A stretch of 63,376 nt of DNA, counting the filler, from Ministeria vibrans ATCC 50519 (lineage: Eukaryota; Protista; Filasterea), in assembly GCA_943704425.1 (NCBI GenBank). It is 5 parts of 5 records of this genome, joined end to end, with 100 filler letters (N's around TTAATTAATTAA, not from the genome) between each part and the next. Parts side by side here need not be neighbours in the genome. Positions count along the whole stretch, not along the records: positions 23,036 to 54,859 come from CALSCP010001971.1; 4 more parts are not named here. One strand, given 5' to 3'. The notes beneath the pieces were generated by a model. It had not been told where the DNA came from, made no database searches, and was given only the letters and a program-made list of their open reading frames with translations. The first letter of the stretch is position 1; every line of letters starts with the position of its first letter. Positions 1-63,376 of this stretch are shown one piece after another. The position numbers were made by a program, and so were the translations under genes.

Positions 1-1577
1 CAGTTCAACCACCGCCAAGTGACCGTTCCCACTGGCGTATCGGATGGCGTAATTGTCGTTGGCTGCCGGATCGACGCGACTGTCCGCTAGCAACAGCTGA
101 ACCACCGCCAAGCGACCGTTCAAACAGGCGTATTGGAAGGCCTTATTGTTGTTGGCTGCTGGATCCACACGATTATTAGCTAGCAACAGGATTGTTGTTG
201 GCTGCTGGATCCACACGATTATCCGCTAGCAACAGGTAAACCACCGCCGAGTGACCGTTCAGACTGGCGTATCGCACAGCTTCATTTTCGTTGGCGGCAG
301 GGTCAATTCGAGCATCTGCCAACAACAGTTCAACCACTGCCGAGTGACCTTTGGCACTGGCGTATCGGATGGCCTCATTGTCGTTGGCTGCCGGATTGAC
401 GCGACTGTCCGCTAGCAGCAGTTCAACCGCCGCTGGGTGACCGGTCTCACTGGCGCATTGTATAGCGTCATTGTGTCGTGGGCTGCCGGATCGACGCGAC
501 TGTCCGCCAGTAGCAGTTCAACCACCGCCAAGTGACCGTTCCTACTGGCGCATTGGATGGCGTAATTGCCGTCGGCGGCAGGGTTAATCCGAGCATCGGT
601 CAGCAACAATTCAACCACTGCNNNNNNNNNNNNNNNNNNNNNNNNNNNNNNNNNNNNNNNNNNNNNNNNNNNNNNNNNNNNNNNNNNNNNNNNNNNNNNN
701 NNNNNNNNNNNNNNNNNNNNNNNNNNNNNNNNNNNNNNNNNNNNNNNNNNNNNNGCAGCAGTTCAACCACCGCCAAGTGACCGTTCCTACTGGCGCATTG
801 GATGGCGTAATTGCCGTCGGCGGCAGGGTTAATCCGAGCATCGGTCAGCAACAATTCAACCACTGCCACCTGGCCAGCCTCACTCGCGCGTCCGATTCCG
901 TTTGTTTTCGTCGTCGACGGGTCCATTTCGCTAAGAAGACGCCTCACTGTCTCTTCCATGCTACACCCGCAAGCATACTCAAACAAGTCCCCAACCTTCA
1001 TCGCACTCACGTCCACTCTTGGGTGCTCCAGTATCAACTCCCCTATCGACCATTGACGACCGTCTAAAGCGCACTCCAACAAACTCTGACTGTCTCCAAT
1101 TTCCAAATCGCGCTGTGACAAAATCTCAATGACAATGTCGGCCCGTTCTGCACGGCATGCGTGCTTCAACACATCTGAAAAATTGGGTGCAGCTGGATGA
1201 ACACATTGCGCAAGGAGCGACATGAGGCGAAAGAGAGAACAGGCCATCGCGTCAGACAGCAAATGGCGAACAGTCTCAGAAGACATGCGACGCGCACCAT
1301 GCCATTTCGGGGGCGGACGCCGCGTGCTCAGACGCAGCAGAACCTCCAGTGCGCCCGCTGCATCTGTGTCGACGTAAGAGGTCTTCGCCTGTGGCAGTGT
1401 TGTGAAACCCGTCAAAGAAACAATTTCGCGCGACTCGTGGCTGACGCCTGACAAAGCCACAGCCGCTTGTGGGGTACACCAGCCAACAATGACGCATTTG
1501 CAATCGAATAAAAGTCGTTCAATTACAAGAGTGAAAACAATAGTTATGAAACTTGAAGAAAAATGAAGATCGAACAT
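1..1577 (-). pseudogene. Intronless ankyrin-repeat protein (possible degenerate N-terminal F-box), frameshifted repeat array; runs off window start
   Basis: Tandem ~34-aa repeats (DPAAxDNYAIxxASxNGHLAVVELLL) from about 870 down to 1; 2-nt insertion near 476 and a 46-nt duplication at 145-236 break the frame; N gap 622-754; start codon uncertain. Confidence 0.7.
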
Positions 1578-1616
1578 TCAATCATTTGGCCTTTCACACT
1601 TTTATTTGAAATCACA

Positions 1617-2883
1617 ATGGACGGCAAACCCCTGACTCTCTTTGAGCCGCTCACCGACCTGTTTCAGCCAGCGCTGGCTCTTCTGCCCGAAGGCTGGGTC
1701 GGCGACACCATTCTGGTGTTTGTTTGGATCTTTCTGTTCTGGCTGGCGAATCAGATTCTGATCTTGGTCGGTTGGCTCAAGGACGACCCGACGGGCCGCT
1801 ACTTCACGCTCCATGTCATCTGCAATCTTATTGTGACCATTGTGTATCTTGACGATGTCTTCTACTCGTACTGGTATCCCTCAACCGCCTACATTGGACC
1901 AACGGATCGAAGCGTACGACTGATCATCGCTTGTTCTTCGCTGTGACGCGCACCCGCCCCCATTCCTCTGCACATGCGGTGTGTATGTTGATCCCCTCTC
2001 TTCTTCGCCCTCTGCCGCGTCGCCCTTTGGCGTTCTTCCCGTCTTTTGCGATGGGTGTTGTTGTCATCTTTGCCCATCACGTGAATTTCGCCCTCACTGC
2101 GAATTCGACCTCGGATCGCTGATCCACGCACGCCATGGTGCATTTGATAGATTTTATGATGTACACACGGCAAAACCGGCGCACTTATACCCCGGACTAA
2201 CATTCTGTGTTTTTTTTTTTTTATGACTGTAGGGAGTTATAGTCATTGCTGCGCTGCACATTACGCACACGCTCTTTTGGTGGCCTCTCAACTCGGTGGA
2301 CCTGAATCATCATGTAGTCATGGTGTTTGTGATGCTCCCCGTCGCCGTCGCCCTCAACCCAGGCTACTTACTTGGCCACGGAGCGTTTTTCTCGTCGGGT
2401 TTGCCTGGCGGTATTGACTGTAAGATCAAACTTGTGTGTCTTTATTGTACTTTTTTTTTTTTATTGTTCTGAACTCTTCTCTCTTTTGTCTGTGTAGACT
2501 TGATGCTGGTCTGCGTGAAAAAGGGCTGGATGAAGAGCATCACGGAGAAGCGCTACAACTCGACGATTCAGCTTTGGATTCGCGCGCCCGGCTGTGTCTA
2601 CCACACGCTCCTCTCGTGGATCTGCTACGTCGAGGGTTCGCGCTCTCTCGAGCTCGGCACAAACCCCTGGGTGGTAAGTTGTGTATGGGAATTTCTCTTC
2701 CGCTTTGCTCACACTATGAATGTTTTCAAAAAGGGGTATCTTCCGGACTTTCTGACACTGCCCGGGACACTTCTGGTCATGGCCACATTCTACTGGAACG
2801 GACTCTACTTTGGCGGACGGGTTCTGCGCAACGTGGGAGCTAAGGAATACGAACTGGCCCAGAAGAAAGCAAAACAGTCATAA
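1617..2883 (+). CDS. TLC (TRAM/LAG1/CLN8)-like membrane protein, 4 exons
   Basis: Spliced product has several TM segments and the motifs YFTLHVICN, DLNHH, SGLPGGIDY-LML, IQLWIRAPGC, FYWNGLYF; GT-AG introns. Confidence 0.7.
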
Positions 2884-2959
2884 TCACAATTGTAGTGCCG
2901 ATTTTATATCATTGAGTCAATCAGAGTGTGCGTCAGTGTCAGAGCGTGAGTGAATGAAT

Positions 2960-2989
<30 letters not shown>

Positions 2990-2994
<5 letters not shown>

Positions 2995-4867
2995 GAGCGG
3001 GGAGCGACGAGGACTGGACACTCATGGACTCTTCCAGCTGTTTCTGACGCCGTTGGTTGATTGCGTCCGTGTCATGTTCCTTCACTTTGATGTGAGCGCT
3101 GATTTTGCTGAGAAGCTCTGTGGTATCACTGACTGAGCTCTATATAAATAGGGAGTGAGTCTCATTGTATGTATGTATGTGTGTGTGTGTGTGTGTGAGG
3201 GTGTTTTGTTGTGTGTGGTACATTGAGGAGATAGACAGTGACCGAGTTTGTAGTGTGGTTGAGTGCAGTGATTCTGAGGCTCTTTTGAGTGGCGCGTTCG
3301 ACAGCCATATTATCAAAAAGGGCAATGTTGAGGATGAGCCGACTGGTGCCCGTCGTGTGCATCACTGTCGAAGAAAGATGGAAGAAAGAAACAAAGCATT
3401 AGACAGTGGTAGAAAGAAGGGAGAAAGAAACAAAGTGAATGGAGAGAAAGAAAAAAGGTGATGGCGGGAAGGGTAGGAGGCAGTCCCAAAGGAAGTGGAA
3501 GACCTACCCTTCCCCCGCTATCACCTTGCTTCTTTTTGTCACAGTTGATCTATGAGCAATCTGACACCACACAGGCACATACACTCTATCTCATCCACCA
3601 TTGTACATACCCAATCGGAATGCGTTTGTGTCAATGAGCCGACACAGTTTGACTCGGCCCTCTCCCCGTTCCTTCCACGAATTGTTCTCAGAGTAAAACT
3701 CAAACAGTTTACTCCGCGTCTGAATGAGAGACAAATAATAAATAATGAGAGAAGAGGGAAAGGAGGGAGAAGAACCAAAAGAAAAACAAAGAAATAAAGA
3801 AGGAAAAAAGAAACAAAGTGATCGAATACGCGAGGGTAGGAGCGTAGCATATCTCACCTCAAAGAGAGTAACGTCCTTTGGCTCATCGACTGGAACAACA
3901 ATCGGAAGCGATTCACTAGATTTTGAGGTTTCTGTTGTGCCCTTTTCGCTTTCCTTGTCCTTCTCCTTCGTTTCTCCTTCCGTCTTTTCCTACAATTAGA
4001 GTTTTAATACGTCGTTGAGTAGATATCCTTTTTGAAGCTCGTACTGCTCGTTCTGCTATTGACTTTCCAAAGAGAAACGACGATTTGGATTCAGACGACT
4101 TTGTGTCGGAAGCCTACGCGATCAAACAATAAGACACTCACCAGCCTCAGTCTGTCGGTCTCTGTCTTGTCTCTGTCTCTCTGTCTCTCTATCTCTCTCT
4201 ATCTCTCTGACGGTCTCTGTCTTGTCTCTGTCTCTCTGTCTCTCTATCTCTCTCTATCTCTCTGACATCTACTGACCGTTACTCGATCGGCCATTGATTT
4301 TCCAAAGGCAAATGCGGGCGGTGCCTTTGCGTCGGGTGTGCCCTCGGCTGGAGACGCACTATTCGCCGCTGACGCAAATGCCCCAAATCCTTTGCGTGCG
4401 CCGCCCGAAGAGGCGCCGACGCGGACCGCCGCCTTGAGGAAGTAACTCCCTGAGCCTGCTTTAGAACCTGGGTGGGAGAAAGGCAGATCGAAATGAAGAG
4501 CGAATTGGAGAGAGAGAGAAAGAGAGAGTGAGTGAGAGAAAAAGACAAAAAAAAAAAGGGAAAACAATGAAATGTCGTACTGTCGACAGCGTGCAAGCCA
4601 AAGGCGGGCATCTTGGGCGTGTCGGCGGCATCCTTTGCGCCATGGGCGGACGGCTGCGCGTCTGCGCCTGTGGTGGCTGCGCAGACAGTGAGACAGAACT
4701 TGGAAACATTGTCTTTCGCTCTTACACGCCTCCGCCGCGCCCTCCGAGCCCGCCTGCACGACCGACGCGACCGAGTCGGCACCGGCAACCATCCGCGTGC
4801 GCTTGGACGACGGCTGGTCGTCGTCGTCGCTCTCATTGTCTGCAGTGCGTTTGATCGTCTCTGACAT
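2990..4867 (-). CDS. Ran-binding domain (RanBD1) protein, RanBP3/Yrb2/Nup50-like, multi-exon
   Basis: N-terminal NLS-like KR...SKRTR; FAFG/FLFG motifs; RanBD signature SKLFEF..NNSWKERGEGRVKL and RLILN. Confidence 0.75.
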
Positions 4868-5059
4868 GGTTGCCTTGGCGTTTGTCTGCTCCTTCGCTTG
4901 TCTCCACACTCGTTTGTTAACGACAGAACGCGTAAAAAGAGAGGAGGACAGAGTCAATTTTTTAGTCTTCAGTGAATAGTTAATAGTTAATAGAGAATTT
5001 CAATTCATGATAATCATCCAAGATTACATTTTTCTCTCTCTCTCTCTCTGAGCATCGGC

Positions 5060-6768
5060 ATGAGCAACTCGACTCTGTGCCACTGCGTGCCTCTCTCAGT
5101 GGACGGTCATATGTATGATCAGGAGATCGGGACGCTCTTTGGCGACTGGTAGGGGATCGATAAGAATACAGCGATCAGTGTGACACGCGAATGGTTTGGT
5201 TTGCTGCAGTGTCTACATCGCCGCCGATTACGCCTCCTTTGCGCTTGGTTGGATGAACATTGCCTTTTGGGTGGTCGCCACCATGCCTCAGATGTGGACC
5301 AACTACAAGTTGCAGGTGAGTGAGTGAGTAGTGATTTGGCGCGTTTTCAGCTCACCATCTTCTGTCTTTTGCTCGTGCGCAGCGCGTCGACGGCCTGAGT
5401 CCCGGATTGCTCATCCAATGGTTGTTAGGCGACGTGACCAACCTAATCGGATGCATATTGACCAACCAGCTGCCCACACAGCTGTATACGAGGTAGAATG
5501 TTGGAAATCCCGTGCTCTCTCTCACTCTCTCTCTCTCTCTCTCTCTCGCTCACGCGCCTTCCTCCAGCATCTATTTTGTCATCTCAGATGCCATGCTGCT
5601 CACCCAGTACGCATACTACCGCATACTCAAGCCGCGCTGGCTGCGGCGGCCCCGTAAGCTCGCCACACTCGCGTGCGTCGTCTTCTTCTGCACCGTCCTG
5701 GCTCTGCAGCACCCTGCCCACCACAGCGCCCTCTCGTCGCCCTCAGCGCTCCCAGGACGCACCCTCCTGCACTGGCAAAGCATCACGTCCTCATCGCAGT
5801 CGTCGCTCTCGCCCCTGTGCGACTTTATCCCGCCCGTCTCCAACACGGTGCGCATAGTCGGCAGCGTCATGGCCTGGATCTCCGGCATCCTCTACTTCAC
5901 TTCCCGAATTCCACAGGTATTTTCTTTGCTTACTCTTCTTGTTCTTCTTGTTCTTCTTGTTCTTCTTCTTGTTCTTGTTCTTCTTGTTCTTCTTGTGCTT
6001 CTTGTTCTTCTTGTTCTTCTTCTTCTTCTTCTTCTTGTTCTTGTTCTTCTTCTTCTTCTTCTTCTTCTTCTTCTTCTTCTTGTTCTTCTTCTTGTTCTTC
6101 TTGTTCTTCTTCTTCTTCTTCTTCTTGTTCTTGTTCTTGTTCTTCTTCTTCTTCTTCTTCTTGTTCTTCTTCTTGTTCTTCTTGTTCTTCTTCTTCTTCT
6201 TGTTCTTCTTCTTCTTCTTGTTCTTCTTCTTCTTCTTCTCTTTCTTCGTGCGTGTTCTTCTCTCTTTGTGTATCATAATTTTTGTGAATCTTTTTCTCTT
6301 TCTCGTTCTCACCTCATGTCTTGTTTTAGGTGGTTCAAAATCAGAAGCGAAGAAGTGTCGAGGGTCTCTCCTTAGGAATGTTCTTTTGTTCCATTTGCGC
6401 CAATACAGTAAGAAAAAACACGTCGAAAAGCGCTCCTTGTCTTCACCCACTCTCCTTGGCTGACACTCTCACTCACTAATGACTCAATGATACCCGTCTC
6501 TCTCACGCATGCTATCACTTTGTTTTTTTCTCTCTCTCTATCACCTTTATCACTTTTGATTCTTTCTACTGCCTTGCAGTGCTACGGTCTATCTATTATC
6601 ATCCGACTGCCAACCATCAATGCTCAGTTCTTCGAGTCGACTCTCCCGTACATTATCGGCTCAATCTGTACACTCGTCTTCGACTTTACCATCATGATTC
6701 AAGCGTGGAAGTTTGGCCGGAAGAAACTGTCGGGAGACGACGAAGGAGAATACCAACCCATCTTGTAA
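5060..6768 (+). CDS. PQ-loop lysosomal/vacuolar cationic amino acid transporter (PQLC2/Ypq-like)
   Basis: Two PQ loops (ATMPQMWTNY, FTSRIPQV); GLS..LIQWLLGDVTNLIGCILTNQLPTQ; LPYIIGS..TLVFD; C-terminal EYQPIL sorting-like motif. Confidence 0.85.
5930..6240 (+). repeat. Intronic (CTT)n/(GTT) trinucleotide microsatellite
   Basis: Directly visible; produces spurious poly-L/K/S/F ORFs. Confidence 0.95.
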
Positions 6769-6977
6769 CAATAACACTTTATTTTGTTTGCCAACTCAAT
6801 ACTGTTGAAAGGAACTCGAACTCTAATTGTACGGCAATTTTGAGTATTTTACTAAAACTAATACTAGTAATAACGACAACAACAACAACAGCAACAACAA
6901 CAATAATAATAATAATTTCTTCAAGATAAGAGCCAACACTCCTTGAGTGATTTTCCTTCAGCGCAACTCAAATAGGG

Positions 6978-8438
6978 TCACATTAACCGTCCCAGACTAC
7001 TGACTACTCCGTACTCCGTACTCNNNNNNGAAGTACTTGGTATCAAGAAACAAATGCACTGCTTTTGTACAGCCCATTTTTGGAAGTCTTTGGGGACTTT
7101 CTCATGCTCATACACTATCGACATTTCTCTCTCAATCGCACTCTCACTCTTTCCCTCTCGCAACATTGCACTCCGCACACACCCACTGTACACGCTCTTC
7201 CAATTCGACGCCAACACAGTGCTAGTGAACTCAGAAGAGTGACGAGTGCGCAGGTGAACACGCAGTTTGCCTGCATCTAAGGCTGATAGCGAGCAGATGG
7301 CACATCGAGTGCGATACACACTCAGCACATGATACCGACTGAAATGATCACCCACACACCCCTTTGTGAATGGTGCAAAGTCACACACTTGCCGGTCGCA
7401 CCATTCGACATTTGGCCCGACCATTGGACAGTCGCTCAAACGACGCATCAAGATCCACCACACCACAACCACTCCCCTCTTCCTTCTGCGCACGCGACAA
7501 CCAACCAGCAAACGACGACGGCACTCGCTCACTCTCACGCAACAACTGCAGCTCACGCACAATCACAGACTCATTCGCACTGCGCTCCTCCAGTTCACTC
7601 ACTGCGCACAAGTGAAGAGTACGCTCTCTGCCAGTCACAGCCAAGAGTGAATACATCCCTGTGCGATTGCAGCAGGTGGTGCTTGAAATTGAACCCGTGT
7701 GGCGACACATCCTCCTTGCACATCACACAGTTGACACGGAACACACTTCGAGGATGGCAGTTTGAGAAATGCTTCCCAACCCGCCCAGACGCAAATCCCA
7801 GTCCCGCACACACTCGTCCATCCACAAGTCGACACCGACACCGCACCCTGCCATTCCCCAGCATCTCAAACACACTCGTGTCCTCCTCATCCACCCTCTC
7901 GCCCCGTGCCATCGCCAACCAAATCACAAATCCCATTGGGACTCGCTCGAACTCGCCACGACCAAACACCTTGGCCACTTCTCCCTCAACGTCCTCCTCT
8001 TCTCCGTCGCGCTCCAATGCCGCGCGCACCTCCCGCAGGTAGACTGTCTTCCATCCTCCGTCCTCAATGGACTGCGTTCCATGACGGTGGCTGTGAATGT
8101 GTTGCTGTGGTGTGAAGCAACGTGACGTTTGAGGTGGTTCGCACCAACTACGAATTGCAGTCGACACAGACGAGACGGTGCTTGCTCGTGGAATGTGAGT
8201 CACGGAAATGTTGATACACATCTTCGCCCACAAACCCGTGCGACCGACACGCCCGCCCGTCCGCCACAAACCAGCGACACAGAACCTTTCCGTTGGCGCC
8301 CAATGAGACATATTGATCGAGATCGTATCGTGGCGGATCGACACGGTATCGTTCGCCCTCGTACGACATCATCAGCTCCATGTTGGACGCGTATGCACGG
8401 CCGGCCGCCACTGCAACGCGGTCCCACGGTTCGCTCAT
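6978..8438 (-). pseudogene. Intronless protein of three tandem units (paired C2H2-like zinc fingers plus helical segment), 4 frameshifts
   Basis: Homologous units spread over ORFs 8148-8441, 7595-8344, 7381-7710 and 6978-7562; frame changes near 8152, 8069, 7598 and 7399. Confidence 0.65.
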
Positions 8439-8541
8439 CAATAAAAAGTTTAATCAAAATAATAATAATAATAATAATTATGAATGAATAATGACTAAAA
8501 TATATTATATACAAAACAATGAAAACATTCATTTTTTCTCC

Positions 8542-9573
8542 ATGCGCTCTCTCGGTGTCGTTGTTCTGGCGGCCACTCTCGCAGTGGCCAGCGCCCAGTA
8601 CAACTCTACGTGCGACCCTGGTTCACCCGAAAAGTTCTACAACCAATCGGTATGGGCCTCCCCACACGCCAACACGTCGCCCCTGTGTCGCGGGACCACT
8701 CACACCTGTGCTGCTCTTTTGTCGATGTGTGTGTGTGGTTTTTGTTTTTGTTTTAGGTTAAGCTTTTGTCTGGTGACACTTTCAACTTTACCTCGTTCAA
8801 AGGAAAAGTCACTCTCCTCGTGAATGTCGCGACCTACTGAGGGGAAACCGTCATCAACTACACCCAACTCAACGAACTCTACGACAAGTACCACGCGCGA
8901 GGCCTGGAGATCCTTGGGCTGCCGTGCGCGCAGTTCTTCAAGTGAGTGCGCGTCATCCAAATCCATTTGCCGCACTCCACTCACTCCGTCTCCCTCTGCT
9001 GCAGCCAAGAGCCCGGCGAGAACAACGAAATCCTCAACGGCCTCAAGTACGTGCGTCCCGGTAACGGATTTGTTCCCAAATTTCCTCTCACTGAGAAGGT
9101 AAGTTTGTGCATTAACTGACTGACTGGTTGCGAACTTGGCACAATCAAAGAGTCACACTGCACCGCTGTAGATTGAAGTGAACGGCCCCGATGCGCTTCC
9201 CGTGTACAAGGTATGAGGGTAGAACAGAGATAGACCCGTTCGCTAATCATAATAATCATTGTTATTTTAATCATTGTGTTATTCTGTTACAATTGCAGTA
9301 CATGAAAGAGACATGTGGACCGGCCAACCCGTCGATTGGTGCTACAGTCTACATCTCATGGACTCCTGTGCTCATTGTCGATGTCGCATGGAACTACGGT
9401 AGAATAATATCGAATCACTTATCGCTAAGCCTAACCTGTCTTCACTTTCACCTTATACTTTTACAGAGAAGTTCCTTGTGAGCCGTTCGGGCGTTCCTTT
9501 CAAGCGCTATGACACTGCGTCAAACCCGAACACGCTCTCGCATGACATTGAGACGCTCCTCAATCAATCTTAA
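8542..9573 (+). CDS. GPX: Secreted selenocysteine glutathione peroxidase (GPx1/3-type)
   Basis: Signal peptide; [15 protein letters not shown](8838-8840)[13 protein letters not shown]; [13 protein letters not shown]; [12 protein letters not shown]; WNYEKFLV. Confidence 0.92.
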
Positions 9574-9620
9574 ATCAATCAATATCCCTCTCTCTCTTGT
9601 TTCTTTCTTTTGTTGGTGTT

Positions 9621-9691
9621 TCATTTTTCTCACTGTGATCTCGTCAGTTGAAACGTTCTTTGAACGAAACTGTTCGTTTGATGTGATATGA
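9621..9691 (+). promoter_or_regulatory. Candidate type II SECIS element (GUGA core)
   Basis: GTGA(9635)-12 nt-AAA-minihelix GTTC/GAAC-AACTG pairing with CAGTT-TGA(9679); in the 3' UTR of a UGA-containing GPx; lower helix imperfect. Confidence 0.55.
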
Positions 9692-10167
9692 TCAAAACCA
9701 CTTTTGTCATCTTTTTTTGTGTTAGAGTTCAAAAAAGTAACAATTTGCGTTTTGTGTTTTCGTCGCTGGAAAATGTAATTCGAATGAAAAAGGAAAAGAG
9801 TTAAGAGGATTGGTTTACAAATAATCAAAATATTATACTCAACATCATTATTATGAAGAAGACAAGGACTCAATTCTTATTGTCACGTACCGAGGGAATA
9901 ACACTTTTTCGATCAAAAGTCTTATGCACAAATTTAGGACAGTCGTTTTCTCGTCGTTGAATGTGCATTCTATATCATGATCAAAAAAAGTCAGCATTTC
10001 GGAAATTCCCCCTATCACAAAGAGCTAGCTATGATGAATATTTCAATAATTTTGCAAAGATCAATGATACTCATCAAAACAAAATAATTAATAATAATAA
10101 TTATTATTATTATTATTATTATTATTAAATTCAAAACATCAAAATATTCAATGATCAAAGTTTTAGC

Positions 10168-10469
10168 ATGTCTGGCCAAGCTCGAAGCGTTGCCATCCCA
10201 CTCACCGTCACGGTGGCGATCGTGGGTGTGTTGGGGATGGTGGTGTTCCAGACGCACGTCGCAGACCTGCCAGGCCGTGTGGAGCGTGTTGAGCTGCGGC
10301 AGGAGAGGTCGGCGATGAATGCGAATGATGTGCGCGCAACCGTCTCTGTCGACCGCGACGGCACTCCGCTGCTGCAGGGCAGCGACGAGCTTGCCTTTGC
10401 CCTTGCTCTGGGCTTTGCCCATGCCCGCGACCGTCTTGTGCAAATGTTTCTGACCGTATGATTAACAAA

Positions 10470-10556
<87 letters not shown>

Positions 10557-13487
10557 CTTTCTCTCACTTTTGTCTCTTTCTTCCTCCCGTCTCTCTATGT
10601 CACACACACACTCTCTCTCACCTCAACACTCTCTCATCACTTTCTCTCACTTTGTCTCTTTCTTCTCTCTTTCACACACTCTTTGTCTCTCTCTCTCTCT
10701 TTCTCTTCTTTCAGCGGGCCATTGCCGAAGGGCGCGTGAGCGAGATGTTTGTTGCCAACGACGACACGCGCCAGTTTGATGCACACATTCGCACACTGTG
10801 CATTCGAGGTTTGTGCTCATTGCGCTGCACGGCCCTCTCTCACTTGGTCTCTTTGTGTAGAACGCACTCAGAAGATGCTCTCACGACTGTCGACGCGTCA
10901 GCAGCGCATTCTCGAGGCGTATGCATGTGGCGTCAACCGCTACATAGAGACGCACTCGTTGCCACTGGAGTTGTTGTTGGCCGGCGACTCGCATGATTTA
11001 TGGCACGCTGCGCACAGTCTCATTTTGCTGCAATGGTTCACCCTGAGTACTACTGCATTGCCTCGCGCCGTTCGAGTGCATCTACCTTTGCAGCTTCTTC
11101 GCGCAGGGGTCTCACCAGAGCGTCTACACACCCTCTTTCCGCTCACCTGGCCCTCACACACTCCCGATATGGCCAACTTGACTCTTCCCGAACAGCCCGC
11201 GAGCCCATCCCTTCTCACGGGCGATCTCTGGGTCGTATCTAAGAATAAGAGCACCTCCGGCGGCGCACTTCACGCCACCACACTGCACCATGACATCAGC
11301 ACACTTCCATCCCTCCTCTACCCGTTCCGCTTCCACCACAGCTCCGACACACTTTCTCCCACTTCTCCCCCCACTTCTTCCTCCGCCTCCACTCGTCTTC
11401 CGCCTTTACCATGTGCTTCCTCCGCTTCGGGTACCTCCCTCCCCGGCATTCCATTGCTTCTCTCGGGCCGCACTGGCTCTGTTGCCTACAGCTGGTTACC
11501 GGGTCTTCGTTCGTCGTTTAGCTACTGTCTCGAGCGAGTTCGCGATTCTGCAGTGCTTCGCGATGGCACTTGGCTCAGTCTTGGTGTGCGTGTCGAGCCG
11601 CTCGTGCAAAAGGACGATCCCTCCGGCGCACCCGTCAACGTCTCCATTTTTGAATCTAACGCAGGAATCATTGAAACGCAAAGGTTCGTGAAGTGTGCGT
11701 GTGTGTATGTGATTGACAAGATTGAAATCTTTCTTATTCTCTCCGTCTCTGTCTCTCAAGACCCGTGTTTGGTTCACATGAGGCTCTGGATAGTGATGGA
11801 GAATATTTGGTGCGCCATTGGTCGTGGGATTCGGTTCATCAGCAGAACTTGAATATTCTTGGTTTGCCTATTGTAAGGAGTTTGAGAGAGAGAGTGTGTG
11901 TGAGAGGAGTCGAGAGGGAAAGAGTTTGAAAGAGAGAAAAAAGAAGCAAAATGAGAAAGGAAGAAAAAAAGAAACAAAAATGGGAAAGGAGGGGAGAAAA
12001 AGAAACAAGACAGACTCACCCATTCGGTCAATGAGTGCATAAAATCAATATTATGCTCTTGAGAGGAATGTACAAATCACAATTATTTTTGAGACGAATG
12101 TACAAACTTAAACATTTTTTGATTTGTCGTAGATGAAGGATGTGAAGGATGCTATGGGGATGCTGCGCCAGTCGCCGTGGTCAGCGCATTTTGTGCTGAG
12201 TGACGATGAAGGGAACATTGGGTTTCAGGAGAGCCATTTGGAGAGCACTTCGAGCACGGGGGAGGCCGTGCGACGCGCACAGAGTGCACTGCCACCGTTT
12301 GCACATGAGAGACTGGCGTGCCAGAGAGACACGTCGTCGCCAGGCAGCAGTGGTGGTGCTACACGATTGGCTAGTTTGTACAATCCACCCGAAGGGTTCA
12401 TCGTGGCTAGTGATACCGCTGTGTATCCCCTACCGTCGCTCAGTGGTGCGGACGTGGGGCCCTCCGCGCTGTTTGACGGTGGATTGGACTCCCAACGGAA
12501 GTCAATAGTTGAAGAAGAGAGCAGTCCATTTGCCGTTGGGAGTGCGCACTATCGCGCTCGCTATGCCATCGAGAGACTCTCTCGCGTGGATGCGGTGTCG
12601 TTGGAGACACTCCAGTCACTGCACCAGAGTACTGTCTCGCTGCAAGCAGTTCGATTCATTGAGCGCTTTCGAGTGATCTTGACGCAAATTGGCACGGAGG
12701 ATGCGCACAGGGTGCTCGCGTGGAATGGCGAGTGTGTGCGCGAGAGTCGCGCTGCGCTGCTCTTCGAAGCACTCTACCGTTCGCTGCTCATCGACTGGAT
12801 TGCAAACAGTGCCGATAACATTGCACAGCTGATCCAATCATCGTTTCGCGCAAGTGCAGTGGCAGAACTTTCGGCAGAGCTCTTTGACAATGTCCTTTTG
12901 AGCAAGAAACACGCACGCTCAGTCGACGAGTCGTTTCATCGCGTTGCCCAACCCATTCTCAATCACAGTGCCACTTCTGTTGTTGTGCCTTCAGTGCGTT
13001 TTCCCATTGACACCTCGAACAATCGCTCTTTGGCTGACCGTCATCCTCTCACGATGGACAATATTTTTTTTGCACAAACAGTACGAATAAGGAAATATTT
13101 AATATTGTATGACAGTTGACTTATACATGTCAATCAGGTTCCATTGGTTTTAGGATTCTCGCGAGGGCCCTTTACGCTCAACGGATGCACTCAGTCCCTT
13201 CACAGTCACTCGTCGCGCCTCAATCCACTTCACCACAGATCAATTCTCTCTCCTTCTACTCCATCCTCTCTTGTGCGTGTTCACTCTGCTCCGCTTTGCA
13301 CTCTCCTTCTCGATCATTCCGTCGCCCTTTCAAATATCCATTTTATCGGTCCTTCTGGTTCCTCAGGTCAAAAGGAACGTCGGTTTATTCTCATACTCAA
13401 CAGTCTGTCCATTTTCTTTTCATAGGTCGAAGATTCAGTTCTCAATATGACAATTTTCTTGCGAGTTACTTTGAGTACTACAAATAA
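10168..13487 (+). CDS. Penicillin acylase (Ntn-hydrolase, peptidase S45) family homolog, N-terminally membrane-anchored, probably catalytically inactive
   Basis: DRDGTPLLQG..ALGFAHARDRLVQM..RAIAEGRVSEMF; LEAYACGVNRYI..LPLE; WVVS..KSTSGGAL; GTSLPGIP..LSGRTG; SDDEGNIG; NPPEGFIV; multi-exon. Confidence 0.8.
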
Positions 13488-13536
13488 TTATCATTCTATA
13501 GAATAAATGTACAAAAACTAATTATTATTGATTATT

Positions 13537-15167
13537 TTATTTCACACTGAGTGTCTTTACAAGTTCATATACAACAACCACTAAAGGAAGGAAGAACGAA
13601 AGAGAGATTGAGAGATTGTCAGAATGTATATTAATATTAATTCGATTATTACTATTATTATTATTATCATTAGTATTATATTTTAATCTCTATGCGACCA
13701 ACAACTCTTACTGAGTGTGGGCAGTGTGCTCAAGATGTTCGATACACTCACTCACATTCCAAGATGTTCGATACACTCACTCACATTCCAAGATGTTCGA
13801 TACACTCACTCACATTCCCTCAACAATACACTTATCTCTTGCACTGTGCTCATATGATACACTCACCCACTTTCTTACAATAACTTACTATGCACATCTC
13901 AGTTACACCGATATACTCACTCACTCTCGGGCATTCATCTCACACTCTCTCACTCAAAATGGGACATTCATCTCTTACTGAGTGTGGACACAGTGCTCAT
14001 ATGATACACTCTGGCGACTGCTCCCTTTGTAAATCCTTTTAGTCCGTCCGCCTCAACAAGTGCCGTGACTGTGGAGCGCAATGTTAGCGCAACTCCATTA
14101 GCTATACGAAACCAAAGTGGGTTAGAGCGAGCGCACTGAGTGAGTAAATGGAAATGAGTAATAATTTAAAGCAAATGGTTGATTGTGTCCAAGTGGATCA
14201 TATTGATCGGTAAGTCAAATGAATGATTATGAAGATTGGTTGGTTATAAATGAGACAATAAGATTGATGATAAAAATTAAAATAAAAATAATATTGAACT
14301 CAATAATAATGATAAAAATATAATTAATATCAAAATCCCCAAAAAGAGAGGATGGCATGCGCACCGTTTGAATTGAACACTTGATAGCGCGTCTTAATGA
14401 CGTCCATTGGGTTCGTGAGAATTCCGGCAGTGACTCCTGCACACACTCCACACAGTGCCTGGACTCCCATTGACTGCATGTACCGTGTGCTCGCTGAGTC
14501 TACACACACATACAAAAAATAATAATAATAATAATATACTTAGTCACTTTTGATGCTGCAATTATTCTTTCTCGTACCCGACTGTGATTCTCCAACAACT
14601 CTTTGAGCAGTGTCTTTCGCCATTGCATATGTTGCCCACCTTTTTTTTTAAAGAACCAAAGTAATAAGCTCGCATTTTGTTTTTTTTTTATAATATTATT
14701 ATTTCCTACCAGACTGCACTGGACGGAGCATAGGTCATGAGGGAAAGCGTAAAGCCACGGTAGAGCCCGCGCAGTCCTGTCTGTCTCCAGATGGACGTGA
14801 AGGCGTCACGCCCGTTCTTGTACTGGGTTGCGCCGTCCAGACTCCCTTGAATCATTAGTTTCTGCGCAACAATGTCAATGGGAACAACAACTGTTTGTGA
14901 ACAGAGCGATGCAAGTCCACCCGCAAGAAAGCTTTGTAGAAATGCTATAACAATAGTAGTAATAGTAATAATAATAATAATGCGTGAGTTGAAATGGATC
15001 ATTCCGCTGCACAGCTCTTCGCGTACCGCGCACCGCTGAAGACTCAATCCAAGAGGGCACAAGCGACGGATCGGAGCGTATTCGTTCGTAGACAGCAAGA
15101 TACACCACCTGCGCAGGCATCACACCAAAGGCCGTCGTGCCAAACCCTTTGTATGACGAAGACGTAC

Positions 15168-15257
<90 letters not shown>

Positions 15258-15687
15258 TGCGCTCTTACCGCGATACAAACCACGGACGCCCTCGTTCTTT
15301 AGCGTCGTGCGAAACATGGTCCAGGTCGACGACGATGCTTTCTCCACCTGCAGGCGCGTCTTGACGAGGCTCTGGAGGGGCAGGGAGGGAGCGGGAAAGG
15401 AGCGCAGGAGTGAGTGAGCGTGACACGAACCCATCCACACGCAAAACCACCCTCTTAGCGAGCAGAACAACGGCGGCGGCGCGTGGGCCACGTTGTCGCT
15501 GATGGCGTACCGCAGGGTAGACAAAGGCGCGGACGCCCAGGAACATGGAACAGCCGTAAAAGAAGAACTTTGTCTTGTCCAGATTGTCCCAGCCAATATC
15601 AGTCGGTGCTGCCCTCTTCAAGGGTTCGTCCGCCAACATCGCCTTTGTTGCCATAGACGGTGCGACCGTAGATTGCGCCTGGGGCAT
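13537..15687 (-). CDS. SLC25A44: Mitochondrial carrier, SLC25A44-like
   Basis: IGWDNLDKTKFFF..VRAFVYP..VKTRLQ; three Px(D/E)xx(K/R) repeats; GLRGLYRGF..SLMTYAPSSAVWW; ends YELVKTLSVK. Confidence 0.85.
13731..13817 (+). repeat. 3 x 29-bp intronic tandem repeat CAAGATGTTCGATACACTCACTCACATTC
   Basis: Head-to-tail identical copies with no spacers. Confidence 0.9.
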
Positions 15688-15815
15688 TATATATAAAAAA
15701 CACAAAAATTTGATTCGACCAAAGTCCAAAATTTTGAAAGATCAAAAATCACTTTCACACTCACTTTATTTTCGTCAAACGCTATATAATACCCTCGTCA
15801 TCTACGCACCCGAGC

Positions 15816-19292
<3,477 letters not shown>

Positions 19293-19417
19293 ATGCACAA
19301 AGAATGAATGCACAAAGAATGAATGCCAAAGAAAAAGTAGAATGAATGCACGAACGTCACACTCACACATACACAACGTTTTGTTTGGAGGGGGGCGAGT
19401 GTTATGTTTATTATTGT

Positions 19418-22400
19418 TTAATCTAGTTTGGGTTTGTTTGGTGTCTCAGTGGTCGCACTTGCTTGACGCACGGGGGGCGCAGGAAGCACAGCCTGAAGAC
19501 GCAGGACCGAGTGAAAAAGACCTCTGATACTGTTTGTGGCAGTGCCGAGACCCGGAAAGTCGACGGGAAAGCCAAAGTAGAGAAAGGCAGTGTAGCCAGC
19601 GCCGACGAAGACGACAAGACCCACCAGATAACCAATGGCCGCAATGGGCGACGTGAGCAGGTAGAAAATCTCGTCCCACCCGAGAACAAGCAGAATCAAA
19701 TAGAACAGAGGAGGAATGCCCGAAATGGCCGAGTTGCGCCGTTGCGTGTCGATCGCCTGTTGGAAACTCAGCTCAATCTCCGCCTCAAACTGTTTGAGCA
19801 CTGTGCGTCGCTCACTATCGCTCACAAGCACAGTTCCATTCCCGCTCGATGCGGCGCCATTGCCATTGCTGTTGTCGTCGTCGTCTTCTGTGTCGTCTCC
19901 CCGCGTGTTGTCGTCGCTCAGTTGTGCGTGAATAAACAGCTCAAGCACAGCAGAGCCCTAAAAACAGAATGATTCGAATAAGACGCGACACGGACAAAAA
20001 AAAAAAACAGTTTCGTATGCTTTCTCCGACCTCCTTTTTGGCCTCAATGAAAAACTCACGAATGTTCTCGTTGGGCTGCCACGAGCGAGGCACACCGGCC
20101 GAGTCGTACTTGAAGGCGGCGTCAAAGCGACGAACCATGCGCGACGAGAGACCCTTGACAGCGTCACGGATGGTCTCGACGACTGTGTCGTGTGTCAGCG
20201 AGTGCATCGTCTCGGTCCACTCGGCCATCTCTTGCTTGCTCGTGGCCAGGCCCTGCGCACACGTGTCGAGTACCGCTGCAGTGGTGGCCGTGGCGGTCGC
20301 GCGTGCCGCCCGAATGCTGCTCCACATGGATGGGAGTGCGTCTTCGATAGGCACAGACACGGCGTCGCGCACCAGTGCCACATGACGACGCTCAAGCACC
20401 TGTTGCACCACCTTGTCCATGAGGTCCGCACGACGCTCGGCGCTCTGCTTGTTCATTTGACCCGACAAATCGTCGCGCACTGCCGCAATCGCCTCATCCG
20501 CACCCGACGCGACCACCTCCAGACCGGTGCTGGTGCGTGTTGCGAGGGACGGGGCAAGTGCCTGCGCGGCCGCGTCAAACGATTCAAGACCGGCGTGCGT
20601 CGCATCGGCAACCACACTGCCAAACACGGCAGCACACGCGTCGGCCGAGCTGCGTCCCGACCCACTCGCACTGGGCACCACCTGACGCAGTGCACCGTCA
20701 AATGTCTCGAGTGTCTCGCGCGACAGTCGCGCGACCTGCTTCACCAACAGATCGTGTACATCGCGATTGAGTAGTGCCATCAGATCCGCTCGCTTGAGCA
20801 CACGCGTGCGCTCGTGGTACCGCCGTGCTGGATCATCGTACGCCTCGAGTGCCTTCAACATGGCCTCACTCGCACGCTCCCCAAAGCGCTCCACGGCCAC
20901 ACCGGTACTCGCAGTGGCACTGACGCTCGCCAGAAACTCCTCGCTGAAGACGCGATAGGCCGAGTCGGAGAGCTCACCGCATCGCACGTGTGCCAACATC
21001 TCCTTCTGACTCGGAATATCCACATCGCGATTGCTCATAATGGTCTCCCACACTTGCGATGCGTACGCATAGAACCCATCCGCCGGAATGTGCTTCTTGT
21101 ACTGTGTGCGGAACACACACGATGCGCCGTCGGTCGTCTCGAACAGGTCGCGTCGCAGGCGCAACACAGCCGCGTCGAATTCGCTCTTCTGCGTCGTCTT
21201 GTGCGGCAGCGACACAAATTCAAGGTCAAAAAAGTCGCTCATATTGCTACGCTTGAATTCCTCCGGCTACAAAAAAAAAAAAGGTAAAAAAAAAAGAGAG
21301 ATGGGGGCGATGTAAGAGTGTGCGGTAATCATTGACTTGTTTCAAACCTTGTTGTCGAGTTCATCCCACATTTTGGCCAGGTCAACCTTGAGGTCGTTGG
21401 AGAGCTGTTCGAGCGATGTTTCGCCAGTGTGATCACGCAAGACAAAGAGCAGGAGTGTTTTGGGAGAGCTAATAAAAGAGAGAGGGAAAGAGAGAGAAAG
21501 ATAATCAATTGTTACAGAATGAAAGATTGACAAAATATATCACATCGAAAAACATGTCTTTTGTCTTGGCTTACTTGGGCGCCCCAAAGAGCTGCAGGTG
21601 AAGCTCAAAGACTGTTTGCAAAAGGGAAAAGTTGGAGCCTTCCCAACGACCCACATCCGAGGCCCACATGTTGACAAGGAGCACTTCGGAGACGGCGAGC
21701 GAGAAGAGAGCCGATTTGCGTTCAAAGTTCTGAAAGAGACCAAGACAAACAAATTGTTATACGATCGGAAAATGAAACACAGCAAGATTCTTCACCTTGT
21801 GTTCGCTTCCACGTTCACGACTGTCCGTTCCCTCAACGTCAAGCACAAGCGATGGGACATTGGCACAGCGTGACATCCACAGACCTAATCATACAAAATG
21901 AAAATGATGTTAAAATAAGAGAGAATCGAGAGCTGTACTCAATGTCAAAACAAGACGATACAGTCATAATGATATTAATTGGTTTCACATAATGATGAGT
22001 ACCTTTCGTTGTTTGTTTGCGTCCTTGTTTGGCGTCCATCTCGGGAAACTTGGTGTCAAAGAGCAAGTTGAGAAGGGTGCTCTTGCCGCTGCTCTGGCAG
22101 CCTGGCAAGCGACGAGAAGAGAGAGAGTGAGAGAGTTTAGAATGATTTAAAATTCGGTCCTTTTTTTTTCTTCTCTTTCTTGCGTTCTCTGTCGCCTTAC
22201 CAAGGACCGCAATGGTGCTGTAGTCGAATCCCAGGGAGAGAAAGTCGCCCCATTTGCGGAGGTCCTCTTGGAGCTCGTGTCTGCGGTGAGAGAGAAAGAG
22301 AGAAAAGAGAGAGAGAGAGAGACAGAAAAGAGAAAAGGGAAAGTTTTGAAACATGACACGTCATTTTGAAGGAGAGAGAAGCCGAAGGGGGCGAGAGAGG

Positions 22401-22570
22401 AGGCAAGAGCGGCAATGGGGGCGGGCATACGAGAAGGTGAAGTCGTCGAGGATGATCTGTTTCATGACGGACGAGTCGGTTGCGCTTGCTTGGGGGATTC
22501 TGGGGATAATCATCGTTGCCGTTGCACTGTCCGTGGTCGTTGACGCCACGTTGGAGGTGGGGGGATCCAT
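19418..22570 (-). CDS. SEY1: SEY1/RHD3 ER-fusion GTPase
   Basis: [31 protein letters not shown]; [12 protein letters not shown]; TLLLFVLRD; IPADGF; [15 protein letters not shown]; [11 protein letters not shown] hairpin. Confidence 0.93.
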
Positions 22571-22935
22571 GGAACGAGTAAAAATAGTATAGACGAGTGT
22601 GATATTTTATTCGAAAGTGACTCAATTCTCAAATAAAATTATGAAAAAGTCACAGAAATTTTGATAACACCTTGATTCCAAGTGAGTGCACTCACTCGAC
22701 TGGCTACATACTTGATTGTCGTCCACGCGCACTCGCCCCTCCTCAGAGAAGTTTCGTCTGAGCGGAGAGAAGGAAACTTTTCAAAGGTTCGTCCACACTC
22801 GGCCTTAGCGACCACAGGCTGGTGTGAAAGCCGTTGCTTAGTACTCGTGTGTTGGTGGGAAAGGCTCTCTGAGCTGCAGTGTTCTGTTTTAAGCCGATTT
22901 TCTCGCTGGGACGATTTTTTTTTTTTTTTTTTCCT

Positions 22936-23035
22936 NNNNNNNNNNNNNNNNNNNNNNNNNNNNNNNNNNNNNNNNNNNNTTAATTAATTAANNNNNNNNN
23001 NNNNNNNNNNNNNNNNNNNNNNNNNNNNNNNNNNN
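22936..23035. other. Artificial contig join (N44-TTAATTAATTAA-N44)
   Basis: 12-mer with stops in all six frames centred in exactly 100 nt; occurs four times. Confidence 0.95.
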
Positions 23036-23111
<76 letters not shown>

Positions 23112-23349
23112 CTTTGTTTCTTTCTCCCTCCTTTCTCTCTCTCTCTCTCTCTCTATCACTTTGTTTCTTTCTCCCTCCCTCCTTTCTCTCTCTCTCTCTC
23201 CCTCACTAAGAGCTATCTACTCATTCACTCGCTCTTCACTTTTCTTACTTCTTCTTCTTCTTGTTCTTCTTTTCTCTCTGTTTTATTTGACTCCTAATTA
23301 TCTGTGTCTCTCTCTTTGCTTCTCCCCTCTTCTCTCTGTGTACGACAGT

Positions 23350-23605
23350 TTTTTCAGTCGCTACAGGGGCGTTTGGTGGCCATGCAGGCTGTCGCCCACC
23401 AGCCTGCTCTGCGCGAGCTCTTTGCCTCTCTCATGGTGGACGTCGACCGCAGTACCTCTCTCAAGAACCGCGACAAGTTCACTCAGAATCTTACACTCTT
23501 CAAGAACTCTCTTGCTCGCGTACGACCTTTTTTATATTGGTTTCGTTCATTTGTCTCACTTTGTTTTGTATATAGGTTCCAATTCAGTCGGTGGGTCACT
23601 TGTGA
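23350..23605 (+). CDS. XPO7: Exportin-7/RanBP17-like, C-terminal exons only
   Basis: LMVDVDRSTSLKNRDKFTQNLTLFK matches the XPO7 C-terminal motif KNRD(R/K)FTQNL; truncated by contig edge. Confidence 0.75.
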
Positions 23606-23675
23606 ATTTCTTCTTCTTTTTTATACATACACAATTAACAAAAAAAAACAAAAAAAAAAACAATAGTGTACAACT

Positions 23676-24687
23676 CTAAAGGGGCACAGAGGCACGTTCA
23701 AGGCGAGGGAGGGTGACCTCGGAGGGGCCAAGGATGTAGTGTGTGTCGAGATCAGACCAACGAGAGTCGCGCAGAGGCCCGTCTGCGTCGGTGTTGACGG
23801 AGAACACGGGCGTGCGATGCTGGCGGGCAAGACGCAAGGCAGTGCGCCCGATGCCAACCGAGAGCGATGTGCCAATAAAGACGAGTGCATCGCACGTCGA
23901 GAGGTGCTCGGTTGCGCGCGCGTGAAGGTCGACAGGGTATGTTTCGTCAAAGAGCATTGTGTGTGGCAGAATGATGCCCGCGCTGCACACAGGACACGAT
24001 GGAACCGTGTCGACAAGTGGTATGTCACCTAGAAACCAGGGAGGAAGCGTGTCGCATGGAATCGGCGACTTCCAGTCTGAGTGTGCGCACTCTAGATTGC
24101 TACAGCGCATTGCGTTGAGACGGCCGTGCAGGTAGAGCACCCGGTCGGCCGGAGTGCCTGCATCGTCATGAAGCGAATCAATATTTTGTGTCAACACCAT
24201 CATAGTGTCCTGGTGGTCAGCGACCAGGCGTGCCAGAGCATTGTGGCCACTGTTTGGAGTAGTGCGAAAGGCAATGCTACACAGAAATGGTGTCAAATCA
24301 AAAGCAGGCGTCTGCGAGTGAGCTACGACTCCCCTCGACTGCTTACAGCTTCCGTGTGGGCATCCAGTAGGTGTTGTACCAATCAACAGGGTCGGAGTTG
24401 AGCTGCTTCATCGTAACACGCTCGATTGCATTCCATCCAACGCGAGACCACAGAGACGTGTCTGACAGCCAACCAACATGAGCAGCTTACTTCACACACC
24501 TCCCGTTCAATGATGTACCGTCGCCACGAAACGTCGGAATGCCGGAAGCTTTCGAGAGTCCCGCACCGACCAGAAAGGTGATCTTTCGCTGATCGCGAAT
24601 CATAGCAGACAATCGTTGGATGCTCGCCTCTGTATCCTCTTCTGGCGCCACTGTAGCACCATGCCGTCTTCTTCGCGGTCGGTCCAT
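23676..24687 (-). CDS. Sirtuin (SIR2 family NAD-dependent deacylase), 3 exons
   Basis: GAGLSKASGIPTFRG; PNSGHNAL; TQNIDSLH..AG; LHG; two Cys pairs; P.TMLFDE; IGTSLSV. Confidence 0.92.
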
Positions 24688-24977
24688 TGTCGGTTAATTG
24701 TGAAATTTGTGATCATTTATCATGATTCATTGGTGCAATTCAATTCTAAGTTGTCAATTACAACTGCCAAATGAGTGTCAAGTCGAGAAGACTCTTCACA
24801 TTTTCGTCCACGCAGTGCTTTGCACTCTGAATAACCTTTGCGTTTTTGGCAAGAATGGGAGACTGAGTGGGCCAGTAGAACGAGGCAGTAAATTGAAATA
24901 CGAACTAAATGTATAATGCAAACAATCCGTCTCTTTTTTTCGTTTTCTACATAGATCACGCGTTGCCTGTACTCAAA

Positions 24978-26136
24978 TTAAATGGGCTTGATCTTAAAAT
25001 GGAGGGAAATCAGAGAGAACACAAGGCACTTGAGATCTAAACAAAAAGAAGAACATAATTCAGACGCCAACGAGAACCCTTCATAAGTCACGCCCACCCT
25101 CCAACACTCTCTCTTTTACCACGATGGTTCTATCTGACTCTCCTCTCTCTATATCCCTTTGTTTTTTTCTCTCTATCACTTTGTTTCTTTCTCTCTCTCT
25201 CTCTCTCACTTTGTTTCTTTCTCACTCTCATCACTTTCGCTCTTTCTCGCTCCTTTCTCTCTCTCATTTTTCGCCGCACCTTGAACAAGAAAGTAGAACG
25301 TGCGCAGCCCTTCGGGGTCCTTGCTATTGTTGACATCCTGAAGCGTTCCCAGTTTCGCTGTCGCAAACGAAATGTGCTCTGTACCAAGCACAATTTCCAG
25401 TTCCTGTTCGCCATCACGTCGGTTTGGTGCAGGCCAGTTCGCGTCGTCCTACACAGAACACACGCACACACAGGCCCAGACAGAGATCAGCAAGGTATGC
25501 CCTTCTCCCTTCTCTCTCTCTCTGTGACTCTGTGACTCTGTGACTCTGTCTCTCTACCTCCTTGAGCACTTCACTGTCCAGCACCATGTTCTCGATCTCC
25601 TTTAGCACAGACGCCCCGACCTTGACTGTCTTTCGGATCACCGATCCGTTGCGGTAGTTACTGTTGTTTACATATCGAAGCTCGCCTACAAGTGTCGTTT
25701 CCGGTGGCAGTCAGAAGGAAGAAGAAGAGAAAAAAAGAGAAAAAAGAATAAATCGGGAAAGAGAGCCAAGCGAACGCTAGCAATGCTCCCTCGCAACAAA
25801 CCCCACGGCAGTGGCCCCGCTGCGGACACATGGAGGGACTGGATTCCACGGAGGATGTCGACGAGACGACGAAACACAAAACGCAAAAAAATATAATATT
25901 ATAATATAATATCGGATTGACAGGAAAGAACGCGATAATCTCGCATGCGCATGGTCCCACACGCATACACACACTTCCGCGGAGTGGAGATGCGCCAATA
26001 CGGATCGCGAGGACGCCGCAGGACGCGCAGAGACGACGCGACAAGTACCGTTGGGGTTGAACTCAAATTCCAGATGCTCGTCGCCGAATTTCCCGACATG
26101 GCCGACCCGGTATCGCACGTAAAAGTCGTCGGGCAT
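24978..26136 (-). CDS. MAGOH: Mago nashi (exon junction complex), divergent, 4 exons
   Basis: FYVRY.VGH.GKFG.E.LEFEF; LRYVNNSNY; [15 protein letters not shown]; [31 protein letters not shown]. Confidence 0.95.
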
Positions 26137-26274
26137 TCTAATGAACAAGCAGAGTGAAACCAAGTGATCCGAATTGTGATCAGATAAATATTTTTTTAAA
26201 AAAAAAGAACACTCTCACTCTCTCTCTCTCACTGAACAGTCTCAACACTGATTTATTTCTCACTTCGATTCGGC

Positions 26275-26947
26275 ATGACCTCCGAGATTGGCTTTGGTAG
26301 CCTTACGTCGCTACCGGCCCTGATCAGTCCCGACCAGCGATACGTTCTCTGTGCCAGTGGCAACCGAGTGCGCATTTACGCTGTCTCCAGCGCCCTTTGC
26401 ATCGCGACGCTGCGCTGCTCCTTGCCCTCATTGCCCACAGTAGACGACGCGCAGGATGCTGCGGGCGCCGCGTCGTCAGTCGCAGACGATTTTGTCGTCG
26501 CCATGTGGATTCCCGACGAAAACTCACTGCGACTGCACACCGTCACCGCGTCGGGCGTAGCGCTCGTCTGGGACTACATGGACGGCGTCCTTCTCTCCCA
26601 TCAGGCTATTGTGCCACCCAAGAGCGGCAAACTCGCGTCGTGGACCGTTGTCGATGCCGTCCCGCTGCGCGGTGCCGGCGTTCTCGTGCGCACTCTCGAA
26701 CGCCGTCGAAGAAAGTCTTCTGCCGAAAAGGTATTGCGCACCCTCCCACTCCCATCGTTGCTGCGAACATGGCTCTCGCGCTCTCTTTCTCTGTGTGTGC
26801 GTGTCTGTGTGTTTGCGTGTGTGTTTTATGTTCTATTCATCGTGAATCCTGCGCGATCCGCATCTCATATGTATTTTTTCTTTTCTTTCTCTCTCGATCT
26901 TGTTTCTCTCTCTCTTTATGTTTCTATCTAATATTTTTTCTCTTTAT

Positions 26948-27000
<53 letters not shown>

Positions 27001-27018
27001 TACTTTGTTTCTTTCTCC

Positions 27019-27067
<49 letters not shown>

Positions 27068-29911
27068 CTTCCATTTAGGCTTCTCGTGAGCGCGAAGCCA
27101 CGACGGCCGTTTACCAATGTACCCTGAGCATATTTTCCGACACGCCGGCGGGGGGCAGTGCGGAGTCGACGGAGGCAGAGGGCGCACAGGCGGCGGCCAA
27201 GATGCGCCGCCTGTGCAAGCTGGCCAACTCGGCGAACGGCGCTGCATTGGCCGTGCGCCGGCCGGACGGTCTCTACCTTGCCATCGTTGCCAACCGCACG
27301 TTGACTCTGTGCAACACAGAGACAGGCGTGATTACACAGTATATATCACCATTATTATTACTATATGTTTTGTTATTACGCTTCTCACCCCCTCACCTCT
27401 CTTCTTCTTTTTTTTTTTGTTTTTTGTGCGCAGTCTCACACACACACGAGCGTTGACAACAGTCGCGTTTCGACCGGGAAACCAACAAGTGGCAACGGGC
27501 GACAGCCGTGGCGAGATTCTCTTGTGGCACTTGTTTGGTGACGACGGCAAGACGCTGTTGACGGGACCGCACGTGAAAACATCGCTGCACTGGCACGCCC
27601 AGGCTGTGGGCTCCATCCAGTTTCTTGTGAATGGTGCATATATGCTCAGTGGTGGTCGTGAAGAGGTCCTTGTCAAGTGGCAATTGAGCACAGGCGGACG
27701 CGACTACCTGCCCCGTCTGGGTGGACCCATCTTTGGCATTTCGACCAACGACACGAGCGGGACGGGCGTCGCAGTGACACTTGCGTGCAACGCAGTGCTC
27801 GTCGTGCGCACTCAAGACTGGGCAGTGCGCCAGGCGATTCGTGGACTCCAGTGCGACACAGAACGCGAGACGGACGCGCGACAGGATCTTCAGTTGCACC
27901 TCAAGGCGCGCGTGGCACCCTTGGACGCGTCAGTCGAGCCCGAGCTGTCATCCACCTGGACCGTCCCTATGGCCATGCACCCGACGCCGTCTGGCCACTC
28001 GCACGTTTTGTGCACCGAGGGCCGCGCCGGCACTCTCGACTTCTTCGATGTCGATCAGAACCGCCATGTGGCGCTGGTCAAGGTGGTCCCCGGCACACAT
28101 GTGTCGCGCAACGAACGCACGCGTTCTCTTGTACGCACCCATGTTCACCACGCTGTCTTTGGTGGCGGTGGTGCCACACCGCAGAGTGTGGCGACGAGCA
28201 GTGGTCGTCACTTCTTTGTGACGGTGGAGGAGCGGCTGACGAGTGACAGTGGCGCTTCCGGCAGTGGTAGTGGCGGCGCTTCGCTAAGCGGCAGTGGCGG
28301 AGGTGCGTCCGGCGGAGGCGGATCGGGCGCTGATGACTCGAGCGATGGCGCCGGGGCAGTGGAAAAGGAAAAGAAGAAGTATGGCGGTCAGGGCGACTGT
28401 GTGTTGCGCACAAGTTTGCGCTTCTGGGACTCGGACGAGACGCGAGCGGGGCGCAGTGGCTCGGTGAATGTTGGTTATACTGCGGCGTGCTGTGTAGACC
28501 AGCCACACAAGCAGGACTCTGTGACGGCCGTGTGTGCGCACCCGCTTGGGCGTGACATGGTTGTTACGTGTGGTGGCGCCACCTTCAATGTGTGGTGTCG
28601 TGCGGCGGGGCCCGGTGCCACCTGGGCGTGCCGCAGTGTGGGTTTCTACCGCGACCACAAGTGTCACGACGCCGCCTTCTCGCACGACGGCTCTGTACTT
28701 GCCGTCGCCTCGGGCCACACCGTCACCCTGTGGGATCCCGACACGAACGAGCTGCGACACACCCTCTGCGACGGTCTGCGCAAGGAGACGGTACGTCGCG
28801 TGGCGTTTGTCGGTGACCGCTACCTCGTGGCCATTGTTCGCTCACGCCTCACCGACACCGACTCTCTGCGTGTGTGGAACTTGCTCACACTCTCCGTCTG
28901 GTGGTCTTGTCACCTTGAGGGCCACGTGACTGCCTTCACCGTCACTCCATCGCGTGTCCTTGTGCTCTTGCGTGCTGGCCGTGCTGCCCTTGCTTTTGAC
29001 CCATCCTCTCCAAGTACGATATTGCATTATTTTTAATAATAACATAATATAATAATAGCTGTTATTATTATTATTATTATCATCATTATTAATATTATCA
29101 TTGGTGTCTTGTCACGGTATTGACTCTGTATGCATGTAGCACCAAAACTGACGTGTCCCCTTGACGTGGGTCGTATTGTGGGAGCAGTTGCCGACAGTGC
29201 ACATTCAGTCATTCTTATGAACCACCGGTACGTCTCCTCCTTACTGCCTCTTTGTTCACTCATTCTATGTCAATGTCATTACATCGTACAACTGGGTATT
29301 TATTTATGTTTTCTTTTTTTTTCTTTTTTTTTGCTATTAGACGGCAGTTGTATCGACTTATGTTAGACGACGCACCGACAAGTGGGGCGTCTCCTGCTCC
29401 TTCCGCGTCTATGACAGGGATTGAGGAGGATGCAGAGGTGGACGATCAAGCGTTGTACGCAGCAGTGTTTGGCAGGGCACCGCCACGCACGAACAGCAGT
29501 GGGAAGGGGATGCGACGGGCCCCTGCGACCAGTGCCGTGGGACGCGCCGCCAATGCGGTCCTTGCGGCGCCCGTCTATGCCATGGCCGCCATGTCGCAGC
29601 TGTTTACGCCCTTTGTCGAGCGGGTGTACAGCGAAGGGCAGCGCAAACCAATGGAGATTGACAGCGAAGACACCGAACAACATACAGCGACCATTCCCAA
29701 CAGCAGCAGCAGCAGTAACAAAGTCGACGACGACACACTACACCACAAGAGCCGATCGACACATGACGCAGCGCGGGTTCACGCGCAAGGCATAGCGCCC
29801 GACGACGACGACCTTGCCTCCCTCGCCGCTCTTTTTGCCTCTCCTGCCTTTAATGCGTCCTCGTCTTCCGCTCTCAATACCCCCTCCTCAAAGCGTCGCA
29901 AGAAGACGTAG
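26275..29911 (+). CDS. WDR75: WD40 protein WDR75/Utp17 (SSU processome)
   Basis: VATGDSRGEILLW..TSLHWHAQAV..F..NGAYMLSGGREEVLVKWQL..RDYLPRLG; AAFSHDGSVLAVA..VTLWDP. Confidence 0.85.
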
Positions 29912-30006
29912 ATTACTATTAGTTCCACCTTTTCAATTTCAAGTACAGAAGCATTACCCAAACAAATGTAATTATCCCCCCAAAACAAAAATAATAAGAG
30001 AAATGA

Positions 30007-31448
30007 TCAGTGCGAGTTGTTCTCAAGAGCGGAGTAGCGATGGACGGCGTCGACAAAGCAGGCAAGGGCGTCGGGGCTGTGGTCGGGGAGCATTCCATGG
30101 CCCAGGTTGGCAATCCAAGGCCCACCTGCCTGCTTGAAGCGTGCAACCATGGCTGCCGTCTCCTGCTCTAGCATGGGCAGATGCGCGTACAAAGCCGCAG
30201 GATCAAGGTTCCCCTGAAGCGTGAGGGTGGGCCCGAGGGCGGCACGCGCGTCTGACGGGTGCGTACACCAGTCGATGCTGACAACGTCAATGGCGTCGCC
30301 CGCGGCTGCACTGAGCTCACCGAGCGCCCGGCACGAGACACCTTTGGGGAAAACGGCAATGGGCACTTGGTGCTGTGCTCCCAGTAGGCGCTTGGTCTGA
30401 CGTGCCAGCTCAATGAGGTAGGGCATGGCAAACATGCGCCAGTGCTCAGGAGAGAGTTCTCCCGCCCAACTGTCAAACAGCTGAAGGATTTGTGCGCCGC
30501 CTGAGCGTACCTGGCCCGCCAGATAGACCGCAGATACACGCGTGATAAGCGCCAATAGCTCGTGCGATGCCTCGGGGTTGCGGTAGAGCCATGCTTTGGC
30601 CTTGGACAATGTCTTGCTGCCACCGCCCTCGATGCAATATGCCATGATGGTCCAGGGCGCCCCTGCACGCGAATGAGAAGTGAACGGACGACCACAACAT
30701 TTCGTTCGTACCACAAAAGCCAAAAAGGGGCACTCTGCCGTCAAGTTTGGTGCGAGTGAGACGGATGGCATCGTAGACGTAGCCAAGAGAGGCGTCCACA
30801 TCGACACTGGTGTTGAGACGGCTGAGACACTCAGGAGTCAACAGTGGCTCAGGAAAATGCGGTCCTTTTCCGGGCACCTAGAGAAACAAATGCATATGGC
30901 ATGAATGAAAGTGCATGTGACTGGCTGCCTGTGTACCATTTCAACGGTGAGACCAAGTGCTTGCGGAATAACCTGTGTGAGGGGAGAGGCATGAGACGAG
31001 AGAGTTAAGCACCTTCGCGATGGTCTCTGCAGCACCACTCACCAATATGTCACAGAAGATGATGGAGGCATCAAGAGGAAAGCGATCGATGGGCTGTAGA
31101 GTGACTTTGCAGGCGAGCTCGGGCGTACGGCACACCGTGAAAAACTGTTCAACTGCGCGAAGAGCACGAAACTCGGGAAGGTAGCGACCCGCCTAGCCAA
31201 GGGGTGTTTTCTCGATTGAGGGGCGGGATACTCATACTTGGATGCACGTCTACCTGTCTCATCGCCCACACAGGTGCATGCTCAACCTGTTCGCCACGAA
31301 TCACGCGAAAGATCAAATCGTTCTGAAACCCCCAAAGTCAATGACGAGTTGAGTTGGGAACAAAAACGAGTCGGGCAATAGACACCTTCATGGGTGGAAA
31401 CTCATCGGTAGAAACGGTGTCCTCGTTTGCGGGTGCTATCTCTGTCAT
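30007..31448 (-). CDS. UROD: Uroporphyrinogen decarboxylase
   Basis: [38 protein letters not shown]; PGKGPHF.EP; [16 protein letters not shown]; QLFDSWAG; LQGNLDP; IANLGHG. Confidence 0.95.
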
Positions 31449-31592
31449 GTTACAACGACTCACACGTAAAAGATTAAAAAGAATGATTTTTGTGATTTTG
31501 TCATTTTTCTTAATTCTTAGTTTCAGTTTTGGGATGAGTTTAAAAGATCACAATTCACAGTCATCACACTCTTTCTTCTTCTCGTTTCTGTC

Positions 31593-31866
31593 ATGGGCAA
31601 CAAGGCTTCGGGAATGGTCTTCCCGGCAGGCACGACCTTTCACTCCTTGGAGGCGGCCAACATTGGCGGCACAACCGTGAAAATGTCCGACTATGCGGGC
31701 AGCGTCTGTCTCGTCGTCAACGTCGCGTCCAAGTGAGGGCGGACCGCCCGCAACTACAGAGTACGCCTTGGCTCTTACAGCTACTGTTTGTCTCTCTCTC
31801 TCTCTCTGCTCCCGAATGACCCACTCACGCCTTAACATCTCAACGAGGCGCATTTCGTTTCGATGT

Positions 31867-31909
<43 letters not shown>

Positions 31910-32434
31910 GTCGTGTTCTCACTGCGCTGCTCATTGACGTGTTGCAGGAACTCGCCGAAGTCTACAGCACCTACAAAGATGCTGGGCTTAAAATCCTTGC
32001 CTTCCCTTGCAACCAGTTTCTGTTTCAAGGTGGGGTGTGTTCTTTTGCTGCTTTTGCGCTCTGGCGCTGACTGTCTGTGTGTGTGTGTCTGATAGAGCCC
32101 GGCACCAACGAAGAAATTGAAAAGTTTGCACGTGCACACGGTGCCGAGTACGATCTGTTTGCCAAGATCAAGGTCAACGGCGAAGAGGCGGCGCCCGTGT
32201 ACCAGTTCCTGAAGCAGCACCAGAACGTTGGACGCATCGACGTATGAAGGGCAGCACCCACGCCAAAACACCGCACTAACTTGTTCTTCTTTTTCTGTGG
32301 CGTGGTGTTAGTGGAACTTTGCCAAGTTCCTTGTGGACCGCAAGGGTGTGCCCCGCTACGCATTCAAAAGCAGCAGCAACCCGCTCGACATCAAGAGCGA
32401 GATTGAGACATTGCTGGCCGAGCCGGCCGAGTAG
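31593..32434 (+). CDS. GPX4: Selenocysteine glutathione peroxidase, GPx4/PHGPx-type, 4 exons
   Basis: MGNKAS; VCLVVNVASK-TGA(31734-31736)-GRTARNY; LAFPCNQF..QEPGTNEEI; KIKVNG; WNFAKFLVDRKG. Confidence 0.93.
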
Positions 32435-32598
32435 ACGACATCTCAAACCTCTCCTTGTTTGTTCTTGTTGTTTGCGTGTCTTACCGCTGCCTGTTTTTTT
32501 TTGTGTCTTCCTTTTTTATCTTGTGCGCTTCACTTGATTGCACATATTCACCCATATACACTCACGCTCTCGCACTCCCCCACTTTGGGCACAATATG

Positions 32599-32676
32599 AC
32601 TGTGGCCGATGACGACGCAACGCCAAAGTGGATTGTATGCTACATCCGCAGCGTTTTTTTGCGTCTGATGCACAGC
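32599..32676 (+). promoter_or_regulatory. SECIS element (type II)
   Basis: CTGTG/CACAG helix I; ATGA(32609) core; GACGCA/TGCGTC and ACGC/GCGT helix II; AAA 12 nt after the core; apical minihelix; TGA(32666). Confidence 0.85.
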
Positions 32677-33235
32677 AAACCAGCTCGCACAATGGACCCG
32701 AGGGTCTCGCGACACCGCTCCTCTCAACGCACTCGCCCAAAACGACACATTGTGCACACACCACTCGTAGTCGCTCCTTCTTTCACTTTGGCGAGTTCTC
32801 TGAGAAGGACCTGTCTGCGAGCGGTTGTGTGCGTGAAATTGTGTCTGTTGAGAATGAGTTGAAGGTGTCCGCACACAGACGGAAACCCGTTAATTTTGGT
32901 TCGCCTGTGTGTGAGAGATTTTTGAGCTGCTTTGCACAGTCTAAAAGTTATGCTTTTTTGTGCGGTCGTGAGAGAGAAGAGTATATTTGTATGTGTGTGT
33001 GTCGGTTTAAGTGAAGCAATTTATAATTATTTCGTTTTATTTTCTTTTGTGATTAGTGTAATGTCAGTAAGGTATATTTGGATGAAATGATCGCATGTAA
33101 CAAACGTGAGAGAGAAAGGAGAAAGAAACGAAAGTGGTAGAGAGAGAGAGAGAAAGTGATAGAGAAAGAGACAAAGTCACAGAGAGAAAGGAGGAAAAGA
33201 AACAAAGTAATCAAAGCGATAAGAGAGGAAGCGAT

Positions 33236-36200
33236 TTAACAACCGCCCGTTTTGATTTTCTTGGCATAACGAAGCCCGCATGCATTACAGAGTCTGTAGT
33301 AAGAGAGAAAATGGTGTTAGGAGGGGGAGGGTGTTTTGGGATTTTGATTTTTTGAGTTTACGTCTTGGGACCTTCTGGGCCCTTGCGCCACTCTGGACTG
33401 TATGTCTTCTTGCACTCGAGACAGGCTTGATTGGGGCTCTTCTTCGCCGTCTTGGACTGCGTAGGGGGCGTGGATGCCCCAGCAGCAGGCGAGGAAGTCG
33501 CCGGGGAAGCGAGAGGGACCAGCGGCTCAAGGATGACGGGCGACGCGAGCTCAAGAGGGGTCGATGAAGAGTGGCTCTCGACGGCCGATGTGGAGAGAGG
33601 CCGCGGCGGCAGAGGCGAATGTCCTTGTCCGCGTCGCTGCTGCTGCTGCTGCTGTTGTTGTTGTTGTTGTTGTTGCTGCTGCTGTGATTGGTAGTGTTGT
33701 TGCTGTTGCTGTTGCGGCAGTTGCTGTTGCTGCTGTTGCTGAAGAACTGCCTGTTGCAATTGTTGTTCTTGCAGCGCTGCAAAGTGCTCCTGTTCAAACT
33801 GACCCTCTTGTGCGCGCAACCCTAGCTGCTGCTCAACCAACAGCATCTGCTCCACTTGCGACTCGGCCGACTCGGGAGAGCCCGACTAAGAAGAAGATAA
33901 AAAGAGACACAACGACGATGAGCACACGAGTGAGAGAGTAAACAAAAGAAAGAAAAGGCTGACCAAATGACTGATGAGACTAGTCTGCAGCGTAATATTG
34001 CGCAGTTTGAGCTCAATGATTTCACTTCGGAGTCGCATAATCTCGCGATCCTGTGCGCCTCGGTTCGCCAAGTAGGAGTAGCTACGCTCCGGATCAACGA
34101 CAACCGAGACCATACGAATGAAGTGAGGTTCCTACAAGTGATTGAAACAGTGGGTGAGAAATATGTCCATCTCTCACTCGTCTAATAATTTTTTTTTCTC
34201 TCTTTCTCTCTCTCTTCCTCTCCCCGTCAATCACTTTCTTTTCCTTCTCCTTTCTATCTGTCTCTATGTATATATCTGACTCCATGTGAGCGTCGTGTGG
34301 GTACCTGAGTGTTGAGGTGCTTGAAGAGCTGCATGTCACTGCGGATGCACACATGATGGCCTGCCTTGTGGAGGATGCGAGCGAAGCATGTGTAAACGCT
34401 ACAGTTGAGACTGGTGGCCGTCGCATTAAGCACCGCTACAAAGCGAGGCACATCTTCATTGGCAATTGCGCTGTAGAAGTGTCTTCGCACCAGAATAGTA
34501 ATTAAAAAAAAACAAAAAACAAAAACAAAATGAGCAAAAAAAGGAAGAAAAGAAAACAAATGTGCATGTACCTTCCGACAAAATCTTCGACGTCGTAACC
34601 CGTGGCAGCCCAGCACACCTGACTGATGCTGATGGTAACGCCATCGGGTGTCATCTTCGTCTCAAACTCGACTGTGTTGCCGTCGACGGTGCGAAAATCG
34701 CTGGATGGCAGTGGTGACGTCGGCTGGCGTCGCGGGGCGGAGGGGCTGCGGGGTGAAAGCGAGTCGCTTGAATGACGCTTCTGCAGCGCCGGATGTGCAC
34801 TGCGCACTCCGGCAGATCGCGTTGCAAGTGATGGTCCGTCTAGCGATGAGTGTGGTGCTGGTACATGGCTTGGACCATTGGATGAGAGCCCACTGCTGCC
34901 GAAGCCATTGCTGAACGGCTGGTTGGAAGTGAGGCGTTCACCCGCTCGAAACGACCCTGGTGAGGTGGGATAGCTTCCGAGCGACGCTGAGCGGGCATCT
35001 TCCGTTACAAGTCCGGTGAATTCATCGCAGAGCGCACTGCTGACACTGTGAGAATCGTGTGTGTCCGAGAGGAAGCCGGCGGCCGCCAACATGTTGTCCG
35101 TGCTCATTTCGAGGGGTGCTTCGGGTGTTGCAGACGCTTGGCGAAACTCTTGGCTACGGCGATGTTCGTTGGGAAAGCGGTAAGGTGACGTCTTGGCAGA
35201 GAGACCGTTGCGGTCACAGATGGCGCTTGAGGAGCGTCCGCGCACCGGACCGCCCGCGAGACTGTCGTTGGAACGGAGCATCCCAGTCTGCGCCGCTCCG
35301 TCCTCCTCTTCGGCCATCGCCATCACGTGCGTCCGCTCCAGCTGGTGACGAAGACCCTCGTGACCGTCAAAGCAGACGGTGTGGGCACGACGAAGCGGTG
35401 GCGCCATCTCGTCAACGGCTTTGAGCATTTCCATTGCGTCCAGCTGCATTATTGTGGAGTGGACAGAAAGTTAAAAAAAAAGAGGGGAGGGGGAAGGGAG
35501 AGAGCAAGGTAAGCAAGCGGCAGACATTGTGACGTGCTACAACGAGCACACTGCGACAGAGCAACAGGCCAACAGCGTTGGGGGGTGGAGAGAGAGGCAA
35601 ACTCAAAAACCACCACTGACGTTTTCGAAAATTAATAAGTATTTGATGGATATGTATGAAACTGAGCTGTAGGAGCCGAAACCCTAGCGAAGCAATGAAG
35701 CAATGACATGCATGTATGCCAGAAGAGTAGAGCGAGCAGACAGGCAACGATGCCACGGGCGTAGAGAAGTCAAACGACAAAGGAACACGAAAAAAAAACC
35801 GTAAAAGGTAAATTAGGTGTCTAAGGCGCAATGAAGAAGATGGCCCATCTCAGAGGGGTGGAAAGGGTCTTGGACATACTGATGAGAAGAAGAGGGAGGG
35901 CGGGAAGTGGAGGCAATCGCATGCTTGGACAGTCGCAAAGGAAAGGGTTAGAAGCAAAGCGGTAAGTTCGCGAAAGACGACCAAGCGCCCGATGGAGGGC
36001 ACGTAGAAGCGGGTAGGGTGGGGTGCGTGGAGTGTGCTACGGAGCATGGCAGGGCGAGGGCGTGCGTCGGCGGGTGCCTTACCTGCATATTCACATCTTC
36101 GCCAAATATCGTCGAAAAATCAGCCGAGGAGCGTTTCGCTGGCTGGGCCGTGTTGTCTGGCCGGCTTCCGGGGACAAAGGCCGTCTTGCCATCGGCACTT

Positions 36201-36271
36201 GTCGTAATGATGACGGGTAAACTGGCATTTCGCTCGACTCCTCCGTGGGGCAGCGACGGGGCAACTTGCAT
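33236..36271 (-). CDS. PAS-domain plus C-terminal GATA zinc-finger transcription factor (White Collar-2-like architecture)
   Basis: PAS: MTPDGVTISISQVCWAATGYDVEDFVGR.FY.AIANED..ARILHKAGHHV; poly-Q; [32 protein letters not shown]. Confidence 0.85.
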
Positions 36272-36691
36272 TGTACTCGGTAGTGGGCGCGCACGGAAAC
36301 TAAAATGAACGCCGCGATGGGGTGTCACAGAACAGGACTGCGCCAAAAAGTTGAGAAAGAAAGCGAATTGTTGTAATTGCAATAATGAATAAATTGCCTT
36401 GTATTGGTTTTTTTTTTATTATTGACGTAATGAGTACCGAATCTGAGAAAGATTGGAAATGTTCCAGACAGTGGAGATGGCTGAACATGCAGACAAAGAT
36501 CCAAGTACATTGAATCATTGATGAAAAATGTAAAAAGGTAGAGAAGTAGCGCGGGGATGAACGGAACTTGGCAGTGTAGAGGACGAAAAGGAGTCGCCTG
36601 TCTTTTTCACGGAGTCGGAACAGGTGTCACAATTTTTGGTGTATTTGAGTGTGATGTGCGAAGGAGGTGGAAAAGAAAGAGGAGGTGTGTC

Positions 36692-37252
36692 TTATCCAAG
36701 GGCAGCAACGCACTCGTCATGGAAGCGCGGGCCAACCACATCCGGAGGAGTCTCGCCCTTCTCGTTTGCTATCGTCTTGTCGGCGCCCCCCTTGATGAGC
36801 AGCTCGACCACCTTGTAGTGACCGTTGCCGCATGCGTCGTGGAGTGGAGTGTCGCCCAACTTGTCCTGCGCGTTGACGTTGGCACCGTTGGACGTCAGGA
36901 ACTCAATGCAATGATCGTGGCCCTTGTCCGAGCAGATCTGCAGCGGCGTTACCTTGTCCTGTGGAGAGAGATTGAGAGAGGTTGAGAAAAACAAGAGACA
37001 GTGTGAGTGAGACAGAAAGAAAGAGAGAGAGAGAAAAAAAAGTGATGAAAGAGAGAGAGAAAGAGAGAAACAAAGAGAGTCGGGGTTGTCGAGGTTGAAG
37101 GTTACCTCGTCGGCGGGAGAGATGTCTGCACCCGCTTCTTTGAGTGCCATCATGCACTTGACGTTGCCATTGCGTGCGGCCCAGTGCATAGGTGTCCACT
37201 TGTACTTCGACGTGAGTGAGTGATCTGCGCCCTTCTTGCACAGAATCTAAAG

Positions 37253-37346
<94 letters not shown>

Positions 37347-38318
37347 AGTGATAGAGAGAGAAACAAAGTGATAGAGAGAGAAACAAAGTGATAGAGAGAG
37401 AAACAAAGTGATAGAGTGATAGAGAGACGAACAAAGTAATAGAGAGACATGAGAATGGACGTGACGGGCTCATCCTTGGCCTACTTCGATGCACGTGAGA
37501 CTGCCAGCGTCGGCCGCAAAGTGGAGCGCCGTGTTCTTGTTCTTGGCACGCAAATCGATCTAACACAACACTCGTTCGCTTAGAAGAGAACACAGAGATC
37601 TTTTTTTTTTCACCTGAGCGCCATTGTCGACGAGCCACTGAACGACCACGGCGTGTCCGCCTCTGGCCGCCCAGTGGAGGCATGAGCTGCCAAACTGCGG
37701 GTCCAGCTTGTTCACGTCGAATCCTTTGTCATTGACCTAAAGCGGAGAACGTAAGAAATAGAAATCGAGAGAAATCGACGAGTGGAAAACACACGAGCGC
37801 GACGTTTGTAGGCTGCCCCAACCCCTACACTCGTCAACCCGGCACAAATAAACACACTGGCACACGCACAACGCATTCTTTCAACCCAGTTGTGTCTAAA
37901 TCCGGCGCGTTCAATTCGACTCGATTATTTTTTTTTTTTTTTTTTTTTTTTTTGCGACAGCTCATAAAAGGTCTATCGAGTGTCGCAGTAGTGCACATCA
38001 ACAGGATGCAGCCTGCGTGAATGTCTCCTCCAATCCGTAAACGAAACAGAGACAAATAGCGAAAGGTTGACAGAAAAGTTTTTTTTTCTCTCTCCATCAG
38101 CCAAACGTGCGATGTCCTTGCTTGAAAGACGGGGAAGATCCCCAAGTGGGTCGTCTTGATACGTAATGGGCGGAAAAGATGAAGAAAGGGAGACGCAGGG
38201 AGCGCACAGAGCGAGAGAGAGAGAAAGAAAGGAGAGAAAGAGAGAGAGAGCTTACAGCTTTCTCAATGGGCTTCAGTCGGCCAGTCTTGGCTGCTTCAAA
38301 GACGAGGCTCTCAGCCAT
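36692..38318 (-). CDS. Small ankyrin-repeat protein, multi-exon
   Basis: SCLHWAARGGH, TALHFAADAG, TPMHWAARNG, TPLQIC, TPLHDACGNGH. Confidence 0.85.
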
Positions 38319-38563
38319 GATGTGTATATAATATAAAGAGAAAAAAAACTGTCCACTGAATACTGATCACTCTGAAGTCTCTGAAGACTGAACTCCGATG
38401 AGATGACTGATTCACTCTGAACCTTTCAAAAAATAATAATAATAATAATAATAATTATAATATCATTATTATTATTATATTTTTGTAATAAAAACTTGCG
38501 CGCGAAGACAATGATCATTGAGAGAGAGACTTTGGATTGACTGAGAATCTGAGATCCTTCTAC

Positions 38564-40174
38564 TTAGTCGTCCATGGACTCTTGTCGAATCTTCTCCTCG
38601 GCGAGCGCCTTGGTCGCCAGCATCTTGGAGACAAAAGTGAAACGGGGACCACGAAAGAGGGGGCTTGGAGGGCGTGCAGCATGCAGCGTGGTGCCGTGGA
38701 AAAGAGCCACACGACCGTACTTGGGCTGCACTTCGGTGAGCAGCTCAAAGTTTTCTGTTTCACGACAGCGCGGATGTGTAGGAGCGCGCACACATGCAGC
38801 GGGCGGGGTGTAGAAGGCAGTCTGGCCCCAAAAGTCAGGGCACCAATGAGGCGTCAGGTACACCAGGAAGGTCCACTCTTGGTCATCGTGCGAGCAGTCG
38901 TAGTGGATGCGCGTGTCGTCGCTCGTACGAATGAGATTAGTAGTGACGTCGTAGGGATGCCACTGACGCAAACTGTCGGGCGTCATGGCGTCCATCAGGC
39001 GCTTCGTCTTGCGCCACACTGACGTCTCCAGATAGGCCGCGACGTTGGCGCCGCCAAGCCACTTAACGTTGTCGCCATTGTCGTACGTACCGTCGTCGTG
39101 GTGCGTCACGTCGTCAAACGACCACAGCTGTTGCTCCTCCACATGTTGTCGCATCGCCGTCAGCTCCCGCTCGCTAAACAGCCCGTCAACAATCACCACA
39201 GGCTGACCATACGTGTCGTTCACCATGCGCGTCACCAGTCGCCCCAGATCAATCGGCGCGCTTTCCTCCTCATCTCGTTCCACTAGCTTCGCCAACATAC
39301 TCTCATCGTGCGCTTCTCGTCGTCGGTAGCTGTCCGCCGCCGCCTGCGCCTGCACAATATCAGTATCAAAAAAAAAATCGATCAATCAAAAGCACGGGCT
39401 ATATACCGCTGCGGCGTTCGGTGTGAGTTGGACCAAGAGGAACATCATCATGGAGCGACGCGAGACGGCCGGTGGGCGAACTAAGAAAGGGATGTCTGCG
39501 TCCCACGCAACTATTCGCGCCTTTTGAGGATGCACCGATGCGATCACGTTGTGCCGTGCCTCGTCGAAGAACACCATTTCGCCATAGGCATTTTTGCGCC
39601 AGTCACGCTCAAGATACACTATCAGATTGACATTGCCCGAATGCGACGCAGAATCCTCTCCAGTCTCTGATTGGGGTGCCGACGAGTGCACACGTGGTTC
39701 GTCGCCACGTCGTAGCACGTGCGCCGACACGTCAAGTGGATACAATGGTGAGCCAGTCTGGTTCGAAACCTACAAGAGTGTTCATCATCCACAAACCAAG
39801 CCCCAACGACAAAATCGGTATGTTCCAAAGGGTACGGTCTAACAAACACAACCAATTTCCGAGCGTGCTTCTTCGAGACGTACCTGTGCGGCAAATGTGG
39901 CAAGAGGCTTCCACAGTTTCGATTTGAAAAATTGTCTGGGCGAAAGTTCGCGGTTCCACCAGGGAAACGCCGGACCGTGTTGCGATGCGTCAAACTCCCA
40001 AACCTGACTCTCGCCATACACTCTTCGGACACCCTTGAGAATGCCGCTGCCGACCACCGTATCGCTGTACGCAACCCGAACCGAATCGCCATCGCCCAAA
40101 ACCACTTTTCCAGAAGCCGCTTGCGATGCGGTCGTCACCAGCAGCCCTATCAGTGCCAGGGTCAACTTCCTCAT
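38564..40174 (-). CDS. Secreted/ER tandem 2OG-Fe(II) oxygenase (prolyl-4-hydroxylase-like fold)
   Basis: Signal peptide MRKLTLALIGLLV; domain 2 has IHYD..FLVYL...WGQTAFY..PKYGRVALF..LHAARPP..RFT; domain 1 is homologous but degenerate. Confidence 0.8.
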
Positions 40175-40328
40175 AAGATACTCTGTACAAAAGAAGAATT
40201 TCTGTGATCTGTCATCTGTGCTAGTGTGCGTTGTGCTTTGTTGGGTGAGTGCCAAATGAATAGATCGACGATTGATTTGGAAATGACTTCTTCTTCTTCT
40301 AGTAATTAATTTAAAACGTTCTTCTAAG

Positions 40329-43300
40329 ATGCTCTCCTCAGGCTCAGAAGATGATGACGACTCGCTGAATGTGATTCGTATCAACGAAGACTACAAGAAG
40401 AAATACGAGATTCGCAAGGATCGCGATGAACGAATGCGACGTAAGACTCAACGTGCCCTCCATCCACTTGCGATCCAGCGTCGCAGATGCACGCATGAGC
40501 ATGTGCACGTGTGTGCGTGTCTCGCCGTCCCTGCGACGCTGTCTTTCTCGGCTGTGCTTTGCCATGCATCTCATCTCGTGCTCACATTTATGTCTCTGTG
40601 TGTTCTGTGTCTGTGCGTGTAGTGCAAGACAAATACGGGGTAAAGGCCGGCGATGAGGTTGACTCGGATGTGTCTGAGTCGACTTCCGAGTCGGAGGACA
40701 GCGACGCGGAAATGATGACGGAGAATGTCGAGAAGAACATTTTGCGCACTCTGTCGATGATCCGAAAACGCGATCCGCGCATTTACGATGCCAACGAGAC
40801 CTTTTTCGAAGCAGCGCCTGCTGAAGGTGGGGGCAATGCCACCGGCGAGGAGAGTGCTAAGAAAAAGAAGGAAAAGCGCATGACACTGCGCGACTTTGAG
40901 CGAAAGGAACTGCTGGAGAAGGGTGCAGAGAAGGCGTTTGCCGAGGATGAGGACGATCCCGACGCACTCGCCGCCAAGGCAAAGTCTGGCTCCTTGTCGT
41001 ACTTTGAAGAACAGGCGGCGGCACGCGAAGCACTCAAACGGCAACTGGTACTGACGCATCGACAGAGAGAGAGAGAGAGAGGAGGGGGAGAAAGAAACAA
41101 AGTGAGAGAGAGAGAAACAAAAGATTCTCATGTGCAGTGCCAATACGTTGCGTAGGACTCCGACGACAGCGACGACGAGGATATCTTTCAAACGAGGCCG
41201 AAAACAGTAGAGGAGAAGCAAAAGGAGGAGGCAGACTATCGTCGATGGCTTCGTGTAAGCAATGCAATCACGAGAACGAGAGACACATTGTTGACTCGTA
41301 TCATCATCATAATGTGTAGGGCGAAAAATCACGACTGGACAATACACAAGAGGAGGCCGACTTTGATGCACTGGGACGTCTTTGGCGGGATCCCAACCTA
41401 GACGAAAACGAGCAGTTCCTTCGGGACTACGTGCTGGGGCGACAGTGGACGGAGCGCAAGAACACGGGAGGCCATGACGCGGACGACGAGGAAGATGAGG
41501 CGCACCTCGACGACCAGGATGAGTTTGAGCGTGCGTACAACTTTCGCTTTGAAGAGCCAGATGGGAGTACGGCAACGACACTTGATTGAGAGACGTGTAT
41601 ATGTGACTGATTTGCGTCGTATTTTCTGTTTGTTTTTGACTCAGACACGATTCAGACGTATCCGCGAAACATTGATATGTCATTGCGACGCAAAGACGAA
41701 CGACGCAAAGAGAAGCGAAAGGAACGAGAGACGCGCAAAGAGCACGAGAAGGAGATGAAGCGCGAAGAAATGCGCCGACTGAAGAACCTAAAGAAGAAGG
41801 AGATCTTTGAGAGGCTCAAGAAAATCAAAGAATTGTCAGGTAACCATCATCATCATCGAGAGAGAGAGAGGAGGGGGAGGAGGAAGAAAGAAACAAAGTG
41901 AGAAAGGAGGCAAGGAATAGAGAGAGAAGCAAATTAGTGAATTAGAGAGCAACAACAAAATATTAGAGAGAGAAACAAAGTGATAGGGAGACGGACAAGA
42001 GTGGCAGACGGAAAAAGTAATGTGTGTCTCGTATGTATTTTGAATGTATGCATGTCTGACGCCCACTTTAATTTGATGTGATAGGGATGAAAGGAGAGGA
42101 GAAAGGGACGTTCTTTGACGAAGTTGATTTGGACGGGGAGTTTGACGAGGAGGCGCACAATGCGACCCTTGCCAAGATGTTTAATGATGATTTCTACGCA
42201 GCGGAAGAGGTAACGCATTTCGACGTGGTGTCGTACACGACTTAAGCCTGTGATGTGTAGAGCGAGAAACCGGTGTTTGACGACGAGGAGACGGCGTTTC
42301 TGGGACTGGATGAGGAGATGCAGGAGTACAGTCGAGGCGGAGGAGGCGAGGATGGGGATGGGGAAGAGGTTGACTTGCGGGCGCTGGAGCGGGAAGGGTG
42401 GGGGGAGGCCGATGCCGAGGGTGCCACGATTGTCGAAGGGGAGAGCAAGCGACAGCGGAAGCAGCGGCGGAAGCGAGAGCGACGGAGGGAAGAGGAGGGA
42501 GAGCAACGCAGACTGTTTGAGGCGAGTTTCAATGTCGATGCGGACGAGACTGAGGGGCAGCAGAGGGCACACGACGAACCACAGACGACCAGTAGTAAGA
42601 TGAAGAAGAAGACGTTTGACGAGTATGCCGAGGAGCTGTACCAGTTGGACATGGAGGATGTGGTGGCGGGCGAGCCGACGCGTTTTAAGTACCGCCCGGT
42701 GCCCGGTAAGGCGCACATACCGTTCAGTGTACTCATTCACTCACTCACTTGTTGCCGTACGCCCCCGTAGCAAATGACTTTGGATTGAGCACTGAGGAGG
42801 TTTTGTTGGCGGACGAGCGCGATCTGAACAAGTGGGTGAGTGTGAAGCGGATGACGCAGTATCGCGATGAGGATGAGGAGGCGCGTGACCGACGGTTTTT
42901 CCGCAAACGAGGACGCAACTTTGAATTGAAACGACGAGTGTTGACGTCGTTGGAGAAGAAGCTGATTGCGGAGCGACAGGAGAAGAAAATGGAGAGGGGA
43001 ACGCAGTGGAATAATGGGGGAGAGGCAGAGGGAGGGATGAAGAAGGAGAAGAAGAAGAAGCGAAAGGCGGTGGAGGAGGAAGAAGGGAAAGAAGAGGGAG
43101 AGAAGGAGGGGAAGAAGAAGAGGAGACGGATGGAGGAAGCATCGAAGAGTGAAGAGACCGCTACGGAACCCGAGGCAGAGACGAAGAAGAAGAAGAAGAA
43201 GAAGAAGGGAGTGACGAGTGTGGAGAGCGGCGCGGTGCGCGGAATGGACAGTGAGCGATTGGCTGCGTATGGGATTAAGGTGCCCAAGAAGAAGAAGAAG

Positions 43301-43333
43301 AAGAGTAAGAAGAAGAGCACGAATGAAGAGTGA
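40329..43333 (+). CDS. KRI1: KRI1 (40S ribosome biogenesis)
   Basis: INEDY.KKY; [10 protein letters not shown]; MTLRDFER; EQFLRDYVL; [12 protein letters not shown]; TYPR; LKNLKKKEI; [32 protein letters not shown]; RLAAYG. Confidence 0.92.
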
Positions 43334-43371
43334 TGATTCATTAGAATTATGAAAGCTTTTTATCTTTCATC

Positions 43372-45404
43372 TCAGTGGGTTTTGATTTTGGGCTTGGGAG
43401 GCGCGTCAAAGATGCGCTGGTTAAAGTAGAGAATCCAAACGAGAGAGGAGAGGTAGAAAATTCGAAGAGGGCGCAAAAAAGAGTCGGGAGAGAGGGGCGA
43501 AGAGGAGAGGAAAGAGGCAAAGGGAGCAGAAGAAGTGCGGAAGAGGAAAAGGTCGGTGGTGAGAAAGAGGGCGAGGCGAGCAGATTCGATGACGATGGCC
43601 CGCGTGAAGGAGGACGGGTTGTTGTTGAAGAGTACCCCGTAGGAGTAGAGGGTGAGAACGATGAAGAGGGCCGCACAACAGGAGAGAGACTGAAAGGGAG
43701 AGAGAAAAAGAAAAAGTCAGTGAGTGAGTAAGTGAGTGTATGTACGTGTGTGTGTGAGAGTGAGTGAGTGAGTGTATGTATGTATGTATGTGTATGTGTG
43801 TGTGTGTCTTTGTGGCATATGTGTGATACTTTATAGCGAGTATCTTTGTAGTGTGTATCTTTGCGGTATATATCTTTGTGATGTGTGTGTGTGTGTGTGT
43901 GTGATGCAACATGAGCAACATGATATCAAACAACGTACGTAGGGAATGTGCGTGGCAAAGCGCTCGGTAGTGATGAGAATGAACAAGGCGGTGATGGGGA
44001 GCCAGTGTGTAAAGAGGTAGCACATGAGGGCGGTGGGCAGGGAGCGGCCAAACTTGGGCATAGGGGCATGAACGTCGGGAATGTCCTCGAGCAGGCCGGT
44101 GCGAGGTGTGTCGTCGTGCCAGCCGGGTCCGTAGAAGAGAGTCTTGAGGCGCGCAGTGACAGTGGGAATGCATACGGCAGTAGACACGACGTGCCACAGA
44201 TGGTGCAACTGCGTCCAAATGGGGTCCCATGTCTCCAGTGGGTGCGTCAGTCCATACACAACCTACCAAACAGCGGCAAAAGACAGACAGCGACAGAGAG
44301 AGAAAAACAAAAAAGCAACGCAACGCAACCAATCACAAAGTGAAAGACAGAAGAAGAGAGAAGAAGAGAAAGAGAGGCGTGAGTCAGTCGAAAAATGTCA
44401 TCAACAAAACAAAATCAAAAAAGGTACCTCTTCGTGCTCTGCCTCGAATGTGCCAAAAAGCCGGTCCCAGATGATGAGTGTTCCAGCGTAGTTCTTGTCG
44501 ATGCAGTAGCGGTTGCGCCCATGGTGCACACGGTGATGGCTTGGTGTGTTCAAAACCCATTCCAGAGGGCCCAACGAATCAATGGCCTAAGGAATGAATG
44601 TGAACACAACTAGAGGTAGAATGACAAACAAAATCTCTACCTGAGTGTGAATCCAAAACTGGTAGAGTGTGTTAAACTGACGATGAAGAGCCATGATGGA
44701 CGGGGGGATGCAGATGGCAGCAGGCAAGTAGAAGAAGAGCGAGGTGAGACCTTGAATGGAGCTCTGCCGCAGAGCGGTTGTGAGGTTGTAATCCTCCGAC
44801 GAGTGGTGGACGACATGGCCCGCCCAGATGATGTTTACTTCGTGCGACATGCGATGGAACCAGTAGTAGCAGAAGTCCACGACAAAGAAGGTGATCCACC
44901 AGGTGTAGGGCGAGTCCCACGGCAGTGCGAAGACGTGGAAGTGGTTGTAGCACCAAATGTACGACGCCATCTCAATGCCAAAGTACAGGAAGCGCTGCAC
45001 CAGCTGCTGTGTCATGCCAGCAGCAACGTTGCCAAACGCTCCATTCAGATTGTACGCCTTGCTCAGCTTCGCGCGACTCTCCATTGCCAAGAGAGCAATC
45101 TCAACGACAACACAAAGGAAGAACAACATTGATGACATCGCAATGTAGTTTGGCACCTGCAGAGACGAGCGGGTGAGCATGGCGCGCGAACGCGGCGTGA
45201 CGCGTGGGCACTTACATCCTCGACCTTCTCGACCGCCCACGACGGCGTCGTCATGTAGAAGAGGGCGGCAAAGCCTTGATCATCAAAAATTGAAAAATGA
45301 ATATAAAAATATTGAGAACAGTTACTCTCCTTTCTTGGAAGTTGTTCTTCCTTACCATGGAGTAGGCGGCCACTGAGACCTTCGATAGGAAAGGCGTGTA
45401 GCAT
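43372..45404 (-). CDS. AGMO: Alkylglycerol monooxygenase (fatty acid hydroxylase superfamily)
   Basis: [39 protein letters not shown]; LYQFWIHT; [34 protein letters not shown]; YGPGW. Confidence 0.93.
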
Positions 45405-45646
45405 AGCAAAATAAAAAGTGTGTGTTTAGTGTTAAAGTCAGAATATTACAATCATACAGATAATTATAATGTCGATGTCGGGCTCATGTCTGCAGTGATT
45501 CAGCGGAATCAGCTGCCTCTTGCCTTTCTGCAGTGAGTCTGCATTCTCATGAGCTAAACTCATTTGACTCATTCTGGGGTGATTCAGTGTGTAAGTAAGT
45601 CCTGTAAACAACCGATTAACAGTTTAACTCAGTCTTGTTTTGATAA

Positions 45647-46695
45647 ATGGCTGCGTGCAGTCCCGCCAAACCCGCATCAAGCAAAACAATGGCACGCGTG
45701 CCTGATCTCCCGCCCTTTTTAGAGGCTGCTCGTGTCGGTGATGTGGACAAAATTGACGAAATGCTCAAGGTCGGAAAATTCCCCATTGGGCTCTCTCTGT
45801 CTTCCCACTCTCCTTCACCGTCTGCCCATGCTGGTTCATTCTAGGCGGATCCGCGTGTTGCAAATGACACACACACTGACGGCACCACCGCGCTGCACTG
45901 GGCGGCGATTGAGAATCAGACGGGCGTTGTGGCGCGCCTGCTCAACTCACCCGTCAATCGAGACGCACGCGGCACCACACTGGCTGCGCACGCGCTGCAT
46001 TGGGCTGCCAGGATGGGACACATTGAATCGTGCCAGCTGTTCCTTGCAAGCGGGGTGTTTGTGGACGTGGTCGATGCAGACGGCGTCACGCCGCTTCTCT
46101 TCTCTGCCGGCTGCGCCCACGCGCCCCTCGCCGCGTTTCTGATTGCCCGCGGTGCCAATGTCAACCACCAGGACAATGCCGGTACGAAGTGCGTCGGCGT
46201 GGGCCGTGGTTTGCCCAAGGACAAGGCAGTGCACTGCATTGAATCAATCTCACTCGCGCGCTTTAAGGAATGTGTGCTCTTGCGTGGGCGATGCGGCGCA
46301 AAGCACCCACCGAAGTGCTCTCGGCGCTCTTGGCCAACGACGCGTCGGTGTTTCTCCGTGACAAGAACGACTGGTCGAGTAAGGAGAGCTGAACTAACAT
46401 GTCCCAAGCGCCTATGCTAATGTATGCCCCCCCCTTCCACGCGAGCACCCTGTNNNNNNNNNNCCCCCCCCCCCCTCCCCTCCTCGCACCCTTCTTCAAG
46501 TTTTGCACTGGGCAGCGCGAACCGATCAAGGACGCCACATTTCTCACGTTTTAAAACGTCTATCATTCGCTGATCGAAGTCGACTCGAAGGAATGCTCTC
46601 CTGCAATGCTCAGTCTGCCAGTACCACACAAAATTTATATTGATGATAATAATAATAATAATAATAATAAATTTATTATTATTATTATTATAATA

Positions 46696-46727
<32 letters not shown>

Positions 46728-47153
46728 AATATTATTGTTTATATTGTTCTTTTCTTATATTTTATTATTCTGACATCTAGGCAACATCGCTGCTGCACAC
46801 GACCACGTGCACGCACTTTACCACTTGCGAAAATATTCAGTCGAGTAAGAAACTGTTCTGCTCCAACGCGACACAACACTACCCTTTCATCCTCCAGACA
46901 CAACGGGTTTCTGTCTCGCGCCAAAATTGATGAAAATCTTCAGGCACAGCTCATGTGGCGCGCTGCTTCATTTGTCATTTTTGGTTATGGTACTATTGTA
47001 TAAATTTATTTAGTACCTATGTCTTGTCTCACCTTGTGTCTCTCTGTCACTTCATTACTTTGTTTCTCTCTCTCTATCGCTTCGTTTCTCTATCACTGTC
47101 TCTCTCTACCACTTTGTTTTTCTCTGTATAACTTTGATTCTCTCTTATAATTT

Positions 47154-47229
<76 letters not shown>

Positions 47230-48655
47230 TCACCTATTGTTGTTGTTTTTTTNNNNNNNNNNNNNNNNNNNNNNNNNNNNNNNNNNNNNNNNNNNNNNNN
47301 NNNNNNNNNTCCTTCACCTATTGTTGTTGTTTTTTTTTTTTGCTGGCAGGTGCAATTTTTACATTCCTTAGTGGTTGGTTGTTGGTCACTGCTCTCATTG
47401 TCTCAACTCTGGCATTTGTCACGCTGTGCAATGCAGCATGGGATGAACGTGGTACGCTTGACGTTGGGTGCGTGCGCTTCACCCCCTCGTTCGGCGCCCC
47501 TGTTCGTGTCTCATACCCAGTCCCTGCCCGAGATATTCAATATACGTCTCTATACACAGGCTTACCATTGCGCCTCCCCCCCCCNNNNNNNNNCCCCCCT
47601 CCCCTCCCCGTAGGAACCTTTTTCTATGCGTACATGTGGTCCATGACAGTCGCCGTGACTGGCACTCTGATCCACGTATGTCTCTGTCTGTCTCTCTGTA
47701 CGAACACTCTTGTCTCTTGCTCACTTCCTTCTTTTTCACAGGGTCTCGCGACGGGTGGCTTTGGCTCGCATCCGCTTCTAACGGCCCTCCTTACCCTCTC
47801 CGTTCCTCCCTCTGTATACTTTCTCTACGCCGCCCACTACACCGACCCAGGCACCATCCGCTTTTCGCGCGATGAGTCTGCTCGAGTACGCTCTTGGTGC
47901 TGTGCCTCACCCTCCAAGCTACCCCTTTCGTTTTTCTTTACTCGTCATCTCTTCCACTTTCTTCTTAGCTTACTGTTGAGCTGGCGCTCTCTTCACGTCA
48001 TCTCACCACACGCACCTTCTGCTTCACTTGCTTTCTGCCTCGTCCCATTCGTTCAAAGCACTGTTCTGACTGCCAGAAATGCGTTGCTCGCTTTGACCAC
48101 CGTACCCGACCCTCCCAATCTGCACTTTCACTCTTTTTCTCAACGCTCTGTTTCTTCTTCTTCTCTCCTCATCCAGACTGTCCCTTTGTTGACAATTGTG
48201 TTGGCTCGGGCAATCATCACTACTTCCTTTTCTACCTTGCCAGCATCTCCGTTGCGTCTGCTGTCGGCACTGCCGCCTTCCTCTTTGGTATGTATAGTGT
48301 GTATGTGTGTGCTTTTGTTTATTATGTACATCTCTTTTCTCTTTGTTGCTTTGCTTTGTTCACTTTCTCTCTATATACTCTATCATTGTCAAGCTCATGG
48401 TATTATATACCTTCGTGCACTGACTACGGTTGTTGTAGAGGTTGTTGCGCGCCACCGACACGAACTCAGTGCCGACGCCACCGCCACCACCAAGCTTGGC
48501 GTGTGGTTCTACGCTGAGCCTTGGCTTTTGTGGATAATATTTCAGATATTCGGTATGATGATCAAAGAAATAATAGCAACAATAATAATATTAATAATCA
48601 TGATAATAATAATAATAATTTTAATAATAATAATGATTATTATTATAATAATAAC

Positions 48656-48688
<33 letters not shown>

Positions 48689-49101
48689 AATAATTTATAA
48701 TTCTGCAAATTTTATTCTTTTTTCCTTTGTTTATTGATGTAGCGTTTGCGCTGTTTATTGTATGTCTGTTGTGTGTACAAGTACGCAATGGAATGCTGGA
48801 GCTGACGACCAACGAGACGTTCAACCACCGCAAATACGACTACTTTGAGTGCGACCCACACACTCTCTCCCTGACTCTCTAACCTCACCCTTTCCTCCTC
48901 CACCACTGACTCTATCCCTCTCTTAGCATGCCCCGCTCGCGTCGTCTGGCCCACACGGACGACATCGTGCCCGACAGCCCCTTCTCCCGCGACTCCCTCA
49001 CAAACCTGCGTATCCTCTTGTGCGCTCCTTCGTACATTCGTGCTCGCTGGTCGCGCATCTTTACCCTTCAAGACTTTGTCTCCGAGTCCGTCACCGTATA
49101 G
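45647..49101 (+). CDS. Ankyrin-repeat DHHC palmitoyltransferase (Akr1/ZDHHC13/17-like)
   Basis: N-terminal ankyrin repeats; TM segments; [45 protein letters not shown]; TTNE motif; internal N gaps. Confidence 0.9.
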
Positions 49102-49178
49102 GATATTTATTATGTACTATTTTCTGTATCATCTCTCCTTTGCTATAAACACATCAAAACGTTTCCCTTTTTTTTCTT

Positions 49179-50146
49179 TTATACAAATCGGTTTGAGGGA
49201 GGTGGGGGAGCACACGCACCGAAGACGACAATCTGCGCAAGCTCATCGTGGTCGACCCCCTTCGCTGTAGTCAGCTGCACTAGTGTTGCGTCTAACTGCT
49301 GATCTATACACCCTCGCCCACTCCTCTGTCGCATCTCATCCTCCTCGTCGTCGTCTTCTTCATCATCACTCGCCTCCCGCGCGCCATTTACACGCGAAAA
49401 CCTATTCAATACTCTCTGAAATGGCTCTGGGCAATCTTCCAATGGCGTGCCACCACCCTCCTTCCTGTCCACTCCTTCGTCGTCGCCCTCGCCGTCATCG
49501 TTGTCGTACGGAAGCCGTCGGAGAGTCGAGTGCATGCGCTCCAGTTCGGGAGTGGAGGGTGCGACTGGCATCACCAAGGTCTTGAGCGTCATCTCACGAC
49601 ATGCCCTCGAGGTCACGCATTGCGCTGCCGTAATCCTTGCGTTGGAGGCAAAACTCGTGCTCGCAACAGTCGTTGATTCTTCGGCTGTGGCTGTAACGCG
49701 CACCGGACCCCAGCCAAAAAGTCGATAGACATAGTTGTACAGTCCCTGTCGCTGACTCGCATCCTCCATTTCCTGCTCGCTCTCCTCCTCCTTCTCCACC
49801 TTCACGTAGTCTCCGCCACCATCAACACTGCTTCGACTCGACTCGGCCAAAGACACTGCTGTCTCAAACACCGACGATGACATCACCACGCTCGAGGCAA
49901 CGCTACTGTTGCGGCTTCCCGCCACATCGCTGCCAATCGTCTCAATGAGTGCGTCTTCGTTGTCGCTGTCATTGTCGCTGTCGTTGTCGTTGTCATCTTG
50001 ATCGGTGGGAGCGGCCACTTCCTCGTCCGCCGGCACAAACACTTCGCCAGGTGGAAGATTGATGAACGGATGTGCGTACAGGTCTTCGTGGTCAATGCGA
50101 TCGTTCGGATACAATCTACACAGCATTGTAAGAATCATACAATTGC

Positions 50147-50180
<34 letters not shown>

Positions 50181-51453
50181 ACAATAAAAATACCTCAAGA
50201 GCTCTCGAATGAGCATTCTCATGCTGCGCGAGACATTGAGCGGGAACCAGACGGCGTTGCGACGCAGGGCGTATCGCACGTCTTTGCAGGTGTCATAAAT
50301 CTTCTTAAGCAACACCTCGCGCGTGCGCCAAGCCCCCGTCACGTCGAAGGGCATCTCGCCAAAGAGTGCCTCAAAGGCGACCACCCCCAGCGACCACAAG
50401 TCTGCACGCCAAGTGTACTTCTGTCCTTCCAGGATCTCCGGAGCCATCCACAGTGGTGAGCCGACAACCGATGATGTCTCCTCAAGGGTGTTCGAAAAGC
50501 GCTTTGCTAGGCCCAGATCACCAAGTTTCGCAACAATCCGATCGCCGACACGCGACAAGAAGACATTGTCCGGCTTGATGTCACGGTGGAGCACGCGAAT
50601 CGAGCGCAGATAGCGAATGCCGCTCGTCATGTCGCGCAGCAGCGGACGAAACTGTCGCTCCTCAATGCACTCGTGCGGCTGTCGTCGTCGATACGCCTTG
50701 AGCGTCCCCAGATTGCAGTACTCCATCACAATCCAGACGCACTGGCCAAAGGTGGGCTCGTCCAGACACGGAAGTGTCCCAATCTGTTCGACGACGTTTT
50801 CGTGCCGACACAGCCGCAGCAACTCCATCTCTTCGGCAAGCTGGTTGAGCCAGTGGTGTACATGCTCCCGCTGCGTGGCCTCAATCGCCTTCTGCTCCGC
50901 TTTGCTCTGTCGCGCGTTCACTTTCGGCAGACCCAATTTTTCGACAATGTCCCCAAAGGCCGTCCGCTGCATCTTAATGGCGACCTTGCGCCCCTACACA
51001 CCACATAAAAAAGGTAACATCATACGAATGTGCAAAAATATGAGTCAAATGAAGCCCCATAGCGGAAAATGAGTGTCGGGAAAGTTTTTTTTTTTTTTTT
51101 TTCCCACTTGGATCTGCCACTCTTATAGCACGCGTCGTGACTCACTTCTCTTCTGCTTATGTTTGCAGGAAAAGATGTTTCCCACTTGGCGAAGTCAACT
51201 TCGTTTTGTGGAAGAATCTCCGAAAGGGTAGAGCCACTGCAATGCAACACCAAGGAGGATGGTGTTCAGGGCAGCGGGCTGACGCGGGCGGGCGGGGCGG
51301 CACAGAGCCAAAGGGTCGATGAAACCACTCTCACTGAACTCTCACTCTCACCTCGTCCGTCGTCCCGCGATACACCACTCCAAAAGAGCCTTCGCCGAGC
51401 CGGAAAGGCGCCTTGCCACCGTGCATCCTGTCAACTTCCACATGTAGCGTCAT
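49179..51453 (-). CDS. Ser/Thr protein kinase (ATG1/ULK-like)
   Basis: Exon 1 LGEGSFGVVYRG; VAIK; HRDIKPDN; DLG instead of DFG; GSPLWMAPE; ADLWSLG; HPF; acidic C-terminal tail. Confidence 0.88.
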
Positions 51454-51642
51454 ACTGAGCTTTTCTTTCTGAATAAAATTGAAAAAGTTTGAATTCTCAA
51501 TAATAATTACGACGAGTAGTTATTATAATTAATTCTCTTGCGATCGTGTCTTTGCTTCTCCCTTCCTTCGCGCCCCTCTCCTCCCGCTCTACTTCTGACC
51601 GTGCCCCCTCCCCGCTTCTGACGGCTCCTCTCGCAGACCCCC

Positions 51643-53973
51643 ATGGCCGACTCGGACCCCCTGCAGGCGGACATCCGCTCTCTCGCAACGCAAATCTGCT
51701 CCAAGTGTCAGGATGTCGAGCGCCACAAAGCCCAGTCGCGCAAGCTCGGCGGAAAGGTCATGGAGGTCGCCTTGCCCGTCGATAGCATTGCTCCCGAGCG
51801 TCTTGAGCAGCCTGAAATTCGCGCAGTAAGAAAAATGCGCGACGTCATAGTTTGACCATTAAAAAAAAAAAAAAAACTTTTGCCTCTGTGTCAACAATTG
51901 TAGATTCTCGGAGACTTGCACAAGTATCTTGAAGATTGCCGGTCCCTGATTGGAAGCATGGTCAAGAGAAACCTCAGCCAGCGCCTCATGCGCGGTCCGT
52001 CCGACCTGCAAATGTTCGAGACGCTCTACGAACACCTTGAGTCGTGCAACGACCGTCTCGACGTCGCCCTCAGCACCGGCTTTGGCGCTGTCGACGGCGA
52101 CGATCATTATGAAGACTTGCGTGCCGACATGAACAAAGGCGCCATGACGATGTGGCTGGACGAGCAGGTGCGCAACCAACCAAGCAAGCATGTTGTGTCT
52201 CGCTTGTGTCTGTCACTCTCTGCTGTTCTTTCTCTCGCTTGTTTCTTCTCACTTGTTTCTTTCGCTTGTTTCTTCTCACTTGTTTCGTCTCACTTGTTTC
52301 TCTCGCCTGTTTCTTCTCACTTGTTTCGTCTCACTTGTTTCTTCTCACTTTTTCACTTGTATCTTTCCCTTTTACTTGTTTCTTTCGCTCGCACCTACAC
52401 TGTCTCTCTCTCTTTCTTTCTCTTATTTGACACGTCTCTCACGTGCTTCGTTCTTCTTTTTCTCTCTCTTTTTAACTTTATCTCTTCCTCTCGTCAGAAT
52501 GGCTGGAGCGCCGTCTACGTGACAACACCATCAAAAGAAACCACCTGGCGTCGTGCCTGTCTTCCCGTTTTGCCTCCTGTCGCACACGACTTTCAACCAG
52601 AGGTGCGCACACACTTTTAATCAAATAATAACAAAACAAAAGTTATTTTATTATTGCTATTAATTTTATTAATCAATTTTTGCTCTTTTCTCTTTCAAGA
52701 TGCCATTGTCGCGCGAGGAGAGTTCTGATTTCTTGAAAAAGGTTGCCGAAAAGCACCGCTTGAGCTTTGTGTCGGAACAGTCGTTTAGCGTCATTGGCGG
52801 CCTCCTGTCGGATCTGCCCACGGCGCTGCATGTCGTCGCGCAAGTCATGAACCTACGCAAAGACAAGGGTAAAATCGAAGTGCTCCTGCAAGACCTGGCC
52901 GAGCGTCAACAGCAGCCCGAGTTTAAGGCAACCGAAGTGCCTGGAGAGTCCTCTATTTGCACCGCCCAGCTAAACAGTATTCAGGTGAGCTTCATTCACT
53001 GCGACAGTTGTCGTCGTAAATGAATCAGCAATATTTTAAACTCATTTTTTTGTTTTGCCTTTTTTTATTGTGTGTGCAGAGCATCTGGAGTTTGCTGTTA
53101 CAAGACTTGCGGGCACGCAAAGAGGTAGAAGCAGTGCGATGTTTGCATTTACTGGCGTTTTTTGCGGCCGAGGAGCTGCCTTTGTCGTGGCTGGAGGTGT
53201 GGAAGAAGAAGGAGGATGTGCGCACGCTGATTGTGCGCCTTCACCGTCTCGAACTCGTGGCCTTTGACGAAACCGAGGGTGTCGTTGTGATGGACCCAGC
53301 GCTGCAGGCTGTCATGCGTCGATCGCTGGCGGACAGTGAGCGCCGGGCCTGGGTGTCCGCCGCCCTCATTGTCGTGCGTCGCATGTGGCCCTTCCGCAGC
53401 GAATCATCCGCCACCTGGCGTCTTGCCTGTGCCACCGCCATCCACGCCGACGCTGTCGCGCAACACGTCCAGGTTAGTGGTTTGGCGACGCCTGACGCAC
53501 GCGCGCATCTCGAAAGTATGGCGCACTTCTCGGTGGCCACGCAGTCCTTTGAGCGTGCCATCTCGCTCTGGTCGACCCTCGCCGCCTTGGAACTCGCTGC
53601 CACCAATGCGTCCCACCCAAACTACGCTGCAACCCTCAACAATTTGGCTCATGTCCAACGCGAGCTTGGCGATCACGCAAGTGCCCAAGACAACTACCAG
53701 AAATCACTTTCCATCCTCGAGCGGTCGCGCGGGCGAGCCCACCCCGACATTGCTGCCGTGCTCATGGGTCTCGGCGCCAGTCTCTATCGCCAGCGCAAGT
53801 TTACTCGTGCTCGTCCTCTCTTTGAACGCGCTCTTAAAATCGAACGCGAGTCATTGCCCCAGGCACATCCGCGAATTGTCAACACACTCACCTGGCTGAA
53901 AAATTGGCCCGAGTCCATCATCAGCCCGACCAGCTCGCAACATGGCTCGCCTAAACGCGACAAGCGAAAGTAA
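51643..53973 (+). CDS. NLR-like protein: MLKL-type four-helix bundle plus brace, truncated NB-ARC (HD1-WHD), TPR repeats; 5 exons
   Basis: N-terminus follows the MLKL 4HB pattern; PLSREESSDFL, DLPTAL, SIWSL, LLAFFAAEELP, MDPALQAVMR; TPRs AATLNNLA, HPDIAAVLMGLG, PLFERALKI. Confidence 0.75.
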
Positions 53974-54139
53974 TCACCTTTCTTTCTCTCTCGCACTTCC
54001 TTTTGTAATCTGTAGTACACAACTCATAATCATAATCATAATAATATTAATATTAATATCAATATTAATAATAATTATTTTAATTTTATCATTGTTATTA
54101 TTATTATTATTATTACAGTATTATTACGTGTTTATTTTT

Positions 54140-54682
54140 TCACTTCCATTTTGCACTTGGCGGACGCGACGAACCCGCAGTCGACACGCGCGACACTGAC
54201 GCCCGCGACTGCGCACCTGTGACACTGCCACTCGTCGACGGTGCTCTATCAGCCTTGGACATACCACTGCCGGCAATAGAAAGCGACGAAGGTGCGGCAA
54301 CCGGTCGACTCGCGCTCGCACCCCCCTTCTTCACTCGTCGGCCGCTTACAGTGCTTGTGGCACGACTTGTCGACGAGAACACACTTCGTTGACTACGAGC
54401 ACTCTCGGTCCGACTCCCATCGACAGACGACAACGAAGCCAACGATGGCGCAGTGATCGTTGCTGCCGAAGGCACACGCGATGCTGTACGACTCGTTGTT
54501 GTCGTCAGCTCCACACCCGCCTGGCCGCACAGCGTGCCCACCAGTTCCACCATGCCACCCCCGTGCTTCTCGCTCGTCCGCTGCAACCCTTCCACCACCT
54601 TCGCGCGCACCAAACGTTGTTCCTTCACCTCACACTCCTTCTCGTCAACCGTTTCACTCTCAACCTTCCGCAACGCTCGAAT
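54140..54682 (-). CDS. Terminal exon of an unknown protein (Ser/Thr-rich tail)
   Basis: Open frame downstream of a CAG acceptor, ending at a stop; 5' part lost at contig edge. Confidence 0.5.
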   Translation of the reverse strand: MRALRKVESETVDEKECEVKEQRLVRAKVVEGLQRTSEKHGGGMVELVGTLCGQAGVELTTTTSRTASRVPSAATITAPSLASLSSVDGSRTESARSQRSVFSSTSRATSTVSGRRVKKGGASASRPVAAPSSLSIAGSGMSKADRAPSTSGSVTGAQSRASVSRVSTAGSSRPPSAKWK

Positions 54683-54751
54683 CTGTCAAAAACAAAAAGA
54701 ATAAATTTAATAATATAAAATTAATTATTATTATTATTATTAAATAATTTA

Positions 54752-54859
<108 letters not shown>

Positions 54860-54959
54860 NNNNNNNNNNNNNNNNNNNNNNNNNNNNNNNNNNNNNNNNN
54901 NNNTTAATTAATTAANNNNNNNNNNNNNNNNNNNNNNNNNNNNNNNNNNNNNNNNNNNN
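54860..54959. other. Artificial contig join
   Basis: N44-TTAATTAATTAA-N44. Confidence 0.95.
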
Positions 54960-54960
54960 A

Positions 54961-57078
54961 CCGCGACGCGGGGTGACCAAACCTCCGCGCAAGCGACACC
55001 ACAACCCCTCCGTCCCAATGGAGTTCGAGGCGAGCAGCAGCACCTCGGGCACGGCCGAGTCCTTTTACGACAACTCGAGCAGTTCACAGGAGGATGGCAA
55101 CTCGGAGGGACAGGTGGGCAATGACGATGGGAGTGACTCCATCAATGACATGTGCCTCTCTGAGCTGGACCTTGTGAACGAAGGTAACGAAGCGGCTAAG
55201 CAAGAGGCGGGCCTCGACTCTGCACTGAACGAGGTGACGGCAACAAAGATCCTCGATGGGGCGCCTAATAAGCTGGCGGAGCTCGTGGGTTGGCTGGAAG
55301 AGCACACTGTGGGTGGAAAGCTAGAAAGCTGGAAGCAGGCAGCTGGGGGGAAGATCAAAGTGACGCTTGCCGGAACCAAGTGCGTGTTCGGCAATGAGCA
55401 CGACCCTCGCCAGCCCTGTTGTGTCTCCCTCACTAACAAAAATAGCCAAATACGCGCGACGGTTGGGTGCAGCGGGGATGCCTGCAAGAAGAACAGCCTC
55501 AAGTTGCTCTGGGATGGTAAGAAAAGCTGCTGGGCTAAGAAGCCACGATCGCGTCGGACGCGCACCCCTCTTGACTCCCTTCTCGATCACGAGGAGAGTG
55601 GAGCAGCAGGAGCAAGTGGGTCGGGCAGCGCCGACGATGAGAGTGACCTACCCCTCTTGAGTGCCGCCAAGCGTATCTTCGACCGGCGCTACTTTGTCAC
55701 GCCACAGGGCAGTGGAACTTACGTGGTGGAGCCCGACTGCTTCAACCCTGAGCAAGAGGTCATGTACACACGAATCATGACCGTTACAGAGTTCCTTGCG
55801 TACACGGCGCGTCAGTGGGCTACATCGCGTCAAAGCGGCAGCGACGAGGAGGAGGATGAGGGGAGCACACAACGACGCGTGTCAGTGGGTCCAGTGTGGC
55901 TCATACACCCAAAGACCCGACAAGTCGCCGGCCTCATCATGGACCCCGCCATCGCGCCAGGCTTTGGTACAAAGGCCATTGCAGTGCCCACAGCAGAGGC
56001 GCGTACCAAGTACCCCAATGGCGTCACCGTCTACAACATGTGGCGTGGCTTGGCCGTGCAGCCAAAGGAGGGAGACTGGAGTCTCATTGACAAGCACATC
56101 CGTGAGGGTGTTGCCAATGGCAAGCCGGCCGTGTACGAGTACCTGCTCAACTGGGTCGCGCACCTTGTGCAACGGCCAGAGAAGAAGTTGAAGGTTGCCA
56201 TTGTACTCCAGGGAGATCAGGGAAAGGGTAAAGGTGCGTTCATCAAGGACACCGTGGGCGCGCTGTTCGGCTCGCACCACTTTGTCCAAATTGTACGAGC
56301 CGAGCAAGTGACGGGCCGCTTCAATGCGGTCCTCAAGGACAAGCTTGTTGTGTTCCTCGACGAGGCGTTCTTTGCCGGCGACAAGAGTCAGACGGGCGTG
56401 CTCAAGGCACTCGTCACGGAGGAGACGCTGCCCCTCGAGCCCAAGGGCAAGGATCCCTTCACTGTGAAGAATCGCATCGCCCTGCTCATGGCATCCAACA
56501 ACGAGTGGGTCGCGCCCATTGAGGTGACAAATCGTCGCTTCTTCATGGTCCAGGTCAACAACGACGCAACCTTCCTGACACCAGACTACTTTAATGCGCT
56601 CTACAAGCAGATTGAGGGCGATGGACTTGCGGCATTCCTGCATGCCATGCTCGCACGTGACATCACCGACTTTGACCCGCGCGCATTCCCTCGTACGGAC
56701 ACGGAAGCTTTTGAGTGGGACAACTTGCTGCGCACTGCGAGTCCGGAGATGCGTTTCATGTATGAGTACCTGAAGGAGGCCGACGACGCTGGGCTGACGT
56801 GGGCCGGGGAGCACTGTGTGCAGAAGGGCCAGCTGTACAGCGAATTTCTCGACAAAACAAACGCCTCGCGACAGTACCATCCCGAGTCTGCTGTGCACAA
56901 GAAGTTTCTGCAGTATGTCGCGATGGAGACGGTGAAGGAGACGATCGACATATACGAGCAGAGTGGCAGGAAGACGACGCGGCGTGTCAACTCGTTTAGA
57001 TTCCCACCTCTCGCCGAGTGCCGCCGCCAGTTCGAGAAGGCGGTCAACAAGAGAGCTAAGACGCTGTGGGACGACTAG
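54961..57078 (+). CDS. Intronless SF3 (D5/DUF5906-like) primase-associated helicase with upstream Zn ribbon; probably viral or mobile; 5' end open
   Basis: YLLNWVAHLVQRP; Walker A GDQGKGKG; GRFN; Walker B VVFLDEA; LKALVTE; EPKGKD; motif C MASNN; arginine finger RRFF; C-x5-H...C-x4-C upstream. Confidence 0.88.
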   Translation, partial: PRRGVTKPPRKRHHNPSVPMEFEASSSTSGTAESFYDNSSSSQEDGNSEGQVGNDDGSDSINDMCLSELDLVNEGNEAAKQEAGLDSALNEVTATKILDGAPNKLAELVGWLEEHTVGGKLESWKQAAGGKIKVTLAGTKCVFGNEHDPRQPCCVSLTNKNSQIRATVGCSGDACKKNSLKLLWDGKKSCWAKKPRSRRTRTPLDSLLDHEESGAAGASGSGSADDESDLPLLSAAKRIFDRRYFVTPQGSGTYVVEPDCFNPEQEVMYTRIMTVTEFLAYTARQWATSRQSGSDEEEDEGSTQRRVSVGPVWLIHPKTRQVAGLIMDPAIAPGFGTKAIAVPTAEARTKYPNGVTVYNMWRGLAVQPKEGDWSLIDKHIREGVANGKPAVYEYLLNWVAHLVQRPEKKLKVAIVLQGDQGKGKGAFIKDTVGALFGSHHFVQIVRAEQVTGRFNAVLKDKLVVFLDEAFFAGDKSQTGVLKALVTEETLPLEPKGKDPFTVKNRIALLMASNNEWVAPIEVTNRRFFMVQVNNDATFLTPDYFNALYKQIEGDGLAAFLHAMLARDITDFDPRAFPRTDTEAFEWDNLLRTASPEMRFMYEYLKEADDAGLTWAGEHCVQKGQLYSEFLDKTNASRQYHPESAVHKKFLQYVAMETVKETIDIYEQSGRKTTRRVNSFRFPPLAECRRQFEKAVNKRAKTLWDD

Positions 57079-57081
57079 TAT

Positions 57082-57083
<2 letters not shown>

Positions 57084-57170
<87 letters not shown>

Positions 57171-57175
57171 TTTGT

Positions 57176-57212
<37 letters not shown>
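57084..57212 (+). repeat. (GT)n microsatellite
   Basis: Directly visible. Confidence 0.95.
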
Positions 57213-57213
<1 letters not shown>

Positions 57214-57220
57214 TCCCTGT

Positions 57221-57779
57221 CTCTCTACGCACACACGCACACAATTAAATTAATCAATGCAAGTGGAAAATTGTGGAAAACTAAACAGGAGAAAGTTCGG
57301 AGAAAGACGCGGCGGAGAGAAGCAGGACCAAACCAGTGTAATCGTTTCATCTGCCTTGCCCTCTCCCTTGCACGGCTATGAATAGCTGGTACCAGCTCAC
57401 TCCGGCGAATGAGGGGCGCATGTGTGCACCCTGCCCCAGTCGATCGGCGGATTGTGTTCCTTGGAAGGCAGCACTTCGGCAGCGGCACGCGGGCCATCAC
57501 TGTAATATCCAAACTACTTTTCTACACTTGCTACAGCTAAGGTTCAGTCGGCCCACCGGGCACTGACTCACTCAATACGCGAACATGTCGCAAGGGTCGG
57601 TATGTCTTGTGTCTTTTTCCTCGCTCTCTCCCTCTCTTCCAGGAAGTCTGGGTATGAAGCTTGATAGCTGTGCACAAAATGCTGTGCCACAGAAGAGTGT
57701 GCAGACAACGCTCCACTATAGTTTTCCACAATTTCACTTGTATTGAGTGTTTTCTCTGTGTGCGTATGTGTGTAGAGAG
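57221..57779. mobile_element. Putative MITE-like element with imperfect ~60-bp terminal inverted repeats
   Basis: Left CTCTCTACGCACACACGCACACA..TCAATGCAAGTGGAAAATTGTGGAAAACTA (57221-57283); right, reverse-complemented, CTCTCTACACACATACGCACACA..TCAATACAAGTGAAATTGTGGAAAACTA (57719-57779). Confidence 0.5.
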
Positions 57780-57808
57780 GGAAAGAGAGATAAAGAGGAG
57801 AAAGAGAC

Positions 57809-57905
<97 letters not shown>

Positions 57906-58192
57906 AAGTGATAGAGAGAGAGGCAAAGTGATAGAGAGAGAGACAAAGTGATAGAGAGAAAGACAAAGTGATAGAGAGANNNNNNNNNNNNNNNNNNNNN
58001 NNNNNNNNNNNNNNNNNNNNNNNNNNNNNNNNNNNNNNNNNNNNNNNNNNNNNNNNNNNNNNNNNNNNNNNNNNNNGACAAAAGTGATAGAGAGAGACAA
58101 AGTGATAAAGAGAAAGACAAAGTGATACAGAGGGGAAGAGCAGTCGATAAGTCTACAGACATGCACAACAGAGTCGCATGCCGGGCGCTCAC

Positions 58193-58440
58193 CTGCATTT
58201 TCGTCTTGATCGTGTCAAGTGGATGCCCTACACAGACGCAAGGTGTCAGCAGCGCCACCGGTGCTCTCCCCTCGCCATCAAACCAATAATCACGCTTGTC
58301 GTCCCGTACGTGATGCCGGCTACACCACAGACACGCCATCAAAGGGTTAGGCGGAGTAGTAAGCGTCGTGGTTGCATCGTACCGGCGAATCCTATTAAAC
58401 CCTCTTTGATCCACGTATCTCGTTTCTCCGTATGCGTCAT
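58193..58440 (-). CDS. Mitochondrial carrier family protein, first three exons only
   Basis: MTHTEKRDTWIKEGLIGFA|GITYGTTSVII|GHPLDTIKTKMQ (PxDxxK signature); no downstream exons visible. Confidence 0.7.
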
Positions 58441-58606
58441 TTCGAGTACTCCCGACGCTGCACACACCCTTCAAAGTACACTCTCTACTAAAAAGTGAAA
58501 GAAAGAAAGACAAGAAATAACTTATGATAAATGATGATTGATGATCGAAAGAAAATGTGCAAAAGTCAAAAAGTCAAAAATCAAATTTTTTTTTCAACAT
58601 TACATT

Positions 58607-59475
58607 ATGATGCTCCTTAGAACACTGGCTCGCTCACCAGCGGCGAGAAGCACGTCGGCGATGAGGGCGGCCTTGCGACCCGTTGCGGCGCGGGCCTACA
58701 GCGAGCATGCCCCGTCAAAGACCGCTCCAGCGCAAGCGACGTCTCTGCGGCCCTTTTCCGAGGTCGGCACCGACGGCGAGATCATCGACCCGGACAAACA
58801 GGGCGCCTCGACGACAATGACGTACGCTTTTGCCCTCTCTCTTGACCAAAATGCTTTTTTTTCTTCTTCTTTTTCGTTTCTTCTCACTTTTCGCCTTAGT
58901 TGGGAACAATATTTCCTTGACAAGCCCATGTACATGCGCGTGTGGGATGTGAAAGAGGAGAGGGATAAGCAAAGATTACAGGATATCGAAGATGGGTAAG
59001 AGAGAACGGCTCAAAAAAACGAATTTTCAACTGTTTTTTTTGACGATTTTTGCATTACACAGCAAGATCAACTCGGAGGAGAGCGATGCTATCCTGGAGG
59101 AGCTGTTTTGCGTGATTGACAGAAACGAGGCACCGAGCGAGGCTCTTCTGGAGAAGGTGCTTACGCATCTGATGGTACGTCTCATGAGTGAGTAGTGTGT
59201 GTGTGTGTGTGAGTGTGAGTGTGTGTGTATGAGTGTGTGTGTGTCTTCTGTTGCTGACTGTTGCGCCACTCTTCTTTTAGAAATCAAACTTCTACCTTGA
59301 AGTCAAGCATGTGATGCGCGAAATCGATGAGAACGAAGCTTCTTTGAGCGTTAAATTTAGAGTATGGGAATTGACTGAGAGAGTGACACATTTGTCTCAT
59401 TTGTGATTGTGGTAGGAATCGGTGAATGCGTACCTGGTGAAGCGGCATGCGGAGTGGTTGGCAGATGGAAAGTAG
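58607..59475 (+). CDS. Unknown protein with a mitochondrial-type presequence, 5 exons
   Basis: Arg/Ser/Ala-rich N-terminus ending ARAYS; frame-consistent GT-AG introns to a TAG. Confidence 0.65.
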
Positions 59476-59580
59476 TGCTAGTGCGAGTACACACTTGGGG
59501 GAGTTTTTAATTGGCATTATATTTTAACGTCTATGTTGTTACAAGATGCGCTACCCAATGCGACTTATTTGTCTCTCCAT

Positions 59581-59680
59581 NNNNNNNNNNNNNNNNNNNN
59601 NNNNNNNNNNNNNNNNNNNNNNNNTTAATTAATTAANNNNNNNNNNNNNNNNNNNNNNNNNNNNNNNNNNNNNNNNNNNN
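59581..59680. other. Artificial contig join
   Basis: N44-TTAATTAATTAA-N44. Confidence 0.95.
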
Positions 59681-59868
59681 GTGTGTGTGTGAGTGAGTGA
59701 GTGAGAAGGGAGAGAGAAAGAAGGGAGAGAAACAAAATTGATAGACAAAGTGATAGACAAAGTGAAAGACAAAGCGAAAGACAAAGTGAAAGACAAATGG
59801 AAGACAAAGTGAAACACAAAGTGATAGACAAAGGGATAGAAACAAAGTGATAGAGAGAGACGATTTAC

Positions 59869-60797
59869 CTGTGAGGCTCGCGCACTGATTTGCTCATGTG
59901 GGCTCTCCATAAGCTCAATGAGCATTGTAAACAGCTGAAACTGCATTCCAGGGGCATTGTCACTGTCAGCGGTTGTGTTTCGGGTTGCTTGTGCGTCGCT
60001 TTGCAGAGTCTTGCGTGGCGACGCGCCTTCGGGAACCCGTTGGGCAGCTGCCCGCGCTTGCTTCAGATCAATGAGGAAGAAATCCAAAATGGATTCGCAC
60101 TGTAAAAGAAACATGGATACAAAAGAGAAATGAGTTGGCTTTGCGGGGGAAGGGGAGTGCGATACCGAGACTATGTTGGAGACGATGGCGGAGAGGAAGG
60201 CAAGCAGCGGGCCTTCCATGTCGGGGTCTTTTGCGTCACAGTGGCGCATCATTCGTTGGACTGGACGATGGACACAGGCTTGGGGCAAAAGCTGCTGGTC
60301 GAGGTGGAGTATTTGCGTGAGGATGTCGATGACTTTGCGCTTCACGCCGGTCGGTTGCTATCGAAAAAACAGCAAAAGACCATCAACCGTTAAAAAAGCG
60401 CACCAAGACAACGCCTGCGTGCCGTACGTCGTTCTGGCCCAGTGCCACCATGGTGTCGAGCAGCTTCTTCCCGATCATGTACTCCACACACGGTCCCATT
60501 TCGCCTCGCTCCTTTTCGTCACGAACAAGAATCTAACAGAGGTGTTGTTCTGCCGTGTGAGGGCGTGCGCCGGGCCGGTCCACGCGCAGCAGGGGACAGT
60601 ACCTTGACAAACCTATCGAGGGAGTCTGCAATGGGCGCGCCCTTCTCAAGCGGCGGAGTTTGCGCCGTTTCATTGAACTGTTGCAAGAAAAACTTCCAAT
60701 TGTCGACAAACTCGTCAATGGCGGGTCGCTGTGGTGCGGCCACTGCATCGGCAAAAGCCTTTGATAGTTTGTTGGTTGCTTTGCTCAACCACGCCAT
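59869..60797 (-). CDS. FHIP/FAM160 (RAI16-like, FHF complex) N-terminal part
   Basis: ILVRDEKERGEMGPCVEYM..KLLDTMVALG..PTGVKRKV..LLPQACVHRPVQRM; truncated at contig edge. Confidence 0.75.
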
Positions 60798-61615
60798 TGT
60801 GAATAATATTAATATAATAATATGAGTAATAATTGGGTTGTGATAATTGAACTGATGAACCTGTCATTCCGGATGATCTTCCTGCATTGTCTGGTTCTCT
60901 GTCGCGCAATTGGCACCCACCCCCCCCCCCGCCAGTCATTAGACGCGTCAAGTACCTCTGAAGCCAGTGTCGTCGTCTGCAAGCGAGCAGTGCGCTAGTT
61001 CTGTTGTGGTCGACAAGAGAGTGATCGTTGCTGCACACGCGTACGCCATTGCGACCCATCGCCACCGCCCGTGGACGATCAGACACCCATCGTGTATTCC
61101 AACACGCCTGCCAAGCCGGTAGTGCCGCGTCCTTGCCTGATCACTTCTTTCTTTCTTTAATACAGTCACTGCGACTTTTTTTTTTTGTTGATTCGACGAT
61201 TGAGTCTAAAAAATTTCAACTTTTTTTTCTGAGTGAAACTTGTGAAAACTCGAAAGAACCACGCGGCGCAAACCTTTCTACAGGGACTGAACCGAGGTAA
61301 GCAAGCGTGTGGCGCCGGGGGGAGAGTGTGCGTAAGCGATTTTGCTTTCTTTTTGCAATATCGTGACGAAAGAGAAAAAAATTTTTTTGTAACGAAATGT
61401 CACGGTTGGACGACAAGCGGGCCTCTAATCGCGAGGTTGTTGTGGCGCACATGCTCCAGCCCATGCGTGCACACTACTCCCGCCGATGATATACTTGCTG
61501 ACGGGCGTCTTTGCTGTTTTTCAAGCGAACTCAGCCCCCGGCATTCCCAAAAAAAAAAGCAGCAAGAAAAAAAACGCCGAAGGGGCGAGAGCTGAGTGAA
61601 ACGAGCGACAAGAAG

Positions 61616-62130
61616 ATGGAAGCGTTTGGATATCCGGCGTGGTGGACGCCGCCGCAGAGCGAGCGCAAGGCTGCACAGGCGCCCGTGGCATTGCCGTTTC
61701 AGAGTGGCAATGTCGACGCTGGCCGTCGCGCCTGCCGCAAGCTCCTGGCGCGCGACACGGGCTCGCCGGGCGGCACGGGGCAGGAGAATGTCGCCGACGC
61801 CTCTTGGCGGTCGCCGCGGGGCTCGCCGGCGTCGTTTTCCAGTGCGATTCCGACCGCGTCGCCCTTCCGCTCACTGGCATGCAGCGACGCGGATGTCTAC
61901 GACGGCGCACAGGCCCTCATGGCCCTCCGGAACACCCCGTCCCCGTCCCTTGCACCAGCATCCTCCCCGCCCCACCCCTCCCGCCCTGCCCCTCCTCCTG
62001 CCTCCTCTCCACTCGACACACCAACAAAAATCGCAAAAACTTCTTCGCCAACTTCGACCAGTCCTCTCGTCTCGTCCACACCCACCTCCTCCCTTGTCGT
62101 CAGCGTCTCCCAGTGTGCCGTCCAAATGAG
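61616..62130 (+). CDS. First exon of an unknown Pro/Ser-rich protein (fragment)
   Basis: Open frame with DGAQALMALR, then a GTACG donor before the contig end. Confidence 0.45.
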
Positions 62131-62156
62131 GTACGATCGCCCCCTCTGCCCCCCCC

Positions 62157-62256
62157 NNNNNNNNNNNNNNNNNNNNNNNNNNNNNNNNNNNNNNNNNNNN
62201 TTAATTAATTAANNNNNNNNNNNNNNNNNNNNNNNNNNNNNNNNNNNNNNNNNNNN
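62157..62256. other. Artificial contig join
   Basis: N44-TTAATTAATTAA-N44. Confidence 0.95.
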
Positions 62257-62408
62257 GGGGAGGGGAGGGGGGAGGGGCTTCTCCCTTGGATCATTTGCAG
62301 TGTGATAGTAAGCCCATATATTTTATTATTATCGATTCTCTATTAATTATTTTCTTATTTTTATTAGTTAAGTTACAATGCTCATCTTGTAGTTCTTTAT
62401 TATTGTCT

Positions 62409-63376
62409 TCACCGCTTCTTTGTGTGCTCCTCTACCCACCGGTGCATATGCTCCTTCTCAATGCGCCTCGCCTCCAGAAACTCAGGCGGATCAGCGGGAT
62501 TCGAGAACATCAAGTCAGCATGGTGCGCACCATTGGGAATGATAATGGCCACGACACTCGCACTCTGGTTGGCCAACACTCCACCGCCATGCCAGGGGTC
62601 CAAAAGTCCATTCGAGAAGACAATGTTCGACGCCGCGCGCAGGTCCTTGCCACCCCATGTGATGGTGGCCCACTCAGCGCGTGTCTCCACTCCCCACGTC
62701 TCCTTGCACCCTTTTGCCGTGGCCGCAAGATCAAAAGGTTGTGCTGGCCAGAACCTAGGCAGAGTTGTATGTATGTGTAAGAAAGAGAAAAAAAAAGAGT
62801 TGCTGAGCAACCATAGAATGCTTGCATGTGTACATGTCTTTGCCAAGACCACTCGCAAACGGCTGGACCATTTCAGTGCAATACTGGTAATCCCAAGTGC
62901 CCCTAACGAAACGCACACAAAGAGTGCAAGAGAGATGCATAGTCTATCAGAAGGTACTGATTCGTCGGGTTTTGTTTCTAACAGTCGTACGAGCAGTCGT
63001 TGGCGAGAGAGGAGTCGCGTGCTCTGCGCCACGTTCGACGCGAGCGAGTGGGAGGGGAGTGGAAGCTGGCGGGAGCTCGATACTCGGCCGTAGGGCCATT
63101 GTAAAAGCACTGTACAGTACCTGTGTGATTGTAGAAGACGCCGACAGCGTCACGGACGGCTGAGAGAAGCGCTGCAGGCTCCGCGAAATGTGGGGGGCTG
63201 AGAGGCTCACAGGCAACGCGCATGGGCCACGCGGGAAGGAGACCGTGACCGTGCAGCAGGTACGAGCTTGCGTAGGGAAAGTTGCCCATAGCCAGAGTGC
63301 CCCATGGCTCCTGGATCCAATCAAGGAGTCCCTGTGCCTCCTCCTCCGTCGCGAGAGGCGCGCAGGTGCGGAAGGC
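62409..63376 (-). CDS. PRCP: Lysosomal Pro-X carboxypeptidase (peptidase S28), 3' part
   Basis: AMGNFPYASSYL..LPAWPMRVAC; WDYQYCTEMVQP; ASNIVFSNGLLDPWHGGGV; GAHHADL. Confidence 0.92.

Follow-up and report, generated by a model that had tools for sequence, protein, structure and literature searches.

NLR/STAND receptors are defined by a nucleotide switch. Executioners built on a four-helix bundle (MLKL, HeLo, RPW8/CC) normally need a NOD oligomer or a kinase to set them off; in MLKL the kinase or pseudokinase restrains the bundle, and NRG1 and ADR1 carry an RPW8-type bundle related to those of MLKL and HeLo. Fungal NLRs with HeLo-like or MLKL-like N-terminal domains on NB-ARC-TPR bodies have been described (bioRxiv 10.1101/2022.03.16.484565 = PMC9815663; PMC12881547). 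The gene analysed here comes from Ministeria vibrans, a marine protist with a small genome of about 30 Mb, and lies in a window (the whole stretch of DNA that was analysed) of 63,376 nucleotides, filler included. It encodes a naturally expressed protein in which a predicted killer domain and a sensor end are kept and no switch is present.

One spliced mRNA is made from this gene, and it encodes a protein of 576 amino acids (Table 1). All four GT..AG introns are removed exactly as modelled in transcript contigs from runs X1, X5 and X6, which represent three studies and three organism labels; X6 shows the removal of introns 1, 3 and 4 and has no contig across the intron 2 stretch. No splice joints were found in the DNA run X19. 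A single transcript contig of 1928 nt spans positions 51540-54016, and the X1 contig is unbroken from the 5' UTR to the 3' UTR. An AT-rich repeat lies just beyond the 3' ends of the transcripts (54014-54016). Translation of the five exons reproduces exactly the strings quoted in the sequence-only reading of this locus (IRSLATQICSKCQDVERHKAQSRKLGGKVMEVALPVDSI, LHKYLEDCRSL...DRLDVAL, MTMWLDE, VYVTTP, PLSREES..FL, DLPTAL, VMDP and the TPRs). That reading had called for RNA-seq to exclude a missed NBD exon; the contigs of X1, X5 and X6 carry only the modelled joints, with no additional exon. The intron that it had described as low-complexity, intron 2, is CT-rich and repeats a 14-nt unit in tandem (52229-52354). 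This intron is in frame and stop-free, giving a read-through ORF at 51916..52620. About 30 loci elsewhere in the genome resemble it at about 70% identity; these are only CT-rich repeats, and a specific mobile element was rejected as an explanation of the intron. The DNA contigs of X19 break within the repeat, so the genomic sequence is hard to assemble at intron 2.

Table 1. Features of the gene, with positions counted along the window (X1, X5 and X6, transcript runs; X19, DNA run; L001 and L002, MLKL_N-kinase genes of the same genome).
Feature	Position	Strand	Evidence
Gene, 5 exons, 576 codons + stop	51643-53973	+	exon translations and transcript contigs
Exons 1 to 5	51643-51825, 51904-52167, 52498-52602, 52700-52984, 53080-53973	+	
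5' UTR, without upstream ATG	51540..51642	+	X1 and X6 transcript contigs start at 51540
Exon 1, 61 aa, predicted helices 1-2 of MLKL_N-type bundle	51643..51825	+	Pfam and own-genome profile
Intron 1, 78 nt, GT..AG	51826..51903	+	joint 51825/51904 in X1, X5, X6; absent from DNA run X19
Exon 2, first 56 aa, predicted helices 3-4 of MLKL_N-type bundle, RLMRGPSDLQMFETLYEHL motif	51904..52071	+	BLASTP and own-genome profile
Exon 2 tail (DDHYEDLRADMNKGAMTMWLDEQ), putative brace-like extension of MLKL_N	52099..52167	+	alignment with L002, L001
Intron 2, 330 nt, GT..AG	52168..52497	+	joint in X1 and X5
Exon 3, 35 aa, linker; possibly vestige of last NBD strands (VYVTTPSKETTW)	52498..52602	+	shuffle p about 0.02
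Intron 3, 97 nt, GT..AG	52603..52699	+	joint in X1, X5, X6
Exon 4 residues 2-70, predicted AAA+/STAND lid (HD1/ARC1), four helices	52703..52909	+	profiles and AlphaFold
DLPTAL, at GLPLAL position	52811-52828	+	
Intron 4, 95 nt, GT..AG	52985..53079	+	joint in X1, X5, X6
Exon 5 residues 1-82, predicted STAND winged helix (ARC2 / DUF7779-like)	53080..53325	+	phmmer, hhalign, AlphaFold
VMDP (M71-D72-P73), MHD position	53290-53298	+	
Exon 5 residues 85-140, HD2-like helical arm, conserved ...ERRAW...TW...H...	53332..53499	+	family alignment
Three 42-residue KLC-type TPR units + capping helix	53500..53901	+	Pfam and family alignment
Stop codon (53971-53973) + short 3' UTR	53971..54016	+	transcript contigs end 54014-54016

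The mRNA lacks the part that defines the receptor class. The absence of a P-loop, noted already from the sequence, holds throughout: GxxxxGK[ST] occurs in none of the six frames of 51400-54100 and not in the mRNA, and the looser [AG]xxxxGK[STN] or GK[ST] occurs in no plus-strand frame of this interval. Pfam NB-ARC matches no exon. The sequence-only reading had taken MTMWLDE as Walker-B-like and VYVTTP as sensor-1-like. The former was rejected, as the exon 2 tail aligns with the MLKL brace-like segment and NBD profiles give p 0.3-0.4. The latter could not be established: hhalign and hmmsearch of exon 3 against NBD profiles are negative, and at best a marginal vestige is left, with p about 0.02 in a shuffle test against a Walker B-to-ARC1 sub-profile. 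Of the alpha/beta core, neither Walker B nor an established sensor 1 is thus present. About 65 residues separate the bundle from the lid, while the alpha/beta core needs roughly 150. With MTMWLDE not a Walker B and VYVTTP only marginal, the loss extends beyond the P-loop alone: the mRNA lacks the entire alpha/beta nucleotide-binding core, Walker A to Walker B.

What precedes this gap resembles the N-terminal domain of MLKL. Pfam scans were made exon by exon. Exon 1, which starts with MADS as does the paralog L002, matches MLKL_N (PF22215) over positions 4-43 of 142 with a library-wide E of 0.015 and 15.3 bits, below the curated cut-off of 27 bits; exon 2 alone has no Pfam MLKL_N match. Exon 2 aligns by BLASTP with the MLKL_N of L001 (E 4e-6, residues 56-111, 32% identity), which is a Pfam-certified MLKL_N member at 41.8 bits. 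On an own-genome MLKL_N profile of three members, exon 2 falls at positions 57-106 (p 6e-8) and exon 1, colinear with it, at positions 7-40 (p 0.005). In an alignment, DHYEDLRA... in the exon 2 tail falls opposite the post-bundle brace-like AQEEDLRA / AHEEDMRN of L002 and L001. The ESM Atlas places exon 2 in a HeLo cluster at 0.80, a lead too weak to count. Exons 1 and 2 are colinear with the two halves of the MLKL_N four-helix bundle, and this fold is predicted for them; the MLKL-like N-terminus proposed earlier is supported by the sub-threshold Pfam match of exon 1 and by the L001, profile and brace-segment matches of exon 2. Pfam detects no Pkinase domain in any exon, and the protein does not appear to be MLKL proper, which is marked by a C-terminal kinase or pseudokinase.

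Exons 4 and 5 encode the lid, winged helix, arm and three TPRs of an NB-ARC/STAND-TPR receptor; phmmer, hhalign, AlphaFold and structural matches agree with the earlier assignment of the C-terminal two thirds to such a receptor. Exon 4 is aligned by hhalign with columns 305-350 of an NB-ARC-DUF7779-TPR alignment, A1 (P 0.0021), directly upstream of exon 5 and colinear with it. It also matches a profile of the genome's own NLRs (p 6e-4), and MAFFT places the lid there as well. The AlphaFold model of exon 4 has a pLDDT of about 80 over residues 1-70, and nearly all of its top matches in VIA are lid domains, with moderate Z and a consistent list (a clamp loader and NRC2 312-390, Z 7.6; Apaf-1 284-359, Z 6.7). 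The DUF7779 cluster indicated for exon 4 by the ESM Atlas is a lead too weak to count. The profiles and the model identify a lid/HD1 (ARC1) with a GLPLAL-type helix in exon 4.

The winged helix of exon 5 was matched by phmmer to 30 proteins with library-wide E values of 7e-6 to 1e-3, and hhalign against the relatives gives E 1.4e-29. DUF7779 lies at the aligned place in 28 of the 30 nearest relatives; Pfam DUF7779 (PF25000) itself gives no match to exon 5, either with E values allowed up to 10 or when the genome was scanned, and the homology of exon 5 to DUF7779 is transitive only. AlphaFold models exon 5 residues 1-175 at pLDDT 90.2 with a beta-hairpin wing. All top structural matches of this model in VIA are STAND winged helix/HD2 regions (Z 11.9 for Apaf-1, 11.2 for CED-4, 10.4 for the STAND-TPR protein 6mfv, 8.8 for MalT and for NRG1A, 8.5 for Avs3), and generic winged-helix proteins reach Z about 7. 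Foldseek of the winged-helix model against the PDB returned only matches with E > 0.01, to generic winged helices and Apaf-1, which are too weak to count. Together with the alignments, the model identifies a winged-helix domain (ARC2). The MHD-type His of STAND proteins touches bound ADP, as in Apaf-1 and plant NLRs. At this position, where the MDP had been noticed before, alignment with the relatives puts Asp72 of exon 5 (53293-53295) in a column that holds His in at least 90% of them, and the nucleotide-contacting His is replaced by Asp. In the arm, W113 is invariant and H122 nearly invariant across the family, and the Apaf-1 match runs through 366-565. Pfam matches exon 5 to TPR_12 (E 2.8e-24, 85.6 bits, cut-off 30.1) and TPR_10 (E 3e-14, 52.9 bits, cut-off 27.5); three units, with boundaries read off the profile alignment, confirm the estimate of about three kinesin-light-chain-type TPRs.

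The genome of M. vibrans contains at least 29 intact NB-ARC genes, with a P-loop in all 12 ORFs examined, and three MLKL_N-kinase genes, L001 (C1493), L002 (C1832) and L031 (C2759), so a cell-death/immune toolkit is present. MLKL_N-like N-termini occur on none of the 12 own NLRs that were sampled. Searches of the own genome with exons 1, 2 and 4 revealed no paralog, and exon 5 matched only TPRs elsewhere, at 30-41% identity. The representative protein library contains neither the protein itself nor an ortholog; as near-identical genomes may be missing from it, this is weak evidence of absence. The JGI metagenome scan yielded no match to the first half of exon 5, and a word-based search for homologs of the L001 MLKL_N region was likewise empty. 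When exons 1, 2 and 4 and the first half of exon 5 were compared with PDB sequences, all matches were at chance level. A neighbouring, divergently transcribed kinase was considered as a split-off MLKL kinase and rejected, its 30% identity to the L001 kinase being the generic level for kinases.

On balance, we lean slightly towards the view that the protein acts as a nucleotide-independent MLKL-like executioner in which the kinase module has been replaced by an NLR-derived sensor. Because the nucleotide-binding core is absent, neither nucleotide switching nor NOD-ring oligomerisation would be expected; with this engine missing, the protein would be controlled by other means or would modulate full-length relatives. 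The lid-winged helix-TPR module may take the place of the MLKL (pseudo)kinase as a clamp on the bundle. Once the short TPR sensor had bound a ligand or a partner protein, the bundle would be set free, and the freed bundle could oligomerise via the brace-like segment, damage the membrane and bring about regulated cell death or an immune response. Such a gene could have originated by an internal deletion in a bundle-NB-ARC-TPR receptor or from MLKL_N exons that became fused to the 3' portion of an NB-ARC-TPR gene. A more specific version, a ligand-gated MLKL acting as a single-chain sensor-executioner, whose TPRs recognise a viral or other ligand and release the killer directly without NOD oligomerisation or an upstream kinase, seems doubtful. 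Several observations count against an executioner in general. The lid and winged helix are too diverged for Pfam NB-ARC/DUF7779, which would fit relaxed constraint as well; with three TPRs, the sensor is very short; and exon 1 stays below the Pfam gathering score, exon 2 has no Pfam MLKL_N match, and neither an ortholog nor a close paralog was found.

It is rather unlikely, though conceivable, that the gene is the decaying remnant of a receptor whose NBD was deleted, with a frame that is still open and transcribed but serves no selected function. A singleton with no detected ortholog or paralog would fit such a relic, as would the short TPR array and the loss of the MHD-type His, yet a frame of 576 codons is open over five exons and three independent data sets agree on the exact splicing of the introns. 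Divergence has taken the lid and winged helix past the reach of Pfam models; nevertheless, the winged helix is still modelled at pLDDT 90 and keeps the invariant Trp of the family and other core positions. A loose winged-helix fragment elsewhere in the genome (L034) indicates that NLR pieces do get scattered, which favours a relic, but the lack of any close full-length parent means that the loss is not recent, and the frame has survived it.

We consider it unlikely that the protein is a modulator and not a killer, that is, a decoy, inhibitor or adaptor that binds full-length NB-ARC-TPR receptors, their ligands or MLKL_N-kinases. Such binding would go through the lid, winged helix, TPRs or brace, in the manner of NRG1C towards NRG1A/B. 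Lid and winged helix supply interfaces in STAND oligomers and are both retained here, and the many intact NB-ARC-TPR genes and three MLKL_N-kinase genes offer possible partners; however, neither part has detectable similarity to its counterparts in the NB-ARC-TPR genes of this genome, and this speaks against specific hetero-oligomerisation with them. There are documented cases of truncated NLRs acting against their full-length relatives (bioRxiv 10.1101/2021.01.27.428547; PMC12177489), which favours a modulator, but an apparently intact killer-type N-terminal domain is kept, unlike in NRG1C. Very improbable is a mis-assembly or missed exon that hides a normal NBD and turns an ordinary bundle-NB-ARC-TPR receptor into an artefact: the X19 DNA contigs do break in the intron 2 repeat, but the mRNA contigs of X1 and X5 join 52167 to 52498 directly (X6 has no contig there), and in the X1 contig, unbroken between the UTRs, a hidden exon would have to show and none does.

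If the protein is functional, it would reveal whether a bundle can be gated by nothing more than a lid-winged helix-repeat module. It would also stand, as a natural intermediate, between the cell-death machines of the MLKL and NLR types, and the few truncated NLRs that have their own role would be joined by one from a protist. Even as a relic, the gene documents, alongside three MLKL_N-kinase and about 30 NB-ARC genes, a rich cell-death toolkit.

The closest sequence relatives of exons 4-5, at 25-31% identity, are bacterial and metagenomic STAND proteins of the TIR- or PNP-NB-ARC-DUF7779-TPR type (P0001-P0030), in which the same positions are conserved across winged helix, arm and TPRs. Their effectors are different (TIR_2 in 9 of 30, EAD7, nucleoside phosphorylase), and they possess a complete P-loop NBD with the consensus GLGGVGKTQ. 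One of them, P0007, sits in a bacterial gene neighbourhood. The best structural matches are Apaf-1 and CED-4 (Z 11.9 and 11.2 for the winged helix and helical domain; Z 6.7 for the Apaf-1 lid, 284-359), whereas these proteins differ in their CARD effectors, in having a complete NBD and in carrying either a WD40 sensor or no sensor. Among plant helpers, NRG1A (Z 8.8) and ADR1 (Z 7.5) match the protist winged helix structurally. That an NLR can be functional with no working NBD has a precedent in NRG1C, which lacks the killer domain and keeps the LRR end, whereas in the protist protein a predicted killer domain and a TPR end are both present and the NBD core alone is missing.

The fungal HeLo-like NLRs share the order of parts, namely an N-terminal four-helix-bundle killer-type domain, predicted in the protist protein, a STAND lid and winged helix (DUF7779-type) and KLC-type TPRs. 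They have a complete NB-ARC with a P-loop, while the protist protein is devoid of the alpha/beta core and shows Asp in place of the MHD-type His; the hosts also differ, fungi on the one side and a marine protist on the other. With MLKL of animals and plants and with the genome's own MLKL_N-kinases, the protein shares an MLKL_N-type bundle, predicted in its case, and behind it a brace-like EDLRA segment, although identity to the paralogs is only about 32%, in helices 3-4. Likeness to MLKL would also mean regulation that does not depend on NOD nucleotide hydrolysis. Where MLKL and the three genes L001, L002 and L031 carry a kinase or pseudokinase, the protist protein has an NLR-derived lid-winged helix-TPR module instead.

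The gene lies on contig C1971 (piece 23036-54859) of the own genome, an assembly of 29.7 Mb in 2860 contigs. Its five exons (table below) total 576 codons, with GT..AG at every intron and the first ATG of the transcript at 51643; translation returns exactly the peptide strings quoted in the sequence-only reading. Transcript contigs from three public runs, X1, X5, and X6 (three studies, three organism labels), match the window at 100% identity. The predicted joints, skipping 78, 330, 97, and 95 nt, were all four present in X1 and X5, those of introns 1, 3, and 4 in X6, and none of the four in the DNA run X19. A single 1928-nt transcript contig covers 51540 to 54016. The gene is thus transcribed and spliced as modelled, without an additional exon, and the missed nucleotide-binding domain (NBD) exon allowed for earlier occurs in none of the X1, X5, and X6 contigs.

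Features of the gene and its immediate surroundings, by position in the window
Feature	Positions	Strand	Length or content
Exon 1	51643-51825	+	61 aa (translation)
Exon 2	51904-52167	+	88 aa (translation)
Intron 2	52168-52497		330 nt (110 codons)
Exon 3	52498-52602	+	35 aa (translation)
Exon 4	52700-52984	+	95 aa (translation)
Exon 5	53080-53973	+	297 aa + stop (translation)
Microsatellite, AT-rich	54017-54126		(ATATTA)n/(TAT)n, directly 3' of the 3' UTR
Microsatellite, AT-rich	54724-54859		long (ATT)n at the piece end
Divergent kinase gene	49179-51468	-	first coding exon about 51331-51453
Kinase ORF, small	51331-51453	-	glycine-rich loop (LGEGSFGVVYRG)
Kinase ORF, large	49179-50972	-	597 aa, remaining kinase domain

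The runs X1, X5, and X6 carry labels A, B, and C (years 2025, 2011, and 2024), and their identity to 51400-54100 includes the UTRs; either the labels denote the same organism or strain, or it travels as a contaminant or co-culture partner. Parts of the stretch are also present in seawater and marine metatranscriptome runs. Intron 2 lacks stop codons and keeps the reading frame from exon 2 into exon 3, and its retention would add a Leu/Phe/Ser/Cys-rich low-complexity segment; it consists of a CT-rich tandem repeat with a 14-nt unit, with about 30 other loci in the genome at roughly 70% identity, and its depth in X1 is 3-8 vs 291 for the exons. In every run the contigs break off at 54016, directly before the first of two flanking microsatellites. 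On the other side lies the divergent protein kinase gene, whose large ORF matches Pkinase (E 3.6e-42) from profile position 29 and whose kinase is only 30% identical to that of L001, one of the MLKL_N-kinase genes of this genome. Its contigs end at 51468 (X5) and 51460 (X6), so that the 5' ends of the two transcripts are about 70 bp apart, with AT-rich DNA between them, and the shared stretch is likely a bidirectional promoter.

Sequence searches were run with one exon of the spliced model at a time. The only Pfam family matched by exon 1 was MLKL_N (library-wide E 0.015, covering positions 4-43 of the 142 in the profile, with a score under the gathering threshold), and exon 2 alone matched no Pfam family. 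The genome encodes two Pfam-certified MLKL_N genes (41.8 and 38.1 bits), both with bundle and protein kinase, and a third with a weaker match, L031. Residues 56-111 of the L001 domain align with exon 2 (32% identity, E 4e-6), and against a profile built from the own-genome domains of all three genes, exon 1 falls at positions 7-40 (p 0.005) and exon 2, in colinear order, at 57-106 (p 6e-8). In the alignment, exon 1 and L002 have the MADS start in common, while exon 2 and the paralogs share an RL(V/M)RG...F...L motif followed by a post-bundle EDLRA motif. Judged by these alignments, the N-terminus is MLKL_N-like, as the sequence-only reading had proposed. The MTMWLDE segment, previously taken for a Walker B-like element, falls instead in the brace-like extension after the bundle. 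The three paralogs, L001 (G000:C1493:120039-123356), L002 (G000:C1832:1-2558), and L031 (G000:C2759:43849-47115), encode a protein kinase domain downstream of the MLKL_N-type bundle, the MLKL architecture in a protist; the kinase domains of L001 and L002 keep the HRDLKPSN motif.

Exons 4 and 5 are the back half of a STAND/NB-ARC-TPR receptor. A HMMER search with the non-TPR part of exon 5 (residues 1-175) against 1.84 billion representatives gave 30 matches (E 7e-6 to 1e-3), located at about residues 300-600 of proteins of 200-1160 aa that contain DUF7779 (28/30), TPR_12 (26/30), NB-ARC (16/30), and TIR_2 (9/30). Their consensus includes a full GLGGVGKTQ P-loop, WLLxFDNA, TSR, LGDLPLALEQAAAY, and VHRLVQAV. 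Exon 5 aligns with this family over 269 columns (profile-profile E 1.4e-29) and retains the Trp that is invariant there (W113) along with other core positions. Asp72 of exon 5 occupies the MHD-type column in which at least 90% of the relatives have His, as the assignment of MDP had anticipated, and the predicted kinesin-light-chain-type TPRs are three 42-residue units C-terminal to the winged helix/arm region. Exon 4 maps to the family columns just before those of exon 5, which hold the ReES..FL...LGDLPLAL helices (profile-profile P 0.0021; hmmsearch p 0.0016), a placement repeated with an independently built profile of 12 NLRs from this genome (p 6e-4) and with MAFFT.

The predicted structures point the same way. 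The model of exon 5 residues 1-175, folded with the family alignment (pLDDT 90.2), shows a helix-helix-helix-hairpin winged helix and then long helices. Foldseek returned weak matches with it, and in exhaustive VIA-align every top rank was a STAND protein: Apaf-1 366-565 (Z 11.9), CED-4 (11.2), STAND-TPR 6mfv (10.4), MalT (8.8), NRG1A (8.8), and Avs3 (8.5), with Dark and NRC1 also among them, vs about 7 for generic winged-helix regulators. The exon 4 model has four helices (pLDDT about 80 across residues 1-70), and the structures that match it best are, with few exceptions, lid domains of AAA+/STAND proteins (clamp loaders Z 7.6, NRC2 312-390 Z 7.6, Apaf-1 284-359 Z 6.7); these moderate values would be insufficient alone, and the uniform match list agrees with the sequence placement.

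Neither strict nor loose Walker A motifs occur in the + frames of 51400-54100, nor the strict form on the - strand. The bundle end and the lid are separated by about 65 residues, partly the brace-like segment. Exon 2 matched no NBD profile (shuffle p 0.3-0.4); exon 3 (VYVTTPSKETTW...) resembles by eye the hhhTSRxxxW segment of the family with a shuffle p of only about 0.02, and hhalign and hmmsearch found no match between it and the family. The loss of the P-loop proposed earlier thus stands but was too narrowly drawn, since the entire alpha/beta core from Walker A to Walker B is absent, with no more than a remnant of its last strands left.

At least 29 NB-ARC genes of this genome exceed the Pfam cut-off (35 places listed), a large and varied repertoire for 29.7 Mb that includes caspase (Peptidase_C14)-NB-ARC, DUF4559-NB-ARC, NB-ARC-Apaf-1-type winged helix-beta-propeller, and NB-ARC-TPR; the P-loop is present in 12/12 ORFs examined, of AAGGVGKS type in the NB-ARC-TPR genes (L003-L014 sampled). 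No MLKL_N-like N-terminus was found among the 12 sampled, nor was similarity to exons 4-5 outside the TPRs detectable in them, so within this genome the combination is a singleton. The representative protein library and JGI metagenomes yielded no ortholog, which is weak evidence of absence because these collections may miss the nearest genomes. The gene could derive from a deletion in a bundle-NB-ARC-TPR ancestor or equally from MLKL_N exons fused to a 3' NLR fragment. For the winged helix and arm, the closest relatives detected (P0001-P0030; L037) are metagenomic/bacterial TIR/PNP-STAND-DUF7779-TPR proteins, not the NB-ARC-TPR genes of this genome, reflecting either horizontal origin or mere divergence; P0007 lies in a bacterial neighbourhood between IclR, isocitrate dehydrogenase, and aconitase genes. 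In L034 (G000:C313:82323-85535), a 152-aa ORF (1447-1905 +) contains an isolated winged-helix fragment of DUF7779 type (MHRLVQDV..., 27.9 bits), with no NB-ARC nearby; near-verbatim short stretches of it recur in the NB-ARC gene L012 on C2085 (BLASTP), and it resembles a partially duplicated copy or a piece of a pseudogene.

From these searches and otherwise, we know of no description of an expressed protein in which killer domain, lid, winged helix, and repeats are retained without the NBD core. The case consists of a single gene from a single organism, with a putative function. Bundle-NB-ARC-TPR receptors are already known in fungi (bioRxiv 10.1101/2022.03.16.484565 = PMC9815663; PMC12881547), and truncated NLRs in plants (bioRxiv 10.1101/2021.01.27.428547; PMC12177489).

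Lacking P-loop, Walker B, and His, the protein could not act as a nucleotide switch or form a NOD ring. The parts left are a bundle of killer type and its brace-like segment, joined to a folded lid-winged helix-arm-TPR module; this NLR-derived module may restrain the bundle, with the TPRs as putative input. The gene could instead be an expressed relic, which we consider conceivable but rather unlikely. Ranked after it, and also improbable, is a role as modulator or decoy of full-length receptors, with NRG1C as precedent for a modulator (bioRxiv 10.1101/2021.01.27.428547; PMC12177489). An assembly or annotation artefact is highly implausible and in practice excluded by the mRNA contigs. We hold the domain architecture with high confidence; the restraint mechanism by itself is considerably less certain, and taking architecture and MLKL-like action jointly, we lean towards this reading. 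In MLKL, the non-catalytic C-terminal domain holds the bundle back until a signal frees it. MLKL is the nearest working analogy to the present protein, in which the NLR-derived module would be the restraint.
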